A stretch of DNA of 64,000 bases from positions 2,790,001 through 2,854,000 of the forward strand of contig CP075497.1 of assembly GCA_021613535.1 (NCBI GenBank), read 5' to 3'. This document shows, in pieces, positions 1 through 64,000 of the stretch. The notes under the pieces were generated by a model. That model saw only the letters and a list, made by a program, of their open reading frames with translations, had not been told where the DNA came from and made no database searches. How positions within the stretch are numbered: position 1 is the first letter of the stretch; every line of letters starts with the position of its first letter. The DNA is from Adineta vaga (Eukaryota; Animalia; Rotifera). The translations under genes and the position numbers were made by a program.

Positions 1-2109
1 CTTGAAAACTAAAGAATTGAATGACTACACTATATTGATAATCTATAAAAAAAAATCAATCAGAAAGTAGAACTATCTCTAAATAGTAAAAAAAACACAT
101 GAACGACCTGAATTTCTCTATGTGCGTTTGTGTCTGTGTGTGTCAGACCAAAAAGTCACAACTCGTTTGTGTTACACCAATCAAATGCTCTTGGCACTTA
201 TTTTGTCTACTGAATTTCTTAGAGGTTTTTTTCCTATTCAATTTACCGTACGTTACGCATCACTAAACTCGTTTCACTTCTATCATCTATTACCTTGACT
301 CTTTTTTTATTTAATTTTTCTTTTTCGTTGCTATATATACATCTTATACAAGTGTTTGTGGTTTACATTAACGATGTGACAAGTAATTACTGTTTCGTCA
401 TTTTCTTTCTCCTTTTTTCTTATGATGGATGCCTTTCGATGATAATAATTATTGCTTATCGTGCCGCGAAATATATAAAAGCCTAAATTGAAGCGTTATA
501 AATGTCTTGTTCATGCACGTTAAGACAAGGTAGTAGAATCACCTTGCAAACAGTGATGGAGACATATCAAATGTCTGTACTACTTCCTGATGAAAACGGG
601 TATAAAACTTTTTATCATGAAAATTTGAACATGTCAAATATCCATTGACGATGAAACTTGACTTCCATTCTTCTTTCAGTGTATATTTTCATCTCTTGTA
701 ACAGACATCTATTTGGTTTTCATATATTGATCACAATTGTCGTTTTATAAATACATCACGAGCATCAAACGACGTGAGAATGAAAAAATATGATATAAGA
801 ATGTTTTTCTATTTGCGCTTGAAAGACAATGAATTCCAAGTGAATACATATAGAATCAATTAGAGATCTTTTCAATGAAATAGAATAGTTTGATTAAGGT
901 CTTAATCGAGACAAAATATTCGTTTGTCGGCGACATCTGTTCCTGTTATTTCGTGCGTCAAATTGAGAACTAATGAACGTTTTTTACATTCTGCGTGTAT
1001 GCATACATTTTTCTCCCTTCATATTTCTTCATCTTCCGTCGGTTGTTTCTGTTCTTTTTCAGAGAACTCGTGCACAACACAAACGAGAAGAGAAGAGTGC
1101 GAGAAGGAGGGAAAGACATGCATCTCTGTGGTCTATGTATGCTTGCTATTTCCATCAATGTTATTGTCTTTTTTGGTTACGTCTTCCATAGAATTCTTTT
1201 TTTTCCTTATCGCTCAGATCGATAAGAAAGAATCATAACATATTTTTTTGTTTAAAACAATCTGTCGAGTTATTTTAGAAACGAAGAAGAAGAAGAAGAT
1301 GATGATGATGATGAAGATCGGAATATATTTGATATTCTTATTATGTCTACTAGTTTCTCTTTTTATTCTACAGTTTATCGGGAAAAAAACGAACGATTTT
1401 GTCTCCTTTTGAGCACGTTCTGATTTCTTTTTATCAAAAAATCCCATGATACCACGAATCACAAACACTACTTCGATCGATCTGACCATTTTTCTTCTCT
1501 TCTCGTCTCTTCTTTGCTCCTCTAATACTATAACTAGTTCTTGACAACAACTATCGACATTTTCCACTCGACATCCATCAGTTTTTTAGCATATAACAGG
1601 AAGCAAAATGAATTCTAATGAATCCTTTGTTTTTCGGAAAGATCTCTTTGGTCATGCACTACGAATGTTGTTCTTTAATGTTTTTTTTTCCATTTTCTTG
1701 TGCTGCTTCTTGAGTCACTAGAAGTACTAATGGGAGATTCTCTTGTTTCTTCATAAAGCTTTCCAATGGCTTCTAAACATCACATTTCTAAAAAGGAAAA
1801 CGTCGTTTTTCGATAAACAATTAGACTATTGTGTTATGTTATGATAGGCGAAAGAATTGAATCATCATGAGAATGTCTGCATGTCAATAGTTATATTATG
1901 AATAGAAAAGATGAAAGACATAGGAGAGAGAGAGAAAAAATATAATCAACTCTTTTCACGACAAGAAACGTTGACAATCTGACATGTTATACTAAAAAAT
2001 TCTTTTCTTTTTCTTCTTCTTCTTCTTTTTTCCGTTTTGGTTTTGACTTGTTTTCTTTTGTAGTTTTAGATAAATTCACTAGTTTAATAATGCGAAACGA
2101 ATTGTAACA

Positions 2110-4739
2110 ATGATGAACTATCTAAAACGACGTTTCTCCTCAGGAGATCTTCAAAATGAACATGATGAGAGTGTCATGACAGTGCCAACATCACATGAGT
2201 CTCATTCAAATATGTCAACACAAAGTAATGTCACTCGTCAATCCGGATGGGAATCAAAATCCTCAACATATCCAAGTGCTCCGAGTTCTCCAACTCGAAA
2301 TCTGTCATTTGCTAATCAATTTATCAGCGTTGCACGTGGTGTTGTTAATCAAGCTATCCAACAAATTCCCCATCAACAAAGTGGAACAAGTGGCTTACCC
2401 ACAACTCATCATGCACCACATTATCATGCCATTCAAACTCGAGATTATCAACAAAATTCGAAAGAAAAATGTAAACTATTATTAGTCATCGATGATCAAC
2501 ATACCGATTGGTAAATATCAATCAATTTATTAGATCTAATTGAATAACAATTCTCTTAGGAGTAAATATTTCAAGGGCAAAAAAATCTTTGCTGATTATG
2601 ATATTCGAGTTGAACAGGTTCTTTATTGAATTTCATGTTGTTTTTGTATTTACATGTTGTTCGTGATAGTGATCTTCTATAAATATTTTTTCGTTCGAAT
2701 CAGTTATTTAATGATGATCACAACTGTCATTAGTTCTGACATATCATCTATTCGATCTATAAACAATCATGTTATTATTAATTAAGAAGAAAATTAGACT
2801 ATTAATACTTTCCTTTTCTCTAGGCTGAATTTAAAGATGTCAACTTAGCAGCTTATTCAGATGCAGGAACATTGGTTGATATTAATATTCATCGAAATGG
2901 TACACGTGTTGTGCGGTAGGAATCATTGATTGATTGATAAAGATTTCTTACTTTGAAAATATTGTGTTTTTGTTTAAAGATCATTTAGACCAGATTTTGT
3001 ACTTGTTCGACAATATGTTCGTGATATTAATATCGATTGGACGAATATCATTCTTGGAATGCAATATGGAGCTGTACCAGGAGTGAATTCTATGAAAGCA
3101 TTATATAATTTTCGAGATAAACCATGGATTGTAAGAATAGATAATTTCTTTTTATGAAAAGAACAATGACAAAGATGATTTTAATTTAGTTTGCAGAATT
3201 ATTAAATATTCAACGACGTTTAGGTGTAGAACAATTTCCATTGATAACTCAAGCTTATTATCCAAATTATCGAGAAATGGTGAGTGTTATTTCATCTTAT
3301 AATCATAAATAGATTCTCTATATAAATCTTTCGTTTAGCTTATATCATCACAGTTTCCAGCTGTAGTTAAAGTTGGTCATGCTCATCAAGGTTTTGGCAA
3401 AGTATACTATTTTTTTCCTTTCTTCATTAATCACGCTATTTTATTCTTATTAAGATTAAAGTTGAAAATCCACATGATTTTCAAGATTTAACCAGTGTTG
3501 TTGCCATTAGTAATTGCTATTCTACTGTGGAACCATATATTGATGGTCGCTGTGATGTTTACATACAAAAAATTGGACAATATTATAAAGCTTTTATGTA
3601 AGATAATTGATTTTATTCATAAAAAGAATTTCTTATTGACGTACGACTAAAAAAACAAGCACTTGAGATATTTACCTTCCATTAGAAGTTTTTCTGATTG
3701 ATTTGATCTGATTATTTATGTATACTTTAGACGAAAATCATTAACCGGAAATTGGAAAGCGAATACCGGTTCAGCAATGCTTGAACAAATTGAAATGACT
3801 GACAAGTATGATTGAAGTTTTTCTTTTTCAAAAATAATTTTTATTATTTAATAGATATCGATTATGGATTGATGAAATTAGTCAATTATTCGGTGGATTA
3901 GATATCTGTGCTGTAGAAATTGTTCAATCAAAAGATGGAAAAGAATATATTGTTCAGGTTTAAACGCAGCGAAATTTTCCGAACAAACTTTTTATTCGAT
4001 ATGTAAATTTAGATCAATGATTGTTGTATGCAATTATTAGGAGAAACACAGGATGAAGATCGACGTTGTATTGCAGAACTTGTCATGCACAAAATGCAAA
4101 TTTATTGTCGTCCTGATAAGCAACCGACAATGATGACGTAAGAAAGATCGATTAGAAAATGACAGAACGATGTTTTTTTTCTTCTTTGAAAATTTATCTA
4201 GACGAATACCAAGTGTTGAACAACCGATTCCTGATGTATCTAAAACTAGTAAGCCTGCATCTCCAATGACGGAATCTGTTCCACATTCAACAATGAATAT
4301 GCACAGTACATCATCAAATCATAATAATAATAATCGTCGAGAATTACCAAATGTTCCTCGAAATTCTACTCCTAATGAGAATAGAATATCGCCAAGTGCC
4401 AGTCAAAATCCATTTTATAATTCAACAACAAATACGAATACTAATAATAGTAGTAATAATCCAACTCGTACAACTCCATCACAGTGGATGGGAAATCTTG
4501 GACAAACACTTCGTCGACAAACATCGAATCTTACTGATGTAAATGAAAATAAATGTTGAAATTGATTTAATTATGAATTTGTCTACGTAGGGAGGAGAAA
4601 GTGGAAACAAAGATGAATCTGAAGATACATTAGCGAATTTAAAGAAAACTTTTGCTGGAATTTTTGGCGATATGTATGTCGATGTTTATCTTTTCTTGTC
4701 TTTTTTTATGATCTACTTCGAAATTTTAGGACATCTTGA
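2110..4739 (+). CDS. SYN: Synapsin (multi-exon)
   Basis: A-domain MNYLKRRFS with PKA site. Spliced C-domain reads [11 protein letters not shown]|[19 protein letters not shown]|AEFKD...[11 protein letters not shown]...NFRDKPWI...[13 protein letters not shown]...[14 protein letters not shown]...[11 protein letters not shown]-domain [22 protein letters not shown] introns; stop TGA 4737-4739. Confidence 0.96.
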
Positions 4740-5549
4740 TGCAAAAAAATTCAATCAATTATTCAATAATTCTCTTCCAAATAATTCAATTTCTTTCATT
4801 TAACCTGTCTTATTCCTTATTTTGTTTTGTATTTACGTGTGTGTGTGTGTGTGCCCCGAACCTGGTACTAATGTCAAACTAGACAAATATTTCTATATTT
4901 CTTGATATACCTATTCTTGATAAAACAAATAAATAATAACAAACGTCAAACTTTGTTTTGTTATTTTAGACAATATATAATGGAATAAAATCATACTTTC
5001 AATTAATATCCTATTGTATTTGATTATCGATGTGTAGAACAGTAGTATCACGGCAATATGTCAAAGTTGAATTAGTTACTTCTACGAGCGAATATATATG
5101 TGTAAAACAAATTTGATAATCTATACGATCTATAATTTGAACAATGAGAATAACCTCTATATCAATACATAGCGAATGCTATTGAACTGAAGGAAAGAAA
5201 AAAACAATAGTGTAGATTTGAAGGTTTCCGGACAGATAAGCAACGAAAACTACGACGTTTCTACGTGTGAAAAACGTAATACTTTTCGCTGTTTGTCTGC
5301 ATGGGTTGTTATGAGGTGTAAAAAAACATTTCTCGATATCATCACGTGGTTTAATACTCGCTAGTATTTTTTTTTACATTCTTTTGATTACCGACGGTTC
5401 TCAAGTAAATATTCAGTATTATTTTTGAGAGATACGATAACATGGCATTCATTTTTAGTAGGTCATTCTCAAGCATACCAACTTTATCTTTGAAAAATAG
5501 TCTATGATGGAATGTTTCTTACACGTTTATTTCTGTTAGATTTTTTAGA

Positions 5550-7518
5550 ATGTTAATTAGATCCTCTCGATCATTGTGTGTGACTATTCATGCGCAATCT
5601 ATTCGTTTTTCATCTTCTTATACAAAATTATCTTTTCCAAATACAAAATTAACTCAAAGTTACTATCATCATTCATCAGATATACCACTTCTGAATCATA
5701 CAATTGGTCAACATTTAGATCAGTTAGCACAAGCATATCCCAATCATGAATGTTATGCATTTAAAGGTGAACGAAATAAACGATATACATATAAATCATT
5801 TCTTGATGAAGTTGATAGTCTTGCAACGAGTCTTATTGAATTGGGATTTGAAAAAGGTGATCGAATTGGTGTTTGGTTACCAAATACTTCACAAAAATGT
5901 GCGATGTCCTATGCAGTATCAAAAGTTGGCCTAATTAAAGTATGTTTATCTTGATTTCTACGTGTATCTATATGTGTAGTTTTAGGTACATATCAATCCT
6001 GCATATATGGAACGTGAATTAAGTTATTGTATTAATAAAGTAGGTTGTAAAGGATTAATGATGCGACCAAATGTACGAACAATTGATTGTATTAAAATAA
6101 TGAATCAAATTGCACCGGAACTTAGTGAAAGTAAAGGTGAATTAAATGCTAAATTGGTGCCAACATTGAAACATGTGATATTAACATCAGGTGACAATGA
6201 AACAACCAGTCATGTACCATCAGGTATGCATTCGTACGATGATCTTATACGTAAAGGTGCAGGACGTAATCAAGAAGAACGACGTAAACGTGAATTACAG
6301 ATGGATGGTGATACACCTGTTGCTATTTTTTATACATCAGGAACAACCGGTCAACCGAAAGCAGCTACATTAACAAATTCAAATTTGTACGTTCATTTGG
6401 GAAAAAAATTAAACTAAATCAATGAAATAGTTTGTTATTTTAGACTGAATAGTAGTGTTCCACTCTACTATAGTCATAATCCAGCATTTATGAGTCGTGC
6501 TTGTTGTCCTATACCTGCCTTTCATATCTTTGGTGAAATTGGTGGTACTTTGAATATCAATGGGCCAGGATATTTTACAGCATTTTCATCAATGTTACCA
6601 GATACGATTGAAACAATGCGTACTATACAAGAAGAGAAATGTACCGCATTGATAGGACCACCGATCATATTTCTAGATCTTTTTAATCATCCAAAAAGAA
6701 AAGAATATAATTTGAATTCACTTTTATTTGGTATAATTGGTGCTGCTCCAGTTAATCCGGCATTAATTGAACGTTTAGAACGTGAAATTCCAATTAAAAT
6801 AATATCTCAAGCGTATGGTCAAACAGAAAATACGGGTGCTTTAGTGATGAGTGTTTATGCAGGAGATAATAAGAAACATCGATATGCATCTGCTGGTAAA
6901 GCAATGCCTCGAATAGAAATCAAAATTGCGGATGCAAATGATCGAATTTTACCGATTGGTGAAGAAGGAGAAATTTGTGGACGTGGTTTCAATATAATGA
7001 AAGGTGGAAATTCGTTTATTTTGTTTGATAACATATCTATGCTTCGTCCTCTTCTTTTTATAGGTTATTATGGAGATGAAGAGAAAACACGATCAACTAT
7101 CAGTCCAACTGGTTGGTTAAGAACAGGTGATATTGGTATAATGGATGAAGATGGTTATATTTATTATCGAACACGTCAAAAAGAGATGGTTATTATTGGT
7201 GGTTTGAATGTTTATCCAGTTGAAGTAGAAAATTTTCTTTTGGAACATCCAAATATTGGTGAAGCACAAGTATTTGGTATTCCTGATCAACGATATGGTG
7301 AAGTACTTTGTGCATGGGTTAAACCAAAAGTGAATATGAAAATTGAAAACGTTGAAGAAATCAGAGAATTCTTAGAATCAAAAGTAGCATTTTATAAAGT
7401 ACCAAAACATGTGAAAGTTATCGAATCATTTCTTCCATATATGACGCCAACTGGTAAAGTACAAAAGTTTAAATTAACAGAAGCAATGGTCAGAGATCTC
7501 AAGAAATTATCTTCATAA
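5550..7518 (+). CDS. ACSF2: AMP-binding acyl-CoA synthetase, ACSF2-like, with probable mitochondrial presequence
   Basis: P-loop FYTSGTTGQPKA, AYGQTE, GWLRTGD, GGLNVYPVEVE, TPTGKVQKFKL. Arg/Ser-rich, acid-free N-terminus. Three short introns, including a 60-nt in-frame intron at 7004-7063. Confidence 0.85.
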
Positions 7519-7795
7519 TTTTCATAATATGATGATGAAACTTTATACAAGAAGATCGATCTCATCGTGATTATGCAAAGAATATTCTTTATAAATAAAA
7601 TGAACTGTTGGTATACTAGAAGAATATTTTGTTGTTGTTTTTGCTGTAATTCGACAGTCAAATAAAATATGAATCAGCAAGAATTCATTTGCTGTCCTGA
7701 GAATCATTTCGAAATCAAAATTTCAATGAAATTTATTCGTATATAATCAGACGATTGTTTTTGTTTTCTAAACAATCGAAGCAAAATCAAAGAAA

Positions 7796-8981
7796 TTATC
7801 TTTTAGATATTTGAGTTAGAACAGATTCGAATTCTGCAAGTAAATAATTCTTTTTCTTGTCATGCAATTGATTACTTAAAGAGAAAGTTGATGTTTCTAA
7901 TGCTTGTCGTTTAGTTCTGGAGAACGTCGGATGACAGATATTCATTATCGATCGTTTTTCTATTTTTGGTACTCGATGATTGATTGATAAATTATATTTT
8001 TCATGCGTTCTCGTATTAATATTTTTCGATGAATGATCTCGAATAATAATATATGGAGCTAAATCATATGAATGAACTTTAAAAGCCAATTGTTGTCAAT
8101 CATTTCTTACCAAGTGTTTTTATCATCGGAAATAGATCATCAGTAATCATCATTTCCGAAAGATTTTTGTTTTCTTTTTCTTCTTTCTGATTGCATGTTT
8201 CTATTGAATTGTCATTCTTTTCAATATATATATTATCTTTATTTATTGACAATGCTCGATGATACTCAAATCCATCAACTTGCTGTTGTTGTTGTTGTTG
8301 TTCTCCTTCTACGAGTGTTGCTCGTTCTTGAACAAGATTATCTCGTTTCCATACTTGTACTTTATTACGTCGTACAACGATAGATTCTGTTTCATCTTCT
8401 TTTGTAGAAAATTCAATACTAGATTGAGTTCGACGAGATTTCTCACAGATAAAGTTACTTGTTAAAGCATTGAAGAAATATTGTTGATTCGAAAGTAATG
8501 TTAATGGTAAAGTTAGATTCAAAGGACTTGATGTTATCATTACTGATGATGATCTTGAAGAATCTGATTGAAGGTAATTATGATGATATTCCGGTCGATC
8601 ATTATGATTTAATAGACCATTTCGAATAAAATACTCATCGGTATAAAGTGGAAAAGATGATTGATCATGATTTTGTAAGTATGGACTAATTAAACGTTGT
8701 TCAAGAAGAAGATTATGTTTAAGATATTGAAAAATAGTTTGAAGAGCTTTTCGTAACTCAAGAAAATCTTTTTCCGATAGATGAAAATCTTTTAAATAAG
8801 AATTTAATGAAGTATACGATGATGATGATAATGAATATGTATTTTCAATTCTTTTCTGTTGATGTATCGAAAGAATAGAATGATTTTGATTGAATGCTTC
8901 CTGTTTAATTAGATTTCGCTGTTTCCGGCGATGAATAGATGGTGAGAAAAAGAATTCATTCGTATTTGAATGACGTTTCAT
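7796..8981 (-). CDS. Uncharacterised Ser/Gln-rich protein (probably 2 exons)
   Basis: 297-aa ORF 8100-8993 plus a 97-aa ORF 7796-8089 that join in frame through a very short GT..AG intron near 8110-8077. No domain recognised. Confidence 0.55.
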
Positions 8982-9466
8982 AATCAATAGCAAAGTATAG
9001 AAGAAAAAAATTCGTTCATTTCAAATAGAATAATTATTTTTTGTAAAAATATTCAATGAGAAATTTGTTTGTTTTTGAAAACCCGCCGAATAATCAAAAG
9101 GTTATCTGAATTCGTTCTTGTTTTTCTTTTACTTCATTGACTCACCGATGAATCAACATTTCTTAATTACATGTACATATCAACTTGAGATAAGCACATC
9201 AAGCCTAGAAAAAATGATCTTTGAAGTGTTTTATTATTTATTTTCACGTGTAAAGGGGTTAATATGTGATTCAGAAAAACAAACTAAAACATTGTTGCAT
9301 TCATAAACAAGATAAAATTTTATATAAAACTATCAAATCTGTGATTCATATAGTTTATCTCTTGTGCAAGATTTCATAAGTAAATAGATGTTCGAACTTC
9401 TCCTTATATAGTAAACCTATTCGATGAAATGAAATAGTAACTTAATAACAAAAACTTTAGAAACAA

Positions 9467-10968
9467 ATGGCGAATCAAAATGTGCATGTAGATGATTTCA
9501 ATGTTGCTTCTAGTGTAGAAGAAACTGAAGAAATGATTGTTAGTAAAGGTATGAAATAGATGATTGTAAATTTGTTGATAGTTTATATTGAATTATTCAG
9601 ATGAACATCAATTGACAACGACTATTCAAGAAAATGATTGTGCATCGGAATGTAGTTTTAGTACACGAAGTGAAGAAGATCTTACTCGTTCGATATTAGA
9701 AGTTGAAGCTGATGCATTTACACGATTTATTGATCGACAACGTGTTGAAGTTATGTTTGAATTACGAAATTTACGTTTAGGTGATCGACCTGTTACAGGT
9801 CAATCAAATCGCGAACGAATTGAAACTTTTCTCAATGATGTTCAAGCACGACGAGAACAAAGAACACCAGCCACACGACCTGTTGTACCCAGTGCTCATC
9901 TAGCTGATATCAATGCATTGGCAAATCGTGGATGTGTATCATCTGCTTTAAGAAGTACTGGATTTCGACAAGATTTAGAAAATGCTATTCGACGTTCAAT
10001 CGAACCACGTCAGTTGCATTGACACCACGAATTCCACTAGCACCACCGATACCACGTGCTTTAATATCTCAACCTATCGAACAACAACGATCACAATTTG
10101 AACAAAATCTTCCCATTTCACCAGTTAGACGAGAACAACAACCTCCTCAAATTACTCAACCTATAACACGCGAACCATTTAATCTTGAAAGGTATTAAAT
10201 TTCTACTCACGTAATCATATATTGATTGTATTATGTCTACAGACAAGAACGTGAATTACAAGCATGGCAAACAATCACACAATTACAACGTGAAATAATT
10301 GTCATAGAAATTAGTGATCTTGTTCATCGACAATTAGTATCCAGTGCTTTAGAAAGTGATTTTCGTACACATCTCGAACATAGTGTTTTGGTAAGTTTAA
10401 TTTATCCATATGATATTCATCTACATGTCTCCTATAGAGTCGTTTACAACAAGGAGCACCTACTGAACAGACAGCACCAACTACTATAACACCACGTATT
10501 CAACCTACACCTGCGCCACATGTTCGACCAGCAGTTCGTACATCAACAGTAAATATTCAAATTACTAGCTAAGTATTTTCTCATATAAATTTTTTACAGA
10601 ATCCTTCAACAATTAATGAACTCTCATCACGTCTTGATGACATGCAACATATGTTAAAGTTGATGTATTCAATGCAAATGGATATGCAGAGAACTCTTCG
10701 TCAAGAAGTCGCCAGTTCACTTGCAAATGCATCGACAACAACAACAATGATCTCAGCAAATCATCCAATCAATGCTGGTCATTGTACAGTCTGTTTAACT
10801 GCAATTGCTGATACAGTACTCTATCGTTGTGGTCATCTTTGTGTTTGTTATACATGTGGATTAAATCTTCGAGAAACAACTTCAACAACTCGAATGAAAT
10901 GTCCAATTTGTCGAGCACCAGTTGATGATATTCTCCGTGTTTTCCGTAGTAGTCGTGATGAAGAATAA
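9467..10968 (+). CDS. C-terminal RING-HC E3 ligase (plant PIR1/PIR2-like family) with apparent -1 frameshift near 10010
   Basis: RING: CTVC..LYRCGHLCVCYTCG..CPICRAP. Preceded by MQMDMQRTLRQEVASSL and repeated (V)SSALxSxFRxxLE motifs. Five exons. Frame break between ORFs 9588-10022 and 9932-10198. Confidence 0.8.
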
Positions 10969-11240
10969 ATGAATTTATAAGAAAAACGAAAACAAGGTTA
11001 AATTTATTCGGATAAAATTCTTCTCTGTAAATAATGACTTTTTTGTGACAAATTCACAAAACGGATACGATATGGATCGCTGTATATACAACAAATAAAT
11101 AAATTAAATAAATAAATATATGTATTTTTTTTGAAAAATCATTCTTTTTTTTGTTGTTTTGAAAACAATCGCTGATTCGCTACTTTTTTTCTGATTAATA
11201 AACATAACGAAATGGAATAGTGGATCTATCTTTTGATTTC

Positions 11241-11954
11241 TTAATAGACTGATCGTCGTCGTCGTCGTTGTTGATGTTCTTCAGCTGTCATTAGAGTATC
11301 ATCCATAATTGGAACATATGAAGCAGTTTTTGAATGTTCATCTATTAAAAATAAAGATTCAAGATTATTCAATTAAATTTAATATATAGTTAATTGACCT
11401 ACTTTCTTCTTGTGCTTCCAAGTATTTCAATAAATCTTCTCTGTTAATTGGAAGCATCATTTCATCATCATCTTCATCGTCAATGATTTCTGAAGATGTT
11501 TCATCATCATTATCAGGTATTTGAATATATTTATCATTATACATGTCATATAAATCTTCGATGGTTGGTGTTAATTCAAGATCTTCATTATCTTCATCGT
11601 AACTATCTTCGACAACTGGTTTTCCGACATGTGCTTCAACTTTTTCAGCGATTGGACGATTGACTGGTTTAGCAGCAACAGTATCTTTATGTTCTTCTTC
11701 TTTATTATTTGTTGATTCAACAATCGAATTAGATGTTGCATGTTCACCGGCAAGTTCTTTCAAAAGACGACCGGCAATTTCATGTGCCTTTTGATGTTTA
11801 GCTTCTTCTGTAGCGGGCACAACTAAACACATAAGAAGAATTCAACATACAAATAAAACATTTCAAATCAATTCTTACCAGGTTTAATAGGAGCAGCAAT
11901 AATCAATGAATAGGCACAGAGAATAGTAAAGAGATAGAAAGGAATGTATTGCAT
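11241..11954 (-). CDS. Secreted acidic precursor protein ending in RRRRSVY
   Basis: Exon 1 is a signal peptide (MQYIPFYLFTILCAYSLIIA-APIKP) followed by gtaag. Exon 2 is the D/E-rich ORF 11365-11832. Exon 3 reads DEHSKTASYVPIMDDTLMTAEEHQQRRRRSVY*. Confidence 0.75.
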
Positions 11955-14216
11955 GATTGAATCTCTGTAAAAACACAGTAGGAATGGTATTCAAAGACGA
12001 AGACTTCAGAAAGAAGTACTTACCAAGTTGTATAAGTGCGTATGATTGTAAGCGCGGTTGTTCGGACTTATGCGTTCAGAAGTAATGACATTGTTCTCTT
12101 CCTCCGTTCTCGGTATGGTAAGAACGTGGGTGGAAAGCGGTGGTAGGCGTTTGACGCGAAAATTGAATACGGAACGAGAAGAAAAAGAACGTAGAAGAAA
12201 ACACAAAAGCAAGAGTATGTACGTCATTCATTTTTATTCCTTCTTCTTCTTCTTCTTTCGGCAAACATTGTCTCTACGCTTATACTTCTATGTTAATTAT
12301 GTGGGTGGATGTTTTTCTCATTCTTTCAAGAATGAAAGAAGTCGGCAGTTAAAATGTCACATAGAAATATCGGCACATACAGAACACAACTAATCTTTCA
12401 TGTAATTATTAGGAAAACAATATTTGATGAAAGAGTTATGATTTTAAATTAACTGTTGCATCTGTTACGTGCTAAAAAATCACGATTAAAAGTTACAGAA
12501 TCATAAAATCAAGTATCAATATTGATAACGATGTCAAATGATTAAGCATATATAATGAGATATTCGTCGAAAACAATTCAAAATATATTTTTTTTTCATA
12601 TGTTGATTACTCAAGTAATCTATATATTAATTTCGTATTTCTAATTATCTTCCGAAGATTTATTAAAATTCGTACAACTTTTCTACAGCAATCTATTGGT
12701 TTGAACTCTTATTTCAGGAAGGATGTTATGGTAAAAGAGTGGAATGATTATAGTACTACTATTGATTCTGAAAATATCACGATATTTGTTATGAAACATC
12801 ACAAAACAATCTGTAACAATCTAAATCTTGTTCGAACCTAAGAATCCATGACTTTTTGGATCTAAATGTATCATAGATCGCCAGTAAGAGATTCTTCCAA
12901 GTAAAAAATTGTAAAAGAGGAAGACATCGTTCTATTTTAATTATCAATCTATTGTTCATATTTTGACTATTTCTGATATAAATAAACTACTCTTCTTAAA
13001 GACAAAGTCATGATATTTCAATCAACAGAGCACTTTCTGAAGATCGACATAAGAAAGATGACGTCAATGATATCTACATCTATTATTACCGAATAGTGAC
13101 ATATATTTTTCTGAATAGATGAATACATTCTATTAATTCAAATCAAATTGAAGGTGTCGATTGAAAGTATTAACGGAGACTTTGATGTTTTCTCGTCCTT
13201 TGCCGATCATAGTATGTGATGTTCGTAATCAAAGTAATGCAATTTACAGTTTTATTCTATGAAGATTTCTTCTTCATAAACGATTAAATAAAAATTTAAC
13301 AATTGAATTAGTACATTGTCATTTGTGATTATATTATCAATTTAAACATGAAGTTTAGCATAATAGTTGTGATGAAACGCCTACGACAAGATATTACGTG
13401 ATATTTTTTTGTTTGTTTATAAAACAAAAATAATTCTCCAAAGTATTACACTAATACCATTGAGCTATAAATAAGTTTTTTATTAGTGGTAATCATTATC
13501 TTGCGAGGGCATGTATTTGTCTTATTTTATCTAATGATATCAAAACTAGATTAATTTCATGATTTACAACATAAAGCAACACTGAAGTATCAATCCAAAA
13601 TATGGATAATATACCTCCGATGAAGATAACCGAGTAACACATTTTATTAAAAAACTAAATTAATAATGAAATATTTTCATATTTAGAGAAAATGCATCGT
13701 CAGGAACCCGAGAAAAAGGGGATGAGGATATATTGTGCACTTTTATTCCTGCATATTGAAACAGACTGGTAAAGAAAACAATTGTAATGAAATAGTTTTT
13801 TCGTTTAATTCATTCATTAATGAAATAATATAATCATTGAAGCATAACATAATACCCTCGAGAACTTCTTTTTACCCAAATAGCACGTGATAACAAAATA
13901 AATAAATGAAAAGAAAGAGAGAGAATGAGAGAAAGAGGTCGCTAGTATCGGCCGATATGAGCGTCATCTAAGTTAATAACTGTCATTGCTAGTAGCTCTG
14001 TTTATACATGATGATGCATAGATGATTCGATTTTTTTTCAAACTGACCAATCGTTAGCAGTTTCTCGAACATTCTTTGCACTTTCTCTCTTTTTCTCAAA
14101 AAAAATCTCTCGTTTAAAATTCTCAGCACACATTCACTCAGATATGAAGAATGAAAATATTCATTTATTTAACTTAACGGAAGAAATTTCATTTCGTTTT
14201 CTTTTCAGAAGATAAA

Positions 14217-14732
14217 ATGTCATCGGCTGACGCTACAAATAGCAATAATACAAGCAAAACTGATGAATATATCAAATTGAGAGTCGTCGGACAAGACAAT
14301 AGTGAGTTGATCGTTTTTTTTCTCGCAAATGAAAGACTAACAATTGATTTTTCTTCTGTAGGCGAAGTTCATTTTAAGGTAAAAATGACAACATCAATGG
14401 GTAAATTAAAAAAATCCTATGCTGAACGTCAAGGTATGAACAATGAAATTTTTTTGCTTCAATTCTATCTATTTTGATTTGTTTAGGCGTTGCGGTTGGT
14501 AGTTTGCGGTAAATATTCATTTAGTTAACGTCGAAAATCGAATGTTTCATTTGAAAATTTTTAGGTTTCTATTTGATGGTAAACGTATAAACGATGATGA
14601 AACACCAAAACTCCTAGAAATGGAAGATAATGATACAATTGATGTATATCAAGAACAAGTTAGTAAAACATTTCAATAATGAACAGAAAAGATTCCATGA
14701 TTATTTTCCTTTAGGTTGGTGGTTCATGTTAG
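14217..14732 (+). CDS. SUMO: Small ubiquitin-like modifier
   Basis: Spliced sequence [12 protein letters not shown]|[24 protein letters not shown]|GVAVGSLR|[31 protein letters not shown]|VGG-SC*. Di-glycine motif present; 22-nt microexon at 14487-14508. Confidence 0.97.
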
Positions 14733-15134
14733 ACAAAGAAAATTTCTTCTTGATTATCACCATCATTATTATTATTATTCAGACTCTCAAATCTTTCTCT
14801 TTCTCTCTTGAATGAAGATTTTCTTTGTGTTTTTTTTCCTTTGTACCCTATTTTCTGTTTCTTGTTGTTTGTCATTGTTTGTATGTATATATTAGTACAT
14901 TGACTTCTATATCATCCAAGGTAATTCAAAACTCATTTTCCTTCTTGTTGTTCTAATTCCGGGTGAGAGTTTGAAAAAAAGAATTGTCGTCGATTTTTTT
15001 CTCTTTCGTTGGAATATCAAATGTGTATGTAGAAGACTTATGTTTCTCTTTTTTGGTTTTCTTCACTTACGTTTATTTTTTATTTCTTGTCTCTTGTGTT
15101 TCGATGTGGTCAAATTCGAATTTCTCTTCTTTTC

Positions 15135-15157
15135 TGTGTGTGTGTGTGTGTGTGTGT
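15135..15157. repeat. (TG)n microsatellite in the probable SUMO 3' UTR
   Basis: Direct reading of the tgtgtg run. Confidence 0.9.
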
Positions 15158-15489
15158 TGTTCATGTCTTTGTTATCCACGAGCTTTTGTGATGATGAAAA
15201 CAGAAACAAAAATAGAGACAAACTAAAAATGATGTTGAACACAAACAATGATTGATTTGTTCGAAAAATGAGAATGTCGAGCATATGAATATGATTTCGA
15301 GTACAGTTGACTGATGAATGTATGATCGAGAGACTATCAATAAATTCAAGATATTTGAGAAAAGAATTAGTTTTAACGATATATATTGATTTAATCATAT
15401 CGATAAAAAACTTTGAATGTTAATTTTATTGAAGCAATTGGAATAAGAAATATATATTTTGTTCTTTTTTTAAATTACTTTCTTCATGA

Positions 15490-15886
15490 TTAATTGCTTT
15501 TTGTTATTTCAAAATGTGGTGGCCCAACTAATGGTGTTGCACGTCTGCCACCTAGATGAAAACCAATATCAATCATTTGATCACCAGGTAAAACGACCTT
15601 GAACATAATCATTAAGTCCTTTTCAATATTCTCTCGAAATAAAATACCTTATATGTATAAAATGTTCCGCAACCAAGTTGTTGACGAATACTGATTGGTT
15701 TTAAATCTGAATTCGCAGGTATTTCAGGAAATGTTTCATGAATTCGAAGACCAATGGCTTCTTTATACTAATTGATATATTTAATCGAAAGTTTATTATT
15801 GTTAATAACTCTGAATAACTTACTGAATTGAATAAATCTTTATCTTCATCAGTTAATGATTGAAATAAATCTCCTTCGGACGACAT
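15490..15886 (-). CDS. Stefin (type-1 cystatin)-like protein, about 96 aa, 3 exons
   Basis: Spliced sequence MSSEGDLFQSLTDEDKDLFNS|YKEAIGLRIHETFPEIPANSDLKPISIRQQLGCGTFYTYK|VVLPGDQMIDIGFHLGGRRATPLVGPPHFEITKSN*. KPISIRQQLGCGTFYTYKV parallels stefin KAVSFKSQVVAGTNYFIKV. No signal peptide. Confidence 0.6.
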
Positions 15887-16066
15887 TTCTTCAACAATGA
15901 TTATCAAAATAATGTAGATGTTTTTCTTTCTCAAGAGAGAAAAAAAGCAAAACAAATACAGGTGAATCATACGTATAAAACAACTCGTTGAAATATTGAT
16001 GAATAAGATTTCATTTTCATCTTTTTTTTTTATTCGAAATTTATCTACATATTTGTTTTCATTTTC

Positions 16067-19000
16067 TTAAACAACAGTTACACGACAATCTTTTCCATCT
16101 TTACTAATTGCATGACTATTCGAAATCACTTCTTTCGATGATCCTCGTCTTAATGTCCATTTCATTTCTTCATAACTACTTTTTCGTGCTGAACCTGATC
16201 GATTTCGATTCAATAAATTTGATACAGCAGAAGCAACAGATGTTATTCTTGTAGATTGAGTGTTGATTAATGAAGTTGCTGTTTCAACTGCTAGACGTGG
16301 AGATATAGCAGGTACAACAATTGATGTACGTTGTCCTTCCGATTCTACGACAGAATTTCGATATGGAACTTCCATCAATTGTATCCGACGTAATTGACGG
16401 CGACGATCACGATAATGGCGACGAATCTATTTGATGAAAATTCAAATAAAACATTTCAATAAAATCAAATTCAAATTTTACCTCATCATTAAATAGAAAA
16501 AATGATAGAAAAAGAAAACCACCCTAGAATAAAAAGACAAATCATATTTTTACCGAAAAGAAAAAGCTAAATTATATTTTTCTACTTGTAAACCATTGAA
16601 AAATCCATGTAAAAGTCGAAGAATAGGTTCATCATAGAAATAGGGAAGTATCGCTAAAGACCAAGTGATTGTAATTAAAAATAATTGTGACCATATTCCG
16701 CCAGTATATGTTCTACAAATTGAAAAGCTATTCTTCCATATCGTTCACACGAAAAGAAACTTACACAATAACTTCATTGGCTTTTTCATTTTTGTATAAG
16801 AACTTTCATGATGTTGTTTAGCTGAGAAGATCATTACCATAATAGTGATCTATTTGAAAATATATCGTGGCAATGAAATTTTGTTTTTTAACAGAATCTT
16901 ACAAATATAATTCCGGTTATTGGTATGAAATAAATCTTAAACCAATCGTCAAGATCAATAAAACATAAACCTGATTTTGTCGTCATGAAATATGTTTTCG
17001 TTTTTATCGAAGCTAATAATGTCACAATACAAAATGGTAAAACTAAATAGATAAGTTGATATTACACAATGGTTTCTCGTTTTCCTAAAGAGATTTCTCT
17101 TACTATAACCCATTCCAAGAAAACGATATTTTGATGCGGCATCCGAAAGTGTTGCACTTGCTCCAGCAACAGCTGGATGTGTTGAATAAGTTATTTGAAT
17201 GTATAAATTAAAAGCTTCATTCATTAACCAACAATAAGAAGATAAGATAAAAAAATGCGTTGTACATGCGACCAAACGGCATAGATATAAATTTGATAAT
17301 GGAATACCATTAAAAGCTAAGATAAGAATCACTTGAGAACAAATTAAAACAAATGCATAATGTTTATGAATATATGCAGCTGATGAATGAGTTCTTAAAA
17401 AAAAGACAAAGAAAAAGTTGTAGAAGTTTCCTTATTTCAAACAATACCGAAGATAATTTAACATGATTAATGTTAGTATTGTAAATGATATGTGAATAAA
17501 TGAGCCAATATAAGAAAATCGATTAAAAAGAGACAAAAGAGATTCAGGTGCACGCCACTATGAATAATAAAACTCCATTGAATGACTTTGTAAAAAGAAG
17601 GAAAATCTTGTTTACTTTCGGATCAAACATATCACTTGTTATCGCAAATATTCCATTAGAAATAAAACATGAACAAGAAATTTCATCCGATTGAAAAGAT
17701 GGAACTATTTCACATATTGACGCTAAACTTTGCCATTTCCATTGACGATTTAGTGTTGCTCTAAATACTTTTAACATTAAAATACAATTATCTATTTCGA
17801 ACATTTACTTATACTGTCCATTGATAAATGTATCAGCTGTATCAAGATATACACATTGATTATCGGATATATTACCATACTATTTCAAAAAGATGTCATA
17901 GTTTATTCAATATATAAACGATTTGCTTACATCTAAATAACCCATTGTGATTAAAATAGGTATATGATCCATTGAAATTAATGTAGAAAGACGATTCGAT
18001 TGTTGTATTGCTTTACGAAGTTTAATATCAATTGAAATGACATGACTATTGAGATTATCATATTTCGAAATTCTTCAAATAAAAATATCGAAAAACATTA
18101 CTTTTCTATTCGAAAATTTCATTCGTTATTTACCGTCCTAATCGAAGATTTGGTATATAAAAATGAGCGGTACGAAAACTAGTAATCGCTACTGAATACC
18201 ATGTTGAGCCTAAGAATAAGAAAAAGATCAATTTAATTTCTTTTTTTGAAAAAAACCAATATGGATTATTTTTACCATCATTTTTCTCATCGGCATTGAA
18301 TAAAGTTCGATTATTCAGAAGATTTTTTCTTAAATGAGCAAAACTAACTTTGGTTTTCGTTTGAGTATTTTCATATGAAAATGAATTTAATTGTTGTCGA
18401 TTAACAATTTGAATTGTTTGTTCAATATTTACTGTTGATGTATGAAATGCACAACCAGGAAATTGTGCACAATCAGTACTTAATATTTGAGCTAAAGTTA
18501 ATGTTAAACGTTGTAATGACGTTAATAAACGAATAAAATCATTGCCAGATGGATGTGTTTCATTCCAAAGTGATTGATATCTTTCATCAATTAAATTTGA
18601 TATTGTGTCTACGAGATATTGATGAATAGAAAGTGTTGCATTGACATCAGCAAGATAAAATGGTTCGTAAGATGATGAATACCATTGAGTTACACTATCA
18701 AAATGACTTATCTGAAATCAAAGAACTTTAAGAATAGAAAATGATTTTCAAATAAAGAATTTTACGAGAATATTTGTTAAACGTTCGATTTGTTCGATAA
18801 GTAAGATTAAATCAATTGTACTATACAATTGTATTGCTGTTAAATTTGTTGATATTGTTTCAGCTAAGAATGCACATTTATCACGAAGTGAAAGAATATA
18901 TTCTTTATCGAATGTAATATTTTCTAATTCTCGATCAATTGTTTTTATAATTGGATGAACACATTGATCATAATCAACATGTGTCCAACGAGCGATTTGT

Positions 19001-20411
19001 TCAATTCGTTGACATGTTCGATATAATTTACCTAAATTTTATATAAAGAAGTTTTTATCAAATGAAATCTCAAGAATGTTATTTACCACTTTTAGCATTG
19101 CCAGGACATTGTTCTGTTACATTTTGACCAGCTGCAACTTTCGGCCATGTAATACTTAACTGACTTTCATTTTTACAATGTGGTCCTAAATCAATGAATA
19201 ATTTCAAATGAATTTTGTCATCAAGAAAGATCAATACCTTCATGTTTTCGACAATAATTATCACATGATTCATGAAGCCATTGTTGAGTAGGACAATTAT
19301 CTAAAGAAGTTAATCTTTCTTCTTGACAAAATGAAATGAGTTCGTTTTTTTTTGTTACCAAAAAGTGAAGAAATTCCAGATGGCCAATGAATTTTCACTT
19401 CTCCTTTAATATCATTAACAAAGTCCATCCAACTAACTGCATCTCCACATGCTTGTTTTTGCATATGACAATCAGTTGCTAATTGATCCAATTCATAATC
19501 TGTTAAAATCTTTTGCCATAGATTTAAATATGCTATTTCACCATGCAATGCTCGTTGATGATCGAATTCAACATCTCCTGTTGTACTCGTTTGTGTTAAA
19601 TTTTTCGGACGAATTGTTTGACCAACATAAAAATCACCACCACTCGGAATCATTGTTTGATGTTTGCGTTTTCCATGTGGAAAATTCCGTGGAATACTCA
19701 TTGTTACAACAGGTAAACCATTAATACGAATAATTAATTGTTTATTTCCAGAAAAATGATGTGCAATAGCAATGTGTTGCCATTGATCGATTGTTAAAGG
19801 AATTGAAACATCATAAATATGATTTAATAGTTCTACATGTAAACGAGAATTTTCAATAATTGAAACAAGTAAAATTGGAAGAGATTCATCTAAAATGTCG
19901 AGTTCGCAAATATGAATGAAAAATCTAATCTGAATAGTAAACCTGTTTTATAATAAATAATTGTATGATCAGGTGAATTTATTTTTGTCCAAATACGAAT
20001 CCAAAATGAAATTGTTAATTCAGAAATACGTGGAAATGGTTTACTATCAAGCTCAATATATGTTGAGAAATGTGTTCCATTAAATACAAGTCGAGAATCA
20101 ACTGCATCGGCTAAACAAAGAAAAATAATCTCACTTGATCTGTTTTCTTTTCAATGCCACAAAATAAAACTCTTCTCATACCAACACATGAATATCCATT
20201 CCAAAGATGACCTTGTCGACAAAGACATTCATAATGATCAAGTTTATCAAGGCAATTTGTCAATGGATAATATGCTGAATTACATGTTTCTATAAAATAA
20301 ATATACAAATAGAAAAAAATAAATCAGTTCTTTGAGTTTTTATTTACCAGTTGAATCCAATGTGTTAATTGTAACTATGACAATATAATGTATAAACAAA
20401 CTAATTCTCAT
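16067..20411 (-). CDS. Adhesion GPCR: signal peptide, EGF, pentraxin/LamG, HRM, GAIN/GPS, 7TM (secretin-like)
   Basis: EGF CLDKLDHYECLCRQGHLWNGYSC. Pentraxin GDFYVGQ...LHGEIAYLNLW. HRM WPKVAAGQNVTEQCP..RTC..W..C. GPS CVY..W..C..CSC..FAI. TM3 CRLVACTTHFFILSSYCWLMNEAFNLY; TM7 FNGLQGGFLF. Confidence 0.9.
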
Positions 20412-21487
20412 CTTCGTTGATCGTCATCGACAACTAAATTTAGTCACAAAGACGATCTTTTTTTCTCTTATTGAACATCGTCAAATGTGTTTGTCGTTGT
20501 TTTTTCTTCTTTTCTTTTGCTTCTCACCCGATTCTTTTCTTCTCCGATCGAATAGCTGAAAAAGAGAAAAAGAAAGAAACATAAGCAATCTTCTTTTCTT
20601 TTCTCTCTATTTCCGAACTTAATGATTCTACTAGAACGATTAGACCAAAGATTTGAATATGTCAAATCGTTTGCTGTTTTCCTCAAGGAGAAAATCAGCG
20701 ATAGAACGCGAGAATTTCTTTCTATTCTTTAGACTAGATCGAATAAATTATGTTTGTTCACTATGAATTTCAGATATGTTATTCATTTCGTTTGATATAG
20801 GTTTTCTCTGATGTACTTTTAATTGATCAATGCTCTTTCAGATTTGCTATTTACTTCACATAATACACAACACATGTAGAGATAGAAATAAGCAAACATT
20901 TACATTAAATAAATGATAGTTTTAAATACATCACGGAAAAGAAAACAATACAAGATCATTTGTTCAATATACATTAAATATTTCTTTGGTTGTTGTTCAT
21001 TGAGAAGACTATTTCTTAATTATTTTTTTATCATCATCTTCAGGAACTCACTATAGTTACTTTCATCGCTTGACGACTAATTAATCATAACATACTGAAA
21101 GCGAAAAAAGGTGCTATACAAAACTATTGAAAAATTTAGAATTAGTTACAAAATACGAAACTCTTTTTGGTTTACTACTAAAATCATTTTTTGATTTTCT
21201 ATGTATTATATATTCTTCAAATTGACGATTCCTATATCGATCAAAAATCTACTCGAAGATAATTTCAATCAAAATCTCTAAAACAATGTGAAAATCAATA
21301 AGTACGAAATCTTATATTTTCAATTCATTTTTATAATGTCTATCAATTGTCTGAAGTGAACAGAGGACCTCTATCGGACGCGTTGAGAATATGTTCATCA
21401 TGTGTCCGTTCGTCCATTCAGAATATGAACATTAGTCGTTGAGCTCAACCTGACCTGAACTTCCTCTATATTCGAAACTGAACAATT

Positions 21488-23665
21488 ATGCAATTAACAA
21501 CGCATTTATATTTTCTATTTCTGTTTTTTGTCTTCATTTCTTCAGTTATTGGAGATGGAGAATCGTTTTTTGACCCAAATGATTTCGACTGGTCGATTCG
21601 ACCTGCAGATGATTTTTTCCATTTTATTAATGGTAAATGGTTAAAACAAGCAATTATTCCACCGTCCAAGACAGAAATTGGAAGTATTTTTACTACATCA
21701 CACAATGTTTTAAAACAATTGAAAAGTATTCTTGATGATCTAACTAATAATGGAACATCTGAAGCACCACATCCCGTTGATTCAATACAACGAAAATTAG
21801 GTGATCTTTATTTAGCTGGTTTAGATCGTCTTACTATTGAAGAGACTGGTATTAAACCATTACAAGAAACGCTTCTTCAACTTGATAAAGTCAAAACATA
21901 TCAAGAATTAATTCATTTTATACTAGAATGGTATAGAAAAATGGATAAAGGTTTAATATTTGATTTTGATGTTTACCCAGATGAACGAAATACATCTCTA
22001 TATTCACCTAGTTGGAAAGTAATACAAATGCCATTTTCTTCAATAAAACGATATTAACTATAAGATTTTTGTTTTTTAGCAAACTGGTGTTGTTCTTCCT
22101 GATCGAGATTATTATTTTCGTAATGATCCATTTTCAAAAAGAATTCGATCAACTTACAAAAATTATATTAATCGAATGCTTAATTTAACAAATCATATTT
22201 TACACAGCACAACAGATTTCATCGATGCAGAAGATATTTTAACATTAGAAACTCAATTAGCTGTTTCACATTATACACCTACTCAATTACGTGATCCAAT
22301 TAAAAATTATAATAAATTATCCGTAATTGAACTTGATCGAATGATGCCAAATCTTGGTTGGCATCATATAATTCAACTTTTACAAATACCCAATGATACA
22401 GTTGTCATGCGTCAATTAGATTATTATCAATCATTAGATAAGTTAATTGTTAGTCAATCATTAAGTATATGGAAGAATAAAATTCGTTTTACAATTGCAC
22501 ATGAAATGGCACCTTATCTTACTGAAGATTTTCTCAATGCTCGACATCATATGTTTCAGTATTCACTTTATGGTCGACAACAAAGATCATCACAATCGAT
22601 GATTATTATTGAAAATATCAATGAATATGTTGGAGATTTATTAGGAAAATTATATGTCGATCGTTATTTTTCAAGTGAAGCAAAACAACGTGTTTTGAAT
22701 TTAACAAATCATTTGATGGATATTTACCGTAATCGACTTATGCGAAATAAATGGATGCATGATAAAACGAAAGAGAAAGCATTAATAAAATTAGATCAAA
22801 TGAGTAAAAAAATCGGTTATCCACCGCAATGGAAAACGTATGAAAATGTTCATACAAATCGATGGTCTTATTTTCAATCAATGGCAAGTATATTTGAATA
22901 TAATTTTCAGAAAAAAATTAATGATTTATCTCGACCAGTTGATAAATATGAATGGGACATATCCGTGCAAACTGTTAATGCATTTTATGTAAGTTTAAAA
23001 TTGTAAATCAATTCTTTTTTTCTTTTGCTTTTATATATAATTAGATAATATATTTATTGTAGATGCCAACAAAGAATGAAATCATATTTCCAGCTGGTAT
23101 TTTGCAAGAACCATTTTTTATGTCAGATGGAGATGATGCAATAAATTATGGTTCTATTGGAAGTTTTATAGGTCATGAAATGACTCATGGTTTTGATGAT
23201 CAAGGAAGAAAATATGATGAAAATGGTGTTCTAAATCCATGGTGGACGTCAGAAGATTTGAATCAATTTAGTAGTCGAACGACGATTCTTGTTAAACAAT
23301 TTAATGATTATAAATTATTTGATATAAATGTCGATGGTCTTTTAACTCTTGGAGAGAATCTTGCTGATCTTGGTGGAATTGAAATAGCTTATGAAGCATT
23401 TTTACAAACTAAACAAGCAAAAGAAGGAAAATTGATTGATGGTTTAACACCAAATCAACGATTTTTTCTCTCATATGCAAAAACATTAAGAATGAAAATG
23501 ACTGATGAAAGACTTCTAGCATTATTAATAGTCGATCCTCATTCACCAGCAATTTATAGAGTCAATGGACCATTATCAAATATCATGGGTTTTTATCAAA
23601 CATTTAATGTTACAGAAAATGATAAAATGTTTCGTGAACTTTCAATACGAGTCAACGTATGGTGA
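21488..23665 (+). CDS. Secreted M13 zinc metallopeptidase of bacterial (PepO-like) type, 680 aa, 3 exons
   Basis: Signal peptide; SIRPADDFFHFINGKW; VNAFY|; IIFPAGILQ; HEMTHGFDDQG; GENLADLGG; DPHSP..RVNGPLSN. Exons 21488-22018, 22080-22988, 23063-23665. No cysteines. Confidence 0.95.
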
Positions 23666-24216
23666 ACAGAAGTAATTTTTTTGTAAATAAAAAAATTTGT
23701 ACGTATATCGTATCTTGAATAATTAATACTTTAGTTCAGTAACAGAATGTTAAATATTAATTCAAATTAGATGTGAACTTTTTCGATCAATTCATTGATC
23801 TATGATTGACATATATCTTATTTCCTTTTGTCTAATATATGACAATACGAGGGATTATTTAGAAGAATGAAAAAACACAATATGTTACTTGTAACATTAA
23901 AGCTATTAACACATGATAGTTTTACTGTGTGGTAGCAAGATTCTCGTATAATTTACATTCTAGCAAACTACTTTCGATTTATTTATTCATTGGAGCAAAT
24001 AGATAAGAATGCAAGTTGAATGCATACTTATTATTTCTCAAAGGCTAATATATTTGTCATAATATTCCAACCTATATTGAGTTTTATATTACATATTGTA
24101 TACACACATTATTTTGACTAACTAATATTTTATTTCAATAACAAAATAGATGTATATAATGCAATAAATAGACTACTAAATATTATTGCAAATTAGAAAT
24201 AAACTTTCTCGAACAG

Positions 24217-25112
24217 TTATTTTGTAAGTTGAAATGAACCTTTAGCTGTGTCATAGATGGCAGAATGTGGATGATGTGATCCACATTCACCATTACAAAC
24301 TTCAACGGTAACGTTGTATGTTCCTGGTAACCATTCTTCACATGGTTCTAGATTGAAAAAGAGAAAAGATAATGATAAACAAGAGATTTATTAACGATGA
24401 ATATAATTACCTTGAGTTGGATCACATCGTGGATCAGGTTCAGCTTTAACACTGATTTTATCAGTATATGTACCAGCTTTTCTGGCTTCCAATAAGAAGC
24501 TAGTACCAAGTGGAATACGATCAGGACAATGGATACCAATGGCAAGTTCGCCAGTACCAGTTCCATTCATTGAAACATAAGTAAAATCAATATTAAATGT
24601 TGTTCCTTTAACACCACTTGGTGGAGTAATGGCAAATTTGGTGATTTTAGCATCACCATGATCATTGACTAGATGAGCAGACACAAAGTATTACATTATT
24701 ACGAAGTATACGAAATAATTCTTTATTTACCTGGACACATTTTAGCTATTTCACAATACCAAATTGGATCAATATCAGCTTTTTCAAGTAATTTAATAAA
24801 TTCTTCAATACCAAAAACATCACATACTAAATCACATACTGTGCCAATAAGAGCTGATCCAGTTTTTTGAGCTAAAGCTTGACATAATGTACCGCATGAA
24901 CCAATAATACCAGAATCAAGAATTAAATTAAGTAAAATATTAATTGATTGATCAGCAATATTGATACATGTTGGACAAAGATCAAGACGAACATTTGGTT
25001 GCAAAAAATTTGTTTTCAAATGTTTAATGTTGTGTGTGTTACCTTTGGCGACATTTGAAGCACTACTAATACCAACAATGGCAATAAGAATGCAAGCGAG
25101 TGTTTTGTACAT
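24217..25112 (-). CDS. Countin-like protein, copy 1 (signal peptide, saposin B-type domain, beta-rich C-terminal domain), 256 aa
   Basis: CPTC...LLNLILDSGIIGSCGTLC...VCDLVCDVFGIEEFIKLLEKADIDPIWYCEIAKMCP|VNDHGDA...GTGTG...|CEEWLPGTYNVTVEVCNGECGSHHPHSAIYD. Exons 25112-24731, 24668-24411, 24347-24217. Confidence 0.88.
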
Positions 25113-25241
25113 TATTTTGATGATTGTTTTTTTTACAATACACAAAAGAATGATTAGAGATGAAATTTCATGCATATAAATATCATCTTGATGAGAAAAG
25201 AATCACCTGAAAAATTGACAACGAAATTACACAAATGGTCC

Positions 25242-25254
25242 GATTTTCACACAA
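25242..25254. promoter_or_regulatory. Conserved 13-mer GATTTTCACACAA upstream of countin copy 1
   Basis: Identical to 26971-26983; lies 130 nt from the ATG versus 131 nt in copy 2, within otherwise diverged flanks. Confidence 0.5.
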
Positions 25255-25953
25255 AATATTTCTTCTACAAGATTCTGGGCCAATTGAGATTATTATTTCC
25301 AAGGTAATGAAATATAAATGCGCATCAATGAACGCTTTTGATCAGTTCAAAAAATCTTCGAGTAAATATTCATGCGAAGTAATACCTTTCAAATTTGAAA
25401 GTGATGAACATAGAAGTATACAATATCTTTGCTCATATTTTCTTCATATTCCAAATACTATTGTATAATTGTGACAAAAAGAAAGAATAACCTATTTTTC
25501 GAAGTGATAAATATAGAAAAACTCGGTCAAAATACACATGATTCGTATTTGAAGGACACACACACTTTTTTTTATAAAACGTCTGTTATTTTACTTTAAT
25601 AGACAATGATCGTGATATCTATGAATACCGATGTTAAGAATTGATAGTGACCAAGAAAAATATTTTAGTTGTCTGTTATACTAAATATTGTGTAGAGAAT
25701 TACTGTACAAGAATCTACTGTCGTGATTAAATCCGTTCTATCGTTGTCTTGTCAGTTTTGATGATGATGATGATGATGATGATTACTGGCACATGCCTTC
25801 TTTTTCTTTTCGAATACCGATAACGTCTTTCGTTAATTCTTTGTAAAAATTTTCTTTTTCTATGCATAATTTCTGTTTTATTATTTATATAAATATAATT
25901 TCGAAAATAATCTCTATTCCTACTACTCTATATTTCACAAAGGAAACATTATT

Positions 25954-26840
25954 TTAAAAAAATTTCTTCTTTGTTATTTCGAATGATCCTTTTGCTGTAT
26001 CATAAATCGACGAATGTGGATGATGTGAACCACATTCACCATTGCATACTTGAGCAGTAATATTATAAGTACCAATTGGCCAACCATCACACACTTCTAT
26101 AAAAAGATTTCAGTTTAATTTTAATTTTATTGGATAGTCTCTTTTTACCTTGACTTGGATCACAATTGAGTTCGAATAAAGTTTGAAAACCGATCTTTTC
26201 TGGATATGTACCAGGTTTTCTTGCTTCAAACCAATAGAGATTACCTGCTGTTCGATTTTTTGGATCGAGAAGTTCAACATTGATTGTTCCTGTTCCAGTA
26301 CCATTGACACTTATAAACGAACAATCAAATATAAATGTTGAACCTTCTGGTGCACTCTTTGGTGTAACTTGAAAATTGATAAATTTAGCATCACCATGAT
26401 CATTAACTAAAACAATAATCAAAATAATTCAATGGATAAATATGCAAATAGATCTTACTTGGACAAAGTTCAAGAATTTCACAATACCAGATTGGATCAA
26501 GATCCATTTTTATCAGTGCTTTAACAAATTCATCAATACCAAAGGCTTCACATGCAACTGAACAAAGATCACCAATAATTACAGATCCTGTTCGATTAGC
26601 AAGAGCTCCACATAAAGCACTACATGATTCAATAATTCCTTCATCAAGAATTAGATTCAGTAAAATATTGATCACTTCAACAGATTCTTCAATACATTCG
26701 GGACATAAATCAATACCTAATTTTGTTGGATTATACACAGAATCAAGACGTTGAAGCTTCTTTGGTTGATTTTTAAATGAAACTGAAGCACTTACACTTC
26801 CAATAACAACAAGAATGAAAAATAAGAAAGTTTTGTACAT
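25954..26840 (-). CDS. Countin-like protein, copy 2
   Basis: CPEC...LLNLILDEGIIESCSALC...DLDPIWYCEILELCP|INDHGDA...|CDGWPIGTYNITAQVCNGECGSHHPHSSIYD. Same two intron positions as copy 1. Confidence 0.88.
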
Positions 26841-26970
26841 TTTCAAAGTATATTAAAGAATATCTATGGAAATTATCATTCGTTTATATAAATCTCTGAT
26901 GAGAAATACAAAAGCTGATCAAAGCAAATGAGGCTATGCACTTTCAATAGTCAAATAACACAAGTGTTAG

Positions 26971-26983
26971 GATTTTCACACAA
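26971..26983. promoter_or_regulatory. Conserved 13-mer GATTTTCACACAA upstream of countin copy 2
   Basis: Identical to 25242-25254 at the same distance from the ATG; TATAAA-like box nearer the start. Confidence 0.5.
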
Positions 26984-27689
26984 TGTTTTTGAGTAAATGA
27001 TAACCTGGATGTAATCCAATAATTATTCCGCTGATTAACCATTTTCATATATTTACTATCAGACCTTATTATTTTTCTTACAATTCATCTTCTCATATGA
27101 TGAAACTAGATGTAAGGAATCGATTTTCATGATTCTATCCCTTATCATTTGAAAAAAAAGATTAAATTTGTACATCCGCTTCAGAGCAACAATAAATAAC
27201 AAACAAATCGATCGTATTTTTATTGACATGTAAAAACTTCTACACGTTTCGTCTCTTATCAGCAATGAAAGATAAATTTGCGTAAATATGTTGTCTGTTC
27301 GTTTATGAGAATTGTCTTTTTTGAAGTTAGATAAAGAGCAAAGTCTATTAATAGATCGTACTTTTCATCGATTTCTTCGTGATGAGAAACGAACAAGATG
27401 CTTTGTGGACTTCAGACGATGGTAAAACTTCATTATTGAGTCTTTTTTTATATTTAAAAGCGTACATAGAGATAACATTACATATCTGAGTGTAGAATCT
27501 CGACAGATAATTTGTACAAAGAAAATCGATATATGTTTCTTGAAGTTTATTTACTCATATTCAATACATTCTTTCAGATACTCAACAAATCCTAGTATAA
27601 TCGAGACAAGATCCTTTTCGATGTAACATATTAAACAAAAGTATAAATATGGAGTGTATAAAGTTTATTTCAAAGAAAAATCTATTAAT

Positions 27690-27837
27690 CTATTCTTCAT
27701 AGAGTGTAAAAGAACCATGAGCTGTATCGTACAAAGCTGTATGAGGATGATGTGAACCACATTGACCATTGCAAAGTAAAACTGTTACATTATAAGTACC
27801 TTCTAACCATTGTTCACATTGACCTAAACAGAAATGT

Positions 27838-27873
<36 letters not shown>

Positions 27874-28582
27874 TTTGTAATATTTACTTTCAGTTGGATC
27901 ACATTCAGGATCTGGAGTAGTATCAACTGTAATACGTTCACCGTATGTACCAGGTTTTTGAGCTTCAAGTAATAAACCAGCAGAAAGTGGAATCTTGTCG
28001 ACTGTTTTGATCATTAAAATCATTTCACCAGTACCAGTTCCATTTTTTGAAACATAAACCAAATCAAGAGCAATTTTACTACCTGTTTTAGCACGTGGTG
28101 GAAGAACAGCAAATGATTTGAATGTTGCATCACCATTATCATTGACTAAAAGCATAGAATTTTCCTTTTCTACCTGAATATTATTGTTCATACTTACTAG
28201 GACAGAGTTTCAGTGTTTCACAATAATAAATAGGATCAATATCAGCTTTGTTCATTAATTTAACAAATTCTTCAAGACCAATAAAATCACAACCCATTGT
28301 ACAAATAAATCCAAGTAATCCTGAACCAGTTTTTTCTTCTACAAGATCACATAAATGACCACAGCTATCCATAACACCATATTGAAGAATAATTTCAAGA
28401 ACAACTTGAACTAAATCATCAAATGTATTGATACATTGTGGACACCAATCAAGATTAACATCTTTTGTACTATGTGATAAAACACTACGTTGAATATGAG
28501 TTGATTGTGGAAAAAATTTACGTGTATCAGCAGTGATACCACCAATTAGAACAAGAAATACGATTACAAAAGATTTATACAT
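27690..28582 (-). CDS. Countin-like protein, copy 3
   Basis: CPQC...IILQYGVMDSCGHLC...ADIDPIYYCETLKLCP|INDNGDA...|CEQWLEGTYNVTVLLCNGQCGSHHPHTALYD. Same intron positions; (TA)n in intron 2. Confidence 0.88.
27842..27869. repeat. (AT)n microsatellite in intron 2 of countin copy 3
   Basis: Direct reading. Confidence 0.9.
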
Positions 28583-29191
28583 TGTTGTGTTTGAATAATT
28601 AATGATCCAAGGACAGCTTTTTAAATAGCAGATATGTGTGAAACGAACAATCTGCTCCAACTGTCGTCGTACACATAATAGAAATCGTTTAAGAGAAGTT
28701 TATTTTCAAAAATTAATATCCCTGGACATAAAAAATAGTTTATTCATCTAAGACATATTCTAAGAACATTAATATTTGCTTTAGAATAGAGAAAAACAAA
28801 GTCATCTGGATATTGATTCAAATCATCACATAATAGAGCTATTTTTAAGTTTATTGTGAGTGAAACAATGAAATATGATCTTTCGATATATATACAATTT
28901 GAATTCGAACCAAAAATTGATTTAAAGTACTTTCGTTTAAACCAATGGTTAGACGAAAAACTAGAACGATATGAATCTTTCTTACTTGTTCTTATCGATC
29001 TATTCATCAATCATATATCTTCACAATAATCACAGAAAAATTTGTATTTTTTTTGTCGGTAAAACGTTTTTCGATTAATTTGAAAAATTATTTCGTGTTT
29101 ACAAGTATTCATATTTATTTTTTTTTCTTTCTTATAAAACAAAATACACATTAATTGAATATATATATATATATGTATATAAAATAAAATT

Positions 29192-29482
29192 TCATGCTGT
29201 TACATGTCCAGTTGTTGTTGCATTCAATGCAAAATTATCCGTATCAAACAAATCACCGAAATCATTAAAAAAATCTGCATGAACTATTTTCTCTGTTGCC
29301 ATCAATGTCATATGATGAGGATGATGAGACATAAAACCAGTTGTCGATGATGAATCAAGACGCATCATTGCTTCACCACTACCAACGCCCATATCATCTT
29401 CATAATCATCAAAATTACCACCAGTTTCATCGGCATACATGCCTTCATCAACTGCTTTTGATACATTAAAATATTGATCCAT
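29192..29482 (-). CDS. COPS9: COP9 signalosome subunit 9 (CSNAP/MYEOV2)
   Basis: Small acidic protein with the diagnostic EKIVHADFFNDFGDLFD motif. Confidence 0.9.
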   Translation of the reverse strand: MDQYFNVSKAVDEGMYADETGGNFDDYEDDMGVGSGEAMMRLDSSSTTGFMSHHPHHMTLMATEKIVHADFFNDFGDLFDTDNFALNATTTGHVTA

Positions 29483-30182
29483 AAGAAAGAAAATTAATTT
29501 GTTCTTTAATCTGAAATAGAAATAAAACGAAATTAAAATCTCGTTGAATAAGAAATATTTTTCTTGTTTTCGAAAAATTTAGCGAATATTGTTGACTATT
29601 TTCGGTTATGGTTCATTGATATGCTTGACATCTAATGGAGAAAAAAAACAATCAATATTAAGAATATAATATACAACAAAAACAAAAAAAAAACATTAAA
29701 AAGTAGTTCAATATTTTCAAATAAACTTCGTCAGCGACTCTAATCTTGTCAAAACATCATAGAATATCAAGACAATGAATAAAAAATTTCATCATACGAA
29801 GTTTGTTTTTTTTCACTCATAAGGTTTCTTAAAAACGAATTGACATACAGACTGAATTACGAAAATAGAACATTCATTTTACAGAGGAAGAGCAATTTCG
29901 TATTACCGTATCATCCTGTTAATTGAATATTATTGTACAATAACAAAATTGGCAATAAGAAGAGGAAAAGACAACCTTGAAATAAATACATGACTATTTT
30001 TATATACGTCATCATCATTTTCCGAGAGTCAAAGTGTCGATTTAATTAATGAAAATCACATATGCGTGATATTTAATACGTGACTGTGAAGCAATGAAGC
30101 GTAGCTCATGAGATGAAATGTTAGTTTGTATTCATTTCTATTACTGAAAAACTACGGTATCTTGTAGTTGACCATACATAGA

Positions 30183-30629
30183 ATGCAGGCAATTCCTCAA
30201 CGTCGGCGTCCTCCAATGATGCAGAGACCACGTGGATACGGACCACCAGCACCGGCTATTGCTAGAGGTCCACCTCCTGCTCGTATCGCTCCACCTCCAC
30301 CATCAACAATGGTTCACACTGTTATTCTACCTGCGTCCACACCAACTTATCACTCTGCTCGTGTCGCTACTATTCAACCAACAGTTGGATATGTAACTAT
30401 TCCAACTGTTGCTGGCCCGGTAGTTGTGCCATCAACCATGGCACCAGCTGCAATGCCAGTTGCTACTCAACTACCTTTTGCTGCTTCTGCACAACCAGCT
30501 GTACAACCAGTAGCTATGCCTGGTGGAGTGCGTCACCCTGGTATGGGACGACAGGGTCCATTCGGAAATATAGGGCGAGGTCCTGTTCCTCCTGGTTATC
30601 GTCGAGTGATTGCTCGTCGTCGTCGTTAA
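30183..30629 (+). CDS. Pro/Arg/Ala/Val-rich low-complexity protein, 148 aa, single coding exon
   Basis: Visibly GC-richer open frame; splice acceptor ttgtag just upstream (30167); ends RRVIARRRR*. Confidence 0.75.
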   Translation: MQAIPQRRRPPMMQRPRGYGPPAPAIARGPPPARIAPPPPSTMVHTVILPASTPTYHSARVATIQPTVGYVTIPTVAGPVVVPSTMAPAAMPVATQLPFAASAQPAVQPVAMPGGVRHPGMGRQGPFGNIGRGPVPPGYRRVIARRRR

Positions 30630-31174
30630 GTGCGTTAAACTGTTTAACTCGGACAAAAAATAGATTTAACTGAATAATCGTTAGAAAGAGAAAAAAAAAG
30701 AAAATCTTTTTTTTTCAAACTTGATCAATTTAAACAATGAAATCAATGATTAAAGTTCATCAAAATATATTCTTTTGTTTTGAAATCTCGTAGTAATCAG
30801 AAAATATAGAAAATATTCAACAACTAACTGAAGTAAAACATGTGTGGCATGTTGATAAACATATCAGACATTTCTCGTCATTTATTTTCATATTTTTGTG
30901 CACTTAACTATGTTTACTCGTAAATCTCTAGTCATTAGAAAAGCATTTCAATCGTAAGTAGAATATCTTTTTCAAAGGAAAATAATAACATAAGTCATCT
31001 GTTTTTTGTTGTTGACAGACGGTTGAAAAGAGAAAGAAAAAGTTGTTTTTGTCCTTGAAATATGAGAATTCATTTTTATTCTTCTTCTTCTTCAATTATG
31101 AAAATTGTTGTTCACTTTTCTTCCCTTCAAAAGAAAAATAACACGCACACATTATTTTCATAACATCGATTAAA

Positions 31175-31534
31175 ATGGCTAACCCACCCCATAATCGAGT
31201 TCATGGTCAAATCACTATCAAAGATGAACAAGAAAATTTTCAAGGAAATGAAATTCTTTATATTTCTGTACGCGATTCACTTCGACATGATGTTGAATGT
31301 ATTGAATTAGGTTCAACAACAATTCATTTACGTCAAGGACAACAAATGCCCATTCAATATCAATGTATATTCGATCCAAGCAAAGCGCATATGAAATTTG
31401 AACAAATTAAATCAATTCCTGGTGGAATAACTCTATCAGCGAGTATTGAACGAAATGATAAATTATTATATATAAATGATACAAATATTCCCTTAGACGA
31501 TGAAATTGATATTGAACTCGTAAAAGTTGAATGA
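31175..31534 (+). CDS. YbaY/YscW (bacterial lipoprotein/pilotin-like) family protein, intronless, no signal peptide
   Basis: Pattern VHGQIT...LYISVRDSLRHDV...QQMPIQYQCIFDP...LSASIERNDKLLYINDT...DIELVKV matches YbaY V.G.V....L.V.L.D.S.AD....Q.P..F.L.YDP....SA.I...G.L.FI.D......D..LV.V. Confidence 0.75.
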   Translation: MANPPHNRVHGQITIKDEQENFQGNEILYISVRDSLRHDVECIELGSTTIHLRQGQQMPIQYQCIFDPSKAHMKFEQIKSIPGGITLSASIERNDKLLYINDTNIPLDDEIDIELVKVE

Positions 31535-31782
31535 AAACAGTGAACTTTCATTTCTAAAAGAACGATCTATTGACACAATTTCTTTTCTCTGTTCGACTTC
31601 ATCTTTTCTTTTTCTTTTCTGTTTTTTTTTCATGAAATAAATGTACAAATTATATTTAGGCGCAGTTTCATCGATAGTTGAGCTCGCCCGGTAATAATCC
31701 ATCGATTAATTTCGCAAACAAGCGAAACCTATTCCAACATAAGTTGGAAAGGTTTTAGAAGTTTGCAATGAAAATCATTGTA

Positions 31783-32281
31783 AAACAGTTCTCAGTAAAT
31801 ATGGGTTAGAAATCGTTTTTGTCGATCATTCTTTTTCTGAAGACCGTCGTTGGATTCATCATAGAGCTGTTAAAATTCAAAACCTATCCTTAACACGACT
31901 TAACTTTCTCTATTACATATCGCGAAAATCATACGTACCATCTAACGAATGAAGATTTGAATTTGATTTCAATGTTCCAACCATTTGTTTCATCAAACTA
32001 AAAGGAAAAGAAGTTTAATTAAATACGAAAAACAAAACAATTGTTGAAAAAAAGCTAAAGTGTAAAAATGAATAAAATATTCATTCTAATCATTTGATTT
32101 AGCTTCAATTCCTATTCTCTTGCACGTTTATCCACATCTGACATACACGAAAATCGTATGGCAAATTCTACTATGAGTGCGGTTGAGATCACAACTTTCT
32201 AAGAAACAGTTCTCAGTAAATATGGGTTAGAAATCGTTTTTGTCGATCATTCTTTTTCTGAAGACCGTCGTTGGATTCATC
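31783..32281. repeat. Exact 78-bp direct repeat (31783-31860 and 32204-32281) with a 343-bp spacer
   Basis: Both copies read aaacagttctcagtaaatatgggttagaaatcgtttttgtcgatcattctttttctgaagaccgtcgttggattcatc. Confidence 0.92.
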
Positions 32282-32859
32282 GTTGAACTGTTTTCTTTTG
32301 TTTCTACTTAGAATTCAGTAATTTTTATTAATAAAATCTCTTCTGATTTCAGATTCAATTTGGAATTGAATTCTCTTCAAATCTGATGAATATCAGAGTG
32401 GTGCATGTGGAATCATCATTAATACAGAAGAGAGACAAAATTTGCATAGAAAAACGAACCGTAATTTACCTTTTTCAAAACGAAGATAAATTTTTATTCG
32501 TTTCGAATGAAGAAATTACCCAACACTCTCACTCCATTCTATTTTGGTAACCGAATGAACTATCGAAAGTCGATTTTATTCTATCTTAGAATATGAACCA
32601 ATCCGAATGTAGTGGATATAACGCCTCCATATAATAATACTTAGCGACCTCTTCAAAATATATCAAGAATTTCATATTTCTAATTACAAAAGATTCACTT
32701 TTTATGTTGAATTAAATTAAATCTTTGATATAAGATAATGAATAGAAGATTTTTATATATTTGTCATGACGACAATTAGTGCGAATGGCCAAGGCCATTA
32801 CAAGAGACATTTCTGTGAACATTTTCAAAATAAAGTTTTTTCAAACACCGGTGAAAAAA

Positions 32860-35800
32860 ATGAGTGATAAACCACGACTATCAACAGCCTTATCAAATAG
32901 TTTAAAAGGAGCCACTGCTGTATCAAAATTTAAAGGATTACTTAATCAACAAAGTTTAAGTTCATTTTCAAAGTAGAGAACATCAGTTCAATGAAGAAGC
33001 AAACTTATTTCTTTGAATTTATTCTTAGTCTCGAGGATTTAAGAGAAGAACGACTTGAAATTCAAAATTTATTACATTTAGAAGATTTGGAAAGATTACG
33101 TTTACAAGGATTTGTATGTGAATTTATCTCAATTAAATATCTTTTCTACTTTTATTCTCTCTCCCTATCTCTCTAGTCAGGTAAAAAACGTCTTAATAAA
33201 GAACAATTCATTACATTCTTACGAACAACATTACCTCGTGGAACCATTCGAGATGTATGTTTATCTTTGTATCGATTTATTTTATTTTCTTTGTTTAAGT
33301 TTGATGAATTATTTGAATCTGTTGATTGTACGAAAGAAGGTTATATTTCATGGTAAGATAGCAATATTTCAATCAATTAGATTTGTTAGAAATCTTCACT
33401 ATTTTCAGGGATAATTTAGCCGAATACATTGTCTTGAAATTAACTGATAATGATGATCGACAAAAAGCGACATCAATACCGAGCTGGAAGGGTGGAAAAT
33501 CGATCGTAAAGTAAGTATATATATATATATCTTTCTTTGTGATTGATTTTCAAAAGGCAAGACTTTCTTCATTAGTGCTCATCGAGATTCTATCAAACGT
33601 ATTCAACATATGGATAGTTTTGGTCGATATATATCTTTAAGTCGAGTATGAAAGGAGAAACTAAACAAAGTTATAGGTTCTTGAAAAGAAGATTTCTCTT
33701 TTCAGGAAGGAACTATTTGTCTTTATGATGATGAAACTCAATTTTATAAAACATTTAAAGCAACAACTGAAAATTGTAAACTAAGAGATTTATGGATTAC
33801 TGATTTCGTATTCATGTCAAATAATAACAAAATAGCATTATCTTATACATCAAAAGAAATAAGTAAGACAAATTTCTCGACATTTATATTTGATTTATTT
33901 CATCTCGTTGTTCAAGTTATCTTTGATATGACATCGAAATTAGAATTGAATTTATCCTATCGAATTGTTGGCATGGAAGCAACACCTTTTTGTTTGGATT
34001 ATTGGTAAGAGATTGTATGGATTTTCTATTGTTGAAATGCTTTCATTTAGGTCGGATCCGGAAAATCCTAATGATGCGATATTATGTTGGGGAGATGTAA
34101 TGGGAAATGTTCATGCAATTTTTTTCAATTCAGCTTTAATCGCTCTAATTGAACGACCACCACAACAGACGAGTGATGCAGGTTTGTTTCTATAGAAAAT
34201 CTACTTTGCTTAATTGAAAATTATTATATTTAGAATATACAAAAGTTCACTTAGCAGATATAGCAAATGGAAACTATAAAAATGCATCGTATGCAACATA
34301 TCATGCTCATGGAGAATGGACTCGAAAAGGTTGATATTCAATTGATGTTCTATTCTCAAATAGATTGGAGTTCTTTTTTTTTGCAGTTAAATATGTCGAA
34401 CATCTGGAATGTTTTGTTTCATGTTCAACAGATGCAAAAACAGCATTAGTGTTTTCTTGGTTAGAAAAATCGGGATTAACAGTTCGAAAGTATGTTGAAA
34501 TTCGTCCTTGAGAAAACAGGAATCGTTTTTTCTTTATGAGAGAAACTATTATCTAATCTATGAAATATTTTAGTAATGATATTGTTCGTGATCGAAGGTA
34601 TATTTTAAAAACTAAGATAGTCATATAAACTAACTTAAAATCAGTTTTTATGTTTTTCAAATTGAATTTAACCTTGGCGAATTGTTTTGATTCGATATTC
34701 TGATTGTATTTTATGGGTTTTTTTTCTTTCTAGTAATTATTCAATTCGTGTTCGAAAGTTACGTGATGGGAGGTATGTATACATAAGAATGAATTTAAAG
34801 AGCTTCTATGATGAATTTTCTAGAAATACGGTTGTAATTGAACAAGGAGTTAATTCATTTGATTATTCAAAAACCTTTAATTTAGTGGGTAAGATGAATT
34901 ATACATTCGAATCACCTTGAGACAGTTGAAAACTAAATAAACTGACGAAATATGTTAGGTTTCATTCGATACAAATGAAATTAAAGCTTGATAGTTTCGA
35001 ATACTTTTCATCTATTTAGCAACCGCTGGTGTCAATACTCAAGTACGATTATGGAATCCATTTGTTCTATCAAAACCAAATGGAGTAATAAAAATCATGC
35101 TTTCTTCGTTGAATATCTTTATTTTTCTTTAGACATTGATTGGTCATATGCGTTCTGTTCTTTTTGTTCAATTTATTCATAGTCGTAATCAAGTAATAAG
35201 TTTTTCGAAAGATAAAATATTACGTATCTGGGATGTACAACTACAAATCTGTCTTCAACGTTTAGCAAATATATTTCCACGTGGAGCTGAAGGTAAGAAT
35301 CATGCAAAAGAAATTTTATTTTCTTGATTAAAAACGAAAAAGACAAACTACGATTTCTTGATGTGTTTTTTTAACCTTGAAATTTTTTAAATCGCTTCAC
35401 ATAAAAATCGATAATTTCGTTGACAATCATCGACATATAATCCACATGAAGTTACACTAACACATAATTCATTATTATTAATTGTTGTTAAACTTGAATA
35501 ATCTGTTTGTGAACACCAAATATCATGTAAATTCAATTGTGCTGTTTCACCATTATCATACCAACGAAAGATCGTTGTTGGAACTTGTCGTCGTGTTCGA
35601 TAATTAGGATGATGTAATTTTAATGTATCGAAATTACTTGTTGCACCTATCCAATAGATATAGTCAAGTTGATCATGATCATTATCATGTGCAAAACTTT
35701 CTTTAAGATATTGAATATCTGTACGATTAAGATTTGATGCTAATTTCATTGTATATTCTTGTCCTTCATCGATTGTATTATCATCTTGACAATAGTCATT

Positions 35801-38800
35801 TGCTTCAAACCAGGTAGATTTATGATTTGAAAGACGAAAACAACGATTACCAATTAATAGATCATGACAAACAATACATCGATGTAAAATAGTCGACCAA
35901 AATAAACGTTTTGGACAAGTACAATGACCTGATTGACATTTCATTAAAGATTTTTCTCCATCACAATCATCATCTGTTGAACACGATTTGTCATATCCGA
36001 GTAATTCATTCGAAATGGATGTACTCTCTATATTTGGATTCAAAGGTGGTGCTTTCAAACTTCCATAACCATTAATGACAGGAATATTGACTGCAGATAC
36101 ACTTTGTGTTATTGCGGTTGTTGTTAAGATTGTTTTGTCATTGTTAGTTGGATTATCAAGACTATTAACAAGAATGTCCAAAGCATTAGCAAATTTTCTG
36201 CAAAGAAAAAGGAAAATTTTAATGTTAGAGTTGTTCGTATTTTGATGGAAAACAAAGAATATTTTACCTCAATGCATATTTATCCGGTAATAATTCTTCA
36301 CTTTTCTTATCTAATTTTACGCAAAAGAAGTTCGCTCCAATTTGTTCAATTGATTTATTGAACAAAATTAATGTTGACCGTTGATTATAGTCATACTGAT
36401 TATGTTGCATAATATGTTGAATGAAATTTTGAATATAAAATGAATCACTAATCATTTCTTGATCAGTTAATTCACAATTCACATAACATGTTATCATTGT
36501 TGATGTTATATGTAAGAAAAGAACAAGACTAGTATTTGGTGAATAGATTCGATCGGTTGACTTATCAGCATAAAGAACAAATTGAGTACGATTTTCATTA
36601 TTAAAACGAATATGAAATAAATGTTCCGAAGGATAATATAGAATTTGAAATTTTAATTGTGGAATACTGAAAATTGTATTTGTTGTATTGATTTTATCAA
36701 TATGGGGTTTGTAAACAATAGTGAACGAATCTGATGAAAGTGTTTGTTGCTGCTGCTGTTGTTGTTGATTATTACGTCTAAAGATTCGAATGCAGAAAGA
36801 AAAAAAGTCGAGTAATTTTGAGTCCTGCCTTACAGGCAGACTATCATCACAAAAGAGACTATGTATGGTCCACATTTTAACCGTAAAGCGACTGCACTGA
36901 AAAGCATCTTACCTTGATCGGAGTTTTCGACGTTGAACTTTTTCAATAATATGTTGCATTTTTCGAATTAAAGGTCGTCCAATAGTTGAAGTTGTATTAG
37001 TTTCTAAAGCATGATTCGTATTCATTGGTTTACATGAATAAGTTTCGAAGATTTCTTGTGCTGTTTGTGATTCATAATGTTCGATATTCTCCGTGATATT
37101 TTCAAGTTTATAAATTGAACTTTGATTTTCAGATTTTCCATCGAAGAACATTGTTGAATAGAAAAAATATGAATCAATTAATTTACAATTAATATAAGTT
37201 TCTAATTTCATTTCATCACGAATGGCAATAAAAATCAGATGATTTATTGAATTATACAATAAATCAGCTCGTTCAATATTTAATTTTATCGATTGTTCTT
37301 GTTGTTTAATAGTTCCATTTGAATAGCGTGTATTCACATTAACAACAATCGCGCGATCATAAGTTGATAAAGCAAATGAAAGATATTTTTGTTCTTGTTG
37401 ATTTGTTGTTAATGTAAAAAGTGGAGTATAAAATCCTGGAAATTGATATTGATCAAATACGAACCAATGTTCAGTTGATGAAACAATAGTTATCGAAAGA
37501 AACCAAAGTAGAATTCGCATGATTTTAAATCGATACTTTTACTTCTAATGACTTGTTTGAAATATAAATGATCAATGAAAACAAAAAATGACGATGATAA
37601 GAAGAAATTGTGAATCATTATGAATGAGCAAAATAAAATGAAATTTGATCTATGCACACAAAACATCTCCAACAATTACAGTAATTAGTACAGAAGAGGA
37701 GAGAGAGAGAGAGAGAAGAAAACAAGAAGTGAACCTGTCATTCAAATTTAATGTTCGATTCTGATCGACTAATCATATTTATCTTTTCTAGTGGAAATCT
37801 TTTGTTGGTTTGATGATCCACGTAGTCGATTTTTTGCCACATTTCGAACGAATATTTTGATGTGGGAAATAAAACCTGATGTTAAAAATCGAATTGTTAC
37901 TCATGATCGATCTATTGTTGCTGCTCGATATTTGATTAAACACAAACAAGTAAGATGAATCTATTTGATAAGAATTGTAATGAAAATTTTCATTTATATA
38001 GGTCATGGTGGTTTGTCAAGCAGGTGACATTAGTTTTTGGTCATTAGAAGGTCAGAGAACAAATCGATTTAGTGAGAAAAGTATTGGAGAAAATGTTGAT
38101 ACAACTTGTTTGGGTTTTGATGAATTTGGAGAGAAATTCTATACGGGCGGAAGCGATGGGAAAATTCGAGTTCGTTGAAATTTACATGAAGACAAAGAAA
38201 GCATAAGGATGAAATATGAATTTAGGTATGGAATTACAATGGTCGAGTTTTACGAAATTTGGAAGCGACTGAAGATGGTACAGCAGTGGAAATTACACAG
38301 ATTGAAACATTAAAACGACGAATTGTTGCTGTTGGATGGAGCAAGTAAGAAGATAGAAGTTAGAACGATTGATGATTAATTGAAATTTCTTGAAGATATT
38401 TAACGATTTTTCGTGATTTACAAGAAGGTGATGTTAAACCTGCTTTACCTACTGAATGGAAAGGAGATAAAGGTGAAGATGAAGATACAAGAGAAGTAAT
38501 TATTCTGAAGAAATATTTCTGATCTATTTTTTGTTTTTTTTCATTTAAAGGGACATAATGAAGATATCGTATGTATGTCTGTAACTGCATTTGCACCTCA
38601 ATTACTTGCAACAGGAAGTATTGATGGTGAAATATGTATTTGGAATACTTCATCTGAATTATTTGTTCGTCGTCTTGATCAACGCAAACGTGTTCCTAAT
38701 CATAATAAAACACAAGTAAAATAAAATAGTTTTTCTTTCTCTAATGCTTTTGCTGCTTAATGCTCATTCTTTTGCATTCTTAATCAGTTACAAGACAATT

Positions 38801-40249
38801 CAGCTGATTTTGCTATGACAACGCTATGTTTTCTTGATAAACGCATTACATCAAATACAAATACTAGTTCAACATGCGCTAATTTAGTATCATGTGGTGG
38901 TTTAGGCTTTGTTCGCTTTTGGAATGCGCATAGTGGAAAGCTCATAGGCGAATTTCAAGCACATAGTGATGGTATATCGATAAAAATAGATGATCTCACT
39001 TTTCCTTTTGAGTCTATCGTTTTGTATTTATCATTTTAGTTGTAACAATTATTATGGAAATCGATGTTCGAAATAAATATTTAGGAACAGGAGATGTGAA
39101 TGGTCTTGTTAAAATCTGGAATATAGAAGAGTATTGTTTACAAACAAATACATCAGATTTAATAACAGAATCTCCAAGTTTGTAGATAGTTTATTGAAAT
39201 TTGTCGTATTCATTTCGTGTTTTACTATTTATTTAGCTTTGCTCACGGAATTTACTACACATACTGATTTAATTACATGTATTGATTTCTTAGAAAAAGA
39301 TACACGAACATTTATTCTAACATCATCAGCTGATGGAAGTGTTGTACTATCGGATATGAATGGAAATTCTTATGGAATATTTGGACAGCCAAATCAATGG
39401 CGTTTAGATGTTGATTTATCAAAAGTAAATGAAGAAGAAGTTCCATTGGATCAAAGTGAACATGATCCTGACTCGAATGAAAATTCAAAATTATTTGATG
39501 AAGAAACTCAATTAGAATTACCATCATCAGACTCGAATAATAATCTACCAACGATGACTGATGAAGAAATGTTAACAAGACGATCAAATGTTTGGCAGTC
39601 AACTTCAATTGGTATGAAACTATTCATATTTTCTTGATTTTATATCTGTTTATTTCAGGTGTTAGTTATCAAGAAAAACGAACGAATCGTCGACAACGAA
39701 ATCAACCAACGTTAATTACTTCAAAAGATTATCTACTTTGGGAAAAGACCGGTTTAGCACCTGGTGGTGCCTATGGTGTAAGTTCTGTTCATCTCATTTG
39801 AATCACCATGAATCGTATTATATTTAGTCTCTTGATACATATGATCCACCAAACATTCCCGAACAAAAGAAAACACCTCAAAGCAATCTCAATGCAGCTT
39901 GGCATGCCGCTAATTTTGGTGATAATTCTCGACGACGTCCCGTTCCAACTACAATCGGTGCAAGTAAGATTATATCCTTCTAAACTATCCAAACACATAC
40001 TTCTATATATTAGATTTGAAATCTGCTTTTGATGAACGTTCTTTAATTCCCAAGTACATTTTGGATTATGAAGTTAAACAACGTCAATTATTTGAATTGA
40101 AAACTCAATCTCAACCAAAGACTATCTCATCAGCAACACCTGCACATAGTAATCCATCAATACATATGCGTCAAGCAGCTGATGCGGTATTAAAATTAAA
40201 GCGACAAAGTTCAACTGCCACTAATTACAGTGATCAAAAAGCCCAGTGA
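32860..40249 (+). CDS. EF-hand plus WD40-repeat ciliary protein (WDR49/WDY/EFCAB8-like), many exons
   Basis: FDELFESVDCTKEGYISW EF-like motif. WD repeats: LIGHMRSV..SFSKDKILRIWD, GHNEDI..LATGSIDGEICIWN, GTGDVNGLVKIWN, HTDLITCIDF..TSSADGSV. A 2.5-kb intron (35293-37791) hosts an antisense gene. Confidence 0.85.
35387..37520 (-). CDS. Nested secreted protein: two LamG/TSP-N-like segments, EB-type Cys module, C-type lectin domain
   Basis: Signal peptide; TYINCKL and CYVNCEL LamG-like ends; KLRSR|R furin-type site; CSTDDDC..CQSGHCTC..FW..C; CTL RCFRLS..TWFEANDYC..LAS..YWIG..FRW..C..DDCQRNYRFLCE. Three exons. Confidence 0.85.
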
Positions 40250-40401
40250 TATACTCAATTAATTTCTCATTCCTATGAACAAACAAATCCGGTGATGTCA
40301 GATTAATAAATATTAAATGAAAGGAAGAGAACGTTTTATTTTATTTCAATCGAACATTTCGTTTTTTTTTTGTAAATTATTTTTTCTTTCATATCTAAAA
40401 T

Positions 40402-41100
40402 TTAATAATTTGCCACACTGGAATTTGATCTGGATACTGTTCGTTGATGTTCTCTTGTTACAATAACCATATTAATTATCGTATGAATGAAGGCAACAGA
40501 AAATGTAATAATAAGAAAGAATTTCAAATGACTTGCTAAATCATCATCACAATATAACGAAGAAAATAAAGTACATTTCGTTGCTAAACTATAATTAATT
40601 ATAGAAAAGACAAGGCCAACCGTAGTAAGACCTAAGTTTATAGAATAATATTGTACAAGACGAATTAAAGGATAATGTGATTTAGCAGCAGTAATCATCA
40701 TAATAATTCCTCCAACTATGAGAAAAGAACCAGCCCAAAATCCATGATAATATGATGAATATGAATTGACAATAAGTCCAATTTGTAAACTAATTGCTAT
40801 AATACCCCACAAAGCATAGAAAAAGCCAGATATGAATAGAAATAGTTTTAAATCAGTAGTAATTGTTGTCGGTAATTTATTTCTCCAAACTGTTTGGTAA
40901 ACTGGTGTTACAACAATACCATTCTGTTGATATAATGGTGTTTTTTCAGAAAATAAATTATTTGAATTAACTTCATTGACATATGATGTTGTTCCTTGAT
41001 ATGATCTTGATGAAAGAAAGTGAGAAATTGAAGAAGACAATGTCTAGGAAATAAAAATCGCTTACGAAGGGATTTCTTGTTTATCAAAATTTGATTGCAT
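40402..41100 (-). CDS. Four-TM protein, MS4A/CD20-like
   Basis: Four hydrophobic helices; YHGFWAGSFLIVGGII in TM2; Cys pair in the second loop. Short first exon MQSNFDKQEIP followed by gtaag. Confidence 0.7.
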
Positions 41101-41577
41101 TTTGTTGAATTTTTGTTTTAACAGTCACGAATATTTATCTGAATGATGATTTTATTGTTCTATTTATATTCTGTACTTCTTCATTGTATCAAAAACTAGA
41201 TTTGATATGACGCGTATCTTTGTTTGAGTTAGTCATTAGAATAACATGTTTATCATTGTGATTCTTTTTGTAATAGGCGTTTTTACAAAGATAAATTTTT
41301 TTTTCTATTGATAAACAAAATGCATCTAATTCATGAAGATCTTTGATTGGTATTATTTAAGACAAAAAACGTTTTATTCTTTTTTTCTTTCGAAATGAAA
41401 CACAAAGACAAAATAAATTGTATAGAATTATGCATAACAAAGTTTTCTAATAAAGAATAGAAAGAGAGATAGAGAGAGACATATGTATTATATATAGAGG
41501 TAGAAAGAAATAAGACAGAAAAATAACCAAATCATTATGTACATTAGAATTATTGAAGAGAAACAAAAAAAAGCAAA

Positions 41578-44500
41578 TTAATTATCATCATCATCATCAT
41601 CATCGTCGTCACTCGCTACTATAGTCGCCTTCTTTCGTGCAGTTACGGCCGCACCACGTTTTGATCGAGTTGCTGTTGGGAGTTTTGTTTCTTTTTTAAT
41701 TGGTTGTTTAAAATCATTTTCATCATTATCATCATCATCATCATCATCCTCATCGTCATCGGCTACAACAAAAACGTAGATATTCAATTAATCTTTTCTT
41801 GAAAAAAAAGCTCATTTTCTTACATTGTGATACTTTGGCTTTACTACGACTTGGTGCTTGTTTACCTTTCTTTCCAGCACCACCTGCACGAGAAGCTAAA
41901 AGAAAATTCAAAGTAATTTTTCTAATCAAATCATTTCTCGATGAAAATCTACCTTTCGTTGGTTGTTTCGTTTTTTGTTGTGCTTGTTGAACAGCTACTA
42001 AAATACCACTTGATGATCTTGCTTGATCAATACGAGTGGATAATTCATCCAATACAACCTTAAAAAAAACGATTCATTTTTGCATTGATAACAAGACGCA
42101 AAAACAAATCCTACCTTAAGATCCGGTTTATTTCCTAAGAGTTTCTTGGCATTATTGACAATTGTTAAAAATGATTCATAAACAGCATCTTCAACAAGTT
42201 TATCCGCATAATAATTATAATGATCCAATAAACCTTTCAAAGCTCGTTCATTATATGTTAATTTCGACATAATATAAGCAAGATCACGCCATAAACGGAG
42301 GATTATTACTAAGAATAAAGAATAATCATTCAAGTAAGATTAATCAACGGAACTTACTCAGCTAAATGAAATCTTTGACATAATTTTTCTGACAAACTTT
42401 CTGTTTGCTTTTCTTTATTAACATATTTAAATAAGAATTCCATAATACATTTGAAATCTTCTTCAATCAATTCTCGATCTTTATCCAATCCACCTCCGAC
42501 AAGATTCGAAAAAATATCGGGTAAAATATTAAATAAAGCTTCACCATGTTGTCGTTTTGCTAATTCACTAAAGAATGACGTTGCTAATGTAGCGATTTGA
42601 GGATGTTTATCAATAATACATAAAGCTATTTCACTAATTTGACCTTTTGGCTAGAAGGAAAGAAAACGGAATTTGAATCGAAAGAATTTCATTTGTGACA
42701 ACTTACTTTAACCATTTCTTTAAGAATAAGATTAGAAATCGTTTTCAATGCTGCTAAACGAACATTATCCGATCGATCACGTAAACAACCATAAACATCA
42801 TTAGAATAAGCAGCAAATGCTAATGGATATCTGAAGAGAAAGAGATCAAGATGATGATAAAGTTCGTAAGACTTACTTTAAGTAAAAATCATTCATTAAA
42901 ACCATAATAGCAACTCGTACACTTTCAAATGTTGAATTTTTCAATAGATCAAATAACATTTTTGCATGTGTTTCACATAATTCAACAGATAATAACATAA
43001 ATTTACATAAACAAATGGTGGCACTTAATTGCAATGCTTCTTCTCGATATTCATTTGGATGAAGAAGAATCTTAACAAAAGAAATAATGTAGGTTATGTT
43101 TGAAAGGAAAAAACATGTTCTTACTTGTTCGAGAATGTTTTTATATTGCATTAATAAGGAATTTTTTTCACAGATTGATTGAATATATAAACCAATTTCA
43201 TTATCAACTGGATCCTCAGCTTCAGCACCACCAAATACTTGACACATTTCATCATCTTGATCATCATCGATCGTTTGATTTGTTGTTGAATTCAACTGAA
43301 ATGATAGTGAATACAAGTTTGAAGAAATCGAATGTTTTTTCTTTTCATCTTACAGTGAGATTTGATGAACTAGTTGTGGATTCATTGATAGATGTCGAAG
43401 GATTTTCATCATCTTCATCAGGTGTTTTACGTTTCGTTCGTTTTTTCACTGATTTTCTTGGTTTTTGTTGTGATTTTTTATCTGTTACTCTTGTTTGTTT
43501 AGCTTCTTTTCGTCGGAAAAGTTCATCTTTCACCGTACAATCAACATAATAAACGATTCCAACAGCTGCTTTTCCTAAACAGTTCAAAAAACGAACTAAC
43601 ATCAATGCTGAATTCGAATTTGTTTGGGTATGATGATGAAATGACGGATTTTGTGATTGCTGCTGTTGAGATAATTGATTTTGACTACTATCATAACCAG
43701 CATCTATATGAATCGAGAAGAAGAAGAAATTTTCAAGATAAATCAAAGAATTTTCTTTACTTTCAAAATCCATGGGTTCATTGAAAACTTGTTGTGATTG
43801 TGATGCAGTTGGAATTTTGAATACACCTCCAAGTTTGACACCAGTTTTAACAGCAAGTTTTTTTATAATATTCTCAATATGTTTTATCGGACCATCGGCT
43901 AATTTGAAAATTACATCAAATGCTGATTCCATCATTGGTGTCCATTGTCGATCAGAAACATCATGAAAAGCTAGGAAATAATAAATAAAATGTTTGTTGA
44001 AAATAAATCTGATCTATCGAATTACTTGAAACAATAATATTGCCAAGAATTTCAAATAAACGATGAGTTTTTGGTAAACGAAATTGTTTCGGTCGAACAC
44101 CATTTTCAATCTAAATTCAATCAAGATTTATAGAAGAGTATGGAGAACTTGAGAGTCAGTAAAAACCTTTTTCGGTGTTGCAGCTAATTGTAATAATAAA
44201 CAAGATATATGTACGAAACGACGATTTTTTTCTTTTGCTTGAATTAAATCTGTAATATCATTCAATTTTGTATTGACTTCATTTCTAATAAGCAAAAGAA
44301 TAAAAACATTTAAAGTAAATCAATGAATAAAATCTAACCCGACAATAAATGAAAGGATTTTTCCAGCAATAACATCAGTATTATCATCTGGTGGAGCTTT
44401 GTAAAACTTCCATAAAGCTTCAGTAATCGCTTCGGTCGCAATTTTTTTTCCTTTGATTAATTGTTTGAGAATCTCTTCAAAACATAATTCTTCAGAAAAT

Positions 44501-47072
44501 GTTGCACCTTTCAAAGCACGAATAATTGCACGAGCTTGATGAAGTGGAACATGTCTACAAAGAAGTTTATCAATTGAAATTTGTATTAGAAGAAAATGAA
44601 ATACTTACGCAGCAGGAATTGTTGGTGCAACATCGAAATAAATCTTTACAAATGCTTGTGTAATTGCTTCACAAATGGATTTATCAATTGACCAAATAAG
44701 ACTAAACATTAATCGTAAACTTTGTTCAATATTTGGTAATACAAGACGATAATGACGAAGATTAACAAAGAAATCTACTGCTTGTTTACAATCCGCTAAT
44801 GTTGGTGAATTGAATAGATTGACAACATGACGATTTGCTTGTTCAATTAAATCCATAAATTGAAGACCATCTTTATATAAAGTAACAATTTCTTCAACAC
44901 GCATCACTTGTTCTTCAAGTTTAACACGTGCTAAAGTTTCTTGAAGTGACTGATCATCATTAGTATTTTCTTTTTCTTGATTATTATCAACATGCATTTC
45001 ATTTTCTTCTTCTTCTTCTTCATCTTCGTCATCATCAATACTTTTATCTTCAGCTCCACTATCGTCTTCATCAGATTGAACTTTTCCATTTTTATTCGAC
45101 TTTTGTTCCTTGATATTTTTATTCAATTTTTCAAGTTCACCACGAAGTTCAGCTAATTTTGCTTCTGCATCATTTTGTCGTTCTTCAAATTGAGCTCGCG
45201 TTGAATCCTATTCAATAAATTCGTTTTCCTATATGAAAAAACTATCCTTCATTCAACTTACCACTACAAAATAAGGATTATTTAACACCATATGCATCAC
45301 CAATGTGACTGCATCTTTTCGTACAGCACAAGCTGAATCTCTCAATCGATCTAATCCAAGTTCAAATGCTCGAATATATTGTCTTACAGGAACTTTTTTC
45401 TGTTGTACTAATGATGTCCATAATTGTAGACAATGTTGACGAACAAAAGCGGTGATGTCTGATACATGTTCCTAGATTGAAATCAACGAAATAGTTATGT
45501 ATTCTTATCAGCAATAACTTACACGAAGTATTTGTAAAAGATCGTCACGCATTTTTCGTTGTCCATCATCAAGATCATCAGATGAAAGAAGTTTTTCAAT
45601 AACAGAACAGAATGCTGTTAAAGCAGCAACACGAATATGATGACTCTAAAAATGAGCAACAACTCGATATCAATCCTTATCCAAATCTTTTATCGTATTA
45701 CTTCAGCTGTTAGTAAATCACTAATTTGATCAATATGTGTTCGAATAATATGTGGATCTAATCGAGCCATATCGATAATAAATGTTGCCATGGTTTTAGC
45801 TGAAGTATTATCAGCTTGTGCTGCTACAAAATTAGTTTCACAAATTTCTCTAAAGAAAGTTAAAGATGAAATTTTCTTCAAAAATTTTTCTTCAATACAA
45901 ACTTTAGTAATTCAATTGCAAGTGATGTATCTTGATAATCAGTAAGTAGTGAATTTAATACTGTAATTAATAAACTTGAATTACTATCATAAAGTTTAAC
46001 TGCTTGAATAAATTGAATTGATGCTTCTAGAAAAGTACAGGAACTATTTATTCATACTTTCGAATATTAATTTTACCTCGTGCATGTTCGAATTTGTTAA
46101 TCATAATTGTTAGAATTAATGGAAGATTTTCTTTAACAATTGGATTTTTAGCGATATCTTGTCGACGAAGTAAATGATAACAAGGTTTCGTTACACATCT
46201 AATTTTTTTACAAAATACTAGAATTCATTTTACAAGAAAAGAAGATTTTTACTTGACAAATTGTTCATCGATTATCGATGAATCCCATAATGGTTTAATA
46301 TGTGATCGAAGAATATCACAAAGACCTTTTAAACATTTATCTCTTAGAGTATCCGATGTTACTATTGTTTTTCCACCATTTTCAGCTTCTTTGACTTTTT
46401 TTCCTTTCTAAAATAGAATTCTTAAGATAAGATAAAACCAAATGAATTTATCGAATATACTTTAGGCGCTGGCATATCGAAATCTGATGATTTATTTGTT
46501 TGATCATTATCAAATCGAATGACATATTCTGCCAAAATACATGAAAGCATTTTAACGATATTTAAATGAAAACGTCGATCATCAGCACCAAGACCAATAT
46601 GAATTCGTCGTTGCGCTTCGGACATTTCACTTGCCGTTACTATTCAAATCCTCTTATTCATTTGATAAGAAATAATAATCAATACTTACATCGAAGTAAG
46701 ATTTCTACTGCTTGAGAACGTCCGTTAATTGATACTTTATCGAAATGACTAAATAAAATAGAAATATTTTCATTCAAATTAAGAAAAGAGATTACTTACA
46801 TAGCAATACTGTAGAATAATGGAAACATATCAAGTAATTCTTTTGGTTCTCGAATTCGTGAGATATCTAAATGCGAACAAATAGAATACGAATATCTCCC
46901 GATAAAATAGCACATAAATACTTTGTAAACGTGTGTTAATATCACCAAGATCAAGAACATTTTGTACATAATAAGAACCTGTAGCGAGTTGTTTTTTTAG
47001 ATCTTCAAACTGATTTGGTACATCAAATGTTGTCCAACCACTGAATTCTACTTCACTATTCCTGACAGACAT
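41578..47072 (-). CDS. NCAPD2: Condensin I HEAT subunit CAP-D2
   Basis: LQLSATICLCKFMLLSVELC; VRLAALKTISNLILKEMVK|PKGQISEIALCIID..IATLATSFFSELAK..ALFNILPDIFS; KLCQRF; WRDLAYIMSKL. Acidic/basic tail. Confidence 0.93.
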
Positions 47073-47425
47073 TACTTTTCTTCTGTTTATGTCTCTCTTC
47101 TAAAACAAGACCTAAAGATTGATTTGAATGAACAAGAAAAAGACGAACAGACAGGTGTAGATGTAGAAATCAATCATTGATTCTTAACGAATATGATACA
47201 ATTGGTTATTTGTTCTTTGTTCTCAAAAGAAGAAAGAACAAACTGACTATCGACAAAAAAATGACATTCATTTGTTACTGAATGACAGACTGAAATCAAT
47301 ATTTAAAATCGTTCGATAAAAATATATTTTCACATTTATTTTATATAGAAAAATATTCAAAGAAGATGTCGCAAGTGACAATTAATGAAATATATAATAA
47401 GAAAATGTTCAATATAATGACGGAT

Positions 47426-47635
47426 TTAATTTGTTCGATTGTGTAATCGAAAAAGAACAATGAAACATATTGTTATAATAAGAATAAATACTGGAATAAT
47501 AAAAATAACATATCTTTCAATAAATTGATCGATAAAAGAATTCCATCGATGGGATTTTTTCTTTGATAATAATCGTTTGTCATCCATGAATGTTATTATA
47601 GCATCTCTCGACTCATTCTTCTCCAAAAGCATCAT
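47426..47635 (-). CDS. Possible small single-pass (tail-anchored) membrane protein, 69 aa
   Basis: ATG-initiated ORF with a hydrophilic N-terminus and one C-terminal hydrophobic stretch. No homology recognised. Confidence 0.35.
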   Translation of the reverse strand: MMLLEKNESRDAIITFMDDKRLLSKKKSHRWNSFIDQFIERYVIFIIPVFILIITICFIVLFRLHNRTN

Positions 47636-48642
47636 TTATAATATCTTTTTTTCTTGTCATTTTCTTTTAAAATATATGATGGGAGATTTTGTTTTTAAAA
47701 ATGTTTCCCGTGTATCAATGAGTAATCTTAGAAAAATTTTATTGTATAATTATCGTATAGTCACCTGCTGCTACGACATTATCAAATAGTGTAAAATGAA
47801 AATGATTCTCTTTCGAACTTTGTTTTTTTCTAGATTTCAAAAAGCACCTGAGTAAATATTTGTTTTTTACTTTTGTAGAATCAGTTGACAAACACATGCA
47901 GTTTTATATTTTCATCTAGACATTATATGTCGAAAGATTCAATCATTAACAATTTTTTTGATTAAATAAACAGGAATTAGTTGAAAATAAAGAAGATATG
48001 ACATCAGATTAGACTTTGTTGTAAATGTCTGTTATGATAGAAGATGATCGATAGGAATTTCTATGTTTATATATTCGCACCAATATTTATATAGTATATA
48101 TGAAATTGAATATCCATAGATCTACTAAATCAAAAGTGAAAAGAAGACATCTTCTGTATAAACTATGTTAAGTATGTTATAATCTTGGATATTGTAGAAC
48201 TGACGTATCTCTCTGCTGTCTTATCAAAATATGCAATACGAGATGTTATTAATGGGTACTATATATCGAATATTTCAAAGATGAAACGATTGATCATACA
48301 CTAAATCGATATAGAAGAGACCAAATTCATCTAAATCGACTAGTCGTCCTAATATATACATGTTTATAAACAAACAATACACTACTAGAAAACAACAAAA
48401 GATTTTCTCTTTAATCCTTTTCTTTTCGAGCTATACGTATGTATATATAAACATATATCAGAAGAAAATACAAATAAACACATTTGTTCGATTTACATTT
48501 GATCAGTTGGTGGTTGTGTGTACTTGTATACTATCGAGCGGATCAATATCTATCTCTACTACTACTAATCATAACTAGTAGTGCTAATTTTCCTTTTCCT
48601 CTCTGCTCGATACCAAACTCCAACGAAAACAAAACCCGAATT

Positions 48643-49484
48643 ATGCCTCGTTATTATAACATTCCAAATAAAGTCAATCTACCACTTGTGTCACATTCAA
48701 TCGATCGGGATCCAGTTTCTATGTGTAAATCAAAATCACCATTAATTATTGAAAATGAAAAGAAATTAGCATGGCCAACTAAATCGCGTTATCCAAATAT
48801 AAGTAATTCACAAGAAAATACACCTCCAAGACGTATTCCAACTTATCGTAAACTTCACAAACCATGGCAAACAGTGGTTAGAACAATTGTACCTAAAGCA
48901 GGTTAGTCATGCATATTGATTATTGATATTTTTGTATCTTTTGTTCGATAGATTCTCGGCTTATGTTTAATTTTATCGATGCAAATACTGATTCACGTGT
49001 TAGCTATCTGGAATTTCGTTCTTGGATGCTTATTATTGATCAAACATTAGCTGAACATGAAATATTTGGACTATTTAATGAAATCGATCGTAATAGTAAG
49101 AAAATTTGTTTCTAATTTCGAATTCATATGATTATATTATTTTAGATGATGGTTTTATTCAATATAAAGAATTTCGAGATTATTTTGGTGATGATCTTCT
49201 AACAAGTGACGCTAATATTATTGAATTAACTACATTATTCAATGAAATTGATAGAAATCAGTCAGGTACAATAACACTCGATCAACTTTTAGCATTTTTT
49301 AATCGTCATACACCAATGATAACAGAAGAAGAAGCACATCTTTTTCTTGGTATGGTCTCCGAAATTGGAAATGAAAATAGTATTTCTTTAAAAGGTAATT
49401 TCCTTCTTTTTTTTCGTTAGAAAAAAAAACCCATCATTTTTCAATTTAGAATTTCTCAAAGCTATGCATGAATGGAAAATATAA
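48643..49484 (+). CDS. Calmodulin-like EF-hand protein with basic N-terminal extension
   Basis: EF loops DANTDSRVSYLE, DRNNDGFIQYKE, DRNQSGTITLDQ and a degenerate fourth. Four exons. Confidence 0.85.
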
Positions 49485-49647
49485 TTTAATTCTTTACTTT
49501 TTCTTTTATAATCAATTTCTTTCGTTGTAATTGTTGTTCCTTTTTCACTTTATTTTTTCATAAATATACTTACTATACAGAGAAAAAACAAACGTCAATG
49601 ACAACAAAAAAGCATTTGATTCTTTTTAAATAATAAAATATATAAAC

Positions 49648-50507
49648 TTAAACAGTACATTCAGCTGGTTTATTCATTCCATTATATCGCGAACAAATAG
49701 CTTTAATGAAACTCTTTTCATCATGACCATCCGAACATCCATACCAAGTACCATCATGCATACACCAAAATTGACCATTCAAATTCATTGTACATGATTT
49801 CTTTGCCGAAGCGGATTTTGTTCTTTGTAATGATTGATGAAATAATTCATTTCCTTTATCAGATTTTACACATGTATCAATATCAGACCATTTAATTGAT
49901 CCATCAGATGCTTCTTTAAGACATTGTTCACCATTATTTGGAATATTTGCCAATTGTCTCGATTGACATTGAAGAAATTTGAGTAAAGTCGTTTGTGAAC
50001 ACATACTTTGAACACATAATTGTTGTTTATTACCTAAACATTCATCAGGTCCATGCATACATTCGATTTGATTTGTTTGAGTTTCATAAGCAATAAATGA
50101 AACAGTAAAATTTATAATTGAAGATAGTTTGATTAAACTAGGAGCAAATAATGTTTCACATTTTCTCGCATCGGGACATTTTGACATAACAAAAAATTCC
50201 ACACGAACAGGTTTATCTGAAATAACTAAAAATCAAAATGATGAAATCGTTTTATTGAATCAAATTATTGAGATTAATTACTAGTAAGAGTATCAGATGT
50301 TTGATAAGAACGATAAATTATAATTGTTCCCATGAAAAGTATTAATGGGAGAAGAATGGTAAGAAGTTTTTGATTCATCGGTAAACGTTGAAAGGAATAT
50401 AAACGACGATAATATTGACGCTAGAATAGATCATCAACAATGAAAAAGGATATTTTTCAATGATTAAAAGAGGTCTATTAGTTCAAGTATTACTCCAAAC
50501 TTACCAT
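49648..50507 (-). CDS. GILT (gamma-interferon-inducible lysosomal thiol reductase) family, type II anchored, CPDA active-site variant
   Basis: VRVEFFVMSKCPDA; CMHGPDECLGNKQQLC signature. ATG-only first exon (50505-50507 followed by gtaagt), then an N-terminal hydrophobic anchor. Confidence 0.88.
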
Positions 50508-51055
50508 TAAAATGGTTTTATCTATCACTATTTACTTGTCGTTACGTTTTCTTTCGAAAGAATGCGGATCAATATAAAATCCGCTCAGTGAAAAAGAACA
50601 ACATTCGTTCATTTTCTCTTTCTCTCGCTTGACATTTATCTATTCTTCTGATGTAATCAACTTACCAAGATATTTTGTTTTAAGTCGACATAAACTGGCA
50701 TAATCAATCACAGATCGAAATTTATCTACAACTAACTGAAATTAAATTATTTTAGAAAAAAATGTAAAGATATCCAGCGTTTATTTTGTGGAAATCCAAT
50801 TTGTTCCTTTCTTTTTCTGATCAATATAAAAGAAAATCTTTTGTGTACATAAAAAGGTGAAAGATAATGCAAAAATTATATACGTGCACAGATATATATG
50901 TAAAAATCTCACTGTTACATGTGAGATATGACAAAAAGGAAAGAATCGATAAAAACAACTGAAGAAATATAAATATTCATGACTAGAATCGATAAAGGAA
51001 AGAAAAATTTGGAATGAAGTTTAAACAAAAGATGATTGAATATGTGTGTGTGCAA

Positions 51056-54000
51056 TTAGTGATGTAAAGATTTATTTTGTATTTGCAATGACATAGATTC
51101 TAAATCTTTTTGTAGATGCATATTTTTTGTCAGAGTTTCTTCTAACATACGTTGTAAATTCTTGATAATTTCATCATTATTTGATTGACTTTTATTACCG
51201 CTTAAATGTTCGAACATATTTCGAAGATTCAATGATGGACCACTTTGACGTTCTGCAGATGGATTTTGTCGACGACGAGATGGTGGAGTTGATACACGAG
51301 TATTAATACCTATAGAATAAAGAATTTTTGTAATGAAATTTGACGAGAAAATTTACCAGTGATTGATCCACGTTTATCATTGGAATAATGTTGAATAAGG
51401 TCGTTTGCCATCGCTGAATTTGATGATTCTAAATGTCGAACTTTTTCTTCAAGAACCGATCGTTCTTCTTGAATTCGTGCTAATTTTTGAATTAAATCTT
51501 TATTTTCTTGTTCTAATCCAACCGGACTCATTTGTGTTGATGTTACAGAAGCCTTTAATATTTAACAATAAAATAAGAACAAATATCTTCTAGAAATTCT
51601 CTTCTTACTCTATCCATATATCCAGTTCCACCATACGATGAAACGGATCTACAGAGATAAAGAATAAATAAATTTTTGAAAGAATTAGTAATTCAATGAT
51701 ATTTACGCTGTGTCACCTTGACGACTTCCATCTGTTTTGGGAATATAGAAAAGCTCATCAAGTGCTATGAGAAAAAACATCAGATGTGATATTGATGATG
51801 TAAAACTAACAAACCAGCTTTATCTCCCGAGAGCAATTCAGTCAATTTCTCTTGCATTCGCTCATTTTTCTTCTTTTCGGCGATTAATTGTTTTTGTAAA
51901 TCTTTCATCTTATTAAGAAAGAAAGAAGAAATAACAATTCAATGAAATTGATCACTTACGAAAGTTGCTCCTTTTCTTTCATGTGTTCGTTTTTCATCAA
52001 TAAATGTCGATGCTTCCTGAAAATAACAAATAAATAAAGGTAAAAATGACTCTTTTTTTTCTTCTTATGAACCTGTTTTAAAACATCAATTTGTGCGTTT
52101 AATTCTTCGATTGTACGTGCTTTTGTACTGAGAATTTCTGTTAAATTCTATAAAGAAAACAATAGTGATTTTCGATCAGTACAAAACACGATCTTTTACT
52201 TGAATTTGTTCTTGATATTCTTGTCTTTCTTGAATGCGTAGTGATTCATTTTGTGTCTGTTGTTCATTGAATTGATATTCTGAATTTTTTTTAAGTTCAT
52301 CAATTTCGATCTAGAAGAGACGAAGAGAGAGAGAGAGATTGAATTGATTAGACGAGAAAGAATTCTACTTGAAATTCTTCTAAACGAGCTGATAAGATTT
52401 GTTTAAGTTCTTCTTCTGATTTTAGACGAGTTTCCAATTCCGTATAACGAGATTGCATTTGTTTTAATGTTCGATCTTTGATCTAAATAATCATGAAAAA
52501 TGATATTGATAGTAATGTTTTAAAGGACTTTTTACCTTTAATTCACTGATTTCTTTTTCAAGTTTTTCTATTTCAACTTGATGTTTTTCTTTTTGAGTTT
52601 GTAAAATTAATTTAGCTCGTTCTTCGACTTGTATATTATTCACAGCCATTTCATCAATCGTAATTTTACGTTGTTCTGCCACCTATTTTAAGTTTCGTAG
52701 AACATTTTTCATCTATCTTATCGACTTACTCGTTGTTGAGATTCCAAATTCTTTGTTGTTGTATTAATCTGTTGTTCTAGAATTTGAACAGTTTGTAATA
52801 ATGTTTCATAAGCTTCTTTCGATTGCTAAAATCGAAGAAAATATGTTAAATAATTGAAGAAAATAGTTTCGCACCTGAGTTTCAGTGCGTAAACAATCAC
52901 GATCGAGAATTGTTTGGTTAAGTAACAATTCTTTATCGTCAAGAATTCGTTGATGTTCAGCATTAGTATCACGTAATTGCTGATTTTGTTCAGCAGCTAC
53001 TGTGCCAATCTTTAGTTAAGAAAAAGCAGTATTAGTAAAGCAATTCATCTCGAAACAAACCTGTGATTCTAATTGATCGATTGTATTTTGTAATTCATAG
53101 AAATGTTTTTGATATTTATTAACTTCATCATCTTTAGTCTAGAAAGACGAAGATTTTTCCATGAAAAAACAAAAGAAGAATTTCTCCAAGAAAAACATAC
53201 TTTTGTAATCGATCGAATTTCATCTTGTAAACGTTTGATATCAGATTTTAATACATCGAGTTGTACTTCATTTGTTGATTTTATATTCGTATTTTCAACA
53301 CTAAGAAAACAGAATTTTGAGAATAGAAATTTGAGGATATTTTGTGTGTTTACATAAGATCTTGAATACGTTTTTCAGATTCATATTGCAATTGTAGGAA
53401 TGATTTTTGTTTTTCATCAAGTTTTTCTTCTAACTATAAATGAGATTCTTGAAAATTTTTGGTGAAAAAAACAAGTGATGTTTACATTTTCAATCTGTTT
53501 GGAAAGCTTTCGATTGATTTCATTGGAAGAAATTTCTAATTGACGTAGTTGTTCTTGTAGCAAACGTTTTTCTTCTTGTTCTGTTTCCAAACGAATACTA
53601 TTTGCTAAACGAACCGTTTACACTAAATAACTTATGGAGAATTTCCAGGTACAAACATACTATCGAATGCTTTTGTTTCACCATTTGATCCTTTCGTAGA
53701 AACCACATGAACAAGACCACCTTCACTACTAAAATATACAAGAATCGTGATTGATAATTGCACTCGAAATAGAACAGACAAAATCCATACCGATTATCAT
53801 CACATTCGACTTCGACATCTTCTTTTTGGAATGATTCATTACTTGAACTTTCAGTAGAAATGGATTCCACAGTTTTCGCTGATAGTTCTTGAAAATAAGA
53901 ATTATATTTAGATTCGAAAGATTCTCTTTGAATAGTCTTTACCTGAAATTTTCTTTTGTAAAACATTATTTTCTGCTTTTAAATGTCGATTTTCTTCTTG

Positions 54001-55679
54001 AATTCCACTTAGATTCTCTGCAGCATCATATGAAACATTGAAATTTGTATGACGACCTTCTTTATACAGTTTTAATTGATTTTCAAGCTCTTGAACTTTA
54101 TTCATATACTAAAACAACGATATAAAAATCCTTTTTTCATTGTATATAAACCAGAAAGTACTTAGGTAATCTGAATTGATCGAATTTATTTCTCCTTTAG
54201 TTTCAATTCAATATCAATCATGTTCAAACTTATTTTAATCTTCATTCTATTTCGATATATTCATACTGATGAGTCTTTTCATTTTGGTATTATTAATCAT
54301 CGTACCCAATGGTATTTTCATTGTCCGAATAATTTAACAAAAACCCTTTATCCTTCAACGAATGATCAACCATTAATATCGTACGAATGTCCATCTCGTT
54401 CTCTAACAATGGAAATTCTTCCTATTGAAATTGATTTTACATTTCTCTGTCGTCCTCAATCTCATTTAATCTGGTTTATAATTGATCTCTATCAATATAC
54501 AACTGATTTTTTGTCTATAAAAACAAAAAATTTCGAAATTCAATTGAATTTAAATCATCAAATTCGATTGAAAACATCTCAAAATGAATTGAAAACATTT
54601 CCAAATCATACAATTCTTATCAATGCATTTTATATTCCATTTGAAACAATCGAAATTCTATTAAATCAACCAATTGAACTTTACATTGAAATTCAAAATA
54701 CAAATCAATTGAATTATTGTGAATTTCTTTTAAAAGATAAACATTTTTGGCGAACATTTATCAAGAAAAACAAATGCAATTCAATTCGTTCAAATTCATT
54801 GATTATTCAAAATGCTACTTGTCATTTTATTTCTAAAACAATTCCTGAAGATGTTAATAATATATCATCATTGAATTCCGAATCGTATCTTTTACTTGAA
54901 GAAAGTTATCGTCAATTATTTGCATCGATTATTCGATCAACTACAAATTCTGTTCTATTAAAATTAACCTTTGTTTTTCTCATTATTATCTTAGTTATTC
55001 TTATTCTATTCTTTCTCTATATGTTCTTCTATCATTATCATCTTCGATCAAGATCTCTATGAGATAAACATCAATATTCTTTACTTCATTCAATTCTTGC
55101 ATCATTGTTTCATTCTGTAATTTGAATTCTTCTTCTTGTGTATGAACTTTACGTGTTAAAACTTCATTTTCACGTTGAATTTCATCGACATCACGTCCTG
55201 GAGTTCGACGAAGTTTAAATGGTAACTAAAAACAAACTTTAACATGAATTTTTCATTCAATATTCTTTAAAATAACAAACCATTTTTGATGGTAATCGTA
55301 AATTAATACTTTCTTTTTCATAATTTTCAATTTGATTTTTTAATTGAGCATTTTCTAAAAGAATAAATGAATTTATATGGAATCTTATACAAAATTTTCT
55401 TTATTATTTATCGAATACATTAAAAAGAAGAGTCAATCAATCCCTAGGCGAATCATACTTCTCTTTATTTGTCAAAATTTACTCTTCTAAATTAAAAACA
55501 ACAACTTTTTATTCTATTCAGTTCTCTCAATCGAATATTTGAAGGATCAGTAATTATTCTTCGAAATATAAATTACCTGCAGTTAATTTTTTATTCTGTC
55601 CTTCCAAACTATAATTTTCTGTTTTAAGTTTAACCAATTCATTTTGAAAACGTTGAAATTCTTCATCGGATAACGGCAT
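51056..55679 (-). CDS. GRIPAP1: GRIP1-associated protein 1 (GRASP-1), coiled-coil, many exons
   Basis: N-terminus MPLSDEEFQRFQNELVKLKTENY. C-terminus LARIQEERSVLEEKVRHLESSNSAMANDL and LQRMLEETLTKNMHLQKDLE. A 976-nt intron (54109-55084) hosts an antisense gene. Confidence 0.9.
54220..55062 (+). CDS. Nested intronless type I membrane protein, 280 aa, unknown family
   Basis: Signal peptide MFKLILIFILFRYIHT; ectodomain with 6 Cys and several N-glycosylation sequons; C-terminal TM; short tail. TATATAAA at 54143-54150. Confidence 0.75.
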   Translation: MFKLILIFILFRYIHTDESFHFGIINHRTQWYFHCPNNLTKTLYPSTNDQPLISYECPSRSLTMEILPIEIDFTFLCRPQSHLIWFIIDLYQYTTDFLSIKTKNFEIQLNLNHQIRLKTSQNELKTFPNHTILINAFYIPFETIEILLNQPIELYIEIQNTNQLNYCEFLLKDKHFWRTFIKKNKCNSIRSNSLIIQNATCHFISKTIPEDVNNISSLNSESYLLLEESYRQLFASIIRSTTNSVLLKLTFVFLIIILVILILFFLYMFFYHYHLRSRSL

Positions 55680-55906
55680 AATCTAGAATGAATTAATTCT
55701 TTATTAGTTCAGTATATCCAAATTTAGGTATACAAAAGCAAAGCACATACAAAAAAAAAGAACAAAAAGAGAGGTCAAGATACGCTCAATCTTAACAATT
55801 ACAATCACGTTTGATGAAATATTCAAGCAGAAGAAAAAAAAGAAAGAAAACAAAATTTATCAAAGATATTTCTAGAGTAAGAAAAAGTTATATTTGCTTG
55901 GGTTGA

Positions 55907-58647
55907 TTAACGATTATTTCGATGAGGTGATCCTGAAACATTAGTTTTGAAAAATAAATATTAAGAAGAAATAAATAATATTAACATACGAGTAGGTTTT
56001 TGATATTTATGTTCATCTATACGAGAACGAAGGTCATCATTAACACGACGCTGAAAGAGTAAAAGTAAATATTGATTATAAAGATTGTTTTATATTAGAT
56101 ATCGATTTTGTTAATAAATATGTCTATGATCTTTACATTCAATATCAGTAGATCATCATTGATGAGTAATTATGTTTTAATTCAATGCAGATGGTATAAA
56201 TCGAAGGAAACGGAAAAAAAGTGTTTTACTCAGGAGATTTACACCTGTTCTGTTTCATTCATGTGCATCGAATTGAATGTTAAACAACATATTATAAACT
56301 TACCTTATGATTTGATTCATATTTTGTTGATTCTAGAAAAAGAAGAAGGATTTAATTATATATTTGATTGATGTAGACTTGACAAATCTGTACTTTGTGA
56401 ATGAGATCGATCGTTTAAAGTAATCGATGATGATGATGATGATGACGCATGTTCTCTTGGATTATGCTGTTGTCGATGATCTCGTTTATTAATGATTTCG
56501 TCGATCGATGTCGATGTGATGCTTCTTTGTTGTTGATAATCATGACTGCAAAATGGACGAACACATATTGATTTGTGTAAAGACCATTTTTAAAGTTTTT
56601 TTTTTTTTTTAATAATATCATTCACATATCACCGTCTATGTGAGAATATTATTATACAGTCTACCTTTGTTGTTTGTTGTCTGTATTGGAAATTGTTTTG
56701 ATTAACGTTGGTTTGAACATTGTTATTGGTTCTTGACTGATATTGACCAATTCATCCAGTAGATCTTTGTCTTCATCACTATTTTGTTGTTTTGATCGAT
56801 TATTTCTCAAAGTTATACGTAAATCTTGAGGTGGTTCTTTATCAGTGACTGTTTGATGAATAGTATCACTATGAATTTCAACTGTACGACATGAATTGGA
56901 AGATGTGACTTTCAATTCATGATCAATGGCAGGTTTAATTGAATCACTAGGAGCTAAAATTGGTGAAAGAATTGTATTTTTCAAAGTATTAGCTGTATTT
57001 ATCGATGAAGTTGATGGTTTATCCTCATCAACACCTGCGTATAGATCATTAATTGGATGATTTTGTGAATCTAACGTTGATTTTTCAACAGGTAGTTGAG
57101 AAAAACGTGATCGAGCATTGAGTCGACGACTAGATGATGGTTTTTGTGAACTATCAACTGTAATTGGAATCGATTGAGAAACAGATTCTGATACTAATAC
57201 CTTTGAAAATAATAAATTTAAGATATGTATTCTAAACACACTCTGATAATCTTTATCAGTTTGAAAAACATAATGAATCAACATACATTGTTTGTATTCT
57301 GTTCGGATGTTATTTTTTGCTCTTGTTGAGGTTTCTCTTCGATCATTGTTGATTGAACAATAGTTTCTGGTTGAACAATTATTGGTACATGGGATTTTTC
57401 ATCAAAATGTTTTTCACGTTTTGAAAGTTCACGTTCGTATAAGTTCATTTCTCGTTCTCGACATTCAAATACCTTTTTATGCAATTGAATCTGTTTGAGA
57501 ATCAATTGAAAAATCTCACTAGAATTTGTACAAATCTTTGATAAGGAAAAACAAGAAGTGTCATCAATTTTCTTACTGTGAACAAGCTTCAATTTGAGGA
57601 TTATGTGATGGAATGGCATGCATCGTTTTATATTTACTCATAAGATCAATCGTTTGTAAAAGATCATAATTAGGCACACTGGATGTTGGTTGAATCAAAC
57701 TCGTATTTGGTAGGGAAAGATTTGATTTTGCGAAAAGAGAAAGTTCACATTCTTGTATATTATCACTTGTGTTAAGAAAACTTTTGTCTAAAGTTGGTTG
57801 TAATATCGGAATAGATGGAGTTGATTGAATGCTTGTTCTAAATTATAGATTACTATGTATATCAATCAAATCAAATTCAAAATTAATTACACGGATGAGA
57901 TTGATGGTAACTCATCGACTGTAGATTTCTTGGTCTATAAATATCTATAAATGATCGAATAGAATAGAATAGAATAAATCTTACTTGACGATCTGGCACT
58001 TTTGTGGAAATATCATCTTCGGATATGATACCTAAATCCGTAGTATTTTGATTTTTATCCATTTTGATTGATATAGTTGGTTTTTTTGTGGATGAAGTGG
58101 AGGTGATTTCATCGACCTCATTCGAGCGTTTTTTTGAAGTTGTAGGATAAGAACGATTAGTTGATGATTGATGTCGATCATGTGAAGAACGAGAACGAGA
58201 GTGGGAGCGAGACCGTGGCCGACCTGTGGACACTGGAGGAGGTCGTCTTGAACGATAGTGTCGACTGGTTGATGATGAAGAAGGTGGTGGTGATGGAGAT
58301 CGAGAAACGGGCTGAGGTTTTTGAGAGATATAATAATGATGTTGAGAATGCGATGATATTAAAGAAGTTGAAATTGGACTAGACGAACGTTTGTGAGTCA
58401 CTAATGGAGGAGAATGCCGATTTGAAGTTCCATTTGAACGTTTAGATGAATGAATTCGTCGTGAATCATTTGATGATCTATATTGGAAAGAAAAAACATT
58501 CATTTCATTCAGCTATATATTTAAATCGAACCTTTTCTGTTCAGTAGAATGATTGATTCGTTCATCTTCAAAATCAAGATCATTTGCATTCACATTACAA
58601 TCGATTGTATCCATATTATAGGTCGTACGAGATGATTGTCGATGCAT
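55907..58647 (-). CDS. Ser/Arg/His-rich low-complexity protein (SR-like segments, short coiled coil)
   Basis: Series of minus-strand ORFs joined by GT-AG introns; RSRSHSRSRS, SRSPSPPP, DLRITL, DLRSRI motifs. Exon boundaries approximate. Confidence 0.65.
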
Positions 58648-58655
58648 CTTGTTTA

Positions 58656-59045
<390 letters not shown>

Positions 59046-59461
59046 CTAAATTGTAATCAACGAACAATAAGATTATATGATTAGGTTATTTTTATGAGTG
59101 TATCAAGGACATCTAGAATAGAAATAATAGAAAAGGAAAATATAGTGGTGATGATGATGAGCGTTTCAAAAATAAAATTGGATAAAGATTTAAATCAATG
59201 AGTATTATCCTAGACAGATGTCGTTAGAAGTCGAAAAAAGTAGTTTTTAACTTGTGAGACGTTTCCAATCTGGTACATTCTAAATAGTCTTTCTGTTTAA
59301 TTATCGATTTCATTAATAAAAAACAACACATAGAAGGTTTATTCATTTTTTCTCTTTCTAGTTTTCATGATTAATCGCTAGGATAAAGAGGTACACACGT
59401 TTGTCTAATCACCGTAAATAGACACACATATAAAGGAAAACATAATTCGAAAAAAGAAAGT

Positions 59462-60370
59462 TCAATCTTTCGGCGTTGATGGACGTAAAAGTGAGGTACT
59501 ATCTGGACGATACCATACATAATAAGTAATATACCAAAAGAAGACAGCAACAACAGCCGCAATAATCTTATGGAATGTATGATGAAAATATAAAGCTGTT
59601 GATAAAAGCATAAATTCCCATAGAATTGTCAATGCTGCTAATGCTACATAAAGAATTCGAATAATTTGTGAAAAGATTTTTAATTGTTCACGATTAGCAT
59701 TAGATAATGTATCTCCTTTCTCATTTGTTGATTTGCTCGCTTGATCAACTTTTCTTGTACCTTTATCATACGATTTAACTTCTTCATTGACAATTAATAA
59801 AGCATAGAGAAGTAAAAATGTATGTCCACTAAAATCATGTCCTTCTTGCCATTCATGTCCTCCTTTAATACAAACATGTCTTGGTGCACCTCGCAATTCT
59901 TCATGCTTGCACGTGCCGGTAAAGGATTCAAAATGAACAAATATCATTGTTATGATATACCAAACACCAGTAGCGATAAGTAAACGACTTAAATGACGTG
60001 TTACAATTTGATAATGACTATATGTTGTTATTAAAGTAAGATAAAGAAATGGAATCAATAAACCCATTGTCCATGCCCAACCTAATTTAGCAAAATATCG
60101 ATTGAATATATTGGATTTCTTCGATAGATAAGAATCGGGTGCTAATTGTAAGCTTTTTAAAATCGAACCAATGACAATAATTGCAAAAGAAACGAGAAGT
60201 TTAAATTTTGCTGGTCCAAATATAATTCGACGACAAAAAAATAAGGCTAGATCGCGAACAATATGATATACATCTAATAATAATGATGTTGGAGCTATAG
60301 CATCTGTCGATTTTGATGGCAATCCATGTCGAATTTGATTTGCATTTTCATTTGATTTACTCGTCGACAT
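59462..60370 (-). CDS. FITM2: Fat storage-inducing transmembrane protein (FIT2/Scs3 family), intronless CDS
   Basis: SNIFNRYFAKLGWAWT; GHDFSGHTFLL; EE; TALYFHH. Confidence 0.93.
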   Translation of the reverse strand: MSTSKSNENANQIRHGLPSKSTDAIAPTSLLLDVYHIVRDLALFFCRRIIFGPAKFKLLVSFAIIVIGSILKSLQLAPDSYLSKKSNIFNRYFAKLGWAWTMGLLIPFLYLTLITTYSHYQIVTRHLSRLLIATGVWYIITMIFVHFESFTGTCKHEELRGAPRHVCIKGGHEWQEGHDFSGHTFLLLYALLIVNEEVKSYDKGTRKVDQASKSTNEKGDTLSNANREQLKIFSQIIRILYVALAALTILWEFMLLSTALYFHHTFHKIIAAVVAVFFWYITYYVWYRPDSTSLLRPSTPKD

Positions 60371-60602
60371 TAGTTGAAAATATTCACTCGTAATATCTAA
60401 AGAAAAACGTTATGGTAAAAGAAATTCTGAATAAGTTTACTGTAATAAACAACGAGTAACGACATAGTCTATCCATGTTTTACCCATATTTGGTTAACAA
60501 TAAATTACCAATAGCTGATATATATTCTATTCTACGCTATAAACTTTAACATTACACGACATTTTTACTCATCAATAAGAAAATATTGGTTTTTATATCG
60601 AA

Positions 60603-62172
60603 ATGACAACAACTATTTCATCATCAACAAATACAACTCGTTCGACAATGATGATTTCATTAACGAATATTTCAAACGATAATAATAATAATGAAGAAGA
60701 TCAATTAAATCGAATTAATTTACAAGCATTACAAAATCGTGATCCATATATATCGAAAATTGTTGATCAAGCTCAACGAGTTTGTGTTTATCGATTTATT
60801 GCTGAAAAACGTGAATGGGTAAAAAGAAATTTATTTAATTTTCATTATTTCTGTCGATTGGTATTTAGGAACGAAAAGATCTTGAAGGAACTTTATTCGT
60901 TTATGAAAGGTAAAGAAAATTCGATTTGGTTCTTTGTTTGAAGAAATTTTTCTTTACTTTTATTGAAGAATATGTGAACCTTATCATGGCTTCGTTATCT
61001 TAAGTACTGTTTCTCGTGAAACATTTGTGCAAATTATAAAACCATCGATGGAATTCAAACATTCACCTAATTATGAAGCATTTCTTCAATATAAAGTTGA
61101 TGTTGGAGGTAATTATCAAGAAAATCAAAATTCAATTTTTATTCATTTTGTTTTCGTATGAAAAGATATTTATGGTATATGGTTTATATCAAAAAATGAT
61201 TGTCCAGGTGTAACTGAATGTTTAAAACGGTAATTAGACAATATTTCCTTTTCATTTGTTTACCAAATTAGTTTTTGTTTTATTAAAGTTTAACTCAAAA
61301 AGCAAAAGAAGATGAACAATCAAAACTCGATGAAAAACGTCTTTCTTCATCATTCCAAAAATCACACGATATTCTTTCGTTATTAACCAATGCTCAAGAT
61401 AAATTTCAAGAAACTGTAAATAGAAATAAAAACAAAGCGATTTGTCTTATTCAATTGATTTCAATTTAGAAACGCAAACAGGATACAAATAACAGTGATA
61501 TATCAACAGCAATGCCTGCTGTTCTTTTACGATTATTTTCCACTCAAGAATCAATCATACAAAATAGTGAAGAACGTGGTGAAGAATTAAAAAAAACATT
61601 AGGAATATCAGTTAAATCTGCCTTAAGTGTAACAGAATTAGAGAAACAATTATTACAACCATCTCAAGAATCTATCAATGAAAAATCTGTATGAATTGCA
61701 ATAAATTTTCTTTGTATCATTTATGAACGTTTGTTTCTCATTTAGCATCAAATACAAACTACTTCACATTCCATAATTTCTCAACTGGATCCATCGGATA
61801 ATGTAAAATTTTCCTCATGAATATTCAATGAACTGTCATTCTCGATTTTAGATTGATTTAATGTCAACAGGACGGTTGATGACACCAGCAGAATTTCAAA
61901 CATTACAAAATACTCCTTCGCCTGGTAAATTCAATGAAAATGTTTCAGGATCAAATGATTTATCATCCTGTCATCAATGTCAACAAGTTGAATCTTCATT
62001 TTCCAAGGATAATCTTCGACAATTATTGGTGGACATTCTTCAAGTAATTACATTTCATTTAAAAATCAAATCATTGAGATTTCATTTGTTGTAGAATGAT
62101 GAAGAGTTTGTTACCGGTTTACATAATGCTTACATTGAAAAACAAATCCATTTGCATCGTCTTTATTCTTAA
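60603..62172 (+). CDS. DCP1: mRNA-decapping activator Dcp1
   Basis: EVH1 domain INLQALQNRDPYISKIVD..VYRF..EW|ERKDLEGTLFVY..YGIWF. C-terminal trimerisation segment LRQLLVDILQ|NDEEFVTGLHNAY. Confidence 0.92.
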
Positions 62173-62548
62173 GAATTTTCTTTTTATATGTCTATGTTCG
62201 TTTTTCTTTTCTGTTGTCTAGTCGATCGAATCGTTCTCTAAGCTTCTAATACTTGTATTTTTTTTAGTCAAGTTTAAAAAAGACTTCCAGAAAATCTATT
62301 GAAGGTATGTTTTATTGTCGTCAAGAAAAGTAATTTGTTTATTGTAAGTAGTTTATCGTCTTCTTCTTCTTCTTCTTCTTCTCGTCGATTTTCGGATATA
62401 AAAACTGTTCGTTCTCTCGTTCTTTTTTAAAATAAACAAAAAACGTGAAAATCAAAACTATGTTTTTACATTTGTATGAGTGAATCGATATATTGGTCAA
62501 TCTAGAGTTCAATGTTGATGATGAGAAGAGATTCATTAGAAAGGTTAC

Positions 62549-63482
62549 TTACATCGATAGATTGGCGTTTTCTTGGGAAAGTTTGTGGTGGTATGGGAAT
62601 TTTTGCTTGACGAAGAAGAGATGTTTTTGTATGGTAACGACTTTGAATTGATGGCTAACAATAGAAAATAAGATGAAAAGATATGTAGTTATGGGAATTA
62701 CGGATTTGATGTTTTGTTTTTTGAGACTTATTTGTTGATTTTGAATCGTTTGAAACCATTGATTTGCAAAATGATTTTGTAAAACTTGTGACATAGGTGT
62801 CGATGGTCTAAACTGATTGATCAGTTAAATAAGATCAATAGATTAGATTTACTTGTAAGGTAAACCAAAGATTGTATCATCAGAAAATATCAATTTTGTT
62901 TTTACTCGTGATGTATCACGAAGACATATTTTCTTTTGAATATCATGGATACTTCTATGAACAAAAGAGAAGAGATGCGATTCAGTTCTTAAAAAAAACA
63001 ATAAATTACCGAAAACGTGACTGATTTCTTGCAGTAAACATTCCAGCTTCGAGAGCTGCTTTGTTCAAAGCTAAATAATCTCGTACGTACATAACATCAT
63101 GATTAGTTGTTTGTTGTTCTATACATGTATTATACATTGCTAAAAGTTTATTATTATTAAAAATAGTTTAGAACATTCGATTAAAAACCTTCAGCAACAC
63201 CACCATCATGTGAAGCATTTCTTAATCCATATGTGAATTCTGATGGAGGAAGTTTGTGACCGCGACGATGTGATTTACCTAATTCTGACTAACAAAAATG
63301 AATCATTTTCTTCAGAAAAATTAGAAATCTCTATTGACAGTTTCACATACAAGTAATTGAAGTTCACTTTCAAGCATTGAACCACGTTGTTCACCAATTA
63401 GACCTGTCTTTGTATATTGATATGAAGAGACATGATCTGTTCGACTTTTTTGATTTCCTTTCTGTTTTATCGTTATACTCAT
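62549..63482 (-). CDS. CFAP77: Cilia- and flagella-associated protein 77 (C9orf171)
   Basis: RGSML..|SELGKSHRRGHKLPPSEFTYGL..DGGVAE|A..RDYLALNKAALEAGMFTA..FG..|RPSTPMSQVLQNHF. 3' end approximate. Confidence 0.8.
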
Positions 63483-64000
63483 AATACAATCTATGAAAAT
63501 CAATGGAAAGAAATGTGATATAGTTGAAGTAAGAATAACATCAACATTCATTGAATTCTTCGTCTGATTTTGACTACCATAAATATGTGATCTAGACAAT
63601 CATATTTATAGAGTTTCTATGATTATAAACTTCAAGAAATATTTCTCGTGATTCCTAAATCGATCTCACCTGAATATAATTTTCAATTTCCAATCAACAA
63701 ATTGTACATAAAAGAGACCTTAAAAAACTTGTAAACAATATTTTTCCTTCGTCTATCGAGGATTCATTTCTCGTCTTATATCATTGAATGAAAGAAAGTT
63801 TTCTTTCTGTTTTTTTCCCATTTGATTCTTTAACTACGATAAAAATTGACTAAATAAAGAGAAAAATATCAGTAAAAAACGAAAAGTGCATTCTTCCTAA
63901 TGTTTACCGGATACGGTGAGAAAACATGTCGTTTTCTACTATTTTCTTTTCAAATGAAAATCATTCTTTATCGAGGATATATTTATATTAACTTGTCATC

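What the first reader, a model, noticed from the sequence alone, without database searches (positions are those of the whole stretch)
24217..28582. Tandem trio of Dictyostelium countin-like secreted proteins in an animal genome
Seen: three same-strand paralogs of about 255-260 aa with the same two intron positions. Each has a signal peptide, a Cys-rich saposin domain, a beta-rich domain with NGTGTG, and a conserved C-terminal CNG(E/Q)CGSHHPH motif. The copies are well diverged at the protein level, so this is an old, maintained array. Knowledge: the whole layout (LLNxIL..G.I..C..LC; FIK...D.DPI..CE...C..ND; ..Y.V...CxGxCGSxHP) matches my recollection of Dictyostelium countin, a subunit of the secreted counting factor that sets aggregate size. 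Saposin folds bind lipids and include pore-forming antimicrobials. Inference: a secreted lipid-binding or density-sensing/antimicrobial module whose function in animals is essentially uncharacterised. The His/Cys-rich motif may bind a metal.
Basis: partly seen in the sequence, partly recalled or inferred. Interest (0 to 1): 0.85.

Follow-up and report, generated by a model that had tools for sequence, protein, structure and literature searches.

The report
Ancient countin gene trio in rotifer
A bdelloid rotifer expresses three old tandem copies of countin, a protein known from slime moulds as a cell-counting signal but also carried by molluscs, amphioxus, sponges and many protists, where it likely works as a secreted lipid-binding helper for digesting microbial food rather than as a counting signal.

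Summary
Three minus-strand, three-exon genes (256, 260, 258 aa; 42-51% identical) are spliced and polyadenylated in public runs. The middle protein is identical to a record named Adineta vaga I4U23_028133. They are true countin-family members: 31% identical over 221 aa to Dictyostelium countin-2, with a signal peptide, an eight-cysteine saposin domain and an Ig-like beta-sandwich. They are not a rotifer oddity. Named homologues occur in molluscs, a brachiopod, an annelid, amphioxus, sponges, amoebae and a malawimonad, and NCBI already labels many 'countin-like'. Bdelloid copies nest among animal sequences, share an animal-type two-cysteine loop, and a bdelloid-plus-dictyostelid clade is rejected. 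The order C-B-A and both flanking genes recur in other contigs, so the array is old. Best reading (about 50%): an acidic, secreted or lysosomal lipid-extraction helper for digesting microbes. Counting is probably a dictyostelid specialisation. The Cys-His motif is more likely a disulfide loop than a metal site. Function in animals is untested; my literature searches found only table mentions. Known family, open function: moderate-to-low interest.

The parts
24217..25112 (-). Gene A, countin A-type, 256 aa; exons 25112-24731, 24668-24411, 24347-24217
   Evidence: Gene model; both introns spliced in 3 runs, poly(A)-type ends at 24109/24112; 75% identical to A. vaga I4U23_014718
25954..26840 (-). 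Gene B, countin B-type, 260 aa; exons 26840-26459, 26406-26149, 26096-25954
   Evidence: 100% identical to P0073, named Adineta vaga I4U23_028133; both introns spliced, poly(A)-type end at 25850; folded
27690..28582 (-). Gene C, countin C-type, 258 aa; exons 28582-28198, 28145-27888, 27823-27690
   Evidence: Gene model; intron 1 spliced in 3 runs, intron 2 bridged by contiguous pieces in 2 runs, poly(A)-type end at 27650; 76% identical to A. steineri P0103
24735..24977 (-). Saposin-like domain of A (C46-C126, eight cysteines, acidic)
   Evidence: family profile matches the AOAH saposin subunit, E 4.9e-6
26463..26705 (-). Saposin-like domain of B (C46-C126), five helices in the model
   Evidence: weak Foldseek rows led by saposins
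28202..28444 (-). Saposin-like domain of C (C47-C127)
25966..26406 (-). Ig-like beta-sandwich of B (about residues 131-257, exons 2-3) with the animal-type C209-C216 loop; A and C have the same domain in their exons 2-3
   Evidence: Model; VIA Z 11.0-11.5, rmsd 2.0-2.6, 105-112 residues to the AlkC Ig-like domain and the Wzt carbohydrate-binding domain
24265..24297 (-). CNGECGSHHPH motif of A (same motif in B at 26014-26046 and in C at 27741-27773)
   Evidence: Sequence; conservation
21482..23665 (+). Conserved downstream neighbour, tail to tail: M13 metallopeptidase with an N-terminal hydrophobic segment (not shown to be functionally linked)
   Evidence: Pfam M13; last exon scores best against bacterial PepO/Zmp1 chains; same position in L011, L016, L017, L046, L063, L066
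29192..29578 (-). Conserved upstream neighbour: MYEOV2-like small acidic protein gene
   Evidence: Pfam PF15004; upstream of the countins in L022, L046, L057, L067, L072

Best explanation
These are three expressed, long-maintained countin-family genes, likely inherited from the animal ancestor, whose products are predicted to be secreted into the gut or acidic digestive compartments and likely pull lipids out of the membranes of ingested microbes for hydrolases to act on. Shown: genes, splicing, signal-type N-terminus, no transmembrane tail, acidic saposin domain with amphipathic helices, Ig-like second domain, family membership, conserved order. Inferred: (1) secretion or lysosomal delivery; (2) at low pH the acidic saposin domain binds and opens on a membrane and lifts out lipid, as lysosomal saposins and the AOAH saposin subunit do; (3) the Ig-like domain, braced by disulfides C209-C216 and C231-C235, docks the protein on a glycan or on a partner hydrolase; (4) the three paralogues split substrates or sites of action; (5) cell counting in Dictyostelium is a later use of the same protein.
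For: Family membership and breadth. Closest solved sequence relative of the helical domain is the saposin subunit of acyloxyacyl hydrolase (E 4.9e-6), then human saposins; PDB titles show AOAH bound to LPS and lipid A. Saposin segment net negative in 25 of 25 bdelloid, 31 of 31 other animal and 11 of 11 amoebozoan rows; amphipathic helices; hydrophobic N-terminus in 165 of 176 Met-start rows and no C-terminal hydrophobic anchor in any of 176 (a simple hydropathy rule). A 'countin-like' transcript is among the 30 most expressed in mussel digestive gland, 1.18 times actin, beside trypsin and cathepsin L (PMC4203926, table passage). Two other counting-factor subunits, CF45-1 and CF50, are lysozymes, CF50 strongest at acid pH (PMC13399256, passage), and cf50-1 knockouts grow poorly on bacteria (PMC4605714, passages). 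Recombinant countin had only marginal pore-forming activity (as cited in PMC5890168). Size regulation by counting factor is suggested to be elaborated in dictyostelid group 4 (PMC4931340, passage). The named carriers are mostly phagotrophs, filter feeders or grazers (my knowledge).
Against: No lipid binding, localisation or knock-down data exist here for any animal member. The saposin domain folded alone matched solved saposins only weakly (Foldseek best E 0.58, rmsd 5-10; VIA best Z 4.9 to unrelated helical proteins, saposin-like chains at Z 3.9-4.1), so it may be locked in an unusual shape. The Ig-like match is generic: its two best hits are tied and unrelated in function. The mussel transcript was identified by name only; I did not see its sequence. 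A review states that a bactericidal role of CF45-1 and CF50 is untested. On origin: a constraint joining bdelloids with amoebozoans against other named animals only was not rejected (p-AU 0.174), one sponge sequence falls outside the animal-rich clade, and two unnamed animal-like genomic loci break their coding sequence at other places than the bdelloid introns.
Confidence: 0.5

Rival explanations
1. Acid-activated pore-forming or membrane-permeabilising antimicrobial, like amoebapores, acting in the gut or on pathogens.
For: Saposin-like domain with amphipathic helices; Dictyostelium saposin-like AplD forms pores and defends against bacteria (PMC5890168, title and passages); acid-active pore formers need not be cationic at neutral pH (my knowledge).
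Against: Net charge of the domain is -3 to -13 in bdelloids; recombinant countin showed only marginal pore-forming activity (cited); the domain is tied to a 125-residue Ig-like domain with no linker in the model (pTM 0.81).
Confidence: 0.17
2. Housekeeping lysosomal lipid or sterol carrier, with the second domain working like an ML/NPC2 lipid pocket, not specific to microbial food.
For: Yeast NPC2 appears in the Foldseek list (E 5.2e-4); Pfam ML domain weakly hits 3 of 135 members (best E 0.0094); acidic saposin domain.
Against: By structural Z the best rows are AlkC, Wzt and glycosidase Ig domains; Pfam Wzt_C hits 4 of 135 equally weakly; very high expression in a digestive organ fits food handling.
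Confidence: 0.15
3. Secreted density or crowding signal, a counting factor in an animal.
For: [quoted passage not shown]
Against: The rotifer triplication is independent of the dictyostelid one (separate clades); the Ser/Gly tail of dictyostelid countins is absent; counting was probably elaborated in group 4 dictyostelids; the family is present in many non-aggregating organisms.
Confidence: 0.08
4. The CxGxCGSxHPH loop binds a metal or forms a small catalytic site.
For: C231 and C235 in 189 of 191 rows, H239 in 167 of 191, both His in 122 of 191; conserved acidic residues D113 and D115 (179 and 182 of 191) could add ligands.
Against: Secreted protein; the two Cys are lost together in the only 2 rows that lack them; H238 is kept in only 26 of 191 and H241 in only 3 of 11 amoebozoan rows.
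Confidence: 0.07
5. Origin rival: bdelloids acquired the gene horizontally from an amoebozoan or other protist.
For: Bdelloids take up foreign genes often (search listings); intron positions differ from two animal-like loci; the loose AU test was not rejected (p 0.174); no monogonont rotifer among the named rows that I saw (120 of 333 hits listed).
Against: A scores 289 bits to Mytilus and 274 to amphioxus against 114-144 to dictyostelids; bdelloids (99/97) lie in a 96/99 clade with 19 of 20 other named animal rows; bdelloid plus dictyostelid clade rejected, p-AU 8.8e-5; two-Cys loop in 23 of 25 bdelloid, 30 of 31 other animal, 0 of 11 amoebozoan rows; GC of the region is like the rest of the window.
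Confidence: 0.05

Closest known systems
Dictyostelium countins (countin-2, CTNB_DICDI, Q8WSR7; CtnA, CtnC)
   Same: Signal peptide, eight-Cys saposin domain with the D-x-D-P motif, beta domain with G-x-Y and CxGxCG..H; 29-31% identity over 221-229 aa to countin-2 and 30-37% to a D. citrinum countin.
   Different: No Ser/Gly-rich tail; extra C209-C216 loop; independent triplication; no evidence for a counting complex.
Invertebrate 'countin-1-like / countin-3-like' proteins (molluscs, Lingula, Owenia, Branchiostoma, Oopsacas, Sycon)
   Same: Same architecture and length; 33-57% identity to the window proteins; same two-Cys loop except Sycon.
   Different: Bdelloids carry three diverged subfamilies in a fixed order, on at least two chromosome-scale contigs in A. 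vaga; intron positions appear to differ from two unnamed animal-like loci.
Acyloxyacyl hydrolase small subunit and lysosomal saposins A-D
   Same: Best solved sequence relatives of the helical domain (E 4.9e-6 and 0.03-0.5); top weak fold rows.
   Different: One saposin domain with eight Cys, fused to an Ig-like domain, no hydrolase domain and no prosaposin repeats.
Wzt carbohydrate-binding domain, AlkC Ig-like domain, ML/NPC2 domains
   Same: Ig-like beta-sandwich; Z 11.0-11.5 for Wzt and AlkC; NPC2 at Foldseek E 5e-4.
   Different: Identity 10-17%; a shared common fold, no shown homology or ligand.

Membership tests
Countin family | Full-length homology to a named countin | tested here: met
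   Profile A1 hits CTNB_DICDI over positions 36-255, E 1.4e-37; B versus countin-2 31% over 221 aa
Countin family | Signal peptide plus single saposin-like domain | tested here: met
   Hydropathy and Cys pattern; eight Cys in 190-191 of 191 rows; no dedicated signal-peptide predictor was available
Countin family | C-terminal beta domain with CxGxCG..H | tested here: met
Dictyostelid countins (narrow sense) | Ser/Gly-rich C-terminal tail | tested here: not met
   Present in the six dictyostelid rows shown, absent in the window proteins
Counting factor system | Complex with CF45-1, CF50 and CF60 | not testable with these tools
   No rotifer genome is held and no interaction data
Counting factor system | Controls group size or senses density | not testable with these tools
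   Needs experiments
Saposin-like proteins (SAPLIP) | Six-Cys pattern on four or five amphipathic helices | tested here: met
   Pfam Saposin weakly in 12 of 135 members, none for B itself
Saposin-like proteins (SAPLIP) | Structural match to solved saposins | tested here: inconclusive
   Foldseek: no E under 0.001, but the first 18 rows shown are all saposin-like chains; VIA best Z 4.9
Prosaposin | Several tandem saposin domains released by cleavage | tested here: not met
   One saposin domain per gene, followed by an Ig-like domain
Cationic lytic SAPLIPs (NK-lysin, granulysin; charge criterion recalled) | Net positive charge | tested here: not met
   Net -3 to -13 in 25 of 25 bdelloid rows
ML / NPC2 / MD-2 domain | Closest fold and profile match, with a lipid pocket | tested here: inconclusive
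   Weak Pfam (3 of 135) and Foldseek (E 5e-4) hints; pocket could not be inspected
Horizontally acquired bdelloid gene | Nearest relatives non-metazoan | tested here: not met
   caveat
Cys-His metal-binding motif | Free thiol and His ligands with bound metal | not testable with these tools
   Conservation pattern favours a disulfide

The most novel reading that the evidence does not exclude
Countins are an overlooked, ancient system of microbe-eating eukaryotes for stripping bacterial envelopes: the saposin domain holds lipid A or other glycolipid acyl chains as in acyloxyacyl hydrolase, the Ig-like domain grips the sugar part as the Wzt domain grips O-antigen, and the proteins work with lysozymes and peptidases. 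The bdelloid C-B-A trio would be three specialised versions kept beside a bacterial-type peptidase, and the famous counting role in Dictyostelium would be a co-option of digestive machinery.
Probability: 0.15. Interest if true: 0.7.

Novelty: new member of a known kind. Interest (0 to 1): 0.33.

Why it matters
The genes themselves are expected members of a family that databases already label. What is of value is the reframing: a protein known only as a Dictyostelium cell-counting subunit is a two-domain saposin plus Ig-like protein spread across animals and protists, highly expressed in a mussel digestive gland and triplicated early in bdelloids. If it is a digestive lipid or LPS handler, it would supply the missing biochemical activity of countin and show a signal built from feeding machinery. 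A. vaga, with three expressed paralogues and a bacterial diet, is a practical animal in which to test that.

Tried and rejected
Pfam on exons and on close homologues: 0 families for 13 of 13 proteins. ESM Atlas: only countin-like or unnamed saposin clusters; no named cluster; the C-terminal part alone could not be searched. Homodimer prediction of B residues 40-257: no answer, score 0.00, no evidence either way. Saposin domain by VIA: nothing above Z 4.9. NPC2/ML chains are not among the top 50 rows by Z; this does not exclude them. A 4188-aa bacterial adhesin hit (P0180) is a sum of 27 weak repeat matches of about 10 bits each and was dropped. A record labelled Escherichia coli (P0118) branches among gastropods and was treated as mislabelled. 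First tree run kept only 40 rows through a too strict filter and was discarded. Two scans of IMG/VR found no countin. Expression under stress: no row found for 'countin' or the locus numbers in supplements of PMC10809525 (1 file), PMC12220480 (1 file, cut when stored) or PMC11258130 (12 of 16 files, plus file 13; files 9, 11, 16 and one oversized table unseen); unseen parts may hold the data and gene numbering may differ. GATA-site enrichment upstream: 0, 3 and 0 sites per 250 nt against 1.0 expected, no signal. Earlier findings of this scan: none. PMC4769524 mentions only a different protein. Absence from vertebrates, arthropods or nematodes was not tested: only 120 of 333 and 150 of 848 hits were listed.
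Full report
1. What is in the sequence. Six-frame translation and splice enumeration give one consistent model per gene: A 25112-24217, B 26840-25954, C 28582-27690, all on the minus strand, transcribed in the order C, B, A, each with two short phase-1 GT-AG introns at the same aligned codons. Proteins are 256, 260 and 258 aa, 41.6-51.2% identical. Third positions of four-fold codons differ at 25 of 55, 20 of 59 and 24 of 48 sites. GC in the region (0.28-0.30) is like the rest of the window. B is letter for letter P0073, named Adineta vaga I4U23_028133, so the window is most likely from that bdelloid rotifer.

2. Expression. Of 22 runs listed I laid 4. Three, from three coded studies, skip five introns exactly as modelled and give no depth in the middle of both intergenic gaps; intron 2 of C is bridged by contiguous pieces in two of them. 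One run shows poly(A)-type loose ends past each stop, so each gene has its own 3' end. The fourth run is unspliced and covers all 30 bins. These are contigs, so levels cannot be ranked, and their RNA status is the tool's guess. Of 16 coding differences seen in the runs, 3 of 3 in A and 5 of 6 in B are silent, but 6 of 7 in C change a residue, all conservatively; the numbers are small.

3. Family. Pfam names nothing for the window proteins. A profile of 25 close homologues found 333 proteins (120 listed) and 848 clusters at 50% identity (150 listed). Named rows include bdelloids, bivalves, gastropods, a chiton, Lingula, Owenia and Branchiostoma, many already called countin-1-like or countin-3-like. 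Of 30 hits looked up by exact sequence, 14 carried an organism name: D. discoideum countin-2 (CTNB_DICDI), D. citrinum, Cavenderia, Cavostelium, Luapelamoeba, Pellita, Endostelium, the malawimonad Gefionella, the sponges Oopsacas and Sycon, Patella and Branchiostoma among them (12 organisms are listed here; I count conservatively 12 of 30 with a species name, the other 18 had none). B aligns with countin-2 at 31% over 221 aa through both domains. That D. citrinum P0287 is the CtnA orthologue is my recollection, not a call result.

4. Anatomy. The model of B (135 sequences, pLDDT 87, pTM 0.81) has five helices at 46-122 and a beta-sandwich at 135-255. The helical part has eight cysteines kept in 190-191 of 191 rows; its best solved sequence relative is the saposin subunit of acyloxyacyl hydrolase (E 4.9e-6), then human saposins. 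Folded alone it gives no significant fold match, although the leading Foldseek rows are all saposin-like and VIA gives nothing above Z 4.9. It is acidic in every named row (67 of 67; 5 of 124 unnamed rows are net positive). The sandwich is Ig-like; best Z 11.0-11.5 to the AlkC Ig-like domain and the Wzt carbohydrate-binding domain, closely followed by glycosidase Ig domains; yeast NPC2 appears at Foldseek E 5e-4. This is a common fold and shows no function. C231 and C235 are both present in 189 of 191 rows and both absent in the other 2; the loop cysteines C209 and C216 occur as a pair in 85 rows, singly in 5, not at all in 101. Both patterns fit disulfides. The N of NGTGTG is a glycosylation sequon in 121 of 191 rows.

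5. Origin. From 191 near full-length rows I kept 72 for IQ-TREE (LG+G4, no mixture, bootstrap not fully settled; near-duplicates, most unnamed rows, one long Patella row and a row labelled E. coli left out; two unnamed rows were labelled bdelloid by placement). Bdelloids form one clade (99/97) inside a 96/99 clade with 19 of 20 other named animal rows and 6 unnamed rows; Sycon falls outside, with Gefionella. Forcing bdelloids with six dictyostelid rows against all others is rejected (p-AU 8.8e-5; part of the cost may come from pulling in Cavenderia). A looser constraint, bdelloids plus ten amoebozoans against named animals with unnamed rows free, is not rejected (p 0.174); it can be met by moving bdelloids to the base of the animal clade, so it does not show transfer. 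Both tests were run after the tree was seen. The two-Cys loop is in 23 of 25 bdelloid rows (B counted twice through P0073), 30 of 31 other animal rows and 0 of 11 amoebozoan rows. Against simple descent: two unnamed animal-like loci (L074, L076) break near residues 72, 111, 148 and 229 instead of 128 and 214. Vertical inheritance with intron turnover is the best reading.

6. Age of the array. A, B and C each have closer relatives in other bdelloid species than in each other. B splits into two subclades, each with Adineta, Rotaria and Didymodactylos; the second holds A. vaga I4U23_014717, numbered next to the A-type I4U23_014718 on a different, 20.35 Mb contig. A Rotaria model fuses a B-type to an A-type copy. 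Of 77 metagenome loci I classified 13; 10 hold two or more copies and all 10 fit the order C, B, A (two rest on short, weakly typed end pieces); L066 has all three, while L011 and L063 lack A and L046 lacks C. The M13 peptidase lies tail to tail in six loci and the MYEOV2-like gene upstream in five. That these contigs are bdelloid is inferred from shared introns and identity. The triplication thus likely predates the old genome doubling of bdelloids (that doubling is from my knowledge and search listings).

7. How it likely works. See Best explanation. The chain is: secretory entry (predicted), acidic saposin domain (shown) acting on membranes at low pH (inferred from lysosomal saposins and AOAH), Ig-like docking domain (fold predicted, role inferred). 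Context from papers, all seen as passages only: a countin-like transcript ranks among the top 30 in mussel digestive gland (PMC4203926); CF45-1 and CF50 are lysozymes with an untested bactericidal role (PMC13399256); cf50-1 mutants grow poorly on Klebsiella and Bacillus (PMC4605714); recombinant countin forms pores only marginally (PMC5890168 citing Gao 2002; the primary papers were not seen); counting was probably elaborated in group 4 dictyostelids (PMC4931340); countins are noted as saposin-domain proteins (PMC11542183). I put the digestive lipid-helper reading at 0.5.

8. What is known. Searches of the held library: 'countin' whole word, 78 papers, 40 listed; countin-1/-3/-like, 5 of 5 listed; countin with Dictyostelium and saposin, 3; ctnA with phagosome, 1; countin with animal terms, 15 of 1,801 listed, none with countin; for context. 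Animal countin-like genes appeared only as table rows (mussel, oyster PMC9498863, abalone PMC9936805) and Naegleria copies by similarity (PMC6831594). I found no functional or evolutionary study of animal countins there; subscription papers and unseen supplements may hold one.

9. Verdict. Real, expressed, old; a new member of a known family; not a transfer story; function open, most likely digestive. Interest 0.33.

Noticed in passing
L028:4995-5723 and L030:1899-2618 (L031 similar): Intronless, intact countin ORFs with signal-type N-termini on gene-dense, low-GC contigs that look like giant viruses (thymidylate synthase, DUF5760, dual-specificity phosphatase, KH protein next to L028). Closest to unnamed protist-like rows at 51-53%. 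Not found in IMG/VR by two pattern scans. Viral origin is inferred, host unknown.
   Followed up: partly
window 21482-23665 (+): Three-exon M13 metallopeptidase whose last exon scores higher against bacterial PepO/Zmp1 (184-196 bits) than human ECE-1 or neprilysin (135-165 bits): a candidate foreign gene, kept tail to tail with the countin array in six other loci.
   Followed up: partly
window 27707-28370 (gene C): 6 of 7 coding differences in public runs change a residue in C, against 1 of 9 in A and B.
   Followed up: no
window 25189 and 26897: A and B share a 10-nt element just upstream of a TATA-like stretch about 60-80 nt before the start codon; C has a looser version; a third exact copy lies at 27380.
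   Followed up: partly
window 31142-31534 (+): Small ORF matching the bacterial YscW lipoprotein-chaperone family above its cut-off, conserved at 68% in L046: another candidate foreign gene.
   Followed up: no
P0129, P0257, P0133, P0227: Unnamed homologues with two whole countin units in one chain (P0129, P0257) or with an added Pro-rich linker and Cys-rich C-terminal module (P0133, P0227).
   Followed up: no
P0118: A countin recorded as Escherichia coli branches among gastropods, probably a mislabelled record.
   Followed up: partly
window 5508-7518 (+), 49648-50232 (-), 59462-60409 (-), 19297-19947 (-): Ordinary neighbours: AMP-binding acyl-CoA synthetase, GILT lysosomal thiol reductase, FIT protein, and a pentraxin-like exon of a larger receptor-like gene whose position is conserved in L046.
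   Followed up: no
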